Positions 1-64,000 of a stretch of DNA of 64,000 bases are shown one piece after another; the first letter of the stretch is position 1, and every line of letters begins with the position of its first letter. The position numbers and the translations under genes are program-made. The DNA comes from Ruminococcus sp. (lineage in GTDB: Bacteria > Bacillota > Clostridia > Oscillospirales > Ruminococcaceae), in NCBI GenBank assembly GCA_017534835.1, contig JAFXVT010000029.1:23564-87563 (forward strand), read 5' to 3'. Under the pieces are notes generated by a model, which had not been told where the DNA came from, made no database searches, and saw nothing but the letters and a program-made list of their open reading frames with translations.

Positions 1-1309
1 TGCTCCGATAATTATACTGATATATGCGTTCGCTGTGAACTGGAAGCTGGGACTTGCGGCGCTCATCACGGTGCCGTTAGGGGTTATCTGCTATATGCTA
101 ATGATGTTCGGATATGAGGAGAATTACAGCAGGACCGTCCGTGCCACAAAGGCGCTCAATGCGGTCACAACGGAATATATAAACGGCATTGAAGTCATCA
201 AGGTGTTCGGCAAGGCACAGTCCAGCTATGAAAAATTCGCTGCTGCCGCCAAAGAGAGTGCGGCGAGCTTTGTGGACTGGATGCGCAAATGCAACGTGTA
301 TATGACCTTTGCTATGTGCATCATGCCTGCGACAATGCTTTCCGTTCTGCCCATCGGCGGTATTATGACCATGCATGGCACGATCAGTACAGTCGATTTT
401 ATCACGGTCATTATTCTGACGGTCGGGCTCATCGAACCGCTGCTCGGTATCATGTCCTATTCCGATGACATTGCTCAAATGGACACGATCGTGACAGAGG
501 TCAGAAATATCATAGACGCACCCGAAATGGTACGCCCCGAAAAGCTGACAAAAACGATGAGCGGCGGCGATATTGAGCTGCATGATATCCACTTCGGCTA
601 TGATGACAAGGAGATCATCCACGGTATTTCCTTGACGATCCATAAGGGCGAATTTATCGCACTTGTCGGACCTTCCGGCAGCGGAAAATCCACTGTTGCA
701 AGGCTTATCGCGAGCCTTTGGGACGTCAGCAGCGGAAGCATTTCGCTTGGCGGCGTAAACATCAAAGACATTCCTCTTGACGATTATAACAGCAGGATCG
801 CTTACGTTTCGCAAGATAATTATCTCTTTGATCTGACTGTACGTGAAAATATCCGTCTTGGTAACCAGTCAGCGACCGACAGTGAGGTTGAGGAAGCGGC
901 AAGGAAATGCGGCTGCCATGAGTTCATCATGAGCCTTGAAAACGGCTATGATACAGTTGTCGGCTCGTCAGGCGGACATCTTTCCGGCGGCGAACGGCAG
1001 CGAATAGCAATTGCAAGGGCAATGCTCAAAAATGCGGAGATCATTATTCTCGATGAAGCAACTGCTTACACAGATCCCGAAAATGAAGCAGTCATTCAGA
1101 AGAGCGTAGCAAAGCTCGTTGAAGGAAAAACGCTTATTGTTATCGCACACAGGCTCTCGACTGTGAAGAACGCCGACAGGCTCTATGTCATCAAGGACGG
1201 TATTGCAGCCGAACAGGGAACGCACAAAGAACTGCTCGCACAGAACGGACTGTACAGCAAAATGTGGGCGGCACATATTTCAGCAAAGGACGGTGAGGAC
1301 GATGTTTAA
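1..1309 (+). CDS. ABC transporter ATP-binding/permease protein (exporter type), 5' end outside window
   Basis: Transmembrane helices followed by a nucleotide-binding domain with Walker [10 protein letters not shown], signature LSGGERQR and Walker B IIILDEAT. The reading frame is open to the window edge. Its stop overlaps the next start (ATGTTTAA). Confidence 0.9.
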   Translation, partial: APIIILIYAFAVNWKLGLAALITVPLGVICYMLMMFGYEENYSRTVRATKALNAVTTEYINGIEVIKVFGKAQSSYEKFAAAAKESAASFVDWMRKCNVYMTFAMCIMPATMLSVLPIGGIMTMHGTISTVDFITVIILTVGLIEPLLGIMSYSDDIAQMDTIVTEVRNIIDAPEMVRPEKLTKTMSGGDIELHDIHFGYDDKEIIHGISLTIHKGEFIALVGPSGSGKSTVARLIASLWDVSSGSISLGGVNIKDIPLDDYNSRIAYVSQDNYLFDLTVRENIRLGNQSATDSEVEEAARKCGCHEFIMSLENGYDTVVGSSGGHLSGGERQRIAIARAMLKNAEIIILDEATAYTDPENEAVIQKSVAKLVEGKTLIVIAHRLSTVKNADRLYVIKDGIAAEQGTHKELLAQNGLYSKMWAAHISAKDGEDDV

Positions 1310-3035
1310 GATACTGAAAAACTTCTTTGATTTCTGCAATGCGGAGGACAGAAAACGCTTCTATATTTCCATTGCCCTGAACCTGTTGCAGGCAATGTTT
1401 GAAGCACTGAAAATACCTGCTATCGCTTGTATGGTGACTGCACTCCTTGATAAAAACGTGACCTCAAAAACCTGCCTGACCTGTCTTTGTATAATGCTTG
1501 TGAGCGTGGTCGGTGCAGGCATTGCAAAGAGCAAAGCGACTATGCTCCAGACTGAGGGCGGCTATAACACCTGTGCTAACAAGCGTATGCAGCTTGCGGA
1601 GCATCTGCGTTATCTGCCAATGGGCTATTACAACGAAAACAGCCTCGGGCATATCATGTCGGTGACGACAAATACTATGCAGAATCTAGAAAATGTAGCG
1701 ACCCGTGTCGTTATGCTGGTTTGCTCGGGACTGCTTTCTACTGCGGTCATTACTGTTATGCTGCTGTTTTTTGACTGGCGTATCGGACTGATCCTCTGCG
1801 GCGGACTTGTGGTATTCTTCCTGATAAACAGCGGAATGATGAAAGAATCGGCAAGTATGGCGAAGCAGAAAGTTGAGAAGGATTCTGCGCTCGTTGCAAA
1901 GGTCATTGAGTACATTCAGGGCATTTTCGAGGTCAGGACATTCCGGCTGACCGGCAAACGCAGTAAAGATCTCAACACTGCAATAGACGAGAACGAACAC
2001 GCAAATTCGGCTATGGAGTTAAAGCTTATTCCCTATATGACACTGCAAAGCTTCTGGCTGAAAGCGCTCGGAACGATCATCGTGCTGGTATCGGTCCTTC
2101 TGCATATCGGCGGAAGAATGGACTTACTCACAACAATTATTATGATCATCAGCTCATATCTGATCTACGCACAGCTTGATAATGCCGGCAAATATTCCGC
2201 ACTGCTCAGAACAGTCGATGTATCGGTCAGGAAGGCGCAGGAGATCCTTGCAACGCCGCAGATGGATATTTCCGGGCAGGATATTGCACCTGCACATTTT
2301 GACATAACAGCGGAAAATATCGGCTTTGCATATGAGCAGAGAAAGATAATCGACGGCATTTCACTGCATATCCCCGAGCGGACAACTACGGCTATCGTCG
2401 GGCCGTCCGGCGGCGGTAAAACTACTTTGACTTCACTTTTATCCCGCTTTTGGGATGTGGACGAGGGCAAAGTCACTCTTGGCGGCAGAGATGTGAGAGA
2501 ATACAGTATGGACGCGCTGATGAAGAATTACAGCTTTGTGTTCCAGCGTGTGTACCTGTTTGCGGATACCATAGCCAATAATATCCGTTTCGGACAGCCT
2601 GATGCCCCCATAGAAAGGGTCATAGATGCGGCGAAAAAGGCCTGCTGCCATGACTTTATCATGCAGCTTCCCGACGGGTACGATACCGTCATCGGAGAAG
2701 GCGGCGCAAGTCTCTCGGGCGGCGAAAAGCAGCGCATTTCCATTGCCCGTGCTATTATGAAGGACGCTCCGATAATAGTCCTTGATGAGGCGACTGCAAA
2801 TGTTGATCCCGAAAACGAAGCCGACCTGATGAAAGCGATAGACGCACTGACCAGAGAAAAGACCATTATTATGATAGCACACAGGCTGAAAACCGTCCGA
2901 AATGCCGATCAGATACTTGTTATAGATAGTGGCAGGATAGCACAGCAAGGTACACACGATACGCTTATGCAGTCGGACGGCATTTACCGGAGATTCGTTG
3001 AAAGCAGACGTGAAGCTGCCTCGTGGAGACTATAA
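1302..3035 (+). CDS. ABC transporter ATP-binding/permease protein (second half of a heterodimeric exporter pair)
   Basis: In-frame ATG at 1302 overlaps the upstream stop. Six-helix transmembrane region, then GPSGGGKTT, LSGGEKQR, IIVLDEAT. Confidence 0.9.
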   Translation: MFKILKNFFDFCNAEDRKRFYISIALNLLQAMFEALKIPAIACMVTALLDKNVTSKTCLTCLCIMLVSVVGAGIAKSKATMLQTEGGYNTCANKRMQLAEHLRYLPMGYYNENSLGHIMSVTTNTMQNLENVATRVVMLVCSGLLSTAVITVMLLFFDWRIGLILCGGLVVFFLINSGMMKESASMAKQKVEKDSALVAKVIEYIQGIFEVRTFRLTGKRSKDLNTAIDENEHANSAMELKLIPYMTLQSFWLKALGTIIVLVSVLLHIGGRMDLLTTIIMIISSYLIYAQLDNAGKYSALLRTVDVSVRKAQEILATPQMDISGQDIAPAHFDITAENIGFAYEQRKIIDGISLHIPERTTTAIVGPSGGGKTTLTSLLSRFWDVDEGKVTLGGRDVREYSMDALMKNYSFVFQRVYLFADTIANNIRFGQPDAPIERVIDAAKKACCHDFIMQLPDGYDTVIGEGGASLSGGEKQRISIARAIMKDAPIIVLDEATANVDPENEADLMKAIDALTREKTIIMIAHRLKTVRNADQILVIDSGRIAQQGTHDTLMQSDGIYRRFVESRREAASWRL

Positions 3036-3779
3036 ATGGCAGGACTTTTTACGGCAGACATTGAAAACAGAGGACTTGTACTGGATCCACGAACAAAGCT
3101 GATCGTGATGATAACACTTGTAGTATTTGCTCTCGGCGGTACAGGCAGCGATATTGAGACTGTCCGATATGGTACGACAGCTTTGAGCATTCTGCCGCTT
3201 ATTTTTCTCATGACTGCAAAGCAATACAAAAAGGCTGCTGTGTTCGGCAGCCTGTATGCGTTGATAAAGTCAGCGGAGATCTTCCTCGTACCGCATATCA
3301 CAGGTGCCGTACTGAGCGTTATCGGACTATGCTGTCTGATATTTGTCCGGCTGATGCCCGGGCTTATCATGGGCGCGTATATGCTCTCGTCAACGACGGT
3401 CAGCGAATTCATTGCAGCGATGCACCGGATGCACATTCCGCAGCAGATCACGATACCGCTGTCTGTGATGTTCCGTTTCTTTCCGACCGTACTGGAGGAA
3501 TTTGCAGCGATCAACACAGCAATGAAAATGCGTGACATTCGCATCGGGGGCAAAAATGCAGGTAAGTTCATAGAGTACCGCCTTGTGCCGCTCATGGTCT
3601 GCTCAGTGAATATCGGCAGTGAGCTGTCAGCGGCTGCATTGACTCGTGGGCTCGGCACAAAAGTCAAACGGACAAATATCTGCAAGATCGGTTTTCATAT
3701 TCAGGATATTGCCGTACTTCTGCTGACAGCGGCACTTTATATGCTATGGATTCTCGGAATGATCGGAGTTGTAAAATGA
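3036..3779 (+). CDS. Energy-coupling factor (ECF) transporter transmembrane T component (EcfT/CbiQ-like)
   Basis: ATG directly abuts the upstream TAA. 247-aa polytopic protein with the EcfT-type C-terminal Arg-containing coupling helices (MKMRDIRIGG ... ALTRGLG). Followed by a duplicated ECF-type ATPase. Confidence 0.75.
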   Translation: MAGLFTADIENRGLVLDPRTKLIVMITLVVFALGGTGSDIETVRYGTTALSILPLIFLMTAKQYKKAAVFGSLYALIKSAEIFLVPHITGAVLSVIGLCCLIFVRLMPGLIMGAYMLSSTTVSEFIAAMHRMHIPQQITIPLSVMFRFFPTVLEEFAAINTAMKMRDIRIGGKNAGKFIEYRLVPLMVCSVNIGSELSAAALTRGLGTKVKRTNICKIGFHIQDIAVLLLTAALYMLWILGMIGVVK

Positions 3780-5224
3780 CAGATACAGCTATACTGAAAA
3801 ATGTCTCTTTCCGCTATGCAAACGGAGATACCGGAGCGCTGGATCATCTCGACCTGACCATAAAGCAGGGCGAATGCGTTCTGCTCTGTGGCAGCTCCGG
3901 CTGCGGAAAAACAACGGTGACAAGGTTGCTGAACGGACTTATCCCCCATTATTATGAAGGAACGCTTGACGGCGAAGTGTCTGTCATGGGAAAGAATATC
4001 TGTGATACCCCGATAGAAGATCTTGCAGGCATTGTCGGGAGTGTGTTCCAGAATCCGAGGAGCCAGTTTTTCTGTGTTGACACTACAGCCGAGATCGCAT
4101 TCGGATGCGAGAATATGGGACTCTCCGAAACGGAAATACAAAATAGAATAGACAAAACCGTTGCAGATATGCGCATTGAAAAACTCCTAAACCGCAGTAT
4201 TTTCAATCTGTCAGGCGGTGAAAAACAGAAGATCGCCTGTGCGGGTGTGGCGGCGATGCTGCCGGAACTGATCGTACTGGATGAGCCGACATCAAACCTT
4301 GACCTTGATGCAATAAATGAACTGCGCGACATCATACGAAGATGGAAGGCGCAGGGTAAAACGATCGTCATTGCGGAACACAGGCTGGGCTGGCTCAGCG
4401 GATCATGTGACAGGGTCATATATATGGAAAACGGCAGTATCTCCGCAGTGTTTACAGGTGAAGCATTCTTTTCTCTGCCGGAGGAAAAGCTAAGCAGTAT
4501 GGGGCTTCGTGCGGTTCTGACAGCCAAGAATTACCTTGAAAGCAAAACGGGATTGACACAGATAAAGCTATTTGAGGGCAATGAAAAGATAACGCTCAAT
4601 GGTTTCGTATATGGCTACGGAAAGCAAGAAGTGCTCCATATTTCGGAGCTTGCTATACCGAAAGGCGCAGTCATTGCTGTGGTCGGTCACAACGGTGCGG
4701 GAAAATCCACGTTCACGAAATGTCTGTGCGGACTGCAAAATCGCTTCAAAGGCACGGTCAATATCAACGGGAAAACATATCGCTCAAGGGATATGGTTCG
4801 GCTTTCATATATGGTCATGCAGGACGTGAATCATCAGCTCTTTGCAGAAACAGTACTGGAAGAAGTGATGCTCGGTGCCGATGATCCCAGTGAACAAACT
4901 GCGCTGAACATTCTTCAAAAGCTCCATATTTCAGAATACAAAGAACGGCATCCTATGTCCCTTTCCGGCGGACAGAAGCAGCGTGCTGCGATCGCTTCTG
5001 CATTGCTTGCAGGAAAGAAATTGCTCGTATTTGACGAGCCCACAAGCGGACTCGATCACCGCAGTATGGAATGTACGGCGGAGCTTCTGCGCTCGCTGGA
5101 TAAGGATATTACTGTGCTGATCGTGACCCATGATATGGAACTGATCGACCGTTGCTGCACCCATATCCTACATATTGAAAACGGCGGTATCGAAAGCGGA
5201 TGTATCGGAAATGGAGCAATATGA
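3776..5224 (+). CDS. ECF transporter ATPase with two fused ABC domains
   Basis: ATGA overlap with the T-component stop. Two nucleotide-binding domains: GSSGCGKTT/LSGGEKQK/LIVLDEPT and [25 protein letters not shown]. Confidence 0.9.
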   Translation: MTDTAILKNVSFRYANGDTGALDHLDLTIKQGECVLLCGSSGCGKTTVTRLLNGLIPHYYEGTLDGEVSVMGKNICDTPIEDLAGIVGSVFQNPRSQFFCVDTTAEIAFGCENMGLSETEIQNRIDKTVADMRIEKLLNRSIFNLSGGEKQKIACAGVAAMLPELIVLDEPTSNLDLDAINELRDIIRRWKAQGKTIVIAEHRLGWLSGSCDRVIYMENGSISAVFTGEAFFSLPEEKLSSMGLRAVLTAKNYLESKTGLTQIKLFEGNEKITLNGFVYGYGKQEVLHISELAIPKGAVIAVVGHNGAGKSTFTKCLCGLQNRFKGTVNINGKTYRSRDMVRLSYMVMQDVNHQLFAETVLEEVMLGADDPSEQTALNILQKLHISEYKERHPMSLSGGQKQRAAIASALLAGKKLLVFDEPTSGLDHRSMECTAELLRSLDKDITVLIVTHDMELIDRCCTHILHIENGGIESGCIGNGAI

Positions 5225-5388
5225 AACAGACGCTTTCTTTTAGGACACAGGCAAGCGTGAACATATCCCGAAAACGATCCGCATCGTCAGCCTTGTGTTC
5301 CCGTTTTCTGGACTGATACCTGTGTTATCTGACGAGCGTGGCAAGCTCTGCGTATCGTAAGTTATAGGATAGTATTGCATTTGTATAT

Positions 5389-5464
5389 AATATGAGAACT
5401 TTCTCACTTTCTGTTGACAGCTCTTTGAGCTTGTGGTATATCAAAGGTGAGGGAGTTCTCATAT
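5389..5464. repeat. 18-nt inverted repeat (ATATGAGAACTTTCTCAC / GTGAGGGAGTTCTCATAT) bracketing a promoter
   Basis: Arms at 5389-5406 and 5446-5463 are complementary except for 2 central positions. The right arm is followed by TTTTTT. Confidence 0.6.
5413..5441 (+). promoter_or_regulatory. Sigma-A-like promoter for the aldo/keto reductase-TetR-hydrolase genes
   Basis: TTGACA, 17-nt spacer, TATATC, with TG one base upstream of the -10 (extended -10). Confidence 0.5.
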
Positions 5465-5485
5465 TTTTTGGAAGGCGGCGTTAGT

Positions 5486-6424
5486 ATGGGGTATATTGAA
5501 GCGAAAGCAGTCATCGGTACGAACTCATGGGGCGGCAAGGCTTACGGAAAAGCTGTCCGGGGCAGCTATGTTCCGGACAGCGTTATAAAGGACGCTATGC
5601 GTGAAGCTGTAAAACAGGGACTTATGATATACGATCTTGCCCGAGATTACGGACTTGGTAAGGCTCAGAAAATGTTCGGAGATCTTGCGGAGGAGATCGG
5701 TAAAGATCATATCATAATATCTGCCAAATACACTCCCTTTACCCATTACAAGAGAAACTGTGTCCGCAAATCTCTGGAAAAAGATCTTGCTGACTTCAGA
5801 CGCAGCTATGTGGATATTTACTTGCTGCATTTGCCTGCGGATATCGAACAGCACCTTGCAGAGATCATTGAGCTTTTCAATGAGGGTAAGATCCGCAATA
5901 TCGGCGTATCGAATTTCACACTTGAAGAATGCAGGCTTGCAAAGCGTATACTTGACAAAGCAGGAATACCGCTGTACGGTGTGCAGAATCATTACAGCCT
6001 GATCTCACGTGAATGGGAAAAGAACGGTCTGCTTGACTGGTGCAAAGAGAATGGCATATCGTTCTGGGCGTGGGCGGTGCTTGAAGAAGGTATGCTCACT
6101 GATCCGAGAGTAAAAACAAAATTCTCGCTGATGAAATTCTTCATGAACCGTCAAAAACGTAAAATGTTCGAGCTTTACAGAGTGATGATCGCAGTTGCAA
6201 AGCGGCATGATATCACCGTTCCGCAGGTAGCTGAGGCTTACTGCGTAAACAAGGGCGTTGTCCCGGTATGCGGCTGTCGGAAACCGAAGCAGGTCAGGGA
6301 ACTTGCAGAAGCGGTGAATGTTAAGCTCACATCGGGAGAGGTACGCAAACTCGAAGAAGCGGCAGATAAGTCCGGTGCAAAGATACTCGGTCACGATCTG
6401 TTCAGATTCGCAGTACCTAAGTAA
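5486..6424 (+). CDS. Aldo/keto reductase
   Basis: Translation shows an AKR fold pattern (IGTNSWGG, DLARDYG, YLLHLP, IGVSNF). The ATG at 5486 is preferred over the GTG at 5447 because of the upstream GGAAGGCGG. Confidence 0.8.
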   Translation: MGYIEAKAVIGTNSWGGKAYGKAVRGSYVPDSVIKDAMREAVKQGLMIYDLARDYGLGKAQKMFGDLAEEIGKDHIIISAKYTPFTHYKRNCVRKSLEKDLADFRRSYVDIYLLHLPADIEQHLAEIIELFNEGKIRNIGVSNFTLEECRLAKRILDKAGIPLYGVQNHYSLISREWEKNGLLDWCKENGISFWAWAVLEEGMLTDPRVKTKFSLMKFFMNRQKRKMFELYRVMIAVAKRHDITVPQVAEAYCVNKGVVPVCGCRKPKQVRELAEAVNVKLTSGEVRKLEEAADKSGAKILGHDLFRFAVPK

Positions 6425-6434
6425 AGGAGCTGAC

Positions 6435-7055
6435 ATGGAGAAAAAGGTAAAGCCTGTGCAGGCAAGGTCGCAGAAAACGAGGGACGAACTGCTGAAAGCG
6501 GCGCTTGCGATGTATGAAAAGAAAGGCTATCAGAAAACAACGGTCGACGATATTGCGGCAGAAGCGGGAGTTTCCACGGGTATCGCTTACAGATACTTCA
6601 GGAATAAAAAGGATATCCTGCTCTCGGTCATATCTTACGGTGCGGAACATATCAGTCATATCGCTGATATAGATGATACCGCCATTCCCGAAGCTGTCAC
6701 GGATATACGGCGGTACCTTGAAGCGATACTGAAAGCGTTTGAGGGATTTCATATCAAGTACCGTGATATCCATGAGGAACTTGAGGGCTTGAAGCATACG
6801 GATGAAGATGTGAGAAAGCTCTACAGCGAGATAACCGAAGATAAGATGAAAGAAGTCACATCAAGACTTGCGGCGTTCCTGCATGATGATACAAATATCC
6901 GCGAAAAAGCGTATGCGGCGATAAGCATTATGGAACAGCACTGCCATATGATGATGAATAATGAGCTGTACGGGCTGAATGCCGGCATCATGCGGGATCT
7001 GGCGGTAAATGCGGTGCTGAGCATTCTGAAAGGAGTAAAGTCAGATGAAACGTGA
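6435..7055 (+). CDS. TetR/AcrR family transcriptional regulator
   Basis: N-terminal helix-turn-helix TVDDIAAEAGVSTGIAYRYFRNKKDIL. AAGGAG 8 nt upstream of the ATG at 6435. Confidence 0.85.
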   Translation: MEKKVKPVQARSQKTRDELLKAALAMYEKKGYQKTTVDDIAAEAGVSTGIAYRYFRNKKDILLSVISYGAEHISHIADIDDTAIPEAVTDIRRYLEAILKAFEGFHIKYRDIHEELEGLKHTDEDVRKLYSEITEDKMKEVTSRLAAFLHDDTNIREKAYAAISIMEQHCHMMMNNELYGLNAGIMRDLAVNAVLSILKGVKSDET

Positions 7056-7968
7056 ATACTTTGATACGAAAGAGGACGGCTTTTACGGAGCATACTACAA
7101 GAATCCCAGGACCTGCAACAAGGGTGTTATACTTATGCTCGGTGACAAGATCGACGATCTTATGGTAAAAATTGGCGTCAAATGGCTTCATCAGAATGGC
7201 TGCAATGTGCTGGCTATGGCTTCGGACACAAAGGACTACGCCTACCACGATTATCCGATAGAATCTTTTGAAAAAGCGATCAATGTGCTTAAAAGCCGGG
7301 GCAATGTAAAGTTTGGTATGATCGGTGCATCCACAACGGCAATGATATCTCTTGCGGCAGCATCGTATATCCCCGAAATAACACTGACGATCGCTCTTTC
7401 GCCGTCTGATTTCATCATGGAGGGCTTTTATCGTGACGGGCTTGACGGCGCAAGGGAACGTTCCGGCGATCGCGAATCCACGCTTTCCTACCGGGGCAAA
7501 AGCCTTCCGTTTCTGCCCTATGCCTACCGTCACCCCGAATACTGGCAGAAGCTCAGTGATGAAGCAAAACGCAGGGGCGATATGGCGGCAGCAAGGGATA
7601 TGTTCGATCTTTCGGAACAGCTTTGCCCTCTGACCGAGGATATGAAGATAAAGGTGGAGAAGATAAAGGGCACTCTGGTGCTTGTGGGAGCGCAGGACGA
7701 TTCATTGTGGGATACCTGCCGGTACATCGACAGAATGACCGAGCGTCTTAAAGCTACGCCTCATCAATGCCGTGTCGCAAAGCTGACGTATCAGTACGGC
7801 TCGCATTTTGTATTTCCTCAGTCGATGCTTGAAATAGTCCTGCCATTCGGCTCTACGCTTCTTTTAAAACTGGCATTCACGACCCTGAAAAAACACCCTG
7901 AGGAGTGCAAACAAACCCGTATCGACATTGACAGGCGGCTTAGCAGGATCATAAAAGAGTGGCAATGA
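7045..7968 (+). CDS. Alpha/beta hydrolase-fold protein (BAAT/acyl-CoA thioesterase C-terminal-like)
   Basis: 307-aa ORF overlapping the TetR stop. Nucleophile-elbow-like GMIGASTTAM. Family assignment is tentative. Confidence 0.55.
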   Translation: MKREYFDTKEDGFYGAYYKNPRTCNKGVILMLGDKIDDLMVKIGVKWLHQNGCNVLAMASDTKDYAYHDYPIESFEKAINVLKSRGNVKFGMIGASTTAMISLAAASYIPEITLTIALSPSDFIMEGFYRDGLDGARERSGDRESTLSYRGKSLPFLPYAYRHPEYWQKLSDEAKRRGDMAAARDMFDLSEQLCPLTEDMKIKVEKIKGTLVLVGAQDDSLWDTCRYIDRMTERLKATPHQCRVAKLTYQYGSHFVFPQSMLEIVLPFGSTLLLKLAFTTLKKHPEECKQTRIDIDRRLSRIIKEWQ

Positions 7969-8056
7969 AGTACAATTGCTTTCCACACGATCAGTGGATA
8001 TACAAATGATAATGTTCTCTTTACGGTTGATGAGGGTAACGCCCTTTTCGGTAAAG

Positions 8057-8203
8057 GGGAAGTATATCGCCGCGTGCCCTTGCTATTCCAGACATAATAT
8101 GATATAAGCGGCATGTCGCCGCAGCCTGTGTCGCGGCTGAGTTCTTCGGAACGGGAGTATATCGCCGCGCCCCTTGCTATTTCAGGTATAATATGATATA
8201 ATC
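8057..8203 (+). repeat. Two imperfect direct copies (~50 bp, 94 bp apart) each carrying -35/-10-like hexamers
   Basis: 8057-8109 GGGGAAGTATATCGCCGCGTGCCCTTGCTATTCCAGACATAATATGATATAAGC versus 8151-8203 ACGGGAGTATATCGCCGCGCCCCTTGCTATTTCAGGTATAATATGATATAATC. Confidence 0.8.
8174..8202 (+). promoter_or_regulatory. Sigma-A-like promoter (proximal copy) for the GT2-RR-HK operon
   Basis: TTGCTA, 17-nt spacer, TATAAT. The distal copy at 8080-8108 reads TTGCTA, 17-nt spacer, TATAAG. Confidence 0.5.
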
Positions 8204-8230
8204 TACATATCAAATGTCCGGAGGGCTGCT

Positions 8231-8977
8231 ATGAAGATAACTGATAAAACGGCTGTAACTGTTGTTGTACCTGCCCATAACGAAGAGAAGTACGTTGCGA
8301 GGTGCATTCGCTCTGTTCGTGAAGCTGAGAGATATTGCGGTAAAACTGTTGAGATGATCGTCGTATGCAACCGCTGCACCGACAAAACGGCTGAAATTGC
8401 TCAGAGCCTCGGTGCGCGTGTCCTGTTCAACGAGGACAGATGCATAGCAAAGGTAAGGAATGCAGGAATATTTGCCGCAAAAGGTGATGTTGTAGTAACT
8501 ATCGACTGTGATAACCGTATGACTAAGGGTACAATAAAAGAGATACTATATCTCCTCGGCACCGGAAAATACATCGGCGGCGGTGCTCCGATGAGATTCG
8601 AGCGATATTCCTTCCCATTGTTCCTGAACGATATTATGTGTCGTGTTATGTTCGGTATCACCGGGCTTTACTGCGGTATTTTCTGGGCAGAGAAAAAGTC
8701 CTTCACCGAGACTGGCGGATTTGTCGAAAAGAAGGCCATGGAGGACGCTGCTACGGCGAAACGTCTTAAAGCATACGGAAGACAGCTCGGAAAAAAATAT
8801 ACAACACTCCGCCATAACTATCTCATAAACTCAACGAGAAAATACGACGACCTCGGAGATATGCTGTATTTCAGGCTTGTTTTCTCGAATCTGACCGCCT
8901 TTGCAAAAGCCGCTCTCGGTGACAGGAGAGAACTCGACAAGCTGCTTGACAGACTGTTCTATGACTATAATAAATAG
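8231..8977 (+). CDS. Glycosyltransferase family 2
   Basis: N-terminal VVVPAHNEE, plus TIDCDN (DxD-like). GGAGGG 6 nt upstream of the ATG. Confidence 0.8.
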   Translation: MKITDKTAVTVVVPAHNEEKYVARCIRSVREAERYCGKTVEMIVVCNRCTDKTAEIAQSLGARVLFNEDRCIAKVRNAGIFAAKGDVVVTIDCDNRMTKGTIKEILYLLGTGKYIGGGAPMRFERYSFPLFLNDIMCRVMFGITGLYCGIFWAEKKSFTETGGFVEKKAMEDAATAKRLKAYGRQLGKKYTTLRHNYLINSTRKYDDLGDMLYFRLVFSNLTAFAKAALGDRRELDKLLDRLFYDYNK

Positions 8978-8985
8978 GTGATACT

Positions 8986-9666
8986 ATGAATGCAAGAATC
9001 GCAATAATAGAAGACGAACCCGATATACGAAAGCTACTTCGGGATTTCCTTGAAAAGAACGGCTGTACAGTAATGGAAGCTGCCGACGGTAAAGCTGCCT
9101 CAGCACTTCTTTCTGATGAGCAGTTCGATATGGTGCTGATGGATCTGATGCTGCCGGGTATCAGCGGTGAACGCCTTATCGCTGAGCTCCGCACACACTC
9201 GGATACTCCTGTCATCGTCATCTCGGCAAGGTCTATGACAGAGACAAGGATAGAGGTGCTTCGCCTCGGTGCGGACGATTACATAATCAAGCCGTTCGAC
9301 CTCAATGAGGTACTCGTGCGAATGGAAGTCGTGCTGCGTCGTTCAGGCGGCTCACAGCTGCCCGAAAAACTCAGCTATGCAGGTTTGACGCTCTATCCTA
9401 CAGATAATCGTGTGACATATAATGACAAGCCCGTCCCACTGACGGCAAAGGAGTTCGGGCTGCTCGTACTCTTTATGGAGCACCCTCAGAAGGTCTATTC
9501 TAAGGCAAATCTCTATGAATCCGTGTGGAACGAGGAATACTGCTTCGAGGACAATACCGTGAGCGTACACGTAAGCAACCTCCGCGCTAAGCTGAAAAAA
9601 GCGACCGGAGCTGACCTCATTGAAACTGTATGGGGTATCGGCTACAGAATGAAGGGAGCGCAATAA
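8986..9666 (+). CDS. OmpR-family response regulator
   Basis: Receiver domain (IIEDEPD, MDLMLPG, KPF) followed by a winged-helix output domain (LTAKEFGLL, TVWGIGYR). Confidence 0.95.
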   Translation: MNARIAIIEDEPDIRKLLRDFLEKNGCTVMEAADGKAASALLSDEQFDMVLMDLMLPGISGERLIAELRTHSDTPVIVISARSMTETRIEVLRLGADDYIIKPFDLNEVLVRMEVVLRRSGGSQLPEKLSYAGLTLYPTDNRVTYNDKPVPLTAKEFGLLVLFMEHPQKVYSKANLYESVWNEEYCFEDNTVSVHVSNLRAKLKKATGADLIETVWGIGYRMKGAQ

Positions 9667-10577
9667 TGCTTTATATCGCTCTCGGGCTCCTGCTTGTTGT
9701 ATGTATCGTGCTTGTGCTGTATATCGTTATAATGAAGATGCAGATGAAGAATGTAAGGAAAGAGCTTGCACGCAATCTCGACCCTTCATACGATAAACAA
9801 CTGTCAGTTGCGCTCATTGACCGGAGTCTGAATTCACTTGCAGCTGAGATAAATAATTCGCTTGACCATCAGCGCAAGCTTAAACGTGATGCGGTGCGTG
9901 CCGAGAATAATCTCAGGCTGTCAGTTTCAGATATTGCTCACGACCTCCGCACTCCGATGACTGTCATAAAGGGAAACCTCCAGCTTCTTGAACAGGAGGA
10001 GCTTTCGCCTCGCGGAAGAGAGTATCTTTCGACCTGCCGCGAAAAAGCTGATGCACTGAAGGAAATGGCAGATGCGTTCTTCGAGCTGTCAGTCCTTGAA
10101 AGCGACAGCTCCCCTGCCCTCATTCAGAAAGTTGATCTGACAAAGACACTTATGCAGTTCTTTGCGGACAGTGAGGCGGCAATACGTGTGAACGGTCTTG
10201 AGCCGGAGCTGGTTTTTCCTGAGAAAACGGTCATTATCCGTGCGGACGAGCAGATGCTGAACCGTATGCTCGGAAATGTGCTCAACAATATATTGAAGTA
10301 TGCGAAGGACAGATTTCGTATGGAGATAGTTCCGGACGATGAGAATTGTATCCTGCGCTTCTCTAATCCGGTCAGACACGGACAGATGCCGGATACATCG
10401 CTGATGTTCGAGCGAAGCTACCGGGCTGATTCTTCGCGAAACGGAAGCAGTGCCGGGCTCGGACTGTTTATCGTCCGGCTTCTTGCCGAGAAGCAGGGCG
10501 CAGAGGTAAGGGCATATACCAACGGTGATGTGCTGACGATAGAGCTGACGTTTCAGATGAAGGCTCGCATAGAATAA
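9666..10577 (+). CDS. Sensor histidine kinase with one N-terminal TM helix and no extracytoplasmic domain
   Basis: TAATG overlap with the response regulator gene. H-box SDIAHDLRTPMT, N-box LNNILKYA and G-box GLGLFIV. The only hydrophobic segment is MLYIALGLLLVVCIVLVLYIVIM. Confidence 0.9.
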   Translation: MLYIALGLLLVVCIVLVLYIVIMKMQMKNVRKELARNLDPSYDKQLSVALIDRSLNSLAAEINNSLDHQRKLKRDAVRAENNLRLSVSDIAHDLRTPMTVIKGNLQLLEQEELSPRGREYLSTCREKADALKEMADAFFELSVLESDSSPALIQKVDLTKTLMQFFADSEAAIRVNGLEPELVFPEKTVIIRADEQMLNRMLGNVLNNILKYAKDRFRMEIVPDDENCILRFSNPVRHGQMPDTSLMFERSYRADSSRNGSSAGLGLFIVRLLAEKQGAEVRAYTNGDVLTIELTFQMKARIE

Positions 10578-10582
10578 AAGAG

Positions 10583-10614
10583 GCGGTCGCAGTGTTAAGC
10601 TGTGACCGCTTTTG
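10583..10614 (+). terminator. Rho-independent terminator after the histidine kinase gene
   Basis: GCGGTCGCAG / CTGTGACCGC 10-bp stem (one G-U pair) followed by TTTT. Confidence 0.7.
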
Positions 10615-10617
10615 AGA

Positions 10618-10636
10618 TTGTGAACAAATTGTAAAC
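10618..10636 (+). promoter_or_regulatory. Candidate response-regulator binding site (direct repeat with 11-bp period)
   Basis: TTGTGAAC aaa TTGTAAAC lies upstream of a promoter with a weak -35 and a TATTAT -10. It is followed by the palindrome ATTCTT-A-AAGAAT. Confidence 0.3.
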
Positions 10637-10759
10637 TTTTGGATTCTTAAAGAATTCTTTATACTTTCATTTTATTATGGAATTACAGAAAAGAGCTGAT
10701 ACGGTGAATTGCTGATAAGCTCTGCGGTACAAATATATCACTTCAAAGGAGGAGAACTT

Positions 10760-11716
10760 ATGTCAGAAATAGTAATTGATGCAAAAGACCTGACAAAACA
10801 ATACAAAAAGCAGAAGGCTGTAGACAGTGCGACATTTCAGATAAGAAAGGGTATGATTTGCGGACTCGTCGGTCCAAACGGAGCAGGCAAAACTACGATA
10901 ATGAAAATGCTCGGCGGACTCGTACTTCCGACAAGCGGCACCTATTCGATTTTTGGCGGAAAAACCGAGGACGAGCTCGCAAAGGCGCGTTCGAGAATGA
11001 GCTTCATCATCGAAACGCCATATGCTAAAACTGAGATGTCTGCACGCGAAAATCTCAAAAAGCTGTGCATACAGAAAGGTATCCCTGACCCGAAGCGTGT
11101 CGATGAAGTTCTCGAAATGGTAGGACTACAGGACGCAGGAAAAAAGAGCGTTGCCAAGTTCTCGCTCGGTATGAGGCAGCGTCTCGGTATCGCCGGTGCC
11201 CTCCTCTCGAAGCCGGAGATAATGGTGCTCGACGAACCGGTAAACGGTCTCGACCCCGAAGGCATAATCGAGATAAGAAATATGCTCAAACGCTTCAATG
11301 AGGAGCAGAATGTAACGATACTCATATCCTCGCATATTCTCCCCGAGCTCTCACAGCTCTGCACGGACTATATATTTATCCGCAACGGGAAGATACGTGA
11401 GATGTCGTCCGCTGAGGAGCTCCACAAGCTCTGCGGTGAATACTTCCATATCCACACGGATAATGACTCTCTTGCACTTGTGACATTGCAGAACAAGCTT
11501 GGTATCGAGAAATGCGATGTTCTCAAGGACGGAAGTCTCAGGCTGTTCGAGAGGCTCGACGATATCCCGCTCATTTCAAAGACGCTGTACGAAAGCGGAC
11601 TTGTCCCCGTTGAACTTCACGTTCACGAGGCTGACCTTGAATCTTACTATATGAAACTGGTAGGTGATGACAATGCTGAACATAATCAAAGCGACGCTGA
11701 GACAGTCAAGGCGTGA
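10760..11716 (+). CDS. ABC transporter ATP-binding protein (LanF/BcrA-like)
   Basis: AAGGAGG upstream of the ATG. GPNGAGKTT, FSLGMRQR, IMVLDEPVNGLD. Confidence 0.9.
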   Translation: MSEIVIDAKDLTKQYKKQKAVDSATFQIRKGMICGLVGPNGAGKTTIMKMLGGLVLPTSGTYSIFGGKTEDELAKARSRMSFIIETPYAKTEMSARENLKKLCIQKGIPDPKRVDEVLEMVGLQDAGKKSVAKFSLGMRQRLGIAGALLSKPEIMVLDEPVNGLDPEGIIEIRNMLKRFNEEQNVTILISSHILPELSQLCTDYIFIRNGKIREMSSAEELHKLCGEYFHIHTDNDSLALVTLQNKLGIEKCDVLKDGSLRLFERLDDIPLISKTLYESGLVPVELHVHEADLESYYMKLVGDDNAEHNQSDAETVKA

Positions 11717-12452
11717 TATATTCCTGAAAATTACCGCAGGCTATTTGCTGCTGATGGTCGTTCTGTCTATTTTAGGCGAAGAAATTGACTGGAAAGCACA
11801 CGGAAGTATGATGGTCGGCACTTTAGGTATGTTTTTGCAGTTCGCGATACCGATAGTTACCGGTGTTCTGACAGGAAGAGCCTGCGGAAGTGATCTGCGC
11901 GACAAGACTGCCAACTATGAGATACTCTTCGGAAAGAAACGCTATGAGGTATATTTCGGTCGCTTCTTTGCTTCGCTCATATTTATGTTCGTGCTCGTCG
12001 CGCTGATACCGCCTATACCTGTTCTGTTTATGACGATCAAAAACGGCTGGGGTGCAAGTCTGGCTGTAAGCGAGGCTCTCACTCTCTATGGAATGCTGTT
12101 CCCGATAGTATTCCGAATGGTGTGCTTCTACACAGCTATTACATTTTTTTCTGGAAACGATGTTGTCACTATTATTCTGACAACTATAGGTCCGATGGTC
12201 CTGATACTTTCTGTATATATGCTGAAGGAGCTTGACTATAATGTGACATGGCAAACTGCAATGAGCGACCTGATGCGTCTGCTTGATTTCTCAAACGAGG
12301 GCAGCGGATTCTTTGAAGGCGAAGATACCACGGTATATAAGCTGGATCTTCCGGTAAGCCTGATCGTTCGTATGATCTGCACATCTGTCGGTATCGGTGC
12401 CGCATGGCTCTTCGGAGGCTATGCTATTTACCGCAGACGCGATATTCCATAA
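11673..12452 (+). CDS. ABC-2 type permease (LanE/LanG-like), start uncertain (11664-11673)
   Basis: Six predicted TM helices. Overlaps the 3' end of the ATPase gene. GGTAGGTG upstream of the ATG at 11673. Confidence 0.7.
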   Translation: MLNIIKATLRQSRRDIFLKITAGYLLLMVVLSILGEEIDWKAHGSMMVGTLGMFLQFAIPIVTGVLTGRACGSDLRDKTANYEILFGKKRYEVYFGRFFASLIFMFVLVALIPPIPVLFMTIKNGWGASLAVSEALTLYGMLFPIVFRMVCFYTAITFFSGNDVVTIILTTIGPMVLILSVYMLKELDYNVTWQTAMSDLMRLLDFSNEGSGFFEGEDTTVYKLDLPVSLIVRMICTSVGIGAAWLFGGYAIYRRRDIP

Positions 12453-12464
12453 GGAGGGACTGCT

Positions 12465-13274
12465 ATGCTTGATATTATGAGATCACAGTTCCGTACAATG
12501 ACGCGAAAAACTATGGTGCACATTCTCGGTGTTCTTCTTCTCGCAGCTTCAACTATTATGCTCTTTATGAATAATGCAGTCAGTGATGATACCGGATCTG
12601 TCCCGACTGCTACCGAGATCATACCGGAAACAGCGACCCTTATCATGTCGCTCGCGATGTTCGGAACTACCTTTGTTGCATCTATCATTGCAGGTGATGA
12701 TTTTCTTGACAAGACGATAAATAACGAGCTCATTGCCGGCAGAAGACGCTACACTTCATATTTCGGACGCGCGATCCCTGTTATGATAGCCGGTCCGCTT
12801 ATCTCGATTGCACTTTGTACTCTCCCATATGTGATATATGGTGCAGTAAACGGTTTTGGCGATACTCTGCCCGTCGGTAACCTCATACTCCGCGTTGCAG
12901 TCGGCATATTCCCGCTCATAAGACTTTCAGCTTTCTGCGTGATGGTACTGTTCCTTTTCAGAAACCCAATTGGTGCCGTTATGTCCAATATGGCTATGCC
13001 AATGATGGGAATGGCGGTCGTTGTCGGTGGATCATCATTTCCCTTTCTGAAAGCTGCAAGTGAGAAACTGTGGCTCGTATCCCCTATCAATTTCGTCAGC
13101 CTCGGAAAGATAGAAAGCTGGTACACCTACGATCTTGAGCTCGAAACGTATTATACTTATTCAACGGCGATACCTGCATCAGATATTGTACTAACTATCA
13201 TCAGTTCGGTAGTGATGACAGCTGTGTATCTCATCATCGGCTATCATTACTTCCACGTAGACGATCTTGAATGA
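12465..13274 (+). CDS. ABC-2 type permease (second LanE/LanG-like subunit)
   Basis: AAGGAGG upstream of the ATG. Polytopic hydrophobic 269-aa protein. Confidence 0.7.
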   Translation: MLDIMRSQFRTMTRKTMVHILGVLLLAASTIMLFMNNAVSDDTGSVPTATEIIPETATLIMSLAMFGTTFVASIIAGDDFLDKTINNELIAGRRRYTSYFGRAIPVMIAGPLISIALCTLPYVIYGAVNGFGDTLPVGNLILRVAVGIFPLIRLSAFCVMVLFLFRNPIGAVMSNMAMPMMGMAVVVGGSSFPFLKAASEKLWLVSPINFVSLGKIESWYTYDLELETYYTYSTAIPASDIVLTIISSVVMTAVYLIIGYHYFHVDDLE

Positions 13275-13290
13275 AAGGAGGCGGCAATAA

Positions 13291-14988
13291 ATGGATACTA
13301 TTGATATTATCGCTGTAGCTGTATGTATTGCTGCCTGCGGCGGACTATGGTGGCTCGCTGAGCACGCTGAACGTGTCAAAAGCCCGAAATGGAAGATGTT
13401 CTGGCTTTGTGTACCTGTGCTCGCTCTGCTTATCACAAAGTACGGTCCGGACTGGTCGCTCCTGCCTCTTTATATCGGTTCAGTTATCGCAATGATTGGC
13501 TTTTTCACGGCTGCAAAGAAGTCAAAACAGTTCCTTGCGGCTGCCGGTGCTGTTTGTATGCTGCTGACGTATCCGGTATGCCTGCTGAATCCATACTATC
13601 GCGCGAAGGATTATTACGGCGACTTCAAAAAGCTGTTCGGCTGTATGCGCGGGCACTATGTACTCACAGAGCATAAAAACATCGACTGGGACGCTCTTTA
13701 TGACAAATATGAACCGCAGTTCAGGGAGATACAGCACGATCAGGACGCCGCAGCAAACGCTCTCACGTGGGGAGCTTTATGCGGAGAATTCCACGACGGT
13801 CATGTAAGCTACAATTGCAGCATCAGGGACATTAAAGCAAATAATAAAGCTATAGCCGACGCTCTCGGAAACGATTACGGTCTGTCTGTGATGCGCTGCA
13901 CTGACGGGAGCTTTGCGGCTGTGAATGTCGATGAGAGCCTTGCGAAATACGGTATCCGAAATGGCACTGTTATTACATCGTGGGACGGTAAGTCTCCGGA
14001 CGAGGTAAGCAAGTCCTCACCGATTTACGGGAGCTCGCTCATGAACGTCAATTACAGCGAAAATAAAATCGTCCTCAGGCTTGAGGCTTTTCCTGACATC
14101 GACAACGAGATATTCTACAGCGGACTTCTCTGCGCAGGTATCGGCGGTGATTCAGTTGATGTCAGCTGCATGGACGAAAACGGCTCTGAACAGACTGTAA
14201 CTCTCACGAAGATCGGGGATTATATAGACAGACTTTCCGAAACTATGGATATTCTCCATAAGGGAGTGAACATAGGAAATCTTCAGTGGAAAAAGCTGAG
14301 CGATTCTGTTGCTTGTCTGCGCATAAAGGGTATGAGCTACGACACCAAATCGTATAATTCATCGGACGATGAAGCATACAGCGAAATGAAGGACGAGATC
14401 CGCTCGACTATTCTTAAATATCAGTCCGAGGGAGTAAAGGATGTTATTATCGACCTTCGCGATAATAACGGAGGTTCGCCGCATATGGTAAACGGTATCG
14501 TTTCTATGTTCGCGCCGAAGGGTGATCATTACTGCTGCACAAACGGCGTATGGGACGAGAAGAAGCAATGCTGGGCTGTCGACGAAAACGGAAATTATGT
14601 AAAAGGCGAAGAGATCACGTTCAAGGGTGAGGATATTCTTGACGGAGGAAGGGTCATCGTTATCGTGAATGCGAACAGTGTAAGTGCTGCGGATATGATG
14701 ACAAAGGAAATGGAAAGCATGGATAACGCGAGAGTTATCGGCTTCACAGGTCCAAACGGCTCCTCGCAGGCTATAGGTGTAAAGAGAGTATCGACCGGTC
14801 TCCTCTCCTTCTCGAACTGTGTCGTGCTTGACAAGGACGGCAGTATAATGATAGATTCCGGTGCCGACAGACAGAGCAGCAACGGCGACGGTGTTGAGAT
14901 AATACCGTTCGATAATGATGCTATCCGTGGGCTTTTTGATGAAGGCAACGATTATCTTCTCGAAAAGGCGATCGAGATGCTTTCCTGA
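13291..14988 (+). CDS. Membrane-anchored S41 family peptidase (NSR/Ctp-like)
   Basis: About 4 N-terminal TM helices, then the S41 motifs IIDLRDNNGGS and VIVNANSVSAADMM (Ser nucleophile context). AAGGAGG upstream. Confidence 0.8.
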   Translation: MDTIDIIAVAVCIAACGGLWWLAEHAERVKSPKWKMFWLCVPVLALLITKYGPDWSLLPLYIGSVIAMIGFFTAAKKSKQFLAAAGAVCMLLTYPVCLLNPYYRAKDYYGDFKKLFGCMRGHYVLTEHKNIDWDALYDKYEPQFREIQHDQDAAANALTWGALCGEFHDGHVSYNCSIRDIKANNKAIADALGNDYGLSVMRCTDGSFAAVNVDESLAKYGIRNGTVITSWDGKSPDEVSKSSPIYGSSLMNVNYSENKIVLRLEAFPDIDNEIFYSGLLCAGIGGDSVDVSCMDENGSEQTVTLTKIGDYIDRLSETMDILHKGVNIGNLQWKKLSDSVACLRIKGMSYDTKSYNSSDDEAYSEMKDEIRSTILKYQSEGVKDVIIDLRDNNGGSPHMVNGIVSMFAPKGDHYCCTNGVWDEKKQCWAVDENGNYVKGEEITFKGEDILDGGRVIVIVNANSVSAADMMTKEMESMDNARVIGFTGPNGSSQAIGVKRVSTGLLSFSNCVVLDKDGSIMIDSGADRQSSNGDGVEIIPFDNDAIRGLFDEGNDYLLEKAIEMLS

Positions 14989-15015
14989 TATTGAGGCAGA
15001 ATTTCGCTCAGAGTG

Positions 15016-15044
15016 TTGATTTTTGGAAATGTATGTGGTATAAT
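15016..15044 (+). promoter_or_regulatory. Sigma-A-like promoter with extended -10
   Basis: TTGATT, 17-nt spacer, TATAAT, with TGG immediately upstream of the -10. Confidence 0.6.
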
Positions 15045-15073
15045 GTTGCTATAAACCGAAAGGAGGGATCTCG

Positions 15074-15394
15074 ATGATCCTTAACAAAGACATTTACTAC
15101 AACATTATGGACTATGTTTTCAAGCATCTCAGATTCATTGAAGAGTGTATGAACCCGAGTGAGATGATAAACATCGACACTTCCTCTGAGGAGGCAAATG
15201 TATGGCTCGGCGACCTCATAAAGGAATACGAGTCGGAAAAATGCACTAAAGAAGCCATTCTCTCCGCACTGCACATACTGCTACAGCGTGATATGATAAA
15301 GGTGCTTTATGTTGCCGGAAAGAAGGACTACCGCCTTATCGACCTCACAAGCAAGGGCTATGAGGAATACCTCAGAATGAATAAGATACTCTGA
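15074..15394 (+). CDS. Hypothetical 106-aa protein
   Basis: AAGGAGGG upstream of the ATG, with its own promoter and terminator. No recognisable motif. Confidence 0.5.
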   Translation: MILNKDIYYNIMDYVFKHLRFIEECMNPSEMINIDTSSEEANVWLGDLIKEYESEKCTKEAILSALHILLQRDMIKVLYVAGKKDYRLIDLTSKGYEEYLRMNKIL

Positions 15395-15406
15395 TGAAAT
15401 GACAGA

Positions 15407-15447
15407 GCCGCCAGATATGGTCTTTGACCTATCTGGCGGCTTTTTTT
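15407..15447 (+). terminator. Rho-independent terminator
   Basis: GCCGCCAGATA / TATCTGGCGGC stem followed by TTTTTTT. Confidence 0.85.
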
Positions 15448-15512
15448 GCGGTATAGCGCTTTTCAGATATTGCGCTCCTGTGAAAAATAATTGCTGGATA
15501 TGCTTCTGTCTA

Positions 15513-15541
15513 TTGACAAAAGTTGACTTCTGCTTTATAAT
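15513..15541 (+). promoter_or_regulatory. Sigma-A-like promoter of the GH31 gene
   Basis: TTGACA, 17-nt spacer, TATAAT. Confidence 0.6.
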
Positions 15542-15648
15542 GAATATATATATTTAGGCAAAAATGTATAGTTTTACCTATGCAAACATACAAAGTTTTT
15601 TCATTTCAAATATGCAGCCCCCTCTCGCTGCGGATGAAGGAGTTTACT

Positions 15649-17964
15649 ATGAAAGTATCAGACGGATTCTGGCTGAATAAGCCCGGCTTCAATGTCAGCT
15701 ATGCTACACAGATGTACACTGTTGAGGCGGACGATACATCTGTTACGGTATACGCGACTAATCAGTGGATAGCCAATCGCGGTATGACACTCGGCGGTCC
15801 TATGCTGACTATAAGGTTCACCTCGACTCTTGAAAACAGTATCAAGGTCACTATTGAGCATTTCAAGGGAGCTCTCAGGAAGTCCCCTGCTTTCGAGCTC
15901 AATGAAGACAGCAGCTTCAAGCCTGTTGTCAGGGGCACAAAGGAAGACGGATTCGAGCTCATCTCCGGCAGGACGAGCGTTAAGATAGGCGCAGAAAAAT
16001 CCGGCTGGAACGTATCTTACTGGTACGACGGCAGACTTCTCACAAAGGAAGGCTGGCGCACGACTTCTGTCATTGAAGAGGAAGAATGGCTGCGCAAAAA
16101 TCAGACCGCCGTCACCGAAGGTACACGATTCTTTGCCGGTGCTGACAACGGTGATAACACATATATCCGAGAGATGCTCGGGCTCAGCGTAGGCGAATAC
16201 ATATACGGCTTCGGCGAGAAATTCTCGACCTTCGTTAAAAACGGTCAGACTGTCGACGTATGGAATAACGACGGCGGCACCTGCTCTGAGCAAAGCTACA
16301 AGTCTATCCCCTTCTATGTATCATCGCGCGGCTACGGCGTTTTCGTGAACCACCCAGAGAATGTCAATTTTGAAGTTGCGAGCGAAACTGTATCGAAGGT
16401 CGCCTTCTCTGTTCAGGGACAGCGTCTCGAATACTTCATTTTTGGCGGAGAGACTGTAGCAGATGTCATTTCGGCATATACCGACCTCACCGGAAAGCCT
16501 GCACTTCCTCCTGCGTACACATTCGGTCTGTGGCTGTCGACCTCTTTCACGACGAGCTATGATGAAGAGACCGTAAGCTCATTCATAGATGAAATGGAGC
16601 GCCGTGATATTCCGCTCGAGGTATTCCATTTCGATTGCTTCTGGATGAAGGATTTTCACTGGACCGGCTTTGAATGGGACAAGGATATGTTCCCTGACCC
16701 GAAGGCAATGCTTGCACGGCTCAAGGCGAAGGGACTGAAAATATGCGTCTGGATAAATCCGTACGTAAGTCAGTGCGCTCCGGTATTTGATGAGTGTATG
16801 GAAAAAGGCTACTTTATCAGGAACAAGGACGGCTCTGTTTTCCAGTGCGATATGTGGCAGCCGGGACTTGCGATAATCGACTTCACCAATCCCGATGCAC
16901 GCAGCTGGTACGCTTCAAAGATAAAAGAGCTTGCAGAAATGGGCGTAGACGCGATCAAGACAGACTTCGGCGAGCGCATACCGACTGATGTCTCCTACTT
17001 CGACGGCTCAGACCCGTACAAAATGCATAACTATTACTCGTATTTATACAACAAGACAGTTTTCGAGGCTTTGCGCGGCGTAAAGGGTATGAACAATGCT
17101 TGCCTTTTCGCTCGCTCAGCGACGGCTGGCGGACAGCAGTTCCCTGTACACTGGGGCGGAGACTGCTTCTCCAATTACGAATCTATGTGGGAGACCCTTC
17201 GCGGCGGACTTTCGCTTTGTCTGTCCGGATTCGGATTCTTCTCGCACGATATTTCCGGCTTCGAGGCTACAGGCTCTCCGGACCTGTACAAGCGCTGGAC
17301 AGCATTCGGTCTGCTCTCGACCCATTCACGCTATCACGGAAACAGCTCATACCGCGTTCCGTGGAATTTCGACGAGGAAAGCTGTGATGTTTCACGCCAT
17401 TTCGTTAAGCTGAAGGGCAGACTTATGCCGTATCTCTTCAAAAATGCCGTTATCACCCACAAGACCGGTGTTCCTATGATGAGGGCTATGGTCGTTGATT
17501 ACGGCTTTGACCGCGCTGCTCTCACAGTCGATACGCAGTATATGCTCGGTGACAGCCTGCTCGTTGCACCTGTTTTCAATGAGGAAGGTATATGCGATTT
17601 CTACCTCCCCGGTACCGGAGAATGGACGGACATCCAGACCGGTGAAAAGCTCAGCGGAGGAAGCTGGTATACGAGAAAGTATGACTACTTCGGTCTGCCT
17701 CTTTATGCGAAGCCCGGTTCGATCATCGTTTACGGAAGCTTTGAAAAGACTGTCGAGTACGACTACACCGATAATATGAGGATAGTGGTATACGGTCTTG
17801 AAGACGGAGAAGCAGCTGAAACTCTGGTCTATGATATGAATGCACAGCTTGCGGCAGAGATAAAAGCGGTCCGCAGCGGGAACTGTATCACAGTCACTGT
17901 AACCGGTACGGATAAGCCGTTCACTGCCGAAAGTGCTGACGGGCTTGAAATAGTTGTAAAGTAA
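15649..17964 (+). CDS. Glycoside hydrolase family 31 (alpha-xylosidase/alpha-glucosidase, YicI-like)
   Basis: GAAGGAG upstream of the ATG at 15649. YicI-like blocks: IYGFGEKF, WINPY, and KTDFGERIP around the nucleophile Asp. Confidence 0.9.
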   Translation: MKVSDGFWLNKPGFNVSYATQMYTVEADDTSVTVYATNQWIANRGMTLGGPMLTIRFTSTLENSIKVTIEHFKGALRKSPAFELNEDSSFKPVVRGTKEDGFELISGRTSVKIGAEKSGWNVSYWYDGRLLTKEGWRTTSVIEEEEWLRKNQTAVTEGTRFFAGADNGDNTYIREMLGLSVGEYIYGFGEKFSTFVKNGQTVDVWNNDGGTCSEQSYKSIPFYVSSRGYGVFVNHPENVNFEVASETVSKVAFSVQGQRLEYFIFGGETVADVISAYTDLTGKPALPPAYTFGLWLSTSFTTSYDEETVSSFIDEMERRDIPLEVFHFDCFWMKDFHWTGFEWDKDMFPDPKAMLARLKAKGLKICVWINPYVSQCAPVFDECMEKGYFIRNKDGSVFQCDMWQPGLAIIDFTNPDARSWYASKIKELAEMGVDAIKTDFGERIPTDVSYFDGSDPYKMHNYYSYLYNKTVFEALRGVKGMNNACLFARSATAGGQQFPVHWGGDCFSNYESMWETLRGGLSLCLSGFGFFSHDISGFEATGSPDLYKRWTAFGLLSTHSRYHGNSSYRVPWNFDEESCDVSRHFVKLKGRLMPYLFKNAVITHKTGVPMMRAMVVDYGFDRAALTVDTQYMLGDSLLVAPVFNEEGICDFYLPGTGEWTDIQTGEKLSGGSWYTRKYDYFGLPLYAKPGSIIVYGSFEKTVEYDYTDNMRIVVYGLEDGEAAETLVYDMNAQLAAEIKAVRSGNCITVTVTGTDKPFTAESADGLEIVVK

Positions 17965-17970
17965 AAAATG

Positions 17971-18014
17971 CGAGCAGTCCGAGTGAGATACTTCGGGCTG
18001 CTCGTATCTATTTA
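17971..18014 (+). terminator. Terminator-like hairpin after the GH31 gene
   Basis: CGAGCAGTCCGA / TCGGGCTGCTCG stem. The T-tract is weak. Confidence 0.45.
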
Positions 18015-18175
18015 TGAAGAAAAAATGAATGGTGGTCAACTTTGTCTAATGAATTAAATATATCGGCGATATATTGCTTTTTTTACCGATATAGTTTATA
18101 ATAGATTTATTATCTATAAAATAATTTTCCGGTGCTGTTTTGTACCGGAGACATCTTTGAAAGGACAAGATAATT

Positions 18176-18958
18176 ATGAAAAAGACGATCGCACTTTTAT
18201 CCTCCGCTCTGCTCGCTTCAGCTGCATTTGCAGGCTGCGGATCAGGCGTTAAAGCTAATACGGTACACAGCGTTGATGATCTTAAAGGAAAGTCTATCGG
18301 TACACAGCTCGGTACTACCGGCTATATTTTTGCCGCTGATGTAGAGGACGCTAAGGTCGAGGCGTATAACAAGGGCGCGGACGCTATACAGGCGCTCAAA
18401 CAGGGCAAGCTCGATGCCGTTATCATCGACAGTGAGCCTGCAAAGGTGTTCGTCAGCAAGAACGACGATCTACAGATCCTCAGCGATCCGTTCGCAGTTG
18501 AGGAATACTCTGTCGCTTATAAGAAGGGCAATGACGAGCTCGGAAAGAAGCTTGATGATGCTATTTCCAAACTCAAGGGCGACGGTACTCTCGACGCTAT
18601 CACTGCTCATTGGGTAGGCGATGACGCTGACAACGTTCCATATGAGGACAAGAACAGCGATGTTTCAAACGGTACTCTTGTAATGGCAACAAATGCTGAG
18701 TTTCCTCCGTATGAGAGCATGAGCGGAAGCAATATCGTTGGTATCGACGTCGATATTATGAATGCTGTCTGTGACGAGCTCGGAATGGAGCTGAAGATCG
18801 AGAATATGCAGTTCGATTCTATAATCGCTGCTGTTGATTCAGGTAAGGCAGATGTCGGCGTTGCAGGCATTTCGGTCACACCTGACAGAGAAAAGAACGT
18901 TTCCTTCACTCAGGGCTACGCTACGACCACTCAGGTCATAGTTACACGTAAGGATTGA
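18176..18958 (+). CDS. Amino acid ABC transporter substrate-binding lipoprotein
   Basis: Lipobox LASAAFAGC. Two-lobed family-3 binding-protein repeats (IGTQLGTTG, GIDVDI). Confidence 0.9.
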   Translation: MKKTIALLSSALLASAAFAGCGSGVKANTVHSVDDLKGKSIGTQLGTTGYIFAADVEDAKVEAYNKGADAIQALKQGKLDAVIIDSEPAKVFVSKNDDLQILSDPFAVEEYSVAYKKGNDELGKKLDDAISKLKGDGTLDAITAHWVGDDADNVPYEDKNSDVSNGTLVMATNAEFPPYESMSGSNIVGIDVDIMNAVCDELGMELKIENMQFDSIIAAVDSGKADVGVAGISVTPDREKNVSFTQGYATTTQVIVTRKD

Positions 18959-18961
18959 TAG

Positions 18962-19663
18962 GTGACGCCAATGAACGAATTCTTACAGAAGCTTTATGAC
19001 ACCTTTATATATGACGACCGCTGGAAGTACCTGACAAACGGTCTGAAAACAACACTCGTCATCACATTCTTCGCTGTTATCATCGGTATGCTGCTCGGCT
19101 TCATCGTGGCTATAATTCGTGCTACCCATGATAAGACGGGCAAATTCCCGATACTCAATTTTCTTGCGAAGGTCTACCTCACTGTTATCAGAGGTACTCC
19201 CGTAATGGTTCAGCTGCTCATTATCTACTACGTTATTTTTGCATCCGTTGACATCAATAAAGTCCTCGTCGGTGTACTCGCATTCGGCTTCAATTCAGGA
19301 GCTTACGTTGCTGAGATAGTACGCTCCGGTATAATGTCTATCGACAACGGACAGTTTGAAGCCGGCACGAGCCTCGGTATGAACTACACTAAAACGATGT
19401 TCTATATCGTTATGCCTCAGGCTTTCAAGAACGTACTTCCTGCACTTGCGAACGAGTGTATCGTTCTGCTGAAGGAGACCTCGGTTGCCGGTTACATTGC
19501 TCTTGAGGACCTCACAAAGGGCGGAGACATAATCCGAAGCCTTACATACGAAGCTTTCCTGCCGCTCATCGCGGTGGCTCTCATTTACCTTGTAATGGTC
19601 GTTACGCTGAGCTCGCTCGTAACAAGGCTCGAAAGGAGGCTCGCTAAAAGTGATAGAGGTTAA
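18962..19663 (+). CDS. Amino acid ABC transporter permease
   Basis: His/Glu/Gln/Arg-type permease motifs ([20 protein letters not shown]). Start is the GTG at 18962 or the ATG at 18971. Confidence 0.9.
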
Positions 19664-20375
19664 GGGACTGAAAAAATCATTCGGTGAGCTGGAGATACTC
19701 AAAGGTATCGACACCACTATCAATAATGGCGAAAAGGTCGTTGTCATCGGACCTTCCGGCTCAGGCAAGAGTACCTTTCTGCGCTGTCTGAACAGACTTG
19801 AAAAGCCTACATCAGGCAAGATAATCTTCGAGGGCAAGGACCTTACGGAGCTATCCGACCGACAGCTGTGTGCTGTGCGTGAGAAAATGGGGATGGTATT
19901 CCAGCATTTCCACCTGTTTCCGCATCTGACGATACTCAACAATCTCACTCTCGCTCCCGTAAAGCTCAAGCTTATGAATAAGGCAGATGCTGCTGCTAAA
20001 GCAAAGGTGATGCTCGATAAGGTAGGACTCGCCGATAAGGCTGACGCTTATCCGAACCAGCTTTCGGGCGGTCAGAAGCAGCGTATAGCTATCGCTCGCG
20101 CGCTTTGTATGAATCCCGATGTTATGCTCTTTGACGAGCCTACCTCCGCTCTTGACCCCGAAATGGTCGGAGAGGTGCTCAATCTGATGAAGCAGCTTGC
20201 CGACGAGGGTATGACAATGGTGGTCGTTACTCACGAAATGGGGTTCGCACGCGAGGTCGCTTCAAGAGTGATGTTTATGGACGGCGGGCGCATTATGGAG
20301 GAGAATTCTCCGGAGGAATTCTTTGGCAATCCTCAGAATCCCCGACTGAAGGAATTCCTCTCGAAGGTGCTTTGA
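19650..20375 (+). CDS. Amino acid ABC transporter ATP-binding protein (GlnQ-like)
   Basis: [40 protein letters not shown] start overlaps the permease gene. Confidence 0.95.
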
Positions 20376-20376
20376 T

Positions 20377-20793
20377 ATGGATATTACCTGTAAATTCTAC
20401 GATGAGCTCCACAAGGACTGCGTATATATCCGCGAGGAAGTCTTTGTTAAGGAGCAGGGCTTTCAGTACGAATTCGACGATATTGACCACCTCTGCCGCC
20501 ACGCCGTCTTCTATATTGACGGTCAGCCTATTGCCACGGGACGCACCTTCTGCAAGGACGGTGTGTGGTATGTCGGACGCATCGCCGTTATGCCCGAATA
20601 CCGCGGCAGGGACATCGGCAGCAAAATGGTCCGCACACTTGAAGCCGAGGCTCTCAGGCAAGGCGCAGAGAGTACAACTCTTGCAGCTCAGTGCAGGGCT
20701 GCCGGATTCTACGAAAAGCTCGGTTATATCCAGACAAACGATCATCACGATGAGGAGGGCATACCTCACGTTATGATGATAAAAAAGCTGTAA
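20377..20793 (+). CDS. GNAT family N-acetyltransferase
   Basis: RIAVMPEYRGRDIGSKM acetyl-CoA binding motif. Start is 1 nt after the upstream stop. Confidence 0.8.
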   Translation: MDITCKFYDELHKDCVYIREEVFVKEQGFQYEFDDIDHLCRHAVFYIDGQPIATGRTFCKDGVWYVGRIAVMPEYRGRDIGSKMVRTLEAEALRQGAESTTLAAQCRAAGFYEKLGYIQTNDHHDEEGIPHVMMIKKL

Positions 20794-20852
20794 GATCTGA
20801 CTGCAAAAGGGTGCTTGATCTCTCTTTTGCAGTCATTTTGATAGGAGGAAAT

Positions 20853-21290
20853 ATGATCTACACGAAGCTTACCGTAAAGGCTATGCAGATCGCGTATGCC
20901 GCTCACCACGGACAGACAGATATCAACGGCGTCCCCTACATCTTTCACCCGTATCACGTCGCAGAGCAGATGGACGATGAGTATTCGGTCTGCGCTGCAC
21001 TCCTTCACGATGTTGTCGAGGATACCTGCGTGACCATCAAGGAACTTGAAGAGATATTTCCGCCGGAAGTTACTGAGGCGGTCCGTCTGCTGACTCACGA
21101 TGAAGATGTCAGCTATGAGGACTACATAGGCGCTATAAAACAGGATCAGATCGCAAGAAAGGTCAAGAAAGCAGACCTCGCACACAACTCAGATCAGAGC
21201 CGTATCGTCGATAGTTCAGCTGTTCCGGAGGAGAAGCTTGAGAGCTGGAGAGAAAAGTACGCTCTTGCAAGGAAGCTGCTTGAAAAATGA
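20853..21290 (+). CDS. HD-domain protein, RelA/SpoT-type (p)ppGpp hydrolase-like (small alarmone hydrolase)
   Basis: HHGQTDINGVPYIFHPYHVA ... AALLHDVVEDT. AGGAGG upstream of the ATG at 20853. Confidence 0.75.
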   Translation: MIYTKLTVKAMQIAYAAHHGQTDINGVPYIFHPYHVAEQMDDEYSVCAALLHDVVEDTCVTIKELEEIFPPEVTEAVRLLTHDEDVSYEDYIGAIKQDQIARKVKKADLAHNSDQSRIVDSSAVPEEKLESWREKYALARKLLEK

Positions 21291-21417
21291 AGGTGTAGAA
21301 TTTTTCATAAATTTTCTATGAACGAATCGTAAAAAATGCCATAGTGACAAAACGCCTTTTGTATGCTATAATATTACTTACATCGAAATTATTTCCCGCA
21401 GCGAGGAGGCGTGACAC

Positions 21418-22413
21418 TTGGATCTCAAAGCTAACTGCGGTATCTGGGGCACAATGTTCGGCGTGCCCTGTATTGTTGCCGATAATTTTCTGAAGCTTGC
21501 TACAGGCGAGCAGATAAAGGTGCTGCTTTATATTCTCAGAGCTTCCGGAAGGACCGTGAGCACGGAGGAGATAGTTGCTAATACCGGCGTTGATGCAAGG
21601 CAGGCTGAGGAAGCTGTTCTTTTCTGGCAGCAGGCAAATGTGCTTTCAGCCGACAGTAGCACAGCTGTTCCTAAGTCAGTTATGTCTGCACCTGCTCAGC
21701 AGCCTGTTCAGACTCAGCCGATACAGCAGAATACCGTTTCGGTCGAGGAGACACTTCTTGTGAACAGCTCTCCCCTGCCCAGGCGCAAAGAAAATCTCCG
21801 CCCGAGCGAGATAAGCGACATAATGAAGACCTCTCCCGAGATCGCAGAGCTTTTCAAGGCTGCGGAGGGAACTCTCGGACACATCAATAATACTATGCAG
21901 AATTCGCTTATATGGATGACTAATTATCTCGGACTCAAAGCCGAGGTCATTCTTATGCTGCTCGTTTACTGCGTGAAGATCGAAAAGACAAATGTGGCTT
22001 ATATCGAAAAAATCGCAATGACATGGTCTGAGAAGGACATTAACTCCATTGACGCTGCACAGGACGAGATTGAGCGACTGACAAGCTCCAATGACTACGT
22101 AGGCGGCATAATGAAGCTGTTCGAGCTAAAATGCAGACCCACTTCAAAGCAGCTCGAGATCATTGAGGACTGGCGCAAAGCTGATTATAGCCGCGATCTG
22201 ATACACTATGCGTATGAGAAATCTATCGAGAATACGAATAAGGTATCGTTCGCCTATATTAATAAGGTATTGATGTCGTGGAGCGAAAACGGCTACAAGA
22301 CCTCAGATGATGTCAAAAGAGCTGAGTCGGATTACCGGAAGCGTAAGAAGTCCGGTTCGGAAAACGATTCTTTTGATGCGGACAAGTATAATTTCGTTAT
22401 CAATAACTTTTAA
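21418..22413 (+). CDS. DnaD-domain replication protein (B. subtilis DnaB/DnaD-like helicase-loader partner)
   Basis: Two DnaD-like C-terminal modules (YIEKIAMTWSEKDI, YINKVLMSWSENGY). TTG start 8 nt after AGGAGG. Confidence 0.7.
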   Translation: MDLKANCGIWGTMFGVPCIVADNFLKLATGEQIKVLLYILRASGRTVSTEEIVANTGVDARQAEEAVLFWQQANVLSADSSTAVPKSVMSAPAQQPVQTQPIQQNTVSVEETLLVNSSPLPRRKENLRPSEISDIMKTSPEIAELFKAAEGTLGHINNTMQNSLIWMTNYLGLKAEVILMLLVYCVKIEKTNVAYIEKIAMTWSEKDINSIDAAQDEIERLTSSNDYVGGIMKLFELKCRPTSKQLEIIEDWRKADYSRDLIHYAYEKSIENTNKVSFAYINKVLMSWSENGYKTSDDVKRAESDYRKRKKSGSENDSFDADKYNFVINNF

Positions 22414-22427
22414 AAGAGGTACTTGCC

Positions 22428-23399
22428 TTGAACGAAGAGATATATGATAAAGCGCGTGCTATCCTCTCTCAGCGTCGTAACAGTGCGATCAGTGAGAATG
22501 ACAGGCGCATTCAGGAGATCAATGATACTATCCCTGAGATAAGGGAGATAAACGAAGCTCTTTTCAATACCGGAAAAGAGCTTATTCGTGCTGTAACATC
22601 GCATGAAGGCGGTGATATACAGACAAAGATAGAACAGATAAAGCGTGACAATCTGAGTGCGCAGGATATGTGCCGGAAGCTTCTCGTTTCAAACGGTTAT
22701 CCGGCGGATTATCTCGATATACACTTCACCTGCCCTGTTTGCAGCGACACCGGAAGCAACGGAACCCAGATATGCGATTGTCTGCGGCAGGTCTACGGAA
22801 AGCTTATGGCTGAATCCTTCAATTCAAACGCTCAGCTCAGGCTTTCTTCATTTGATACGTTCAGCCTGAGCTATTACAGCGGCGACGATTACTTCACAAT
22901 GAAGCGTATACTCGAATACTGCAAAAGATATGCAGATGAGTTCTCGCAGGATTCGGGAAATATCCTGATGTTCGGCAAAACGGGTCTCGGAAAGACCCAC
23001 CTCTCCCTTGCGATCGCCTCTGAGGTGATGAAGAAGGGCTACGGCGTTCTCTACGACTCTGCTATCAATATACTATATAAAATACAAAAGGAGAATTTCA
23101 GCTATTCGAGCGATTCCGAGATGCTCGATTCTGTGATGACTGTCGAGCTGCTCATTCTTGATGACCTCGGCACCGAATATGAGAACAAGATCTACAACTC
23201 TACTATTTATAATATAATAAACACACGTCTAAATCGTGGGAAGCCTACTATTATAAGTACAAATATGGATTTCAAGCAGATAGCGGAGCGTTATGATGAG
23301 CGCGTCGTGTCGCGTCTGACTTCTATGTACACCTGTATGGAGTTCCGCGGTGAGGACGTAAGACTTCAGAAAAAGCACCAAAATGCGGACCTGAGGTGA
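22428..23399 (+). CDS. DnaI/DnaC-like AAA+ helicase loader
   Basis: Zn-binding CPVCSDTG...CDC, Walker A GKTGLGKTHL, Walker B LILDDLG. TTG start 8 nt after AAGAGG. Confidence 0.8.
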   Translation: MNEEIYDKARAILSQRRNSAISENDRRIQEINDTIPEIREINEALFNTGKELIRAVTSHEGGDIQTKIEQIKRDNLSAQDMCRKLLVSNGYPADYLDIHFTCPVCSDTGSNGTQICDCLRQVYGKLMAESFNSNAQLRLSSFDTFSLSYYSGDDYFTMKRILEYCKRYADEFSQDSGNILMFGKTGLGKTHLSLAIASEVMKKGYGVLYDSAINILYKIQKENFSYSSDSEMLDSVMTVELLILDDLGTEYENKIYNSTIYNIINTRLNRGKPTIISTNMDFKQIAERYDERVVSRLTSMYTCMEFRGEDVRLQKKHQNADLR

Positions 23400-23426
23400 A
23401 CAAAACGACATTTTTCGCTATTTTTC

Positions 23427-23457
23427 GGGGACAGTGATTATATTGTCCCCATTTTTT
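23427..23457 (+). terminator. Rho-independent terminator
   Basis: GGGGACA / TGTCCCC stem followed by ATTTTTT. Confidence 0.75.
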
Positions 23458-24088
23458 GCGGATCTTAGCATATATAAAAGCCATATAATGCTATATTTCG
23501 GGACAATATAAAATTTGCCGTTAAATTGTACATAAAATCCTGAAAGTTAGTGTAATAACACTGCATAATGCACAGCAGTAACTTATCTGTAATTATGAAT
23601 TAGTCAAAAAGGCTATTTTATGGCTGAATATTCACAAAATCCGACCTTTGCAATTTCTTTGCAATTACAACTGAAAGGTAACAAAAGCGTAAAAATGAAA
23701 CTCAATCTATCAATCTACCTTTCGTACAAGTATATGCCCTATAATTCGACAATATGCACAACGAAATGTGTGCTGGTTTGTCACATATGGTAGTTTCCGG
23801 ACGGTATTATACAATTTGTAATCAAGCGCTTTACCCTTGAATGTTACGAATTTGTAATAATTTACTGTTTATTATTTTGAATTATCCTCACTTACGCTAT
23901 ATTCCGTTCATAAATAGTACATATTATATGTGACATTTTAACCGGTTTCCACAAATCTAACAGTTCATTTTTGTTTGTAAAATGGAAAAAAATTCAAAAC
24001 TGTTGCTATTCTCCGCCAAATGTGGTAATATTATCACAGTTCGCAAATCGAACGAATAACGAATGCTTTTCGAGGAAAGGATGAGTTG

Positions 24089-24979
24089 ATGAGAAAAGCT
24101 AAAGTTGCAGCGTTTATTGTCGGAGGCGTTTCCACTTGCATATTTGGCGGACTTTTCGGTGTATATGCTACGGCACCCATCGTAAGTTCAGTCGCTCCGA
24201 GCCATGATGTTGAAAATATCTACGAAGTAAAAAGCGAAGAATTGGCAAATGTAGCTGCAGTAACTTCTATCAGAACAACAGCCACCACAACAAGCAGAAA
24301 GTTCAATACGACCACTAAGGCAACCAGTGCCGCTATCAAAAACGTAAATACTGATTCGACAGCTGCTTCAGCAGATGCTGATACAGCTTCCGAGATCCCG
24401 GCTCCTGTTCCGGCTCCTGAGGCTCCTACGGAAGTTATCACCGAGGCTCCTACAACAGTTGCCACAACTGTAGAGACCGTTACAGAAGCTCCTACAACAG
24501 AGTATGTTTACGTTGAACCCACTACAGAAGCTATCACTGAAGCTCCTACAGAAGCAGTAGTGACCGAGCCTGTCACAGAGGCAGTCACAGAAGCTCCTAC
24601 AGAGGCTGAAGTCGTAGTTGATGTTCAGGTCAACGAAGCAGCAGCTCTTCCCATTACTGATGCAGAGTACATCATCTTATGTAACGCAGTTGCTCACGAG
24701 GCTGGCTGCTACTGGATCGATGAGTATGACAAGGCTAAGGTAGTTGAGGTAATAATGAATCGAGTATACAGCCCGAGATTCCCCAACACCATTGAAGGCG
24801 TTCTTACTCAGCCGGCTCAGTTCAGCGGTTCTTCGAGCTATGTATACCTCGGAACTTACTCAGCTTATGTTACCGAGAGCGTAAAGAATGCCGTTAATCT
24901 CTATTTCAATGAGCCCGATTCCTTCACACAGGGTTATCTGAGCTTCTACGGAGACGGCTATCGCAATTATTTTTCATAA
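24089..24979 (+). CDS. Cell wall hydrolase, SleB-type (Hydrolase_2) with N-terminal TM anchor and Thr/Ala/Glu/Pro-rich linker
   Basis: C-terminal domain LCNAVAHEAG...VIMNRV...TQPAQFSG. N-terminal hydrophobic helix. Repetitive TEAPT linker. Confidence 0.8.
   Translation: MRKAKVAAFIVGGVSTCIFGGLFGVYATAPIVSSVAPSHDVENIYEVKSEELANVAAVTSIRTTATTTSRKFNTTTKATSAAIKNVNTDSTAASADADTASEIPAPVPAPEAPTEVITEAPTTVATTVETVTEAPTTEYVYVEPTTEAITEAPTEAVVTEPVTEAVTEAPTEAEVVVDVQVNEAAALPITDAEYIILCNAVAHEAGCYWIDEYDKAKVVEVIMNRVYSPRFPNTIEGVLTQPAQFSGSSSYVYLGTYSAYVTESVKNAVNLYFNEPDSFTQGYLSFYGDGYRNYFS
24416..24606 (+). repeat. Five dispersed copies of GA(A/G)GCTCCTAC(A/G) encoding (T)EAPT linker repeats
   Basis: Copies lie near 24418, 24443, 24485, 24539 and 24590. 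Confidence 0.8.
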
Positions 24980-25020
24980 TCAGCAATACATTTCTTTATA
25001 ATAAAACTTGTACAAAAGTT

Positions 25021-25052
25021 AAGGACCCTCGAACAAGAGAGTCCTTTTTTTT
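25021..25052 (+). terminator. Rho-independent terminator
   Basis: AAGGACCCTC / GAGAGTCCTT stem followed by TTTTTTTT. Confidence 0.8.
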
Positions 25053-25202
25053 ATGCCTGAGGTAATTATTTTCATTTACCGGAAGTTTCAGTGCCGAATT
25101 TTTCCATTTCACACAGATTTCACTTTTATCACATATTACCTGTTGTTTTTTGCTGCGAAATATGTTATAATTTTGTCATATCATCGAGAAGGAGTTGTTT
25201 CA

Positions 25203-27038
25203 ATGAAAGATGATAACAAGAACTATGTCAAGCACATCATAAGCTTTGTCATCGTTTCTATTGTAGGTCTTCTTATCCTGAATGCATTTATAATGTCGGC
25301 TCTGAGCAAGACTCAGATAAAAGAAACGAATTACAGTTTCTTTCTGAATCAGGTCGAGGCTGGCAGAGTTACTCAGGTCAAGGTCGAGAGTGATGAGATA
25401 CGCTTTGAGGTAAAGGACGAGGACGGTCACAAACAGCTGTATTCGACCGGTAAAATGGACGACCCTGAGCTCGTTTCGCGGCTCTACGAAAAAGGCGACA
25501 TTATCTTCACCGAAAGCTTCAAGCAGAACAGCCTTCTGATAAGCTTCCTCGTGAACTGGATACTGCCTATCATCATATTTATGGTGCTCTGGAACCTGCT
25601 TTTCAAGGGTATGAGCAAGCACCTCGGCGGAAATGCACTCTCTTTCGGCAAGAGCAACGCTAAGATATATGTGAAGGCTCAGACAGGCAAGACCTTTGAG
25701 GACGTTGCCGGTCAGGACGAAGCAAAGGAAGCACTTGAAGAGATCGTCGATTTCCTCCATAACCCCAATAAATACGCTGACATCGGTGCCGACCTTCCGA
25801 AGGGTGCGCTTCTCGTCGGACCTCCCGGCACCGGTAAGACTCTGCTCGCTCAGGCTGTCGCAGGCGAGGCTAATGTCCCCTTCTTCTCTATCTCCGGCTC
25901 TGAATTCGTCGAGATGTTCGTCGGAATGGGTGCGGCTAAGGTGCGCGACTTGTTCAAGCAGGCGAATACAAAGGCTCCGTGTATCGTTTTCATAGATGAG
26001 ATAGATACTATCGGCAAGAAGCGTGACGGAAGCCTCGGCGGCAACGATGAGCGTGAGCAGACTCTCAACCAGCTTCTCACTGAAATGGACGGCTTCGACG
26101 GCAAAAAAGGCGTTGTCATACTTGCAGCTACCAACCGTCCCGAATCACTCGACCCTGCGCTCCTGCGTCCCGGACGCTTCGACAGACGCATACCTGCTGA
26201 GCTTCCCGACCTCGCCGGAAGAATAGCTATACTGAAGGTCCACGCTAAAAAGGTCAAGACAGAAGATAATATCGACTACAATGCGATCGCAAGAGCTACA
26301 GCAGGCGCTTCCGGCGCTGAGCTCGCAAATATCATCAACGAGGCCGCTCTGAGAGCTGTAAGAAGCGGCAGGAGCCTTGTTAATCAGTCTGACCTTGAGG
26401 AGAGCGTTGAAGTCGTTATTGCAGGCTATCAGCGTAAAAATGCAGTTATCTCACAGAAGGAGAAGGAGATAATCGCTTATCACGAGATAGGTCACGCTCT
26501 TGTTGCTGCAAAGCAGAAGGACGCCGCACCGGTACATAAGATAACGATAATCCCACGTACAAGCGGCGCTCTCGGTTATACTATGCAGGTAGATGAGGAC
26601 GAGAAGTTCCTGATGACCAAGGAAGAGGCTCTCGCACGTATCGCGACACTCACAGGCGGACGTTCCGCTGAGGAGCTCATCTTCAACAGCTGCACAAGCG
26701 GTGCTTCAAACGACATCGAACAGGCTACAAAGCTCGCGCGTGCTATGGTAACACGTTTTGGTATGAGTGACGGCTTCGATATGATAGCTCTCGAAACGAT
26801 AACGAATCAGTACCTCGGCGGAGATGCTTCACTCGCCTGCTCGCCCGAGACTGCTGCTAAGATCGACGAGGAAGTAAATGCCATCGTCAAGAACGCTCAC
26901 GAAAAAGCAGCACAGATACTCAGCGACAATATCGAAAAGCTCCACGAGCTCGCTAAGTTCCTGCTTGAAAAGGAAACTATCACAGGCGAGGAGTTTATGG
27001 AGATACTCAATAAAAAAGAAACACTTGCTATCGAATAG
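25203..27038 (+). CDS. ftsH: ATP-dependent zinc metalloprotease FtsH
   Basis: GAAGGAG upstream of the ATG at 25203. Two TM helices, AAA module [11 protein letters not shown] / IVFIDEID, and the SRH and HEIGHAL zinc motifs. Confidence 0.97.
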
Positions 27039-27043
27039 CATAG

Positions 27044-27080
27044 AACCTCTCCCCTGTTCGCACACGGGAGAGGTTTTTTC
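27044..27080 (+). terminator. Rho-independent terminator
   Basis: AACCTCTCCC / GGGAGAGGTT stem followed by TTTTT. Confidence 0.85.
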
Positions 27081-27152
27081 TTCGGAAATACTTGACTATT
27101 TCCGAAAAATGTGAGATAATAGATAAGATGTTTATCAGAAAGGACAATCGAA

Positions 27153-27671
27153 ATGAGAGAACTTACAGAAACAATGACAACATGGCTCGCAGACCACGGG
27201 ATACCCGAATGGCTCATACCTTTATTCGTATCGGTATTCCCGATAGTTGAGTTGCGCGGAGGCATAATCGCCGCACGACTGCTCGACCTCGAACTCTGGA
27301 AGGCTATATGGGTTTGTATGATCGGCAATATCATTCCCATACCGTTTATCCTGCTTTTCATAGATAAGATATTTGCCTTCATCAAGAAGCACAATATCCC
27401 TCTGCTCTGCAAATTCGTCACCTTCCTCGAAAACAAGGCTCTCAATAAGAGCGAAAAAATGGAGCGCGGAGAATTCGTCTTCCTGCTTCTCTTCGTTGGC
27501 ATACCGCTTCCCGGTACCGGTGCGTGGACAGGCTCTCTCATCGCTGTACTGAGGCGTATACCGCTGAAAAAGAGCGTTCCTGCGATTTTCCTCGGACTTT
27601 GCCTCGCTTCCGCGATAATGTGTGTACTGTGCTACGGCTTCCCGGGATTATTTGCAAAGATGTTCGGATAA
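27153..27671 (+). CDS. Small membrane protein, COG2426 / putative small multidrug export family-like
   Basis: 172 aa with 4-5 TM helices. PIVELRGGI and GTGAWTGSL blocks. Family call is from memory of the motif pattern. Confidence 0.55.
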   Translation: MRELTETMTTWLADHGIPEWLIPLFVSVFPIVELRGGIIAARLLDLELWKAIWVCMIGNIIPIPFILLFIDKIFAFIKKHNIPLLCKFVTFLENKALNKSEKMERGEFVFLLLFVGIPLPGTGAWTGSLIAVLRRIPLKKSVPAIFLGLCLASAIMCVLCYGFPGLFAKMFG

Positions 27672-27676
27672 TTGAA

Positions 27677-27730
27677 AAGGAGTACCCTGAATGCTGTCTA
27701 TACCGTAGCTTTAGGGTACTCCTTATTTTT
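27677..27730. terminator. Bidirectional terminator between convergent genes
   Basis: AAGGAGTACCCT / AGGGTACTCCTT 12-bp stem with T-runs on both strands. Confidence 0.75.
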
Positions 27731-29525
27731 ATATGAATGCCTGCTTTTTCAGTATGGATGTTATGACTCTTCCGAGCACGGTGAAATAGTTCATATCAGA
27801 TACGGACCACTTCTTGAAGCGTCCGACATAGCAGAATGAGACCATTCCCTTTATTACGCTTTCATCCGTCATAAGGTACTGCACAGCTCCGCCGATGTTT
27901 TCTTCCGTGAGCTGGCGGAAAGCAGCGTCCTCGCGTCCTTCGAGCTCGTTTACGTTGTCGATGGCAAAAACGCCGTCTCCGGAAAAATGCGACGTATAGC
28001 TGCCGCTGAGCAGATATGCTGCATTCCGCGATGAGGCATTGCTGCAGCTGAGGATAAGGTCCATATTATTGCCGGCAAACACGCATATATCGTCAATATC
28101 AAAGGCAGAGCGTATCTGCTCGAGCAGGACTGAAATATCCGGCACACGTCCGAAAACAAGGCTCTCGGACAGTCGTGCTGCAAAATCGAGCTTCTCGGAC
28201 ATATCCTTCTGTGTGCTGAGATAGACTATCTTCTTGTCCATATCCTTTTCGACGGGTCCGTGCTTGGCGATGTCATAGATGACATACCGGTTCTGACCCT
28301 TCTGCTGGGCGATATACAGGGCTTTATCCGCCTGCATAAAGAGCTCGTCAAAATCCGTGCTGTCGGTCGGATAAGTGGAGATACCCATTGAACAGGTAAG
28401 TCGGAAATTCTCAAAACGGTCACTGAACGCAAGCTCGATGTTGGTGCGTATAGCACGCAGTATTCCGCGCAGATCCTCTTCATCGCGCGTATTCTCAAGG
28501 ACTATCAGGAATCCTCCGCCGCTTATTCTGCCGGCGATGCCGCGTATGCCTATCTGGTCCTTGATTATCGCTGCGGCATTGTAAATTACCTCATCGCCGA
28601 AAAGGTGTCCATAGCTTGAATTGATGTCGGTGAAGTTGTCGATGTCGAGAATAACGATGTTTACGTTGCGATTGGGCTTCCCGGCGAGTATGTTCTTCGC
28701 AAAGGCGGTGACGGTGCGCTTGTTGAGGAGTCCGGAGAGCGAGTCCTTATTTGCTTCAAGTGCAAGGTTGGTGTCCTTTGTTTTCTGCCTTGAATTGATA
28801 ACGGAAATAATACCAGTGACCTTGCGAGAATCGGGAGCATCGTACCGCGTGATACCGCGGAAAAGGCACATTTCACGGTTTTTGCCTTCGGTCAGTATAG
28901 ATGATTCAAATTCGTAATCGAAGCGGTAAACTCCATTTTTGATGTCGCGGCAGAGCGTGTTGAAGGTCTCGATGTATCTTGAGAGTACCCAGCCGTTCTC
29001 TATCGCTGTTGACTGCCATTTTTCAAGCTCTTCGTCGGCAAGTATCACATCGCGGCAGCAATCGAACATATAAATGCGTATATGCCGCGTCTCAAAACTG
29101 TACTCGAATGCGAGGTCTGACGTAAGACTGAGAATGTATCTGTATTCATTAAGACTTCGCTCGCGGCTGCGTGAAATGCCTTCGAGAGAGAAGACGTCGC
29201 TAAGGTCGATCGAATACAGCGGCTCCTCCCCTTCTTCGTCGATAAGCTTGACGGAAGCAAGTACCCAGCGCAGAAGCCCGTTCACTCCCTTCATTCGGAT
29301 AACTGTGCGGTGCACCGTTCCGGCTTCCGCCTGAGCGATACACTCTTCGATTCGAGGGATATCCTCATCGTCGATCGTCCTCTTTATGGAATAAGTGACA
29401 TTATTGCCGAAATAGCTGAAAAAGGCTTCGCTTCCGCTCTGTGTGTGGAAGCTGCGGTCGACAACGACCCTGCCGATAGAATACAAAGTGCGGTCATTTG
29501 CAGATGTTCTGCCGTTCACGTACAT
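27729..29525 (-). CDS. GGDEF-domain protein with N-terminal PAS-like and C-terminal GAF-like regions and a degenerate signature motif
   Basis: LDIDNFTDINSSYGHLFGDEV block, then RISGGGFLIVL where GGDEF is expected. The ATG at 29525 is preferred to the upstream extension. Confidence 0.85.
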   Translation of the reverse strand: MYVNGRTSANDRTLYSIGRVVVDRSFHTQSGSEAFFSYFGNNVTYSIKRTIDDEDIPRIEECIAQAEAGTVHRTVIRMKGVNGLLRWVLASVKLIDEEGEEPLYSIDLSDVFSLEGISRSRERSLNEYRYILSLTSDLAFEYSFETRHIRIYMFDCCRDVILADEELEKWQSTAIENGWVLSRYIETFNTLCRDIKNGVYRFDYEFESSILTEGKNREMCLFRGITRYDAPDSRKVTGIISVINSRQKTKDTNLALEANKDSLSGLLNKRTVTAFAKNILAGKPNRNVNIVILDIDNFTDINSSYGHLFGDEVIYNAAAIIKDQIGIRGIAGRISGGGFLIVLENTRDEEDLRGILRAIRTNIELAFSDRFENFRLTCSMGISTYPTDSTDFDELFMQADKALYIAQQKGQNRYVIYDIAKHGPVEKDMDKKIVYLSTQKDMSEKLDFAARLSESLVFGRVPDISVLLEQIRSAFDIDDICVFAGNNMDLILSCSNASSRNAAYLLSGSYTSHFSGDGVFAIDNVNELEGREDAAFRQLTEENIGGAVQYLMTDESVIKGMVSFCYVGRFKKWSVSDMNYFTVLGRVITSILKKQAFI

Positions 29526-29712
29526 CACCTCACTATAAATAATAACATATATAGATACAAATAGCAAGAGTCAAAAAAAATAAACTGACGCTGCGATTCA
29601 TTCGTTATAAAAAAATTGTAATCGGCTATGTTAGTATCATATATTAACAAAAATACAGCTTATTAATATAGACTGTTTAGACCTTTCATCTCAAAATGAT
29701 AGGCAAGAGCAA

Positions 29713-29730
29713 TTGTTAAACAATTATCAA
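29713..29730. promoter_or_regulatory. Candidate Rex-type operator
   Basis: TTGTTAA-ACAA-TTATCAA has one mismatch to the clostridial Rex consensus TTGTTAAnnnnTTAACAA as I recall it. It lies about 55 bp upstream of the pfl -35. Confidence 0.3.
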
Positions 29731-29785
29731 GTAAAATACCGTAAGTCGTTCATTAAAAATTAACAATTTATCGTAAGATATTCGC

Positions 29786-29814
29786 GTGACATAATCTGAT
29801 TACTGTTGTATAAT
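29786..29814 (+). promoter_or_regulatory. Sigma-A-like promoter of pfl
   Basis: GTGACA, 17-nt spacer, TATAAT. Confidence 0.5.
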
Positions 29815-29889
29815 AGAATTATAGTATCAATATTGCGGATGCCGCCTGACATAATGGCTTCTGCAATAAAGCGAAGGAGTCCTGATCTT

Positions 29890-32013
29890 ATGTTAGAGTA
29901 TATCAAAGAGTTTCCCAGGGAATGGGAAGGTTTTACACCCGGAAGATGGTGCAATACATCGGTCAATGTCAGGAATTTCATCAAAAACAACTATACCCCC
30001 TATGACGGCGATGAAAGCTTCCTCGCCGGTCCTACAGAGGCTACAAAGCAGCTGTGGGCGCAGGTAAGCGAGCTGTCTCGTCAGGAGCGTGAAGCCGGCG
30101 GTGTCCTCGATATGGATACGAAGATAATCTCAACTATTACCTCTCACGGTGCCGGCTACCTCAACAAAGACCTTGAACAGATCGTCGGTCTTCAGACGGA
30201 CAAGCCCTTCAAGCGCGCGCTTCAGCCCTTCGGCGGTATCCGTATGGCTCAGCAGGCTTGCAAGGAGTACGGCTATGAGGTCGATCCTGAGGTCGTTGAG
30301 ATCTTCACTAAGTACCGCAAGACTCACAATCAGGGCGTATTTGACGCTTATACACCCGAAATGCGCCTTGCACGACATTCTGCTATCCTCACCGGTCTTC
30401 CCGATGCTTACGGCAGAGGACGCATAATCGGCGACTACAGACGTATCGCTCTCTACGGCGTTGATATCCTTATTATGGACAAAAAGCACCAGATAGATAC
30501 CTCGCTCGTAAGAATGACCTCAAAGAATATCCGCCTCCGCGAAGAGCTTGCTGAGCAGGTCCGTGCTCTTGAGGACCTCAAGAAGCTCGGTGAGATATAC
30601 GGATTCGATATCTCAAAGCCTGCCGCAAACGCCAAGGAAGCAGTCCAGTGGCTCTATTTCGGCTATCTTGCCGCTGTCAAGGAGCAGAATGGTGCTGCAA
30701 TGTCACTCGGACGTACTTCTACCTTCCTCGACATCTATATCCAGCGCGACCTCGACCGCGGTATCATAACTGAGGAACAGGCTCAGGAGCTCATAGACCA
30801 CTTTATTATGAAGCTGCGTATCGTAAAGTTTGCACGTACTCCCGAATACAACGAGCTCTTCTCGGGCGACCCGACATGGATAACAGAATCCATCGGCGGT
30901 ATCACTGTTGACGGTCACCACCTCGTAACTAGGAACAGCTTCCGCTATCTGCATACCCTTGAAAATCTCGGTACTGCTCCCGAACCCAATATGACTGTGC
31001 TCTGGTCCACGAGACTCCCGAGAAACTTTAAGGTATACTGCGCAAAGATGTCCATTCAGACATCATCTATCCAGTATGAGAACGACGATATGATGCGTGA
31101 GATACACGGCGATGATTACGCTATCGCCTGCTGTGTTTCTTCTATGGTTGTCGGCAAGGAGATGCAGTTCTTCGGTGCGAGAGCAAACCTCGCCAAGTGC
31201 CTGCTTTACGCTATAAACGGCGGTGTGGACGAGCGCCTCGGCTTGCAGGTAGGTCCGAAATTCAGACCTGTTGATTCCGAATACCTCGACTTTGATGATG
31301 TTTGGGAAAAATATATGGATATGATGGAGTGGCTCGCAGGACTCTACGTGAACACCCTCAATGTTATCCACTATATGCACGATAAATACTGCTATGAGAG
31401 ACTCCAGATGGCTCTTCACGACCGCGATGTAAAGCGCTATTTTGCTACAGGTATCGCCGGTCTGTCAGTCGTTGCAGATTCGCTCTCAGCTATCAAATAC
31501 GCCAAGGTAAAGCCTATCCGCAAGGACATCGAGATAAAGGACAAGGCAGGCAATGTCGTTGACATCGCCAAGAATGTCGTTGTCGACTACGAAATTGAGG
31601 GAGATTTCCCGAAATACGGAAATAATGACGACCGGGTCGATGAGCTTGCAGTCAGCGTTGTAAGACACTTTATGGACTGCATCCGCAAGCATCACACTTA
31701 CCGTGACGGTGTTCCGACAATGTCTATCCTTACTATCACTTCAAATGTAGTGTATGGCAAGAAGACAGGCAACACTCCTGATGGACGCAAACAGGGCGTT
31801 CCGCTCGCTCCAGGTGCAAATCCGATGCACGGAAGAGATACTCACGGTGCTGTAGCTTCGCTCTCGTCCGTAGCAAAGCTCCCCTTCCGTCACGCTCAGG
31901 ACGGTATCTCAAATACGTTCTCTATCGTTCCGGACGCACTCGGTAAGGATATGCAGGTATTCGCCGGCGACCTCGACCTTGACAAGCTCGCTCAGGAGGC
32001 TGAAAATGAGTGA
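29890..32013 (+). CDS. pflB: Pyruvate formate-lyase catalytic core (formate C-acetyltransferase) lacking the glycyl-radical domain
   Basis: GAAGGAG upstream of the ATG at 29890. PflB-like from [10 protein letters not shown]...[18 protein letters not shown] to ...[10 protein letters not shown]. Active-site Cys-Cys at 31129-31134 (ACCVS). Ends with a 20-aa acidic tail and TGATAA. Confidence 0.9.
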
Positions 32014-32215
32014 TAATATCAGACCCGACGGTAAATCTCCCGAGGAGCTCGCTGACCTGATAGATACTCTTATGTCGCAGGGAAGCGGTCACGTAAACAT
32101 CACTTCCGGCAGCGATAACAACGGTATCAAGGTCGATACAGTAAAGAGTACAGACATCTGCGGCGTTAAGGGTGCGTGCTGTCAGCCGACCGAAAACGCC
32201 ATCGACGAAGACTAA
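32006..32215 (+). CDS. 69-aa acidic Cys-Cys protein encoded between the two pfl segments
   Basis: AGGAGG 6 nt upstream of the ATG. The ATG overlaps the core stop (ATGAGTGA). Its own stop is embedded in the next SD site (TAAGGAGG). No recognised family. Confidence 0.55.
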
Positions 32216-32226
32216 GGAGGATAATT

Positions 32227-32466
32227 ATGGCTAACGATAAACAGGTAGATAATCTCATTGAGCTGCTCGACGGCTATGTAGAAAAAGGCGGTCATCACCT
32301 CAATGTAAATGTATTCACAAGAGAGACTCTTCTCGATGCTCAGGCTCACCCGGAGAAGTATCCTCAGCTCACAGTCAGGGTCTCCGGCTACGCAGTAAAC
32401 TTCGTAAAGCTCACAAAAGAGCAGCAGGACGACGTTATCTCGCGTACCTTCCATAACACATTATAA
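32227..32466 (+). CDS. Free-standing glycyl-radical domain (C-terminal PFL segment, GrcA/YfiD-like)
   Basis: AAGGAGG 6 nt upstream of the [12 protein letters not shown] ... [33 protein letters not shown], with the radical Gly codon at 32386-32388. Confidence 0.85.
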
Positions 32467-32472
32467 AAATCA

Positions 32473-32517
32473 GCAGTCAGCAACGGAAGCACACCTTGCT
32501 GACTGCATTTTTTCTTT
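32473..32517. terminator. Bidirectional terminator
   Basis: GCAGTCAGCAA / TTGCTGACTGC 11-bp stem followed by TTTTTTCTTTTT. There is an A-run on the other side. Confidence 0.85.
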
Positions 32518-32952
32518 TTAGAGGTATTGCCTCATATCAGCCGAAAGCTTCTCTTCTGAGCTGATAAGGCGTTTTGCGATGTCCTTCGAGCGCTCGTCTG
32601 CTGCCTTGTACTGATTCATATAACGGCTCAGGGATTTAATCCCCATATTGCAGCCGTCAATCATCAGCTCGGCGATCTTGCTGTCTGTGCCGTCGATGAG
32701 CATTTCCCAGTTCGTTTTGACCCACGACATACCCTGAACTACCGGATTCGGGTCCTTTCCGTCGTCGTGATAGTCGTCAAGGACTTTCTGAAGGTCAGTC
32801 TGAAGGCGTTCGTTTTCGCTCTTGCTGCTTCGGAGGATAGACTGTAATCCCCTGCCCTTGACGTGATCCATTACCTCATCAATAGCGGTTATACCCATTT
32901 TTACGCCTGAATCGCACTCACGGAGCAGACGTATCGTATCTCTTTCAACCAT
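32518..32952 (-). CDS. Hypothetical helical protein (144 aa)
   Basis: Clean ORF with an AAGGAG SD site. Predicted all-helical. No confident family. Confidence 0.6.
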   Translation of the reverse strand: MVERDTIRLLRECDSGVKMGITAIDEVMDHVKGRGLQSILRSSKSENERLQTDLQKVLDDYHDDGKDPNPVVQGMSWVKTNWEMLIDGTDSKIAELMIDGCNMGIKSLSRYMNQYKAADERSKDIAKRLISSEEKLSADMRQYL

Positions 32953-32999
32953 AAAAATAACACTCCTTTCGGCGTTATTATCCGCAGGAAAGGAGTGTT
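32953..32999 (-). terminator. Terminator of ddh whose descending arm contains the SD site of the next gene
   Basis: On the minus strand: AACACTCCTTTC, 17-nt loop, GAAAGGAGTGTT, then ATTTTT immediately followed by ATG. Confidence 0.7.
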
Positions 33000-33017
33000 T
33001 ATTCGTTTTATCGAGAA

Positions 33018-34007
33018 TTAAAGCATCTTTGCTCTCAGTTCTTCACCGGAAAGCGGCGAGAGATAAGCAGGAGCGATGTCGAATGCTGTCTTACAGCCTG
33101 TTGCTCCCTCAGCCTTGAGACGTGCCATTGCTCTTGCAAAGCAGATGAGCACGCTTGCTGTGAACTCGGGATTTGAACCAAGCTTGAGTGAATATTCGAT
33201 CATCTGATGTGTCTGCTCGCCGTCGCCTGTGAGACCGCTTCTCATTACGAAGCCGCCGTGAGGCATCGTGTTGTGCTTAGCATCGAACTCTTCCTCGGTG
33301 ATGAAATTTACTGTTGTATCGTATTCATCGAAGTAGTTCTTCATTGTCTTTATATCGTTCTCGATCTTTGCAAGATCTGCGCCTTCCTTCGGAACTACCC
33401 AGCACTCACGGAGATGCTTCTGACGGGTAGTAAGCTCGGGCTGGCTTCCGCTTCTTACAGCTTCCATTGCAGACTCTATCGGAACTGTGTACTGGATACC
33501 ACGCTTTACGCCCTCAACACGGCGGATAGCATCGGAGTGTCCCTGACTTACACCCTTGCCCCAGAATGTGTAGCTCTTGCCGCTGGGAAGGATAGACTCA
33601 GCATAGAGTCTGTTGAGTGAGAAGAGACCGGGATCCCAGCCGAGTGAGATGAACGCGAGGTGTCCGCTCTCCTTTGCAGCCTTGTCTACGTTTGCAAAAT
33701 GCTCGGGGATACGAGCGTGAGTATCAAAGCTGTCGATAACATTGAAATACTTTGCGAGCTCAGGAGTCTGCTTGGGGAGGTCAGTTGCACTTCCGCCGCA
33801 GATGATGAGAACGTCAATGTCGTTCTGCTTAGACTGGATGTCATTGATGCTGAATACAGGTGCGCCTGCTGTGAGAGGCTTGAGAGACGAAGGATCGCGG
33901 CGTGTGAAAATGCCTGCGAGCTCCATATCGTCGTTCTGTCTGATAGCAAGTTCTACACCCTTGCCGAGGTTGCCGTAGCCGGCAATACCAATTCTGATCT
34001 TGCTCAT
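33018..34007 (-). CDS. ddh: meso-Diaminopimelate D-dehydrogenase
   Basis: MSKIRIGIAGYGNLGKGVE...GIFTRRD N-terminus typical of Ddh. AAGGAG upstream of the ATG at 34007. Confidence 0.88.
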   Translation of the reverse strand: MSKIRIGIAGYGNLGKGVELAIRQNDDMELAGIFTRRDPSSLKPLTAGAPVFSINDIQSKQNDIDVLIICGGSATDLPKQTPELAKYFNVIDSFDTHARIPEHFANVDKAAKESGHLAFISLGWDPGLFSLNRLYAESILPSGKSYTFWGKGVSQGHSDAIRRVEGVKRGIQYTVPIESAMEAVRSGSQPELTTRQKHLRECWVVPKEGADLAKIENDIKTMKNYFDEYDTTVNFITEEEFDAKHNTMPHGGFVMRSGLTGDGEQTHQMIEYSLKLGSNPEFTASVLICFARAMARLKAEGATGCKTAFDIAPAYLSPLSGEELRAKML

Positions 34008-34095
34008 TGGTTTGCTCCTTTGAAAATTTATTTGTACCGCCCTCGCCATTGAAGACGGAACATGGCAATGTTAGTTCAAGGCAGACGTGTGTCTG

Positions 34096-34845
34096 TCATA
34101 TAAGCATCTGCATATCATAAAGACCGGCAGGCTGACTCTTCAGGAAGAGAGCTGCCTTTACAGACCCCTCTGCGAATACCATTTTTGAAGCAGCTGAATG
34201 CGAAAGAGTTATGACCTCGTCGTTTCCGGCAAAGATCACATCGTGCTCGCCTACGATAGTGCCGCCGCGGATAGCGTGCATACCTATCTCGCTCTTCTCA
34301 CGCTTCTGACGGCGTGAGTGGCGGTCGTAGACATACTGCTTGGAGTTTCCGAAGGTCTCGTTGATCGCATTTGCGAGCATTATAGCTGTTCCGCTCGGTG
34401 CATCTATCTTCTGATTATGGTGCTTCTCAACGATCTCAATATCGAAGCGGTCTCCGAGGACTTCAGCAGCCTTCTTCGCGAGGTTCACAAGAAGGTTGAT
34501 GCCTAAGGACATATTGAATGTGAAGAAGACCGGTATCTGCTCGGCAGCTGACTTTATCTGAGCTATCTGCTCGTCGGTGTAGCCTGTCGATGCCACTACG
34601 AGCGGTGTGCCTGTTGAAAGGCAGTATTCGAGAAGTCCGCTGAGAGAAGCGGGATTTGAGAAGTCGATTATTACATCGGGCTTTACGGGAAGCTCCGACG
34701 GTGCGGCAACTATCGGGAAATCTGCATATTCCTTCGTGTAGATGTCGATACCGGCAACGACCTTGCAGTCATCGCGCTCTTCGATGCAGCTATAGACATT
34801 CTTGCCCATTTTTCCGTTAGCTCCGCATATTGCTATATTTGTCAT
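34096..34845 (-). CDS. dapB: 4-hydroxy-tetrahydrodipicolinate reductase
   Basis: GANGKMG nucleotide-binding loop and EKHHNQKIDAPSGTA catalytic block. Confidence 0.95.
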   Translation of the reverse strand: MTNIAICGANGKMGKNVYSCIEERDDCKVVAGIDIYTKEYADFPIVAAPSELPVKPDVIIDFSNPASLSGLLEYCLSTGTPLVVASTGYTDEQIAQIKSAAEQIPVFFTFNMSLGINLLVNLAKKAAEVLGDRFDIEIVEKHHNQKIDAPSGTAIMLANAINETFGNSKQYVYDRHSRRQKREKSEIGMHAIRGGTIVGEHDVIFAGNDEVITLSHSAASKMVFAEGSVKAALFLKSQPAGLYDMQMLI

Positions 34846-34883
34846 ATTATTCACTTCCTTGCGGTTATGACCGCAGCAGATTT

Positions 34884-35774
34884 TTACTTGATAAGTCCGT
34901 GTCTTTCGAGTGTTGCACGGAGCTTTGCTCTGTGCTCATCTGTCATCTCGCACAGCGGCAGGCGGCACGGACCTGCATTCCAGCCGAGCATATTCATAGC
35001 TTCCTTTACCGGAATGGGATTGACCTCGATAAAGAGGTCGTTGATGATGTCGAGATACTTCAGCTGAAGCTTCATCGCCTCTTCAAAGTTGTTATCAAGG
35101 CAGAGCTGCACCATATCGTGCATCTCCTTGGGGATAACGTGCGAAGCTACGGAAATGACGCCCTTTCCGCCGAGTGACATAACAGGTACGACCATATCAT
35201 CGTTTCCGCTGTATATGTCTATGTTGTCGCCGCACTCAGCCGCGATCTTTGCTACATAGCTGATATTGCCGCTTGCTTCCTTGATAGCAGCAATATTCTT
35301 ATGCTTTGAAAGCTCCTTGACTGTTGCAACATCAAAGCCGCAGCCTGTTCTGCTGGGAACGTTGTAAAGAATGATCGGGATATTTACTGCATCTGCGATA
35401 GCGGTGAAATGAGCTACAAGTCCCTTCTGTGAAGCCTTATTGTAATAGGGCGTTACGTGGAGCAGAGCGTCTGCACCGGCTGCCTCAGCCTCCTTTGAGA
35501 GTTCAACTGCATAGCGAGTGTCATTGCTTCCGGCGCCTGCGATCACAGGAACTCTGCCGGCTGTGTGCTTAACAGCGAACTTGATGCAGTCGCGGTGCTC
35601 ATCGTCTGTCATTGTAGCAGATTCGCCTGTGGTACCGCAAATAACTATTGCATCGGTGCCGTTTGCTATCTGGTCATCTATAACACGTCCGAGCTCATCG
35701 TAGTTGATCGAGCCGTCAGCGTTCATCGGTGTTATTATTGCGACAGCAGCACCGGTAAAAATCGTGTTCTTCAT
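34884..35774 (-). CDS. dapA: 4-hydroxy-tetrahydrodipicolinate synthase
   Basis: GTTGESATMT, YNVPSRTG and the active-site Lys context AIKEASG. Confidence 0.95.
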   Translation of the reverse strand: MKNTIFTGAAVAIITPMNADGSINYDELGRVIDDQIANGTDAIVICGTTGESATMTDDEHRDCIKFAVKHTAGRVPVIAGAGSNDTRYAVELSKEAEAAGADALLHVTPYYNKASQKGLVAHFTAIADAVNIPIILYNVPSRTGCGFDVATVKELSKHKNIAAIKEASGNISYVAKIAAECGDNIDIYSGNDDMVVPVMSLGGKGVISVASHVIPKEMHDMVQLCLDNNFEEAMKLQLKYLDIINDLFIEVNPIPVKEAMNMLGWNAGPCRLPLCEMTDEHRAKLRATLERHGLIK

Positions 35775-35804
35775 AATAGATCTGTCCTTTCTTAATTAGG
35801 AAAA

Positions 35805-36884
35805 TCAGTCAAAATAGCCCTTTGCTGCGAGGAGCTCTGCAAGCAGAACACCGCCGCCTGCTGCACCTCTGAGTGTGTTGTGTGAAAGGCATACGAACTT
35901 GTAATCGTACTGGGTATCCTCGCGGAGACGGCCTGTCGAAACTGCCATACCGCCCTCGATATTTCTGTCGAGCTTAGCCTGCGGACGGTCGTTTTCCTCG
36001 AAGTAGTGGATGAACTGCTTGGGAGCACTGGGGAGCTCGAGCTCCTGCGGAACGCCTTTGAAATCAGCCCAGAGCTTGAGTATCTCCTCCTTGGAGGGCT
36101 TGTTCTCAAAGCTTACGAATACAGCAGCTGTGTGTCCGTCGGAAACGGGAACTCTGAGGCACTGTGTCGTAATGTTGGGAGCTGTAGCCTTGACGATCTC
36201 ATTGCCCTTGATCTCGCCCCAGACCTTGAGCGGCTCCTGCTCGGACTTCTCCTCTTCGCCGCCGATGTAGGGAATGAGGTTGTCGATCATTTCCGGCCAG
36301 GTCTCGAAATTCTTTCCGGCGCCGGAAATTGCCTGATATGTGCAGGCAAGAACGTTCTTGAGCCCGAACTTTCTGAGCGGGTGAAGAGCAGGAACATAGC
36401 TCTGGATAGAGCAGTTGGACTTGACTGCGATGAAGCCTCTCTTTGTGCCGAGACGCTCACGCTGTGCCTTGATTATCTCAATGTGTTCGGGATTTATCTC
36501 CGGAACGACCATAGGTACGTCAGGAGTGAATCTGTGAGCGGAGTTGTTCGATACAATCGGGCACTCAGCCTTTGCGTACTTCTCTTCAAGAGCCTTTATC
36601 TCGTCCTTTTTCATATCAACTGCACAAAAGCAGAAATCTACCATTGACGCGATCTTCTCTATATCGGAGGTTGCGTCCAGAAGGACCATATCCTTCATAG
36701 CTGCTGGCATGGGAACTGCCATCTTCCAGCGGCTTCCTGCTGCCTGCTCGTATGTCTGACCGGCACTTCTCGGAGATGCTGCGAGCACCTTTACATTGAA
36801 CCACGGGTGATTCTCGAGCAGCGTTGCAAAGCGCTGTCCTACCATTCCCGTTGCACCGATGATACCTACGTTGTACTGTTTCAT
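35805..36884 (-). CDS. asd: Aspartate-semialdehyde dehydrogenase
   Basis: GATGMVGQR, NCSIQ (active-site Cys) and SHNTLRGAAG. Confidence 0.95.
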   Translation of the reverse strand: MKQYNVGIIGATGMVGQRFATLLENHPWFNVKVLAASPRSAGQTYEQAAGSRWKMAVPMPAAMKDMVLLDATSDIEKIASMVDFCFCAVDMKKDEIKALEEKYAKAECPIVSNNSAHRFTPDVPMVVPEINPEHIEIIKAQRERLGTKRGFIAVKSNCSIQSYVPALHPLRKFGLKNVLACTYQAISGAGKNFETWPEMIDNLIPYIGGEEEKSEQEPLKVWGEIKGNEIVKATAPNITTQCLRVPVSDGHTAAVFVSFENKPSKEEILKLWADFKGVPQELELPSAPKQFIHYFEENDRPQAKLDRNIEGGMAVSTGRLREDTQYDYKFVCLSHNTLRGAAGGGVLLAELLAAKGYFD

Positions 36885-36904
36885 AAAACTACTCCTTCTA
36901 AATT

Positions 36905-36941
36905 TTTTTCAAAAAAATAAGAAAACCGGTTGCAAACCGGT
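36905..36941 (-). terminator. Riboswitch expression-platform terminator
   Basis: On the minus strand: ACCGGTT-TGCA-AACCGGT followed by TTTCTTATTTTTTT, just upstream of the asd SD site. Confidence 0.7.
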
Positions 36942-36984
36942 CGATCATGAGTTATAATAGAAATGTTAGCATAGCTTTTGTCAG

Positions 36985-37155
36985 TTATGCGATAGCTCTC
37001 CATCAAACACATGATGACAGCTGTAAACCTGTTCGATAATACAGCCAGAACGGGATTTACCGGAAACCGCTCTTCGGCAGCCTTGCCTTTCGGCACGCTT
37101 CATCGGACCGGTCGTCCTCCGCGTGCTTAATCATCGCAGCTGCACCTCTACCTTG
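36985..37155 (-). promoter_or_regulatory. Lysine riboswitch (L-box)
   Basis: The minus-strand leader contains GGTAGAGGTGCAGC, GCCGAAAGG, GCCGAAGAG and CTGTCATCATGTGTTTGATGGAGAGCTATC. These match the conserved L-box segments. It sits upstream of lysine/DAP genes. Confidence 0.8.
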
Positions 37156-37161
37156 TTTAAT

Positions 37162-37190
37162 ATAATATCACTTATAATGCGCGTTGTCAA
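37162..37190 (-). promoter_or_regulatory. Sigma-A-like promoter of the L-box-asd operon
   Basis: TTGACA, 17-nt spacer, TATTAT on the minus strand. Confidence 0.6.
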
Positions 37191-37235
37191 CAGTTTTTTG
37201 AGATTTTAAAAATTATTTTTCGGAAAGGAACCGCT

Positions 37236-37931
37236 ATGAGCATATCCGAATACATAAAATCTGCTCTTATGGAGTTGAAGGACGATGAATTTGCCGTATT
37301 TACACAAAAAACTATCCCGAATATAGATAAAAAATGTTTTATCGGTGTTCGCACTCCCGACCTGCGAAAGCTCGCCAAAAAGCTGGTAAAGCGCGATGAT
37401 ACAGGCGAATTTCTCGCAGCACTCCCCCACCGTTTCTTCGAGGAGTATCAGCTCCATTCCTTCATCATCTCAGAGGTGAGGGACTTCGATGAATGTATCC
37501 GCCTTACAGATGCCTTTCTCCCGTATATAGACAACTGGGCTACGTGTGACCAGCTTTCCCCGAAGGTATTAGGCAGGTACAAGGACGAGCTTTTGCCTTA
37601 TATCGACAAATGGCTCGGCTCGGAGCACACCTATACCGTAAGATTTGCGATATGCTCGCTTATGCGTTTCTACCTCGGACCCGACCTCAAAGTCGAGTAT
37701 CCCGACAGAATAGCGCTGATACGCTCGGACGAATACTACATAAATATGATGAGAGCGTGGTATTTCGCGACCGCTCTCGCTAAGAACTATGATGAGATAG
37801 TACCGTATATCGAGGATAAAAGACTCGATGTATGGACTCACAATAAAACCATACAAAAGGCTGTGGAGAGCTTCCGCATCACTGACGAGCAGAAGCAGTA
37901 CCTCCGCACGCTGAAAATAAAAGGAGCTTGA
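37236..37931 (+). CDS. DNA alkylation repair protein (HEAT-like repeat family)
   Basis: Pattern [14 protein letters not shown] ... YIDNWATCD is typical of this family. Confidence 0.7.
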
Positions 37932-38965
37932 ACTTGGAACTCTTGAGATCTGATTTTTATTATGACCTGCCTGAGGAGCTGATCGCTCAGACACCTATCG
38001 AGCCGCGGAATGCTTCGCGTATGATGTGCGTTGACCGCGAGACTGGCGCGATAACTCACGATCACTTCTATAATCTATGCGAGCACCTCCGTGAAGGTGA
38101 CCTGCTCGTTATGAATGATTCGCGCGTTATCCCTGCAAGACTGTACGGCGAAAAAATCGATAACGGCACTTTTATCGAATTTCTCCTGCTTGAACAGAAG
38201 GGCGACAAGCTCTGGGAGATAATCTGCCGTCCCGGAAAGAAAGCAAAGGTCGGAACTCGTTTCAGCTTCGGCGGAGGAAGACTTGTTGCCGAGGTCGTTG
38301 AGGTAAAGGACGATGGTGACCGCATCGTTCGGTTTGAATGTGAAGGCAATTTCTTCACGGCGCTCGAAGATGTCGGACAAATGCCGCTTCCGCCCTACAT
38401 AAAAGAAAAGCTTGAGAACAAGGAGCGCTATCAGACAGTCTATTCAAATGAGCTCGGCTCTGCTGCCGCCCCGACAGCCGGACTGCATTTCACAGAGGAA
38501 ATGCTCGATGATCTGCGAAGCCGCGGCATAAAGACTGCATTTGTCACTCTCCACGTAGGACTCGGTACATTCCGTCCGGTAAAAGAAGACAACGTCCTTG
38601 ACCATAAAATGCACAGTGAGCATTACTACCTCCCCAAAGAGACGGCTGACCTCATAAATGAGACAAAAGCCGGCGGAGGACGTGTTATCGCCGTAGGTAC
38701 AACGACCTGCCGTACACTCGAGAGCGTCGCAACATTCTATGGAGACATATCCGAACATGAAGGATATACCGACATTTTCATCTATCCTTCCTATGAATTC
38801 AAGTGTATCGACGGTCTTATAACCAATTTTCATCTTCCCGAAAGCACACTTATTATGCTCGTCTCCGCTTTTATGGGGTACGAAAACACAATGAATGCCT
38901 ACAAAACCGCAGTTCAGGAAAGGTACCGCTTTTTCAGCTTTGGCGATTCGATGTGCATTCTCTGA
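37928..38965 (+). CDS. queA: S-adenosylmethionine:tRNA ribosyltransferase-isomerase
   Basis: [51 protein letters not shown] start; the exact start codon (37928, 37934 or 37943) is uncertain. Confidence 0.93.
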
Positions 38966-39044
38966 CATATTTGATCTGATAAATTCTATAACCTCACCAT
39001 TTACATTTTTAGTATCGACATAATTCAGAAGGGATTGATCTCAA

Positions 39045-39419
39045 ATGGAACTTAACACTTTTTTCAGGAGCTATATCGAAACAGAAGAGGAACCCGTCGT
39101 GATCTGCGACCTCGACTACCGCATCATCTATATCAACAAGGCTTCGGCTGTAGCCAATGAACGCTTCGGAGGCTATGCTATCGTCGGAAAGTCGCTGAAT
39201 TCGCTTATGGATCTTGAAACTCAGAGCAAGATAAATATGGTCGTCGAATGGTTCAAGGAGGGCAGGGAAAACAACAGGGTATTCGCTCTGAGATACAGCT
39301 CTACCTCCACCGATACCTATATCTCTGCACTAAGAGACGAAAACGGCGAGCTCATAGGCTTCTGCAACAAACGCAGATGCCGTATCCCCGATGATTCAGA
39401 GCCGTACAGTATTATCTGA
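39045..39419 (+). CDS. Stand-alone PAS-like domain protein (124 aa)
   Basis: PVVICDLDYRIIYINKA...GKSL...ENGELIGF resembles a single PAS fold with no output domain. Confidence 0.5.
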   Translation: MELNTFFRSYIETEEEPVVICDLDYRIIYINKASAVANERFGGYAIVGKSLNSLMDLETQSKINMVVEWFKEGRENNRVFALRYSSTSTDTYISALRDENGELIGFCNKRRCRIPDDSEPYSII

Positions 39420-39516
39420 GATCGTTACATATGTAATTCAGGACGTGACCTTTTTCACCTTGAGAACTCCTTGTTTTGCTGATATAATATAGAAAAACAA
39501 ACAGGAGGTATCTCTT

Positions 39517-39975
39517 ATGAAAAACGCCAGATTCAGAATGAATTTTGATTTTGCTGTCAATGCTGTTGGTGCGGCTCTGCTTATCATTGTCGGTGTATTC
39601 GTTATAATCGGCTCAGGTATAGGTATGGCTGAGGTCACGTCGTGGTTCGCTGATCTCGGAAACGACGGCGAATATATGACAGTGCTCTCTATCTTTTTCT
39701 TACCCGTGATGCTGATAGCTTATATCGTTTTGTTCGCGTTATGCTTCATACTCGGATATGTCCCCACCATACTCGGACTTACGATAGGCGCTCTCACCAC
39801 TATTGCAAGATTCGTCCACACCAACAAGGGCACCGAGATAACCAAGCCCTACAGGGTAATGATGACCATAGCAAATATCATCACCTGCTCAACTTTTGTG
39901 ATCTACGCATTCGGAATAGTTACTTTCATTTTATCATTGATGTCAAACAGTTCCGTAAACATCCATATGAATTAA
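39517..39975 (+). CDS. Hypothetical membrane protein (4 TM helices)
   Basis: AGGAGG upstream. Hydrophobic 152-aa ORF. Promoter TTGAGA, 17-nt spacer, TATAAT at 39461-39489. Confidence 0.55.
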   Translation: MKNARFRMNFDFAVNAVGAALLIIVGVFVIIGSGIGMAEVTSWFADLGNDGEYMTVLSIFFLPVMLIAYIVLFALCFILGYVPTILGLTIGALTTIARFVHTNKGTEITKPYRVMMTIANIITCSTFVIYAFGIVTFILSLMSNSSVNIHMN

Positions 39976-41118
<1,143 letters not shown>

Positions 41119-41131
41119 AACAGGAGAATTT

Positions 41132-41773
41132 ATGATATTAGCAGTATTTGACCTTGACGGCACTATAGCCGATACGATAGAAGACCTCGGAGATGCGGTT
41201 AATTACGGTCTCCGCGTGCTTGGTTATCCGGAGCACGATTACGAAAAGTACAAGAAAATGGTCGGCAACGGAGCTCCGGTGCTGTGCTGGCGGGCTCTCC
41301 CGGATGGACACAAGGACGAAGCAGACAGGCTTCACGAGCTTTTCCGTGAATACTATACCGTCCATTATCTCGACAAGACACGCCTTTATGCCGGCATGGA
41401 CAAAGCTGTCAATACACTTTCGGAAGCAGGTGTGAAGGTCGCTGTTGCCACGAATAAGCCGCAGGATGTAGCACGCAGTCTCGTTGCGAAGCTTTTGCCT
41501 GATGTCGGATTTGAAGCTGTTCTCGGCGGATGCGCAGAACGTGCAAAAAAACCGGACAGGGCTATCATCGACGAGATACTCTCTGCCGTGAACGGTGTAA
41601 CGGAGATGTTTATGATAGGTGACAGCAATGTCGATATACAGACAGCTCAGAATGCGGGTATGCGTTCTATAGGCTGTGCATGGGGCTTCCGCGGAAGTGA
41701 GGAGCTTATCCTTGCAGGTGCGGATTACATTGCTGCTTCGCCCGGTGACATATGCAGATTTATCCTGAGGTGA
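41132..41773 (+). CDS. HAD-family phosphatase (phosphoglycolate phosphatase-like)
   Basis: DLDGTIADT motif I, ATNK motif II and MIGDSNVDIQTAQNAG motif III. Confidence 0.85.
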   Translation: MILAVFDLDGTIADTIEDLGDAVNYGLRVLGYPEHDYEKYKKMVGNGAPVLCWRALPDGHKDEADRLHELFREYYTVHYLDKTRLYAGMDKAVNTLSEAGVKVAVATNKPQDVARSLVAKLLPDVGFEAVLGGCAERAKKPDRAIIDEILSAVNGVTEMFMIGDSNVDIQTAQNAGMRSIGCAWGFRGSEELILAGADYIAASPGDICRFILR

Positions 41774-41777
41774 TAGT

Positions 41778-42440
41778 ATGAGATGCCTGACTGAAGAAGA
41801 GCTCGTCCGCAGCATCGTCGAGCAGACAGAGCGCTCCGCCGCTGTTATAGGACAGACAGACCTCAGCCGAAAAGAGTTCGACCCGACTCCTGTTATAGTA
41901 TCGAGCCTGTCTAATATTTTCGATTCCGCGCTTACCGTGCTCGCTCTCGAGGACGCTGCAAATGACCGCGATGAGTGCTACAGAAGTGCAGCTAAGCTCG
42001 TTATGAGCTCACCTGCCGTCAGCGCAGAGCAGAAGGGGTTCATCAGGAGCATCAACTCATTTCGCAGCGATATGTCCCTCGATTCTGAGAGCTCCGGCGT
42101 ATTCGACAGCAGACGCTGCCTCGATTTTCTCAATTCCTACGACTGCTTTATGTTCCAGTTTTTCAAGAAGAGCAGAACTGTTATCCGTATGCAGTCCGAC
42201 GGCACTCTCGGGAATGATTTCGTAAGCTTCAGAAATATCCTTGAAAAGCTGATAAAAAAGGAGCTGCTCAGCACAAAAACAGCGTCCGGCAGCCCGGAAA
42301 ACGAAGTCCTTCTCCGCAGAGCACTCGAGCTCATCGAAAAGCTCTCGGAGGATAATCTGACGCTGAACAAAAAAATAGACGAACTGAATGCAAAGCTTGA
42401 CTGGCTTATCACAGCCGGAAAGAGTGATATAAATGAATGA
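41778..42440 (+). CDS. Hypothetical protein (220 aa) with a C-terminal coiled-coil-like segment
   Basis: Clean ORF. Stop overlaps the next start (ATGAATGA). Confidence 0.55.
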   Translation: MRCLTEEELVRSIVEQTERSAAVIGQTDLSRKEFDPTPVIVSSLSNIFDSALTVLALEDAANDRDECYRSAAKLVMSSPAVSAEQKGFIRSINSFRSDMSLDSESSGVFDSRRCLDFLNSYDCFMFQFFKKSRTVIRMQSDGTLGNDFVSFRNILEKLIKKELLSTKTASGSPENEVLLRRALELIEKLSEDNLTLNKKIDELNAKLDWLITAGKSDINE

Positions 42441-43560
42441 AATGAACAACTCTGATGTTATCATCTATCCTCCTCAGGAGCTCGAAGCTATCGAGGAGCA
42501 TATAACTGAGAATTTCGGTGATTTTCCTAAGGTCTTCCGCGATAATTCACCGGATGGCATAAAGGTCGACATAGCCGTTATACCGCCCGACGAGGACAGA
42601 TACTTCCTCACGCTCGTAACAATGGGACTTGGCGCATACAGAATGAATGTGCCTGACGAGCTGAAAGAGCAGAAGCTTGAACGTGCCGAGCTTGTGCTGT
42701 GTCTGCCGGCGAGCTGGGAGTTTGACCCGGAAGATCACAGGACTATGTGGCCGGCAGAGCTCCTCAACCGTGTCGCTCACCTCCCCTTCCGTCATAAATC
42801 GTGGATAGGCTGGGGACATTCTGTCGACTACAGCAAGCCGCTCTGTGAGGATACCGAACTCAGCGCCGTTCTTCTGCTCGGTACTGCCTTTGGTGAAAAC
42901 TCGGCTGTCTGCCGCCTTCCGAGCGGCGAAGAGGTCAATTTCTATCAGATAATCCCGTTGTACGACATTGAGATGAAGTACAAGATAGATCACGGTACCG
43001 ACGCTCTGCTCGACAGATTCGGAAGAGACCTCGATCAGGTCGTTGACCTCGAGCGCAGACCTGTCGTTGACGCTTCTACATTTGAGCTCATCGACCGCGT
43101 TGAAGATCATTCGCGCAAGATAGAGGAAAAGCAGCTTGACCTCAACGAGCTTTGCGGCGCAAATCATATCGCGATGTTCCTGCGCTGGTGTATCGAGCAT
43201 GACCTTATCGACGAGGAAGTCACCGATTTCTTCTCTGAGGAGCTCGATGCTATCCGCTCCGGAGAGCTCGACATCCGCAAGTTCATCACGAATTCGCTCG
43301 GCGGCGAGCTGACAAAGGAGATACTCAACGAAAAAGGCAAGGCTTTTGCCTCTTTCTACTACGATTTCTACGCCGACGAAGATTCCCCGTGCTATCCCGA
43401 GGACGTCGATGCAGTCGCTCTCGATTATTTCGGGAAAGAGAAGTACGATTCGCCCGAATTTGCCGATGAAGCATATCTCTTCGTCCCCTACGGAGATGAA
43501 TACTATACGAGGATAAGCGCCTATATCAGTAAAAACTTCCGCATTTTCATCGGAAGATGA
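42433..43560 (+). CDS. Suppressor-of-fused (SUFU)-like domain protein with a C-terminal extension
   Basis: N-terminal region ...FLTLVTMGLGAYRM...ELVLCLPASW...WPAELLNRVAHLPF...GWGHSV matches the bacterial SUFU-like pattern. Confidence 0.6.
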   Translation: MNEMNNSDVIIYPPQELEAIEEHITENFGDFPKVFRDNSPDGIKVDIAVIPPDEDRYFLTLVTMGLGAYRMNVPDELKEQKLERAELVLCLPASWEFDPEDHRTMWPAELLNRVAHLPFRHKSWIGWGHSVDYSKPLCEDTELSAVLLLGTAFGENSAVCRLPSGEEVNFYQIIPLYDIEMKYKIDHGTDALLDRFGRDLDQVVDLERRPVVDASTFELIDRVEDHSRKIEEKQLDLNELCGANHIAMFLRWCIEHDLIDEEVTDFFSEELDAIRSGELDIRKFITNSLGGELTKEILNEKGKAFASFYYDFYADEDSPCYPEDVDAVALDYFGKEKYDSPEFADEAYLFVPYGDEYYTRISAYISKNFRIFIGR

Positions 43561-43568
43561 CGAAATAC

Positions 43569-43620
43569 AGCCGGTTTGTCAGATTATCTGTGCTCAGGTA
43601 TTGACAAACCGGCTCTTTTG
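43569..43620 (+). terminator. Rho-independent terminator
   Basis: AGCCGGTTTGTCA / TGACAAACCGGCT 13-bp stem followed by CTTTTG. Confidence 0.8.
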
Positions 43621-43629
43621 TAGTAAAAT
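43601..43629 (+). promoter_or_regulatory. Sigma-A-like promoter of secA, overlapping the upstream terminator arm
   Basis: TTGACA, 17-nt spacer, TAAAAT. Confidence 0.5.
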
Positions 43630-43693
43630 ATATTTATGTGTATATCTATATACAGTTTCATTGTAAATTTTTGTAAAGGCGGTAATCATTCTA

Positions 43694-46453
43694 ATGGGTC
43701 TTTTTAAAAGCATTTTCGGCGCTAACGCTTACTCCAACAGGGAGCTGAAGCGTATCGAGCCAATTAAGAATAAAGTCCTCAGTCTCGATGAGGAGTATCA
43801 GAAGCTCTCCGACGCTGAGCTCAAAGCAAAAACTCAGGAATTCAAGGACAGACTCGAGACCGGCGAGACTCTTGATGATATTCTCCCCGAGGCTCTCGCT
43901 ACAGTCCGTGAGGCTGCATGGCGTGTCCTCGAAAAGAAGCCCTACCCCGTTCAGATAATCGGTGCCATCGTTCTTCATCAGGGACGTATCGCCGAGATGA
44001 AGACCGGTGAAGGTAAAACTCTCGTTGCGTGCGTTGCTTCATACCTCAATGCACTCTCAGGCAAGGGCGTTCACGTTGTTACTGTAAACGATTACCTCGC
44101 TAAAACTCAGGCTGAGGAAATGGGCAAGGTGCTCCGCTGGCTCGGTCTTACTGTCGGCTGTATCCTCCACGGACTCAACAACGACGAAAGACGTGCCGCT
44201 TACAACTGCGATGTTACTTATGCTACGAACAACGAGCTCGGCTTCGATTACCTCCGTGACAATATGGTCACTCATAAGGAAGAGCGCGTTCAGCGCGAGC
44301 CTAATTTCGCTATCGTCGATGAGGTCGACTCTATCCTCATTGATGAGGCTCGTACTCCTCTTATCATTTCCGGCCGCGGCGACAAGTCGACCGAGCTCTA
44401 CGCTATCGCTGACCGCTTCGCCAAGATGCTCACTCCTACAACTGTAGTTGAGATGGACGATAAGGTAGACCAGGATACTGTCAGCGAAACTGCCGACTAT
44501 ATCATCGACGAAAAAGCTAAGACAGCTACTATCACTCAGCGCGGTGTAAAGAAGGCTGAGCAGGCTTTCCGTATAGACAACCTAATGGACCCGGAGAATA
44601 TGACTCTCCTCCACCACATAAATCAGGCTATTAAGGCTAACGGCGTAATGAAGAACGAGATAGACTACGTCGTTCAGGACGGCGAGATAATCATCGTTGA
44701 CGAATTCACAGGTCGTCTTATGCTCGGACGCCGCTTCAATGACGGTCTGCATCAGGCTATCGAGGCTAAGGAAGGCGTAAAGATAAAGAGCGAGTCCAAG
44801 ACCCTTGCTACTATCACCTTCCAGAACTTCTTCCGTCTCTACAACAAACTCTCCGGTATGACAGGTACAGCTATGACCGAAGAGGACGAGTTCAAGGAGA
44901 TATACAAGCTCGATGTTATCGCTATCCCCACTAACAAACCCGTTATCCGTATCGACCACAACGATCAGGTGTACAGCACCGAAAAGGGCAAGTATTCCGC
45001 TATCATCGACAAGATAATCGAGTGTCACGAGAAAGGTCAGCCTATCCTCGTAGGTACAGTTTCTATCGAGAAGTCTGAGCTTCTCTCCGCTATGCTCAAG
45101 AGAAAGGGCATAAAGCACGAGGTACTCAACGCCAAGCACCACGCTAAGGAAGCCGAGATAGTCGCTCAGGCTGGTAAGTACGGCGCTGTTACTATCGCTA
45201 CGAATATGGCTGGACGTGGTACTGATATCATGCTCGGCGGTAATGCTGAGTTCCTTGCAAGAGCTGCCCTGAGAAAGGACGGTATGGACGAAGACCTTAT
45301 CACCGCTGCTATCGGATTTGCCGATACAAACGATCAGATGGTCCTCGAAGCAAGAAAGAAATACCGCGAATACTACGATAAATACAACGCCGAGATAAAG
45401 GAAAAGGCTGTTGCTGTCAAGGAGGCAGGCGGTCTTTATATACTCGGTACCGAGCGCCACGAGTCAAGACGTATCGACAATCAGCTTCGCGGACGTTCCG
45501 GACGTCAGGGCGACGAGGGCGAAAGCTGCTTCTTCCTCTCGGTAGAAGACGACCTTATGCGTATCTTCGCCGGCGATCGCCTCGAGAGAATGATGAGTAT
45601 GCTCAAGGTCGATGAAACAATGCCTATCGAGAGCAAGTCGCTCACAAAGATAATCGAGTCCTCACAGAAGAAGGTCGAGGGCAGGAACTTCAGCATCAGA
45701 AAGAACGTGCTCAACTACGATGATGTTATGAACACTCAGCGTGAGATCATCTACAAGCAGCGTTCACAGGTGCTTGACGGTGAGGATCTCCACAAGGATA
45801 TACTCAAAATGATGGAGGATCTCATCTCCTCTACTGTAAATACATACCTCATCGACGATGACAACCACGAGGACTGGAATATCGTTGGTCTCAAGGAATA
45901 CTTCCTCGGCTGGCTCATCGACAACGAGGACCTCACGTTCACCGAGGAAGAGCTCAAGTCCGTTACAAAGGAGCAGATAACAAACGCTCTCAACGAGAAG
46001 TGCGGCGAGATCTATCAGGCTAAGGAAGAGGAATACGGCGGAGAGATCCTCCGTGAGCTCGAGCGCGTTATCCTCCTCAAGACTGTTGATACAAAGTGGA
46101 TGGCTCACATCGACGATATGGAAGAGCTCAAGAAGGGTATCGGTCTGCGTTCGTTCGGTCAGAAGAACCCTGTTATCGAGTACAGATACGAAGGCTTTGA
46201 GATGTTCGATGCGATGGTAGAGTCTATCCGTGAGGATACTGTACGTGCCCTTCTCACAGTTAAGCTTCAGAAGAACGAAGCTCCTGAGCGTGAGCAGGTC
46301 GCTAAGCCTGATGCTCCGAATGCAGGCTCGGGCGACGGCAGCTTCGAGGACGAGCCTATCCGCGTAAAGAAGATAGGCGACAACGATCCCTGTCCTTGCG
46401 GAAGCGGCAAGAAGTACAAGAAGTGCTGCAAGCTCAAGGAAGAGAATAAGTAA
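43694..46453 (+). CDS. secA: Preprotein translocase ATPase SecA
   Basis: [39 protein letters not shown] and the C-terminal Zn finger [13 protein letters not shown]. Confidence 0.98.
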
Positions 46454-46466
46454 TCAATAATTATCC

Positions 46467-46572
46467 GGGCGGCTGTCAGAGTGCTCCCCTTAACGATATT
46501 TACTGGTCAATAGCCGGATTTCAGGCTTGCGTAGACCTGCGAAATTGGCTGAAGGGACACCTTCGGTCGCCC
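46467..46572 (+). other. About 106-nt imperfect extended hairpin downstream of secA (candidate structured RNA element)
   Basis: Nested pairings read by eye: GGGCGGC/GTCGCCC, GTG(C)TCCC(C)TT/AAGGGACAC, AGCCGG(A)TTTC/GAAATTGGCT and AGG/CCT. There is no T-tract. Confidence 0.35.
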
Positions 46573-46611
46573 ATTTAGCGTAAAACCAGGCAATGTGCAT
46601 ATTTCTATGAG

Positions 46612-47577
46612 GTGATGAAATTGAGAAAATCGGCTCTTATTGCTGTGTTTTGTCTCGGACTTCTTACCGGCTGCGGTAAAATGGATCCTGTCGAAAACAG
46701 TCAGGAAACTGTTACAACTGTAAACTCAGAGGCTGAGACCAATAATTCTTCAACTGCAAAAGCAGCTGACCCGACAACAGTAGAAAGAGTTACGGAGACA
46801 TCGACCGAAACGACAGAAAATACAGATGTTTCGGAAAAAACTACGACTGCGACTACGAACGGCGGATCGCTTGTGCGCCGTACAACTGCTGCTGTTCCTA
46901 AGCAGACAGGCAATGCACCTGTTCAGAACAGCACAAAGAGAACAGGTAATGCTCCTGTGCAGTCTGCCTCAACAACAACGACAACAACTATAGTCGAGAT
47001 ACAGACCGATCCCTATGTTTTCAGCAGCGACGAGATTTACTGCAAGGTCACAAAGGACGGTATTGACGTTACTATCGACGGAGAAGAGACCCAGACAATT
47101 GAAATTGACACAGAAGAGCTCATAAACTTTATCGAAAACGAGACGCCTGACAAAAAAGGACAGATCGTTATAGACGACATAGACCTCGACGGTCATCCCG
47201 ACCTCTTCATCCCTCAGCAGATCGCACACCTCAACACGTTCGGCGTATACTATCACTATGATGCTGAGCAGCGTAAATTCGTGTTATGGGAAGAGTTTGA
47301 AGAGATAGACTCCTGTGCTGAGGTCGACAAGGAAGAGAAGACCTTCACTACCGACGTAAAGCTCAGCGAAGACGAATACGAGATAAGGATATTCGGCTGG
47401 GAGGACAGCAAGCCTGTTCTGCGTTCTATGACAAAGCAGTACAGAAACACGGAAAATGACCTCATCATAGACACGTTCGACTACACAAGCGGTGAGGAAG
47501 AGCTTATCAAGCGTGAACGTGTACTGTTCGACAGCGACGGCGAAATTGCCGGTGCAGAAGTATTAGAGCTTGAGTGA
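46612..47577 (+). CDS. Lipoprotein with a Thr-rich linker and a DxDxDG-containing C-terminal domain; start ambiguous (46612/46615/46621)
   Basis: Lipobox LGLLTGC. Paralogous to the 49245-49922 product. Confidence 0.7.
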   Translation: MMKLRKSALIAVFCLGLLTGCGKMDPVENSQETVTTVNSEAETNNSSTAKAADPTTVERVTETSTETTENTDVSEKTTTATTNGGSLVRRTTAAVPKQTGNAPVQNSTKRTGNAPVQSASTTTTTTIVEIQTDPYVFSSDEIYCKVTKDGIDVTIDGEETQTIEIDTEELINFIENETPDKKGQIVIDDIDLDGHPDLFIPQQIAHLNTFGVYYHYDAEQRKFVLWEEFEEIDSCAEVDKEEKTFTTDVKLSEDEYEIRIFGWEDSKPVLRSMTKQYRNTENDLIIDTFDYTSGEEELIKRERVLFDSDGEIAGAEVLELE

Positions 47578-48344
47578 TGGCAGGATACAGTGTTTTTGCG
47601 CGGTATTACGATCAGCTCACTGCAAACATAGACTACCGCAGGCGTGCAGCCTATTTCAACGATATAATAAAGCGATACCGCCCGGCTGAAGGCGGTATCC
47701 TTCTTGACCTCGCCTGTGGGACAGGCAGCATTTCTGAAGAAATGTCACGGCTCGGCTACGATGTTATCGGTGTGGACAATTCTGACGAAATGCTCGGCAT
47801 CGCGCTCAATAAGAAATTCGACAGCGGTCTGAATATCCAGTACCTCTGTCAGGATATGCGCAGACTTGATATGTTCGGCACTATCGACATCACGATATGC
47901 GCACTCGACAGTATAAATCACCTCCCCGACCTTCTTTCCGTCAGGGAGGTGTTCAGTAAGGTCGCTTTCTTTTCCGAAAGAGGCGGTCTGTTCATTTTTG
48001 ACGTGAACACTCTTTATAAGCACAGGAATATCCTCGCAAGTAACACGTTTACCTACGAAACGGAGAATGTGTACTGTATATGGGAGAATTCGCTTGTGCC
48101 CGAAACTGACGAGGTGAAAATGCACCTCGAATTCTTTGAGCTTGAAGAAAACGGACTGTATTCGCGCAGCTCAGACTCATTCTCGGAAAAAGCTTACAGC
48201 GAAGATCAGCTTGAAGCTCTTCTGAATGAGACCGGATTCGAGCTTATCGCCAAATACGGGGACGATTCCTTCGAGCCCCCTGCCCCCGATACTCAGCGGA
48301 TAGTTTATGTTGCCCGCTGTATCCGGAACGGACAGACTATATGA
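47577..48344 (+). CDS. Class I SAM-dependent methyltransferase
   Basis: LLDLACGTG motif I and VIGVDNSDEM motif II. TGATG overlap with the upstream gene. Confidence 0.85.
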   Translation: MAGYSVFARYYDQLTANIDYRRRAAYFNDIIKRYRPAEGGILLDLACGTGSISEEMSRLGYDVIGVDNSDEMLGIALNKKFDSGLNIQYLCQDMRRLDMFGTIDITICALDSINHLPDLLSVREVFSKVAFFSERGGLFIFDVNTLYKHRNILASNTFTYETENVYCIWENSLVPETDEVKMHLEFFELEENGLYSRSSDSFSEKAYSEDQLEALLNETGFELIAKYGDDSFEPPAPDTQRIVYVARCIRNGQTI

Positions 48345-48359
48345 AAGGACATCACATTT

Positions 48360-49244
48360 ATGGGTGAACTATACAGAGCAATCTCCGCCGACGGTTCGGC
48401 TTTTGCAGCTGTCCTTGACGCTAAGGACATAGTTTCGGAAATAGAAAAGCTCCACAAGACCTCTGCTGTCGTTACAGCCGGTCTCGGAAGACTTACGATA
48501 GCGGCATCGTTAATGGGCTATATGCTCAAGGGCGAGGAGGATTCGCTTACACTGCGCCTTGACGGAGGCGGTCCGGCTGGTCAGCTCGTTGCTGTTGCGG
48601 ACAGCCGCGGAAATGTCAAGAGCTACGTTACAAATCCGGTCGTCGAGATCCCTCTCAACAGCAAGGGCAAGCTCGATGTTTCGGGTGCTGTGGGAAAGGA
48701 CGGAACTCTTTCGGTAGTCAAGGACCTCGGTCTGCGTGAGCCGTATGTAGGTGTGATACCGCTCGTTTCCGGCGAGATAGCCGAGGACGTTGCCGATTAT
48801 TACGCTGTAAGTGAGCAGATACCGACTGTGTGTGCGCTCGGTGTACTGGTGAATCCTGACCTCTCAGTAAAGTCGGCAGGCGGATTCCTCGTACAGCTTC
48901 TCCCCTTCGCGGACGAAAAATGTATTGATATTATCGAGAAAAACGTTTCTTCTATGCGTCCTGTTTCCGCTCTTCTCGATGAAGGCGTTACGCCGAAGGA
49001 GATAGCCGATATGCTGCTGAATGGTCTTGAACCGAATGAGCTCGATACTGCATCACCTGTCTACAAGTGCGATTGCAGCCGCGAACGTACGGAAAAAGTC
49101 CTTATCAGCATTGGACAGAAGGAACTGCGGGCTATTGCCGATGAAGGCAAGGATACCGAAGTAAAATGTCATTTCTGCGGAAAGAATTATGTGTTCACTC
49201 CGCAGGAGATCGCACGTCTCGCGGAAGGAGCGTCAGAGGAGTAA
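48360..49244 (+). CDS. hslO: Redox-regulated chaperone Hsp33
   Basis: C-terminal CDCS...CHFCG zinc centre, plus GRLTIAASLMG. Confidence 0.9.
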   Translation: MGELYRAISADGSAFAAVLDAKDIVSEIEKLHKTSAVVTAGLGRLTIAASLMGYMLKGEEDSLTLRLDGGGPAGQLVAVADSRGNVKSYVTNPVVEIPLNSKGKLDVSGAVGKDGTLSVVKDLGLREPYVGVIPLVSGEIAEDVADYYAVSEQIPTVCALGVLVNPDLSVKSAGGFLVQLLPFADEKCIDIIEKNVSSMRPVSALLDEGVTPKEIADMLLNGLEPNELDTASPVYKCDCSRERTEKVLISIGQKELRAIADEGKDTEVKCHFCGKNYVFTPQEIARLAEGASEE

Positions 49245-49922
49245 ATGAGAAAACAACTGCTTGTAACAGCTGTTCTGCTATCTTCCGCATTCTTTTCCTG
49301 CGGTAAGAAAAATGATGATCCTGCCGCACACGTCAGGACTGAGAATTTTACTGTCTATACCTCGACCGCGATGCCGGAAACTGCTACTCAGACGATAACT
49401 GAGGCTTTCACGGCTCCCGAGGAAGAAAAGCGCTTCTCGTATTCACTCAACGGAACCAATGTCGAGCTCCGCATCAACGACAGGATAGTTAAAACTCTCG
49501 AATACTACTATGTTCCCGACGAGAAGTACATATCGGTCGCGGATTTTGATTTTGACGGATATAACGATATTTTTATCCCCTATGAGAATTCATATTCAGG
49601 ATATGGCTACTACTACTGCTACCTTCCCGAAAAGAATGACTTCGTGCTGAGCGATGAGCTTATGGAAGTGAATATGCTGATGAAGATAGGTGCGGACAAT
49701 ACTCTTGTCCTTGAAGCTCACGACGGCTATATCGACAGGTATATCATCTATAAATGGGAAGGCAACAAGCTTGTAAAGATCAAAAAAACTGAGACCTATA
49801 CCTCGGTGAATGACGGTAAGGTACACACCGATGTTTATAAATACGACTCAAAGGGCAACGAATACCTCGATGATACGATCATCAAAGAAGATACTACAGA
49901 GGATACTACTGCCGCTCAATAA
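49245..49922 (+). CDS. Lipoprotein, paralogue of the 46612-47577 C-terminal domain
   Basis: Lipobox LSSAFFSC. DFDFDGYNDIFIPYEN...YYYCY...FVL aligns with DIDLDGHPDLFIPQQ...YYHYD...FVL. Confidence 0.7.
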   Translation: MRKQLLVTAVLLSSAFFSCGKKNDDPAAHVRTENFTVYTSTAMPETATQTITEAFTAPEEEKRFSYSLNGTNVELRINDRIVKTLEYYYVPDEKYISVADFDFDGYNDIFIPYENSYSGYGYYYCYLPEKNDFVLSDELMEVNMLMKIGADNTLVLEAHDGYIDRYIIYKWEGNKLVKIKKTETYTSVNDGKVHTDVYKYDSKGNEYLDDTIIKEDTTEDTTAAQ

Positions 49923-49931
49923 GGAGCATTT

Positions 49932-51188
49932 ATGTTTGAAAACAAAACTGATGAAAAGCCGGTAAAGGCTGTTCTTGCCTGCGTTGACACCGGTGAGTTC
50001 GACGCTTATACTTCTATAAATGAGCTCGAAGAGCTTGCCGAGACTGCCAATGCTGAGGTCGTGGGAAAGATATTGCAGCGAAAAGCCACCTACGACCCTG
50101 CGACCTGTATGGGTGCAGGGAGACTCGAAGAGCTGCGTGAACAGCTTGAAGCGCTTGAGGCTGAGCTCGTCATTTTCGACCATGAGCTGAGCGGTGTACA
50201 GGTGCGTAATATCGAAAATATCCTCGATGTGCGCGTTATCGACAGAACTACGCTCATCCTCGATATTTTCGCTCAGCGGGCACGCACAAAGGAAGGCAAG
50301 CTTCAGGTCGAGCTCGCGCAGCAGAAATACCGTCTACCGCGTCTTACCGGTATGGGGACATCGCTCTCCCGTCTCGGCGGCGGTATCGGTACAAGAGGTC
50401 CCGGCGAGACCAAGCTCGAGACCGATAAACGCCATATCCGCAAGCGTATATCCTACCTTGAAAACGAACTCGCAGAGCTGAAAAAGCACCGTTCTTTCTC
50501 ACGTTCAAGACGTAAAAAGGACGGCGTTCTTACTGCTGCTATCGTCGGATATACGAACGTCGGCAAGTCCACGCTGCTCAATGCGCTGACCGATGCAGGT
50601 GTTCTCGCAGAGGATAAGCTTTTCGCTACACTTGATGTAACTTCGCGTGCGATAGAGCTTCCGGACGGAAGAAGCGTACTGCTTACGGATACTGTAGGAC
50701 TTATCAGACGACTGCCGCACAATCTCGTGGAAGCCTTCAAATCAACGCTTGAAGAAGCGGCTTCGGCGGACATAATCCTCAATGTGCAGGACCTCTCCTC
50801 CCCCGAGCGTGAGGAACAGGCAGAGGTCACGATGAAGCTGCTGTCAGAGCTCGGCTGCGACGGTATCCCAAAGATAAACGTTATGAACAAGTCCGATGCT
50901 GCGCTTTATCCGGACACTGTCTTTGAGGACGATCATACAGTTATTATCTCCGCAAAGCATCACGGCGGATTTGACAGGCTGCTCGAATGTATCGCAAAAA
51001 ATTTGCCCGAGACTGCAAAGCGTATGAAGCTTCTCGTTCCGTACGACAAGACCTCTTTCCTGAACCGTGTCCGCGTGGACGGAAAGGTCTTTTCCGAAGA
51101 ATACCGCGAAAATGGTACTCTTATTGATGCACTTGTCGATGTTAAGCTTCAGAAAGAAGCTGAAAGCTATAAATTTACGGCTGAATGA
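49932..51188 (+). CDS. hflX: GTPase HflX
   Basis: HflX N-terminal domain (RTKEGKLQVELAQ, GPGETKLE) and G domain GYTNVGKST / DTVG / NKSD. Confidence 0.95.
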   Translation: MFENKTDEKPVKAVLACVDTGEFDAYTSINELEELAETANAEVVGKILQRKATYDPATCMGAGRLEELREQLEALEAELVIFDHELSGVQVRNIENILDVRVIDRTTLILDIFAQRARTKEGKLQVELAQQKYRLPRLTGMGTSLSRLGGGIGTRGPGETKLETDKRHIRKRISYLENELAELKKHRSFSRSRRKKDGVLTAAIVGYTNVGKSTLLNALTDAGVLAEDKLFATLDVTSRAIELPDGRSVLLTDTVGLIRRLPHNLVEAFKSTLEEAASADIILNVQDLSSPEREEQAEVTMKLLSELGCDGIPKINVMNKSDAALYPDTVFEDDHTVIISAKHHGGFDRLLECIAKNLPETAKRMKLLVPYDKTSFLNRVRVDGKVFSEEYRENGTLIDALVDVKLQKEAESYKFTAE

Positions 51189-51211
51189 TCCGTCATTCAG
51201 CCGTTTTTTCA
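51177..51211. terminator. Terminator shared by convergent hflX and the GH53 gene
   Basis: ACGGCTGAATGA / TCATTCAGCCGT 12-bp stem followed by TTTTTT. Confidence 0.8.
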
Positions 51212-53173
51212 TATTCTCGGGATTATTGTGTTACGCGGAGTTCCTTTGCTCGTTTTGCCGATCTTTTCGCTTCCGAGAAGGAAATGTCCGAGCTTCACAA
51301 GGTCTGCGATACCTGTCTCGCCGTCGTCATTCACGTCAGCTGCACTTGATGAAACTGTTCCTGTAACGCTCTTTCGCAGGAGTATCATATCGAATGAATC
51401 TACCCTGTCATCGCCGTTAAGGTCGCCGAACAGGACAAATTCCTCGACCGGTTCGAGGACCCACATCAAATTCTCGACAGCATTGCTCAGCTGGCGTCTG
51501 ACATTGCCTTTTTCGTCTATGACCGCTTCGTCAAGTTCGATAGCGTGATGCCCACTGCTCTCCTTTGTCGCGATGTACATACCTCGCTCAGTCGCAACAA
51601 AGATGAATCTCTGAGTATCACTGCCGTCGGAAGAGGAAATGCCGGTATTGTAGTCGTAGCCCTTCTCAGGGTCAAATTCGAGAAGCAGCGAACTATCCTC
51701 GCCAAGACCTGAATAAAGCTCATAGCTTCCGTCCCCGGCTGGCTTGACATACCACGTATTATAATCTGCTGCGCCGTCCGCCTTGTACTGTATGACGCTT
51801 GCTCCCGGACGCTCTTCTCCGTTGATAACTGAAAGATACTTTCCGCTGCCTGCATTGCGTATACGGTATCTTCCCTCTGCGACCTCTATCCCCTGCACCG
51901 GCTGCTGCTTCTCCTGCTGAGGATAAATGCGTGTGAAGACTTTTAGGGACTCAAGCGGCTTTCCGTAGCTGTCAAATAATCCCTGATTATCGTAGCTCGA
52001 ACCGCCTGACCGGTCTACGTCCTTGTCGTATTCCTTTGCGTAATCCGTCGCCCAGCCGGAGCCGTAAGTGTCCCACTGAGCCTTGCGCTGCTCCCACGAG
52101 ATCTTGTCCGGTGTACCGATCCATGCTGGCTCCCAGTAGAATACACCAAGTCCCCATCTGCCGGTATCAGCCATCGCCTGAAATACATCTGTCAGGCACT
52201 CAGCCTGACCCTCAACTGAAATATCGTATCTCAGGTCAACGTTCTGAGACTGCGATGTTACATCGTTTCCGAAGTCATCGCCGTCCTCGTTGGTATATGG
52301 GTACGCGGTCTCAGCGACCATTACGTATTTATGGTAGGTGTCGCCGATATATTTCATCACAGAGGTGAGATTTTCAAGAGAGCCGTGCCAGTATGGGTAA
52401 TATGAAGTCGCAAATACATCGTAATCAAGCTTGCACTCGCTCATCACCTTCGCGTACCATTTGTAGTTGTCTGCCTTGCCAGGATTTGCAAAATGGTGAA
52501 CAATAAGGATACTCCGGTCAAAATCACGTACAGCCTTGTTTCCGCTCGCAAAGAGATCACATATCTTGTACATATCCTTCTCGCCGCAGAAAAAGCAGTT
52601 CGTCTCGTTGCCGACCTGCACCATTCCGATGTCTCCGCCGTCATTTGTTATGGACTCAAGTACCCATGAAGTCCATTTGTATATCTCACCCTTCAGCTTT
52701 TCGTAGTCGTGCGGCTGCCAGTATTTAGGACGTGTCTGCTTTGCCGGATCTGCCCAGAAGTCGGAATACTGTATATCCACAAGCAGCTTCATACCGTACT
52801 GAGCTGCGCGTTTGCCTATCTCTCCGGCTACTTTTACATCGTTGTTTCCGCCGCCGTAGCTGTGACCATTTCCGTCATTCGGTTCGTTCCAGACACGAAC
52901 ACGGATATAGTTCACGCCGTTTTCCGAGAGAGTGCGGAAAATATCCTGTTCCTGACCGTACTCATTGTAAAACTTCACTCCGGCATTCTCAATCGAGATG
53001 ACCGAGGAGATGTCAACGCCGCGTATCGGCTCGCCGCCGTTGATATTAGTATCAAAATAGCTGAACGTAACGGACTGCTCTGCCGCCTTCGAGCTTACCT
53101 GAAAATTTGAATAAACAGGTGATAATGCGATCACTGCCGAAACTGCTGCTGATAAAAGCTTTTTCAGTCGCAT
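51209..53173 (-). CDS. Secreted GH53 arabinogalactan endo-beta-1,4-galactanase with a ricin-B-like module and C-terminal type-I dockerin
   Basis: Signal peptide. GH53 blocks RGVDISS, NYIRVRVWNEP and VQVGNETN. Ricin-like YRIRNAGSGKYL. Dockerin GDLNGDDRVDSFD...ADVNDDGETGIADL (51260-51427). Confidence 0.85.
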   Translation of the reverse strand: MRLKKLLSAAVSAVIALSPVYSNFQVSSKAAEQSVTFSYFDTNINGGEPIRGVDISSVISIENAGVKFYNEYGQEQDIFRTLSENGVNYIRVRVWNEPNDGNGHSYGGGNNDVKVAGEIGKRAAQYGMKLLVDIQYSDFWADPAKQTRPKYWQPHDYEKLKGEIYKWTSWVLESITNDGGDIGMVQVGNETNCFFCGEKDMYKICDLFASGNKAVRDFDRSILIVHHFANPGKADNYKWYAKVMSECKLDYDVFATSYYPYWHGSLENLTSVMKYIGDTYHKYVMVAETAYPYTNEDGDDFGNDVTSQSQNVDLRYDISVEGQAECLTDVFQAMADTGRWGLGVFYWEPAWIGTPDKISWEQRKAQWDTYGSGWATDYAKEYDKDVDRSGGSSYDNQGLFDSYGKPLESLKVFTRIYPQQEKQQPVQGIEVAEGRYRIRNAGSGKYLSVINGEERPGASVIQYKADGAADYNTWYVKPAGDGSYELYSGLGEDSSLLLEFDPEKGYDYNTGISSSDGSDTQRFIFVATERGMYIATKESSGHHAIELDEAVIDEKGNVRRQLSNAVENLMWVLEPVEEFVLFGDLNGDDRVDSFDMILLRKSVTGTVSSSAADVNDDGETGIADLVKLGHFLLGSEKIGKTSKGTPRNTIIPRI

Positions 53174-53201
53174 AGGAAAACTCCCTTCCGCTTTTTTGAT
53201 A

Positions 53202-53230
53202 ATTATACCAAAAAAATCAGTATATGTCAA
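53202..53230 (-). promoter_or_regulatory. Sigma-A-like promoter of the GH53 gene
   Basis: TTGACA, 17-nt spacer, TATAAT on the minus strand. Confidence 0.6.
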
Positions 53231-53254
53231 CTGCAAAAATGAATCGTCAGTGTA

Positions 53255-53301
53255 TAAAAAAGACGCTTCGTAAAAAGGCTGTGACCTTATCGAAGCGTCT
53301 T
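53255..53301 (-). terminator. Rho-independent terminator of asnA
   Basis: AAGACGCTTCG / CGAAGCGTCTT 11-bp stem followed by TTTTT on the minus strand. Confidence 0.8.
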
Positions 53302-53309
53302 TGTTCTTG

Positions 53310-54320
53310 TTAAAGAAGAGTTATTCCGTGTTCAGCGCATTTTGCGACCATATCATCTGTCCATATCGAGGACTGCACCTCTCCGATATGTGCCTTGTTC
53401 AGAAGAAGCATACAGAGTCTGGACTGTCCGATTCCTCCGCCGATAGTGAGCGGAAGTGTACCGTCTGCTATCATCTGATGATAACGGTACTGCATCCTGT
53501 CCTCAGCGCCGCACTCTGCGAGCTGTGCCTTGAGCGAATCAGCATCTACGCGGATACCCATTGACGATACCTCAAGAGAATCGTCAAGCACATCGTCCCA
53601 GATGAGTATATCTCCGTTGAGCGACCAGTCATCGTAGTCCGGAGCGCGTCCGTCGTGCTTCTCGCCGCTTGCAAGCTTGCCGCCTATCTGCATCAGGAAA
53701 ACCGTCTTGTGCTCCTGAGTGATAAGGCGCTCACGCTCGTGTCCTGTCTTGTCGGGATACCTGTCTTCAAGCTCCTGTGCTGTAATAAAATAGGGCTTGT
53801 CGCATATCTGTCCGGCTATCTGAGGATAACGGAGACTTACCTTGCGCTTTGTATAAGCGATAGCCTTGACTACCGATGTTACGGTATCTTTCAGGAACTG
53901 GATATTTCTGTCCTCGCGTGTGATGACCTTTTCCCAGTCCCACTGATCTACGAATATCGAATGCGTGTTGTCGGTGTTATCATCGCGGCGGATAGCGTTC
54001 ATATCGGTATAGATGCCTTCGCCTGCCTTATAACCGTAGCGGTAGAGAGCCATTCTCTTCCACTTCGCGAGTGACTGTACAACTTCGCCCTCGCCGTCGA
54101 TCTCTTTTATCGTGAAATCGACCTTGCGCTCAACGCCGTTAAGGTCGTCGTTGATACCGCTTCCCTTCTTGACGATAAGGGGAGCAGATACGCGGTCAAG
54201 AGTGAGTGCGAATGAGAGTGCCTGCTGGAAGATGTCCTTGATATACTTGATAGCGTGCTGAGTCTCTCTCAGTGTGAGAGCCGATTTGTAGCCCTCTGGG
54301 ATATACAGTGACCTTGACAT
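53310..54320 (-). CDS. asnA: Aspartate--ammonia ligase (asparagine synthetase A)
   Basis: AsnA-like blocks: VQSLAKWKR, IFVDQWDWEKV, GGGIGQSRLCM. Confidence 0.9.
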   Translation of the reverse strand: MSRSLYIPEGYKSALTLRETQHAIKYIKDIFQQALSFALTLDRVSAPLIVKKGSGINDDLNGVERKVDFTIKEIDGEGEVVQSLAKWKRMALYRYGYKAGEGIYTDMNAIRRDDNTDNTHSIFVDQWDWEKVITREDRNIQFLKDTVTSVVKAIAYTKRKVSLRYPQIAGQICDKPYFITAQELEDRYPDKTGHERERLITQEHKTVFLMQIGGKLASGEKHDGRAPDYDDWSLNGDILIWDDVLDDSLEVSSMGIRVDADSLKAQLAECGAEDRMQYRYHQMIADGTLPLTIGGGIGQSRLCMLLLNKAHIGEVQSSIWTDDMVAKCAEHGITLL

Positions 54321-54422
54321 TTTTCATCACTTTCCTTTTCTTGATTTGATTCAGAGAACGGCGCCATTGACGAACTCTGTTTTACAATAAAATGTGCAGC
54401 TCTGTTATTCTATACAGCTGAC

Positions 54423-55793
54423 TCATCTGATAGAGCCGACTGTTCTCGGGAACATTATTACGTCGCGGATATTAGCCATTCCCGTTGTGTACATAATAAG
54501 TCTCTCGAAGCCGAGTCCGAAGCCGCCGTGCGGTACTGTACCGTACTTGCGGAGATCGAGGTAATCAGAGTAGAGGTCGAGATTCATATTTCTCTCCTTC
54601 ATCGCAGCTATGAGCTTGTCATAATCAGCTTCACGCTCGCTTCCGCCGATTATCTCGCCGACACCGGGCACGAGCAGATCAACTGCTGCAACAGTCTTGC
54701 CATCGGGATTCTGCTTCATATAGAAGGACTTTATCTCCTTGGGATAGTCAGTAACGAATACAGCCTTCTTGAACACCTTCTCAGAGATGTATCTCTCGTG
54801 CTCTGTCTGAAGGTCGCAGCCCCATTCTACGGGATATATGAAATTCTCACCGGACTCCTGAAGGAGCTTGATAGCCTCAGTGTATGTGACTCTGCCGAAA
54901 TCATGTGAGATGAGCTCTTCAAGTCTTGCTTTGAGTCCCTTCTCGAAGTGTGCATCGAAGAATGCTACTTCATCAGGACAGGTATCAAGGAGCTCACGGA
55001 TAACGAATTTAATCATATCCTCTGCTATCTCAATAACATCATCGAGCTCAGCAAAAGCTATCTCGGGCTCGATATGCCAGAATTCAGCAAGGTGCTTGGG
55101 AGTGTTTGAGTTCTCGGCACGGAATGAAGGTCCGAAGGTATATATCTTGCCGAACGCTGTAGCACCCATTTCGCCCTCAAGCTGACCGGAAACTGAAAGT
55201 CCTGCCTTTCTGCCGAAGAAGTCGTTTGCGTAATACTCCTCCTCGGTCTTGAAATCGTGAGTGAAGCCGTTTGTAGTTACTGTGAACATTTCACCTGCGC
55301 CCTCGCAGTCGCTTCCGGTGATGAGCGGAGTGTTTACATAAACGTAGTTGTGGCTCTGGAAGTATTTATGCAGTGAAGCCGCAAGAACTGAACGAACACG
55401 CATAACAGCGTTGAATGTGTTCGTTCTGCCGCGGAGGTGAGGGATAGTACGCAGGAATTCGAGAGTGTGTCCCTTCTTCTGGAGGGGATAATCTGTCGGT
55501 GCATCACCGAGGATTGTGATATTTCCCGGAACTGTATTTATCTCGAATGTATTGTTTCTGCCCTCGACTACATTGCCGACTACCTTTACAGAAGTGCCGA
55601 CACGAGGCTCCTTGAAGTCTCCCTCGCCCTTCTCAACTACGACCTGTAAGTTCTTGAGGGAGGTACCGTCGTTGAGCTCAATGAAGGCTACGCTCTTGGA
55701 ATTGCGTGAGGTACGTACCCAGCCGCAGACAGTTACTTCCTTACCTGCGAACTCACCTGAGGTTATGATGTCTTTGATGTCTGTGTGTTTCAT
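54423..55793 (-). CDS. asnS: Asparagine--tRNA ligase
   Basis: Class IIb aaRS: OB fold VCGWVRTSRNSK, motif 2 FRAENSNTPKHLAEFWHIEPE, motif 3 GFGLGFERL. Confidence 0.95.
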   Translation of the reverse strand: MKHTDIKDIITSGEFAGKEVTVCGWVRTSRNSKSVAFIELNDGTSLKNLQVVVEKGEGDFKEPRVGTSVKVVGNVVEGRNNTFEINTVPGNITILGDAPTDYPLQKKGHTLEFLRTIPHLRGRTNTFNAVMRVRSVLAASLHKYFQSHNYVYVNTPLITGSDCEGAGEMFTVTTNGFTHDFKTEEEYYANDFFGRKAGLSVSGQLEGEMGATAFGKIYTFGPSFRAENSNTPKHLAEFWHIEPEIAFAELDDVIEIAEDMIKFVIRELLDTCPDEVAFFDAHFEKGLKARLEELISHDFGRVTYTEAIKLLQESGENFIYPVEWGCDLQTEHERYISEKVFKKAVFVTDYPKEIKSFYMKQNPDGKTVAAVDLLVPGVGEIIGGSEREADYDKLIAAMKERNMNLDLYSDYLDLRKYGTVPHGGFGLGFERLIMYTTGMANIRDVIMFPRTVGSIR

Positions 55794-55830
55794 AGATATT
55801 CGTTCCTTTCAAAGATTATTCAGACGAGAG

Positions 55831-56110
55831 AATAATAAAAGCTCCCGCCCTGAAACAGGACGGGAGCATAATACCCGTGGTGCCACCTGAATTTACCGCT
55901 TTTATCATAGAAGCAATAACTTCTCCGGTATACCGGACACAACAAAAGCAGTCACTCTTGTCCGCTGTAACGTGCGGAGAACGTCTCCCCTACTCGGCAA
56001 TGCCTTTGGGTTTGCTGCTCGGAAGTGTTATTCACATCGGCTCTGATACGCGGCTCACACCTTTTCCGCGCTCTCTGAGAACGAACTCCGAAGTTACTTC
56101 TCTTCGTCAT
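55831..56110 (-). promoter_or_regulatory. T-box riboswitch, Asn specifier (AAC)
   Basis: The minus-strand leader has AGAGAG, a specifier loop GAAUAACAC (AAC = plus-strand 56027-56029) and the T-box sequence AAUUCAGGUGGCACCACGGG (55874-55892). The terminator is GCTCCCGTCC/GGGCGGGAGC followed by TTTTATT (55831-55867). Confidence 0.85.
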
Positions 56111-56130
56111 AGCATTTTTACTATGCTTTG

Positions 56131-56159
56131 ATTTTATCACTAATGAAGCGGTTTGTCAA
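56131..56159 (-). promoter_or_regulatory. Sigma-A-like promoter of the T-box-asnS operon
   Basis: TTGACA, 17-nt spacer, TAAAAT on the minus strand. Confidence 0.6.
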
Positions 56160-56176
56160 GGGGTTTTTGAAAAAAA

Positions 56177-57205
56177 TTACAGTTGGTCAGCCAGATCAAG
56201 TACAAGCCGCTCGGTCTTTTCCCAGCCGAGGCAGGGGTCGGTTATCGACTTGCCGTATATATTCTCGCCTATTTTCTGGTTTCCGTCTTCGATATAGCTC
56301 TCTATCATCAGACCCTTTACAAGCTTTCTGATGTCCTCGCTGTGGCGCATACTGTGAAGTATCTCTTTCGCGATGCGTATCTGCTCGAGGTACTGCTTTC
56401 CGGAATTCGAGTGATTCGTATCCACGATGAGCGCCGGATTCTGGAGCCCTTTCTCAGCGTAGGTCTGAGCGAGACGATAGAGGTCTTCGTAGTGGTAATT
56501 CGGGAAGGACTGACCTCTGTCGTTGACGTAGCCGCGCAGGATAGCATGAGCGTAGGGATTTCCGTCGCTCTTTACGTCGCAGCCGCGGTAGATGAATGCG
56601 TGGCGGTGCTGAGCGGCGGTTATCGAATTCATCATTACCGAAATATCGCCGCCTGTCGGGTTCTTCATACCGACCGGGATAGAAACTCCGCTCGAAACGA
56701 GACGGTGCTGCTGGTTCTCGACGGAGCGAGCCCCGATAGCGATATATGCGAGCAGATCATCGAGATAGCTGTAGTTTTCGGGGTAGAGCATTTCGTCTGC
56801 GGCACTGAATCCTGTCTCAGCAAGCGCCCTCATATGGAGATTCCTCACTGCGATGATACCGCTTTTGAGGTCGGGATTTCCGCTCGGATTCGGCTGGTGA
56901 AGCATCCCTTTGTACCCGTCGCCTGTTGTACGCGGCTTGCCCGTATATATACGAGGGATCATAAAGATCTTATCCTTGACCTTTTCCTGCAATCCGCGCA
57001 GACGTGTGATATAGTCGAGCACAGGCTCTTCACTGTCTGCGGAGCAAGGTCCGATTATGAGCAGGAATTTATCAGAATCGCCGCGAAAAATAGCTTTTAC
57101 CTCTTCATCACGCGCGTTTTTCAGTTCAATAAGCTCGGGCGAGAGCGGATGCTCAGCCTTTATCTCAGTGGGATGCGGGAGCTCCCTGATTATATTCATT
57201 GACAT
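56177..57205 (-). CDS. 3-deoxy-7-phosphoheptulonate (DAHP) synthase, class I
   Basis: LLIIGPCSADSEE, RIYTGKPRTT, GMKNPTGG, DTNHSNSGK. Confidence 0.9.
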   Translation of the reverse strand: MSMNIIRELPHPTEIKAEHPLSPELIELKNARDEEVKAIFRGDSDKFLLIIGPCSADSEEPVLDYITRLRGLQEKVKDKIFMIPRIYTGKPRTTGDGYKGMLHQPNPSGNPDLKSGIIAVRNLHMRALAETGFSAADEMLYPENYSYLDDLLAYIAIGARSVENQQHRLVSSGVSIPVGMKNPTGGDISVMMNSITAAQHRHAFIYRGCDVKSDGNPYAHAILRGYVNDRGQSFPNYHYEDLYRLAQTYAEKGLQNPALIVDTNHSNSGKQYLEQIRIAKEILHSMRHSEDIRKLVKGLMIESYIEDGNQKIGENIYGKSITDPCLGWEKTERLVLDLADQL

Positions 57206-57229
57206 TTTATATCTTCCAATCTTTAAAAT

Positions 57230-58321
57230 TTACGGTGCGAGCCAGTCTGTGCCGAATCGCAGAGCGAGCTGGTCGCAGAGCACAAGAGCTGTGATGCTGT
57301 CGGCAACTACTCTTGCGCGGTGAACGATCGCAGGGTCGTGTCTGCCCTGTATCTGTAATGTAGTATTCTCACCGGTATTCATATCGACAGTCTGCTGCTC
57401 CTTGTATATCGACGGAGTAGGCTTTACAGCGCATCTGAATACTATCGGCATTCCGTCAGATATGCCTCCAAGTATGCCTCCGCAGTTATTAGTAGCAGTT
57501 ACTACTCTGCCGTTTTCTGAACGGAACGGGTCGTTCGACCGGCTGCCTCTCATATCAGCAAGACCGAAGCCTTCACCGAATTCAACTCCCTTTACCGCAG
57601 GGATACTGAACAGAGCGTGCGAGAGAACGCTTTCGAGCGTATCGAACCACGGCTCACCGACACCTGCCGGAAATCCGCATACAGCCGTTTCAAGGATTCC
57701 ACCGACACTGTCTCCGTCAGTCTTTGCAGCGAGTATAGCCCCGACCATTTTATCCTTGCAGCTCTCGTCAAGGACAGCAAATGGCAGTCCGGCGAGCTTG
57801 TCTATATCTTCACTTATGTTGCCGTAAAATCGGTCTCTTATTCCTCCGCAGGCAAGTATATGTGTTCCGATCTTTATGCCTTTGGCTTTCAGAGCTGAGA
57901 TAGCGACCGCTCCGGCAGCGACTATACCGGCTGTTATCCTGCCGGAAAAATGTCCGCCGCCGCGGAAATCCTGATAGCCGTGATACTTTGCCTGTGCGGT
58001 GAGATCAGCGTGTCCGGGACGCGCCTTGTATGCAAGCTCACCGTAATCGCGGCTTCTGGTGTCCTGATTCTCTATGATGAAGGTAATGGGAGTACCGGTC
58101 GTCCTGCCGTTGAACACGCCGCTGACTATACGTACAGCGTCCGCTTCCTTCCGGGCGGTAGATATCTCGCCCACCGACTTCCTCAGCGACATCTGTGAAG
58201 CGATGAACTCCTCATCTACAGGTATACCGGCGGCAAGTCCGTCAAGTATCCCACCTATCATAATTCCGTGGCTCTCGCCGAATATCGTGAGAGCTACACT
58301 TGAACCGAATGTGTTTTTCAA
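57230..58321 (-). CDS. aroC: Chorismate synthase
   Basis: FGESHG, RPGHADL and GGGHFSGR signatures. Confidence 0.95.
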   Translation of the reverse strand: MKNTFGSSVALTIFGESHGIMIGGILDGLAAGIPVDEEFIASQMSLRKSVGEISTARKEADAVRIVSGVFNGRTTGTPITFIIENQDTRSRDYGELAYKARPGHADLTAQAKYHGYQDFRGGGHFSGRITAGIVAAGAVAISALKAKGIKIGTHILACGGIRDRFYGNISEDIDKLAGLPFAVLDESCKDKMVGAILAAKTDGDSVGGILETAVCGFPAGVGEPWFDTLESVLSHALFSIPAVKGVEFGEGFGLADMRGSRSNDPFRSENGRVVTATNNCGGILGGISDGMPIVFRCAVKPTPSIYKEQQTVDMNTGENTTLQIQGRHDPAIVHRARVVADSITALVLCDQLALRFGTDWLAP

Positions 58322-58536
58322 TTATCTCAACTCCTGATATGAGATGTATAACGGAGATCCGTAACAATTTATTGTACCACATAAACGCTGAAATGTCAAG
58401 ATAAATCAATTGATAATAAGCGGTATAGATTTTATAAATAAGCAAATTTATTAAATTATACTTGAATTCATACAAAACCTATGTTATAATAGGTATAAGA
58501 CGTTTTATTGCCGATGACTTGCAAAGGAGAGTTTTT

Positions 58537-58974
58537 ATGAAAATTTCAACTAAGGGCAGATACGCTCTGCGAATGCTTATCGACCTCGCCTCACATCACG
58601 ATGAAGTGTTTGTCTCGCTAAAGGATATTGCCGAAAGACAGGACATTTCAAAAAAATATCTCGAGCAGATCGTCCCGATGCTCAACAAGGACGGTATACT
58701 CCGCACTAACCGCGGCAACCGCGGAGGCTATCAGCTTGCAAAGAAGCCTTCAGAAATATCTGTCGGAACTATACTTCGCTCGACAGAGGGCAATCTTGCT
58801 CCAGTTACCTGCCTTGAATTCGAGCCGAATGAGTGTCCGCGCAAGGAAGAATGTGCGACCCTCTATATCTGGGAGGGACTTTACAAGGTCGTAAATGAAT
58901 ATCTCGACGGTATCACTCTCCAGGACATAATCGACCGCTCGATCAATCTTAACGGCGGTGACTACTGCATATAA
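58537..58974 (+). CDS. Rrf2-family transcriptional regulator with a three-Cys cluster
   Basis: MKISTKGRYALRMLIDLA helix-turn-helix. C-x7-C-x5-C (TCLEFEPNECPRKEEC). AAGGAG upstream of the ATG at 58537. Promoter TTGAAT, 17-nt spacer, TATAAT upstream. Confidence 0.88.
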   Translation: MKISTKGRYALRMLIDLASHHDEVFVSLKDIAERQDISKKYLEQIVPMLNKDGILRTNRGNRGGYQLAKKPSEISVGTILRSTEGNLAPVTCLEFEPNECPRKEECATLYIWEGLYKVVNEYLDGITLQDIIDRSINLNGGDYCI

Positions 58975-58978
58975 TCCA

Positions 58979-59015
58979 AATGCCCGGCAGCGGTTAAGCT
59001 GCCGGGCATTTTTCT
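58979..59015. terminator. Terminator shared by the convergent Rrf2 gene and cysK
   Basis: AATGCCCGGCAGC / GCTGCCGGGCATT 13-bp stem followed by TTTTT. Confidence 0.85.
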
Positions 59016-59941
59016 TAGTCAAACATAGGAGTTGAAAGGTAACGCTCACCTGTGTCAGGAAGAAGAGCAACTATTGTCTTGCCCTTGTTTTCCGGACGCT
59101 TTGCAAGCTGTATAGCTGCCCAGAGTGCAGCACCGGAAGAAATTCCGACGAGCACGCCCTCTGTGCGGGCAATAGTTCTTCCGATCTCAAATGCATCTTC
59201 ATTCACTACTCGGATAACCTCATCATAGATATCGGTATTGAGAGTCTCCGGAATGAAGCCTGCTCCGATTCCCTGGATCTTGTGGGGACCAGCCTTGCCT
59301 TCGGAAAGAACGGGGGAGCTGTCCGGCTCAACTGCTACTACTTTTATGTCGGGATTCTGTGATTTGAGATATGCACCTGTACCGCTGACTGTACCGCCTG
59401 TACCTACACCTGCAACGAAAATATCTACCTTTCCGTCAGTGTCGTTCCAGATCTCAACACCTGTTGTGCGCTCGTGGATCGCCGGGTTAGCAGGGTTTGT
59501 GAACTGTGAAGGAATAAAGCTTCCGGGTATCTCAGCTGCAAGCTCATTAGCCTTTTCGATAGCTCCCTTCATTCCCTTTGCGCCGTCTGTGAGAACGAGC
59601 TCTGCACCATATGCCTTCATAAGGTTGCGGCGCTCAATGCTCATTGTCTCGGGCATTGTGATGATAAGACGATAGCCGCGTGAAGCTGCTACAGAAGCAA
59701 GTCCGATACCTGTATTTCCGCTTGTAGGCTCAATAATAACGCTGCCGGGCTTGAGAAGTCCCTTCTCCTCAGCATCGTCTACCATTGCCTTTGCGATCCT
59801 GTCCTTTACGCTTCCGGCAGGATTGAAGTACTCAAGCTTTGCAACGAGCTTAGCTTCGAGTCCGAATTTCTTTTCAAGGTTCTCAAGTTCGAGAAGAGGT
59901 GTGTTTCCGATAAGGTCTGTGATCTTCTTGTAAATGCTCAT
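59015..59941 (-). CDS. cysK: Cysteine synthase A (O-acetylserine sulfhydrylase)
   Basis: PAGSVKDR (PLP Lys), [20 protein letters not shown]. Confidence 0.95.
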
Positions 59942-60073
59942 AATAATAATCTCCTTTATAGTTAATATTTACTTGATTACGATGAAAGAACGGATTCAAC
60001 ATCGCTTATCCATAATATACATAGTGATACCACCTTATTCCGTCATTATTTCCTATTGATTTGGTATGTTTAT

Positions 60074-60102
60074 ATTATATCAGCTGATCTTGCGTTTGTC
60101 AA
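60074..60102 (-). promoter_or_regulatory. Sigma-A-like promoter of cysK
   Basis: TTGACA, 17-nt spacer, TATAAT on the minus strand, followed by a leader of about 120 nt. Confidence 0.6.
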
Positions 60103-60287
60103 TACCTTTTTCAAAATTATTTTCTTTTTGCCTACGGAAATAGTATGTAAAATATTTTCAAACGGTATTTCCTCCTTCTGTGCAGGGGGATCAACAGAAA
60201 ATGCGGGTCACCTCGACTTGAACCTTCGTTCTGATCTCGGTGACCCATAAAACCGGCTGAGGGAACTCCCCTGATAACGCCGCTTGT

Positions 60288-61073
60288 TTATTCAGTTATC
60301 TTTCCTTCATTTTTCCAGTCGCTGTACTCCGGAGCTGAGTAGCGTCTGCGTCCCTCGGTCTTTTTGCCGATGTTTATCGCTTCCTGCGGACACCTGTTCA
60401 CACAGGAATAACAGCCGATACAATAGCTTCTGAACTGAGGTATGCCTGATCCTGAAAGCTTGATGTTGTTTACAGGACAGACAGATTCACACTTGCCGCA
60501 GCTCACACAATCTTCGCTGACTGTGTACTTGTCGCTGCTGATGAAGAAGCGGTTGAACATATAGTTCACCGTACCCGACGCAAGACCTGCAAACGGCGTG
60601 TCGTCGAACTTTTCTATCATCGCGCCCTGCATAATCCTGTCGGAAAGTGTCTTCATCAGCGGAAGCGAAGCGGTTATCTTTACCTCGGCTTCCTCGGGTG
60701 TCGGAAGCTCGCTGCCGTTGATGAAATTGTTCGGCATCGGCACTCCGCACGCGCCCATATACGCCATTTCCTTTGCGTATGCCAGCTTTTCGAGCGAATA
60801 TTCAAAGTCGCCTGTCTGCGAGCCCATTGTTGCGATGTAGTATATCTGCTCACTTCCGGTGAGCTCTGCACGCGAGATGACCTTCTCTATCAGCTTGGGG
60901 AATCTCCACGCATAAATCGGTGCGCAGAATACGAACGGTTTTACTGAATTGAAACGGAGCGGACGTTTGAATTTGAGCACATCGTTAAGATTCACGCAGT
61001 CGTCGCCGACGTGGTCTGCGATATATTCAGCTACAAATTTTGTATTTCCTGTACCTGTGAAATAAAGTATCAT
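60288..61073 (-). CDS. Flavodoxin-like / 2x[4Fe-4S] ferredoxin fusion protein (EFR1-type)
   Basis: N-terminal ILYFTGTGNTK. C-terminal CVSCGKCESVCP and CIGCYSCVNRCP. Confidence 0.8.
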   Translation of the reverse strand: MILYFTGTGNTKFVAEYIADHVGDDCVNLNDVLKFKRPLRFNSVKPFVFCAPIYAWRFPKLIEKVISRAELTGSEQIYYIATMGSQTGDFEYSLEKLAYAKEMAYMGACGVPMPNNFINGSELPTPEEAEVKITASLPLMKTLSDRIMQGAMIEKFDDTPFAGLASGTVNYMFNRFFISSDKYTVSEDCVSCGKCESVCPVNNIKLSGSGIPQFRSYCIGCYSCVNRCPQEAINIGKKTEGRRRYSAPEYSDWKNEGKITE

Positions 61074-61101
61074 AATTACGCCTCCTTATCAGGGTACGTA
61101 T

Positions 61102-61130
61102 ATTATAGCACAAGTATCCGGAAAAATCAA
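61102..61130 (-). promoter_or_regulatory. Sigma-A-like promoter of the ferredoxin gene
   Basis: TTGATT, 17-nt spacer, TATAAT on the minus strand, starting 4 nt after the upstream stop. Confidence 0.55.
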
Positions 61131-61133
61131 CAC

Positions 61134-63239
61134 TTATAGTCTTGTTCCATAATCGTTGATTTTCCAGCCCTCAGGTGTCCTGATGCACTCAAACGTGCAG
61201 CGATTGCCAAAGGTGTCACCGTTGAATACGTATTCGCTCTCGGGAATATCATAAACTACCGATACATTCACTTTGTTTTCATCTAATACGGCGATTTTCG
61301 TTTCATACTCTGCATCTGGCGGAAAATATGGAAATGCGGATAACATTTTAGTCGGATTTTTATAAATTGATCCTTTACTGCTCACAAACACATAACGAAA
61401 CGGGGTTTGCATCATGTCTGCTGCATAATCTACAGCCCATATATAGTCATCAGGATACGGATCAAAATCCAAATCAGTACACAAAGCGTATGATGACTTG
61501 TCCGGGAACAGACGTGAATCTATCAGCTCGGAGGTAAATATCCTGTTCATTTCCTCCTCTATCTGTTCAGCAGATGTGTAATCGGGATTAACGTATTTGC
61601 GGAATTCAAAGCATTTTTCGCTATTCAGCCAGTATTTTTTTATATCATCATTGTCGTTGTATATGTCGGAGCATATTGCGTTGCCAAATTTGTTGCAGTC
61701 AAGTACAAGCTTTTCGACTGCCTCCATTTCTTCACGAGAGAATGAAAGCTCAGCGTCCTCATTGACCTGTACAACATCAGAGATCAGCCATTTTCCGTCA
61801 GAGTTTTTCCTCACTGTGAACTGATATGTCATAGGTATGGAGTTTATCTCAGCGTAATTACTCTGACTGCTGGTCTTTCTGCGGAATACCAGTCTATCTT
61901 CAGAATAGCTTATTATCAGCGGCTCGTCGGTAAATTGTGCAGGATAAGTATACTCCGTGGCTGACATAGACGCCTTGTACAGTTCTCCCCTGTATTCTAT
62001 GATTATAGGGGCGAAAGGGAAACGTACCGAGTCTATACTTTCAGTTTCTCGGTATCCCGCAAATATTCTTGAAAACAGAGAGGCATATAATTCATTCTCC
62101 ATATATGACTGTTCTAAGATCTCATTTAATGAATGAACGTTCCAGAATACATTATACAATTCGGAGTCCTCATCTGTTATTTTATTGTATTGCGTCTCAA
62201 CCTCTCTTCCGTCTGCGTTATAAGTAAACGTCACCGGTTCGCCGGTTGCAGGGCGCTCGTAGATGTATTTATAAAGCTGTGAATATCTGTCCGAAAGTTC
62301 GAGAGCTATCTGGTCATATGCAGTATCTCTCTCCTGTACACTTTTTTCACAAGGTCTTGCATTGTTTATCCGCCATTCATTCGCGCTTTCGCTGCGGACA
62401 ACTTCAAACTCATATTCCGTCTCGGAATGTTTCTTTCCTTTCTTCTCGTAAAGCTCGAGCAAAGCTTTCGCCTTGAACGAATCTGCACCGTTCTCGCTCA
62501 CCGAAATATCCTTGCATTCCCAGCGGCAGGAGCCGTCAGAATAATCTTCGTTGAAGTATGTGTAAAGCTCTCCGTTGTACATAAAGAAACGAGCATTCGC
62601 ATTTCCAGCGTACCACTCATCTGCTCTGATACTGCTCCCCTCGGCGAATCCGCTCTTGTCCGGGGCTTCCGAAAAGTCAAAATTGTTACCGAGGTATTCG
62701 TCAGTCATATACTTCTTTCCAAGCTCGCGGAAATCAGCCATACTGTTTATGCTTCTGTCTGAATACCGGGCTATCTGTATATCTTCGCCCTCAACGTTCA
62801 GTTTAACAATAGTAGCCTTGTCGCTTGCCGGATAATCAAATCGTGTACGGAAATCTGCATAGCCGTTTATCAGATATTCTGCTGTCTCCTGATGATCCGC
62901 CTCGTCAGATGTGGATGTCATATCAGACACAGTTGCGGTCTCAAAGCCGTCAAGCGTACCGTTCTTTACATAGTATACGAGTCCGCCAGAGCCTGCAAGA
63001 AGAACTCCGGCAGCAGCAACAGATGCAAGTCTGCGCTTCCACACCGGTCGGGAATAACGCTCGACTCCGCTTACCGTGTTGCCCTCTTTTACCGGTATCT
63101 CCCCTGTATCATCGCTGAACTTTCTCTCGCTCTTTTTGTACATTCTGTTTTTTTCCTGCTCTGTCAGCATAGGAAGCTGAGAGGGGATCTCACCCCCGGG
63201 AAAATCGAACAGGTCTTTCTCGTTTATCCTTTTACTCAT
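61134..63239 (-). CDS. Single-pass membrane protein, putative anti-sigma factor with a large repeated extracytoplasmic region
   Basis: ATGA overlap with the sigma gene. About 70-aa cytoplasmic N-terminus, one TM helix (LASVAAAGVLLAGSGGLVYYV) and a roughly 610-aa outer part. Confidence 0.55.
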   Translation of the reverse strand: MSKRINEKDLFDFPGGEIPSQLPMLTEQEKNRMYKKSERKFSDDTGEIPVKEGNTVSGVERYSRPVWKRRLASVAAAGVLLAGSGGLVYYVKNGTLDGFETATVSDMTSTSDEADHQETAEYLINGYADFRTRFDYPASDKATIVKLNVEGEDIQIARYSDRSINSMADFRELGKKYMTDEYLGNNFDFSEAPDKSGFAEGSSIRADEWYAGNANARFFMYNGELYTYFNEDYSDGSCRWECKDISVSENGADSFKAKALLELYEKKGKKHSETEYEFEVVRSESANEWRINNARPCEKSVQERDTAYDQIALELSDRYSQLYKYIYERPATGEPVTFTYNADGREVETQYNKITDEDSELYNVFWNVHSLNEILEQSYMENELYASLFSRIFAGYRETESIDSVRFPFAPIIIEYRGELYKASMSATEYTYPAQFTDEPLIISYSEDRLVFRRKTSSQSNYAEINSIPMTYQFTVRKNSDGKWLISDVVQVNEDAELSFSREEMEAVEKLVLDCNKFGNAICSDIYNDNDDIKKYWLNSEKCFEFRKYVNPDYTSAEQIEEEMNRIFTSELIDSRLFPDKSSYALCTDLDFDPYPDDYIWAVDYAADMMQTPFRYVFVSSKGSIYKNPTKMLSAFPYFPPDAEYETKIAVLDENKVNVSVVYDIPESEYVFNGDTFGNRCTFECIRTPEGWKINDYGTRL

Positions 63240-63811
63240 ATCTCTTCAACTCCTTTTTCCAGAAGAAGACTTTTTAGCTTTGCTCTTGCGCGTATACTTC
63301 GCTTCTGAACGGCTGATTCCGTCATTTTCAGTACCGCAGCGATCTCCCTTACAGTTCTGCCATAGAAATACTGCTGCGTGATGATAACGGAATCGGGCTC
63401 GCCGAGGCTTTCTATACAGCTGTAGAGGATACGTCTCAGCTCGGAACGTTCTGCATTTACGGCAAGGTTCTCGTCTGATCGGATCTCGGTTGAGGAGTCC
63501 TCGATCGCAACTGTCTTTCCGCTTCGTGAAGATAGCCTGCGGAAGTAGTCCGTAGACTTGCGCCGGGCGATAACACCGATGATACCGCGAAGATCGCCGT
63601 TGTAGCTGTTGCCTGACACGCTTGCCCGATAGATCTCAGCAAATACGTCGCTGACACATTCCTCGATGTCCTCACGGCTTCCGCAGCTTTTCAGTCTCAT
63701 CGAAGCGATCGCGTAAACGTAAGCAACATATTCATCAAACAGAGCACGTCTGCCCATTTCCAGAGACTGCTCCATAAGAGCCCTGAGCTCGCTGTCCGTC
63801 ATTTTTATCAC
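63236..63811 (-). CDS. ECF-type sigma-70 family RNA polymerase sigma factor
   Basis: Region 2 (YVYAIASMRL...DIEECVSDVF) and a region 4 helix-turn-helix (GRTVREIAAVLKMTESAVQKRSIRAR). Confidence 0.85.
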   Translation of the reverse strand: MIKMTDSELRALMEQSLEMGRRALFDEYVAYVYAIASMRLKSCGSREDIEECVSDVFAEIYRASVSGNSYNGDLRGIIGVIARRKSTDYFRRLSSRSGKTVAIEDSSTEIRSDENLAVNAERSELRRILYSCIESLGEPDSVIITQQYFYGRTVREIAAVLKMTESAVQKRSIRARAKLKSLLLEKGVEEI

Positions 63812-63874
63812 CGCCTTTGAATCGATTCACTATATCTACTCGCAAATGCGTCCCTTTTCCGGACACAGAAAGTG

Positions 63875-63911
63875 AAAAAATCGGGTCTGAGTGAAAATTT
63901 TCAGACCCGAT
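63875..63911 (-). terminator. Rho-independent terminator of the upstream minus-strand gene
   Basis: ATCGGGTCTGA / TCAGACCCGAT stem followed by TTTTTT on the minus strand. Confidence 0.75.
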
Positions 63912-63917
63912 GTCGTT

Positions 63918-64000
63918 TTATTTTTCCTTGTATGATTCAGGAAGCTCGGATATTTGTTTTGCATCGAGCTTCTGGATCGAAAGAGCGTCCTTGCCTGTTA
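63918..64000 (-). CDS. 3' end of an unidentified minus-strand gene (partial)
   Basis: Open frame to the window edge ending ...LDAKQISELPESYKEK-stop, followed by a terminator. Too short to identify. Confidence 0.3.
   Translation of the reverse strand, partial: TGKDALSIQKLDAKQISELPESYKEK

Follow-up and report, generated by a model that had tools for sequence, protein, structure and literature searches.

A pyruvate formate-lyase probably assembled from separately encoded parts: core, small protein and GrcA3-type radical subunit in a Ruminococcus operon

Organization of the locus

The window analysed here is a stretch of 64,000 nucleotides of DNA from a rumen Ruminococcus, and positions 29890 to 32466 within it are occupied by three co-directional genes, each with its own ribosome-binding site and ATG (Table 1). 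The first encodes the catalytic core of a pyruvate formate-lyase (PFL), the last a small radical subunit of the GrcA3 type, and between the two lies a gene for a short protein that is referred to here as the middle protein. The core gene runs from its ATG to a TGA at 32011-32013 that is followed by TAA. Its Shine-Dalgarno sequence is AAGGAG (29874-29879), the middle gene has AGGAGG 7 nt before its ATG, and in the GrcA3 gene AAGGAGG (32214-32220) is separated from the ATG by 6 nt. The site upstream of the core gene may act as a promoter, as judged by its match to the consensus. At the other end, the intrinsic terminator is formed by two stacked helices, with 13 base pairs in all, and a U-run behind them. 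Its folding energy is -21 kcal/mol (z = -5.6 relative to 200 shuffles); it was not picked up by the consensus scan.

Table 1. Features of the split PFL locus, in positions of the window
Feature	Position	Strand	Basis
Putative promoter-like site, GTGACA-17 nt-TATAAT, 5′ of core gene	29786..29814	+	Consensus scan, 11/12 matches
PFL catalytic core, 707 aa, without glycyl-radical loop	29890..32013	+	TIGR01255, Pfam, PflB alignment
Active-site codons of core, Cys414-Cys415	31129..31134	+	Translation; alignment with PDB PFLs
Conserved acidic tail of core, in place of radical-domain start	31948..32010	+	Motif kept across lineages
Middle gene, 69 aa, acidic	32006..32215	+	ATG overlaps core stop codon (ATGA)
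GrcA3-type free-standing glycyl-radical subunit, 79 aa	32227..32466	+	NF038360, Pfam Gly_radical
Intrinsic terminator ending the three-gene operon	32473..32519	+	RNA fold

A first-pass annotation of this DNA had described the long core reading frame with its Cys-Cys pair, the separate radical gene with its spaced ribosome-binding site, and two Asp codons (GAT at 31948 and 32236) that lie 288 nt apart and are both followed by A-n-n-CAGGTA; all of its statements about the sequence hold on re-checking. It had also reported that the window lacks a PFL activase gene, and tblastn agrees. Among the Ruminococcus loci no gene for the activase PflA is found within 6 kb. Lineages in which PflA lies directly downstream of the split PFL genes include Beduini and Lachnospiraceae.

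Division of the enzyme between core and radical subunit

The core scores 1104.7 bits against the PFL model TIGR01255 (cut-off 994.2), thus passing a whole-protein equivalog test, and covers positions 1-665 of the 744 in the model. Its Pfam matches are to the PFL-like domain and to the first half of Gly_radical. In alignment with E. coli PflB it spans residues 7-681, and it ends at about PflB residue 681. Cys414-Cys415, in the context AIACCVSS, are equivalent to C418/C419 of the E. coli enzyme, align with the AIACCVS / AAAV-CVS region of PFLs in the PDB, and are invariant in a 10-genome alignment. The RVSGY motif that is looked for on the same polypeptide in a PFL is not on the core but on the 79-residue protein. 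At the point where a radical domain would begin, the core carries the tail motif GKD-x-x-[VI]-F-x-G-D-[LI]-D-[LI]-D, which is found in all Ruminococcus loci, in Beduini, in Lachnospiraceae and in L086; a looser form of it matches 97 of 119 truncated cores of other lineages. Of 119 close homologues of the C-terminal region of the core, 118 share the truncation at the same place.

The 79-residue protein belongs to NCBIfam family NF038360 (167.7 bits, cut-off 158), its residues 3-79 corresponding to positions 2-78 of the 78 in the model, and many of its homologues bear the name "autonomous glycyl radical cofactor GrcA3" in NCBI and UniRef. The motif TVRVSGYAV is present, and the codon of Gly54 within RVSGY lies at 32386-32388. 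GrcA3 spans positions 663-744 of TIGR01255 and aligns with PflB 682-757, and the Pfam Gly_radical model is likewise divided, with positions 2-50 in the core and 50-106 (of 106) in the small protein. Because the intervals in TIGR01255 and in PflB complement one another, the split is exact and essentially nothing of a PFL has been lost.

GrcA3 is distinct from the GrcA/YfiD type, as it scores 97.7 bits against TIGR04365, well below the equivalog cut-off of 170. Its alignment with GrcA is confined to GrcA residues 67-126, and the N-terminal region of about 60 residues that is typical of GrcA/YfiD is absent. At every locus examined the PFL adjoining GrcA3 has no radical domain, and there GrcA3 does not qualify as a backup of the GrcA/YfiD kind. 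It might serve another enzyme as well.

The middle protein

The interval between core and GrcA3 is not empty, as it holds a conserved gene of 69 codons. The N-terminal half of its product resembles the radical domain (a helix and a GSGHVNI strand), whereas the C-terminal half, whose motif begins S-T-D, contains the Cys motif DC..GAC.QPTE. No Pfam or NCBIfam family matches the protein at E <= 0.1. Its homologues form 302 clusters, or 100 clusters at 50% identity, all of them small proteins, and at the loci examined where the gene is present it always lies between core and GrcA3. In hhalign comparisons with the radical-domain family, residues 6-38 pair with residues 1-33 (Prob 95%, P 2.4e-8), and the score is 40.8, whereas none of 30 column shuffles exceeded 19.5. 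The similarity, which covers 33 columns only, marks the N-half as a homologue of the radical domain's first helix and strand; the helix and strand β10 residues L, L/I, D, G, G, H and N are kept. There is no RVSGY-like glycine loop.

A second arrangement is seen in cores that carry a C..GAC..PT motif fused to their tail. Here the gene order is core, GrcA (80-81 aa) and PflA, and the middle gene is absent; fused and separate Cys motifs are thus complementary in their distribution. The β10-like N-half is missing altogether from the lineages with a fused motif, and therefore the common denominator of the two arrangements is the Cys motif rather than a plug.

AlphaFold models of the middle protein alone have a pLDDT of 56 with 30 sequences and 64 with 90 sequences, and both consist of one helix and a β-hairpin. 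With these models Foldseek finds nothing at E <= 0.001 in a library of PDB structures that runs to April 2026 and lacks 38la and 38lb (see below). Profile matches to EF-hand proteins in the PDB are at chance level (E ~0.01), and an EF-hand identity was rejected because the matched segment is a generic D-x-x-G-S-G loop. On comparative evidence the middle protein is the product of an old gene under selection and forms the third part of the split PFL system.

Conservation and distribution

Matches are found in 127 species-level genomes, and the identical order of the three genes is seen in all 80 that were fetched, with frameshifts in the core of four metagenome-assembled genomes (MAGs) only. Carriers include the cultured isolates FD-1, 007c and ATCC 19208, all three R. 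flavefaciens, a species reported to produce formate, as well as MC2020, ND2009, YAD2003 and Ruminococcus sp. YRD2003, and the same arrangement is present in independent metagenome assemblies. Across Ruminococcus, identity amounts to 85-94% for the core and 89-99% for GrcA3. Estimates of dN/dS are about 0.04 for the core, 0.14 for the middle gene and 0.03 for GrcA3, which points to purifying selection on all three, the values being rough because dS is saturated (~1.4-1.6). Whether relatives keep the reading frames intact, a question raised by the first-pass annotation, is thereby answered, and its description of a constitutively two-piece PFL, with a radical-less core and a free-standing radical subunit, is borne out.

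Core and GrcA3 are always adjacent, and in other lineages they share an operon with the only nearby activase. Genomes with the three-gene operon followed by pflA include Beduini and a Lachnospiraceae MAG, and the order holds even in cases in which the middle protein has only 30-45% identity. Many gut anaerobes have this layout.

Across loci, where their spacing stays between -8 and +23 nt, core and middle gene keep their start/stop coupling, which suggests matched stoichiometry of the two products. GrcA3 follows the middle gene at distances of 2 to 245 nt. Over 72 loci the distance between the equivalent codons, taken modulo 3, is spread over the three residues as 22/22/28. The proposal that a 288-bp in-frame cassette interrupts the gene, and that its deletion would restore one contiguous reading frame, does not survive this comparison; the in-frame relation is a coincidence of this genome. 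The idea of a mobile cassette was likewise dropped, since neither spacing nor frame is conserved and an old gene under selection occupies the interval. Inspection short of a dedicated repeat search showed no repeat or mobile feature.

Relation to known glycyl radical enzymes

Multisubunit glycyl radical enzymes such as benzylsuccinate synthase, 4-hydroxyphenylacetate decarboxylase and alkylsuccinate synthase combine a large catalytic subunit with small accessory subunits, some of which are Cys-rich or metal-binding. In those enzymes the large subunit retains the glycyl-radical domain, and the small ones are unrelated in sequence.

The closest known system is E. coli PflB with its "spare part" GrcA/YfiD (PDB 1H16, 6OWR), which has the same kind of catalytic core with a Cys-Cys pair. 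As in E. coli, a small autonomous RVSGY protein is predicted here to dock into the core in trans and to depend on a radical-SAM activase. E. coli PflB, however, is full length with its own radical domain, and GrcA is only a backup after damage, whereas the core described here is never accompanied by a radical domain of its own, so that the small subunit would be obligatory. In PFL coordinates GrcA3 reaches 14-20 residues further towards the N-terminus and so includes the helix equivalent to PflB 682-695, and it is without the disordered N-terminus of 60 residues that E. coli GrcA needs for activation (PMC8683613). The split system also has a third protein, which the E. coli system does not.

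A two-piece PFL has been engineered from the E. coli enzyme. The truncated form tPFL(1-695) with YfiD reaches wild-type-level activity once activated (Andorfer et al. 2021, PMC8683613), yet tPFL(1-695) binds YfiD or truncated YfiD weakly and is poorly activated, and PFL residues 696-733 are a recognition element that promotes binding and activation of the spare part (PMC8683613). The artificial break lies just before strand β10. In contrast, the natural one falls at about residue 681, the core ends in a conserved acidic tail, and a second β10-like element is found on a separate 69-residue protein together with a Cys motif.

Among solved structures the chains closest to the core are PDB 38la (687 aa, 1130 bits) and 38lb (739 aa, 1112 bits), both entitled "Formate acetyltransferase". 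They come from other organisms and are about 80% identical to this core, as estimated by eye from the alignment. The alignment with 38la extends to residue 686 of 687, the chain ending ...SLGKE, which is the split point; 38la may be either a natural protein or a truncated construct. That with 38lb continues into a Cys-bearing tail, GKSGNVMFGECDMCEM. The 79-residue radical subunit has no match to either chain in a PDB sequence search. A relative 95% identical to 38lb, known from metagenome contigs only, is encoded in an operon of core, GrcA (80 aa) and PflA without a middle gene, and a 78%-identical tail is annotated as Collinsella intestinalis. No paper associated with 38la or 38lb was found.

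Proposed mechanism and alternative explanations

The arrangement is best read as a functional, obligately split PFL whose core, small protein and GrcA3 are encoded in one operon, a reading to which a probability of roughly 0.8 is assigned. The core would provide the ten-stranded barrel up to strand β9 together with the Cys-Cys site; lacking a glycine loop, it cannot carry the radical itself. GrcA3 would supply in trans everything that E. coli PflB has beyond residue 681, namely the connecting helix, strand β10 (GGHHLNVNV), the glycine finger with RVSGY, and the final helix. An activase encoded elsewhere in the genome would place the radical on Gly54, which, once docked in the core, would feed the Cys-Cys pair as in an ordinary PFL. 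Oxygen damage would then cut the 9-kDa subunit only, and a fresh copy could take its place while the 80-kDa core is kept.

The N-half of the middle protein is a paralogue of the helix and β10 of the radical domain, and the Cys motif that makes up its C-half is, in other split PFLs, carried at the C-terminal end of the core. The best guess, from homology and the logic of gene fusion, is that the protein acts in trans as a "duplicate β-strand", a docking or activation adaptor for GrcA3. The parallel would be the 696-733 segment of E. coli PFL, which, after cleavage by oxygen, helps YfiD to bind and to become activated.

A broader proposition can be put forward only tentatively, and is rather to be doubted than expected: split PFLs could be a distinct and widespread class of glycyl radical enzymes with an obligatory Cys-motif element (DC..GAC..PT), placed either on the core tail or on a β10-mimicking small protein. 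This element would control how the disposable radical subunit docks, is activated or is exchanged, perhaps by way of a metal or redox site. If true, an oxygen-sensitive enzyme would possess a built-in, regulated repair cycle that has no counterpart in the E. coli paradigm.

The middle protein could instead be a dummy radical domain, holding the place until activated GrcA3 displaces it or filling the second, never-activated protomer of a half-of-sites dimer. Retention of the helix and β10 residues in the N-half, the lack of a glycine loop and translational coupling to the core are all consistent with such a placeholder, as is the half-site reactivity ascribed hypothetically to PflB in PMC12338860. 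This is nevertheless unlikely, as lineages with a fused Cys motif do without the β10-like half.

It is more improbable still that GrcA3 is a mere spare part rescuing a distant full-length PFL, the truncated core being non-functional or a paralogue of different function. The NCBI family name, given by analogy with E. coli GrcA, implies as much; it is silent, however, on the truncated partner PFL and on the intervening third gene. A core that retains its Cys-Cys pair, passes the PFL equivalog cut-off and, with its 85-94% identity and dN/dS of 0.04, ranks among the most conserved genes of the locus does not look like a relic. Truncation at one place in nearly all close homologues, the constant adjacency to GrcA3 and the operon shared elsewhere with the only nearby activase also speak for a working pair. 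Moreover, GrcA3 starts exactly where the core ends, whereas E. coli GrcA copies the last 60 residues.

Rejoining of the three reading frames by translational bypass, read-through or intein-like splicing can practically be discounted. In this window core and GrcA3 do share a frame, and GAT A-n-n CAGGTA flanks the interval, but across loci their relative frame is random, with spacing that differs by over 200 nt; the interval encodes, in another frame, a protein under purifying selection, and all three genes have a Shine-Dalgarno sequence and an ATG of their own. Since no Pfam or NCBIfam family matches the middle protein, no intein family does either, and an intein or recoding element was rejected. 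That the locus is an artefact of sequencing or assembly, or a pseudogene that decayed recently, is suggested by the unusual gene structure alone and is refuted by the recurrence of the layout in 127 species-level genomes, from isolates and independent metagenome assemblies, and by strong purifying selection on all three reading frames.

Novelty and significance

PFL, the founding member of the glycyl radical enzymes, catalyses a central fermentation step in gut and rumen anaerobes. How the activase gains access to a glycine buried in the barrel, and how GrcA recognizes a damaged enzyme, are questions under study. A 9-kDa radical domain that is always separate offers a ready-made model in which docking, activation and exchange are experimentally separable.

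The obligately split PFL is a new variation on the theme of PFL and its GrcA spare part. A literature search found no paper describing a natural split PFL. The first-pass view of a two-piece enzyme as new was overstated in that GrcA3 is already an NCBI family (NF038360) and the PDB contains 38la and 38lb; databases already record the layout in part. Annotation of the parts as "formate C-acetyltransferase", "hypothetical protein" and "spare-part cofactor" masks that all of them may be needed for activity, which matters for heterologous expression of PFL and for formate production inferred from metagenomes. The system further points to an uncharacterised partner, the 69-residue protein or an equivalent Cys-bearing tail, which accompanies split PFLs in at least two phyla if Collinsella is counted as Actinomycetota.

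Organisation of the split pfl operon

The pyruvate formate-lyase (PFL) locus of the window consists of three co-directional ORFs at 29890-32466 on the plus strand, which encode a PFL core without the radical domain, a small middle protein and the radical subunit GrcA3. The translated core resembles PFL along its entire length, and its stop codon overlaps the ATG of the middle ORF (ATGA). A promoter-like site and a strong hairpin with a U-run frame what is read from these co-transcription signals as a three-gene operon. The first-pass annotation had described the locus as a pfl gene split by a 288-bp in-frame cassette; we confirm its coordinates, the spacing of 288 nt and the GAT-A-n-n-CAGGTA on either side, the Cys-Cys pair of the core is present as claimed, and we likewise find no PFL activase gene in the window, nor within 6 kb in the Ruminococcus loci.

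Features of the pfl locus and its surroundings in the window
Feature	Position	Strand	Remarks
FtsH and 612-aa GGDEF protein	25053-29567		upstream of operon
Promoter-like site	29786-29814		upstream of core; predicted, consensus match
PFL core	29890-32013	+	707 aa; AAGGAG 10 nt 5′ of ATG; ends TGA TAA
Cys-Cys pair (Cys414/415)	31129-31134	+	retained in core
Middle ORF	32006-32215	+	69 aa; AGGAGG 7 nt 5′ of start
GrcA3	32227-32466	+	79 aa; AAGGAGG, 6 nt, ATG; ends RTFHNTL
Strong hairpin and U-run	32473-32519		3′ of GrcA3; -21 kcal/mol, z -5.6
144-aa ORF	32518-32952	-	converges on operon terminator; no Pfam match
Lysine/DAP cluster (meso-DAP dehydrogenase, DapB, DapA, Asd)	33018-36884	-	downstream of operon

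The neighbouring genes are ordinary. The 144-aa ORF is syntenic in three related Ruminococcus contigs (L001-L003), and in related contigs the GGDEF gene and pfl are separated by an AI-2E-family transporter gene that the window lacks.

Position of the break within PFL

The core matches positions 1-665 of the 744 of the PFL equivalog model TIGR01255 (1104.7 bits, cut-off 994.2) and GrcA3 covers positions 663-744, the Pfam Gly_radical domain being shared out between them (2-50 on the core, 50-106 on GrcA3). Aligned to the solved E. coli PflB, the core corresponds to residues 7-681 and GrcA3 to 682-757, with Gly54 equivalent to G734. By these alignments the two pieces are exactly complementary and together hold essentially all of PFL, the cut falling directly ahead of the helix preceding barrel strand β10. 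Since the core lacks the glycine loop, it cannot hold the radical alone.

GrcA3 belongs to the curated NCBI family NF038360 (167.7 bits, cut-off 158), and many homologues already carry its name; with 97.7 bits it stays below the cut-off of 170 for GrcA of the E. coli type and, unlike E. coli GrcA, is without the N-terminal 60 residues. The solved chains closest to the core, both titled formate acetyltransferase, are 38la (687 aa), to which the alignment reaches ...SLGKE at residue 686, and 38lb (739 aa), whose tail bears Cys; GrcA3 matches neither. Both are probably very recent entries, and neither is in the Foldseek library, whose coverage ends in April 2026. A two-piece PFL had been put forward as new. 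The literature searched, which took in a review on glycyl radical enzymes from 2026, covers the spare-part system of E. coli only and describes no natural split PFL. The claim of novelty is weakened by the GrcA3 family and the two PDB entries, which exist already.

Conservation in Ruminococcus

The middle-ORF profile matches 127 species-level genomes, and the best 80 of these, which were fetched, belong almost entirely to Ruminococcus; among them are cultured R. flavefaciens FD-1, 007c, ATCC 19208, MC2020, ND2009, MA2007, YAD2003 and YL228. The order core, middle gene, GrcA3 occurs in each fetched locus, and core frameshifts are confined to four MAGs. Identity to the window is 85-94% for the core, 59-79% for the middle gene and 89-99% for GrcA3, with median dN/dS over 68 loci of 0.04, 0.14 and 0.03, respectively; dS is saturated and these ratios are rough, yet clearly far below 1. 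The ORFs proposed as separate genes are thus intact in relatives, and the evidence argues for a genuine PFL that is obligately split and includes an uncharacterised third component.

The start of the middle gene is coupled to the stop of the core (gap -8 to +23 nt), whereas between the middle gene and GrcA3 there are anything from 2 to 245 nt. The codon-phase relation noted in the window is distributed 22/22/28 across the three phases in the loci compared; phase is therefore random, the in-frame relation is a coincidence of this genome, and the framing as a cassette is wrong.

Several R. flavefaciens genomes hold two copies of the whole operon on separate contigs (L018/L061 in UBA1210, L020/L048 in UBA1190, L023/L054 in Tb.RUG.491, and L004/L005). 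In one metagenome sample the two copies share the operon and differ downstream: after the first come adhE, an APH-family kinase and a formate/nitrite transporter, after the second a dockerin protein. Core residues ~547-565 (window ~31525-31585) form a 14-19-residue insertion relative to 38la and several other Ruminococcus cores, which read …VIRDEDGIVTDY…; the indel is polymorphic within the genus. A typical Ruminococcus-type operon also lies on a MAG contig labelled 'uncultured Alistipes sp.' (L038, CAYNYB010000007.1), probably a binning error.

The middle protein

The middle protein has no relative in Pfam, NCBIfam or PDB. Its family is recognized by ELxxLIDxLMxxGxGHxN[VI] in the N-part and by V-x-T-x-x-S-x-D-C ... 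G-A-C-x-Q-P-T-E, followed by an acidic tail, in the C-part. When a profile of 114 family members is aligned to one of 112 GrcA3/radical-domain sequences, residues 6-38 pair with GrcA3 residues 1-33, a helix and the GGHHLNVNV strand (Prob 95%, P 2.4e-8, score 40.8; maximum of 30 column shuffles 19.5, reversed alignment 7.2). Two AlphaFold models of the protein by itself have low confidence (pLDDT 56 and 64) and agree on a helix at 12-24, a β-hairpin at about 28-34 and 41-47, a short helix at 48-52 and an unstructured Cys region, which would fit a protein that folds on a partner.

A search with the C-terminal region of 38lb gave 119 listed matches with a locatable tail, 118 of them PFL cores cut off at the same place. 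The tails of these 118 are short, acidic and Cys-free as in the window (64), bear the C-terminal motif of the middle protein, for example ALGKEDRIFMGDLDIELDCRTGACATPTLFEGLDRE (23), or contain other Cys clusters (27) or one Cys (4); the one remaining match is full length and has RVSGY. The motif-bearing tails are matched by the middle-protein HMM (E 7e-5 to 1e-3). Where tails are fused to the motif or otherwise Cys-rich, the middle gene is absent and the operon comprises core, GrcA (80-81 aa) and PflA; the Cys motif is thus a hallmark of split PFLs, on the core or on a detached small protein. Homology to the radical domain and these fusions place the middle protein inside the PFL system.

Proposed mechanism

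The activase would place the radical on Gly54 of GrcA3, free or core-bound, and GrcA3 would complete the barrel (β10) with its glycine finger inserted opposite Cys414/415. Oxygen cleavage would then ruin nothing but the 9-kDa subunit, and a new copy of it is cheap to make. An engineered E. coli two-piece PFL, tPFL(1-695) with the spare part YfiD (GrcA), is functional once activated, and YfiD binding and activation are weakened when cleaved PFL lacks residues 696-733, a second copy of β10 and the next helix that was termed a "recognition element" (PMC8683613). The N-half of the middle protein, homologous to the part of the radical domain formed by β10 and the helix before it, overlaps the start of this element, and the middle protein is therefore proposed as its natural, trans-acting equivalent. 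It might act as an adaptor for docking, activation or exchange of GrcA3, its Cys motif perhaps a metal or redox site, a tentative reading to which we give a probability of about 0.3; the main alternative is a role as a placeholder or dummy domain.

Distribution beyond Ruminococcus and linkage to the activase

A middle-protein profile search over 1.84 billion representative proteins gave ~100 clusters, nearly all of 50-105 residues (exceptions being one of 129 and two 34-residue fragments), and none forms part of a full-length PFL. Distant members (30-45% identity) from P0140, P0175, a Beduini genome and a Lachnospiraceae MAG lie in the same operon, with a core of 683-698 aa, a small protein of 64-68 aa, GrcA3 of 79 aa and then PflA of 248-253 aa, sometimes followed by focA; in these lineages gene order links the system to pflA. 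Split PFL is widespread in gut and rumen anaerobes, and is biologically of more interest than a single-genome oddity.

In two Lachnospiraceae-type split-PFL lineages (L094/L095 and L100) the core has a small, divergently oriented DUF1858 gene on its upstream side, and just 3′ of pflA is a 56-aa 4Fe-4S ferredoxin-family match that could be the electron donor of the activase. In one of two Beduini contigs (L092 versus L093) grcA3 and pflA are separated by an inserted gene for a 339-aa APH-family kinase, and an APH-family gene also follows adhE beside the operon in L004.
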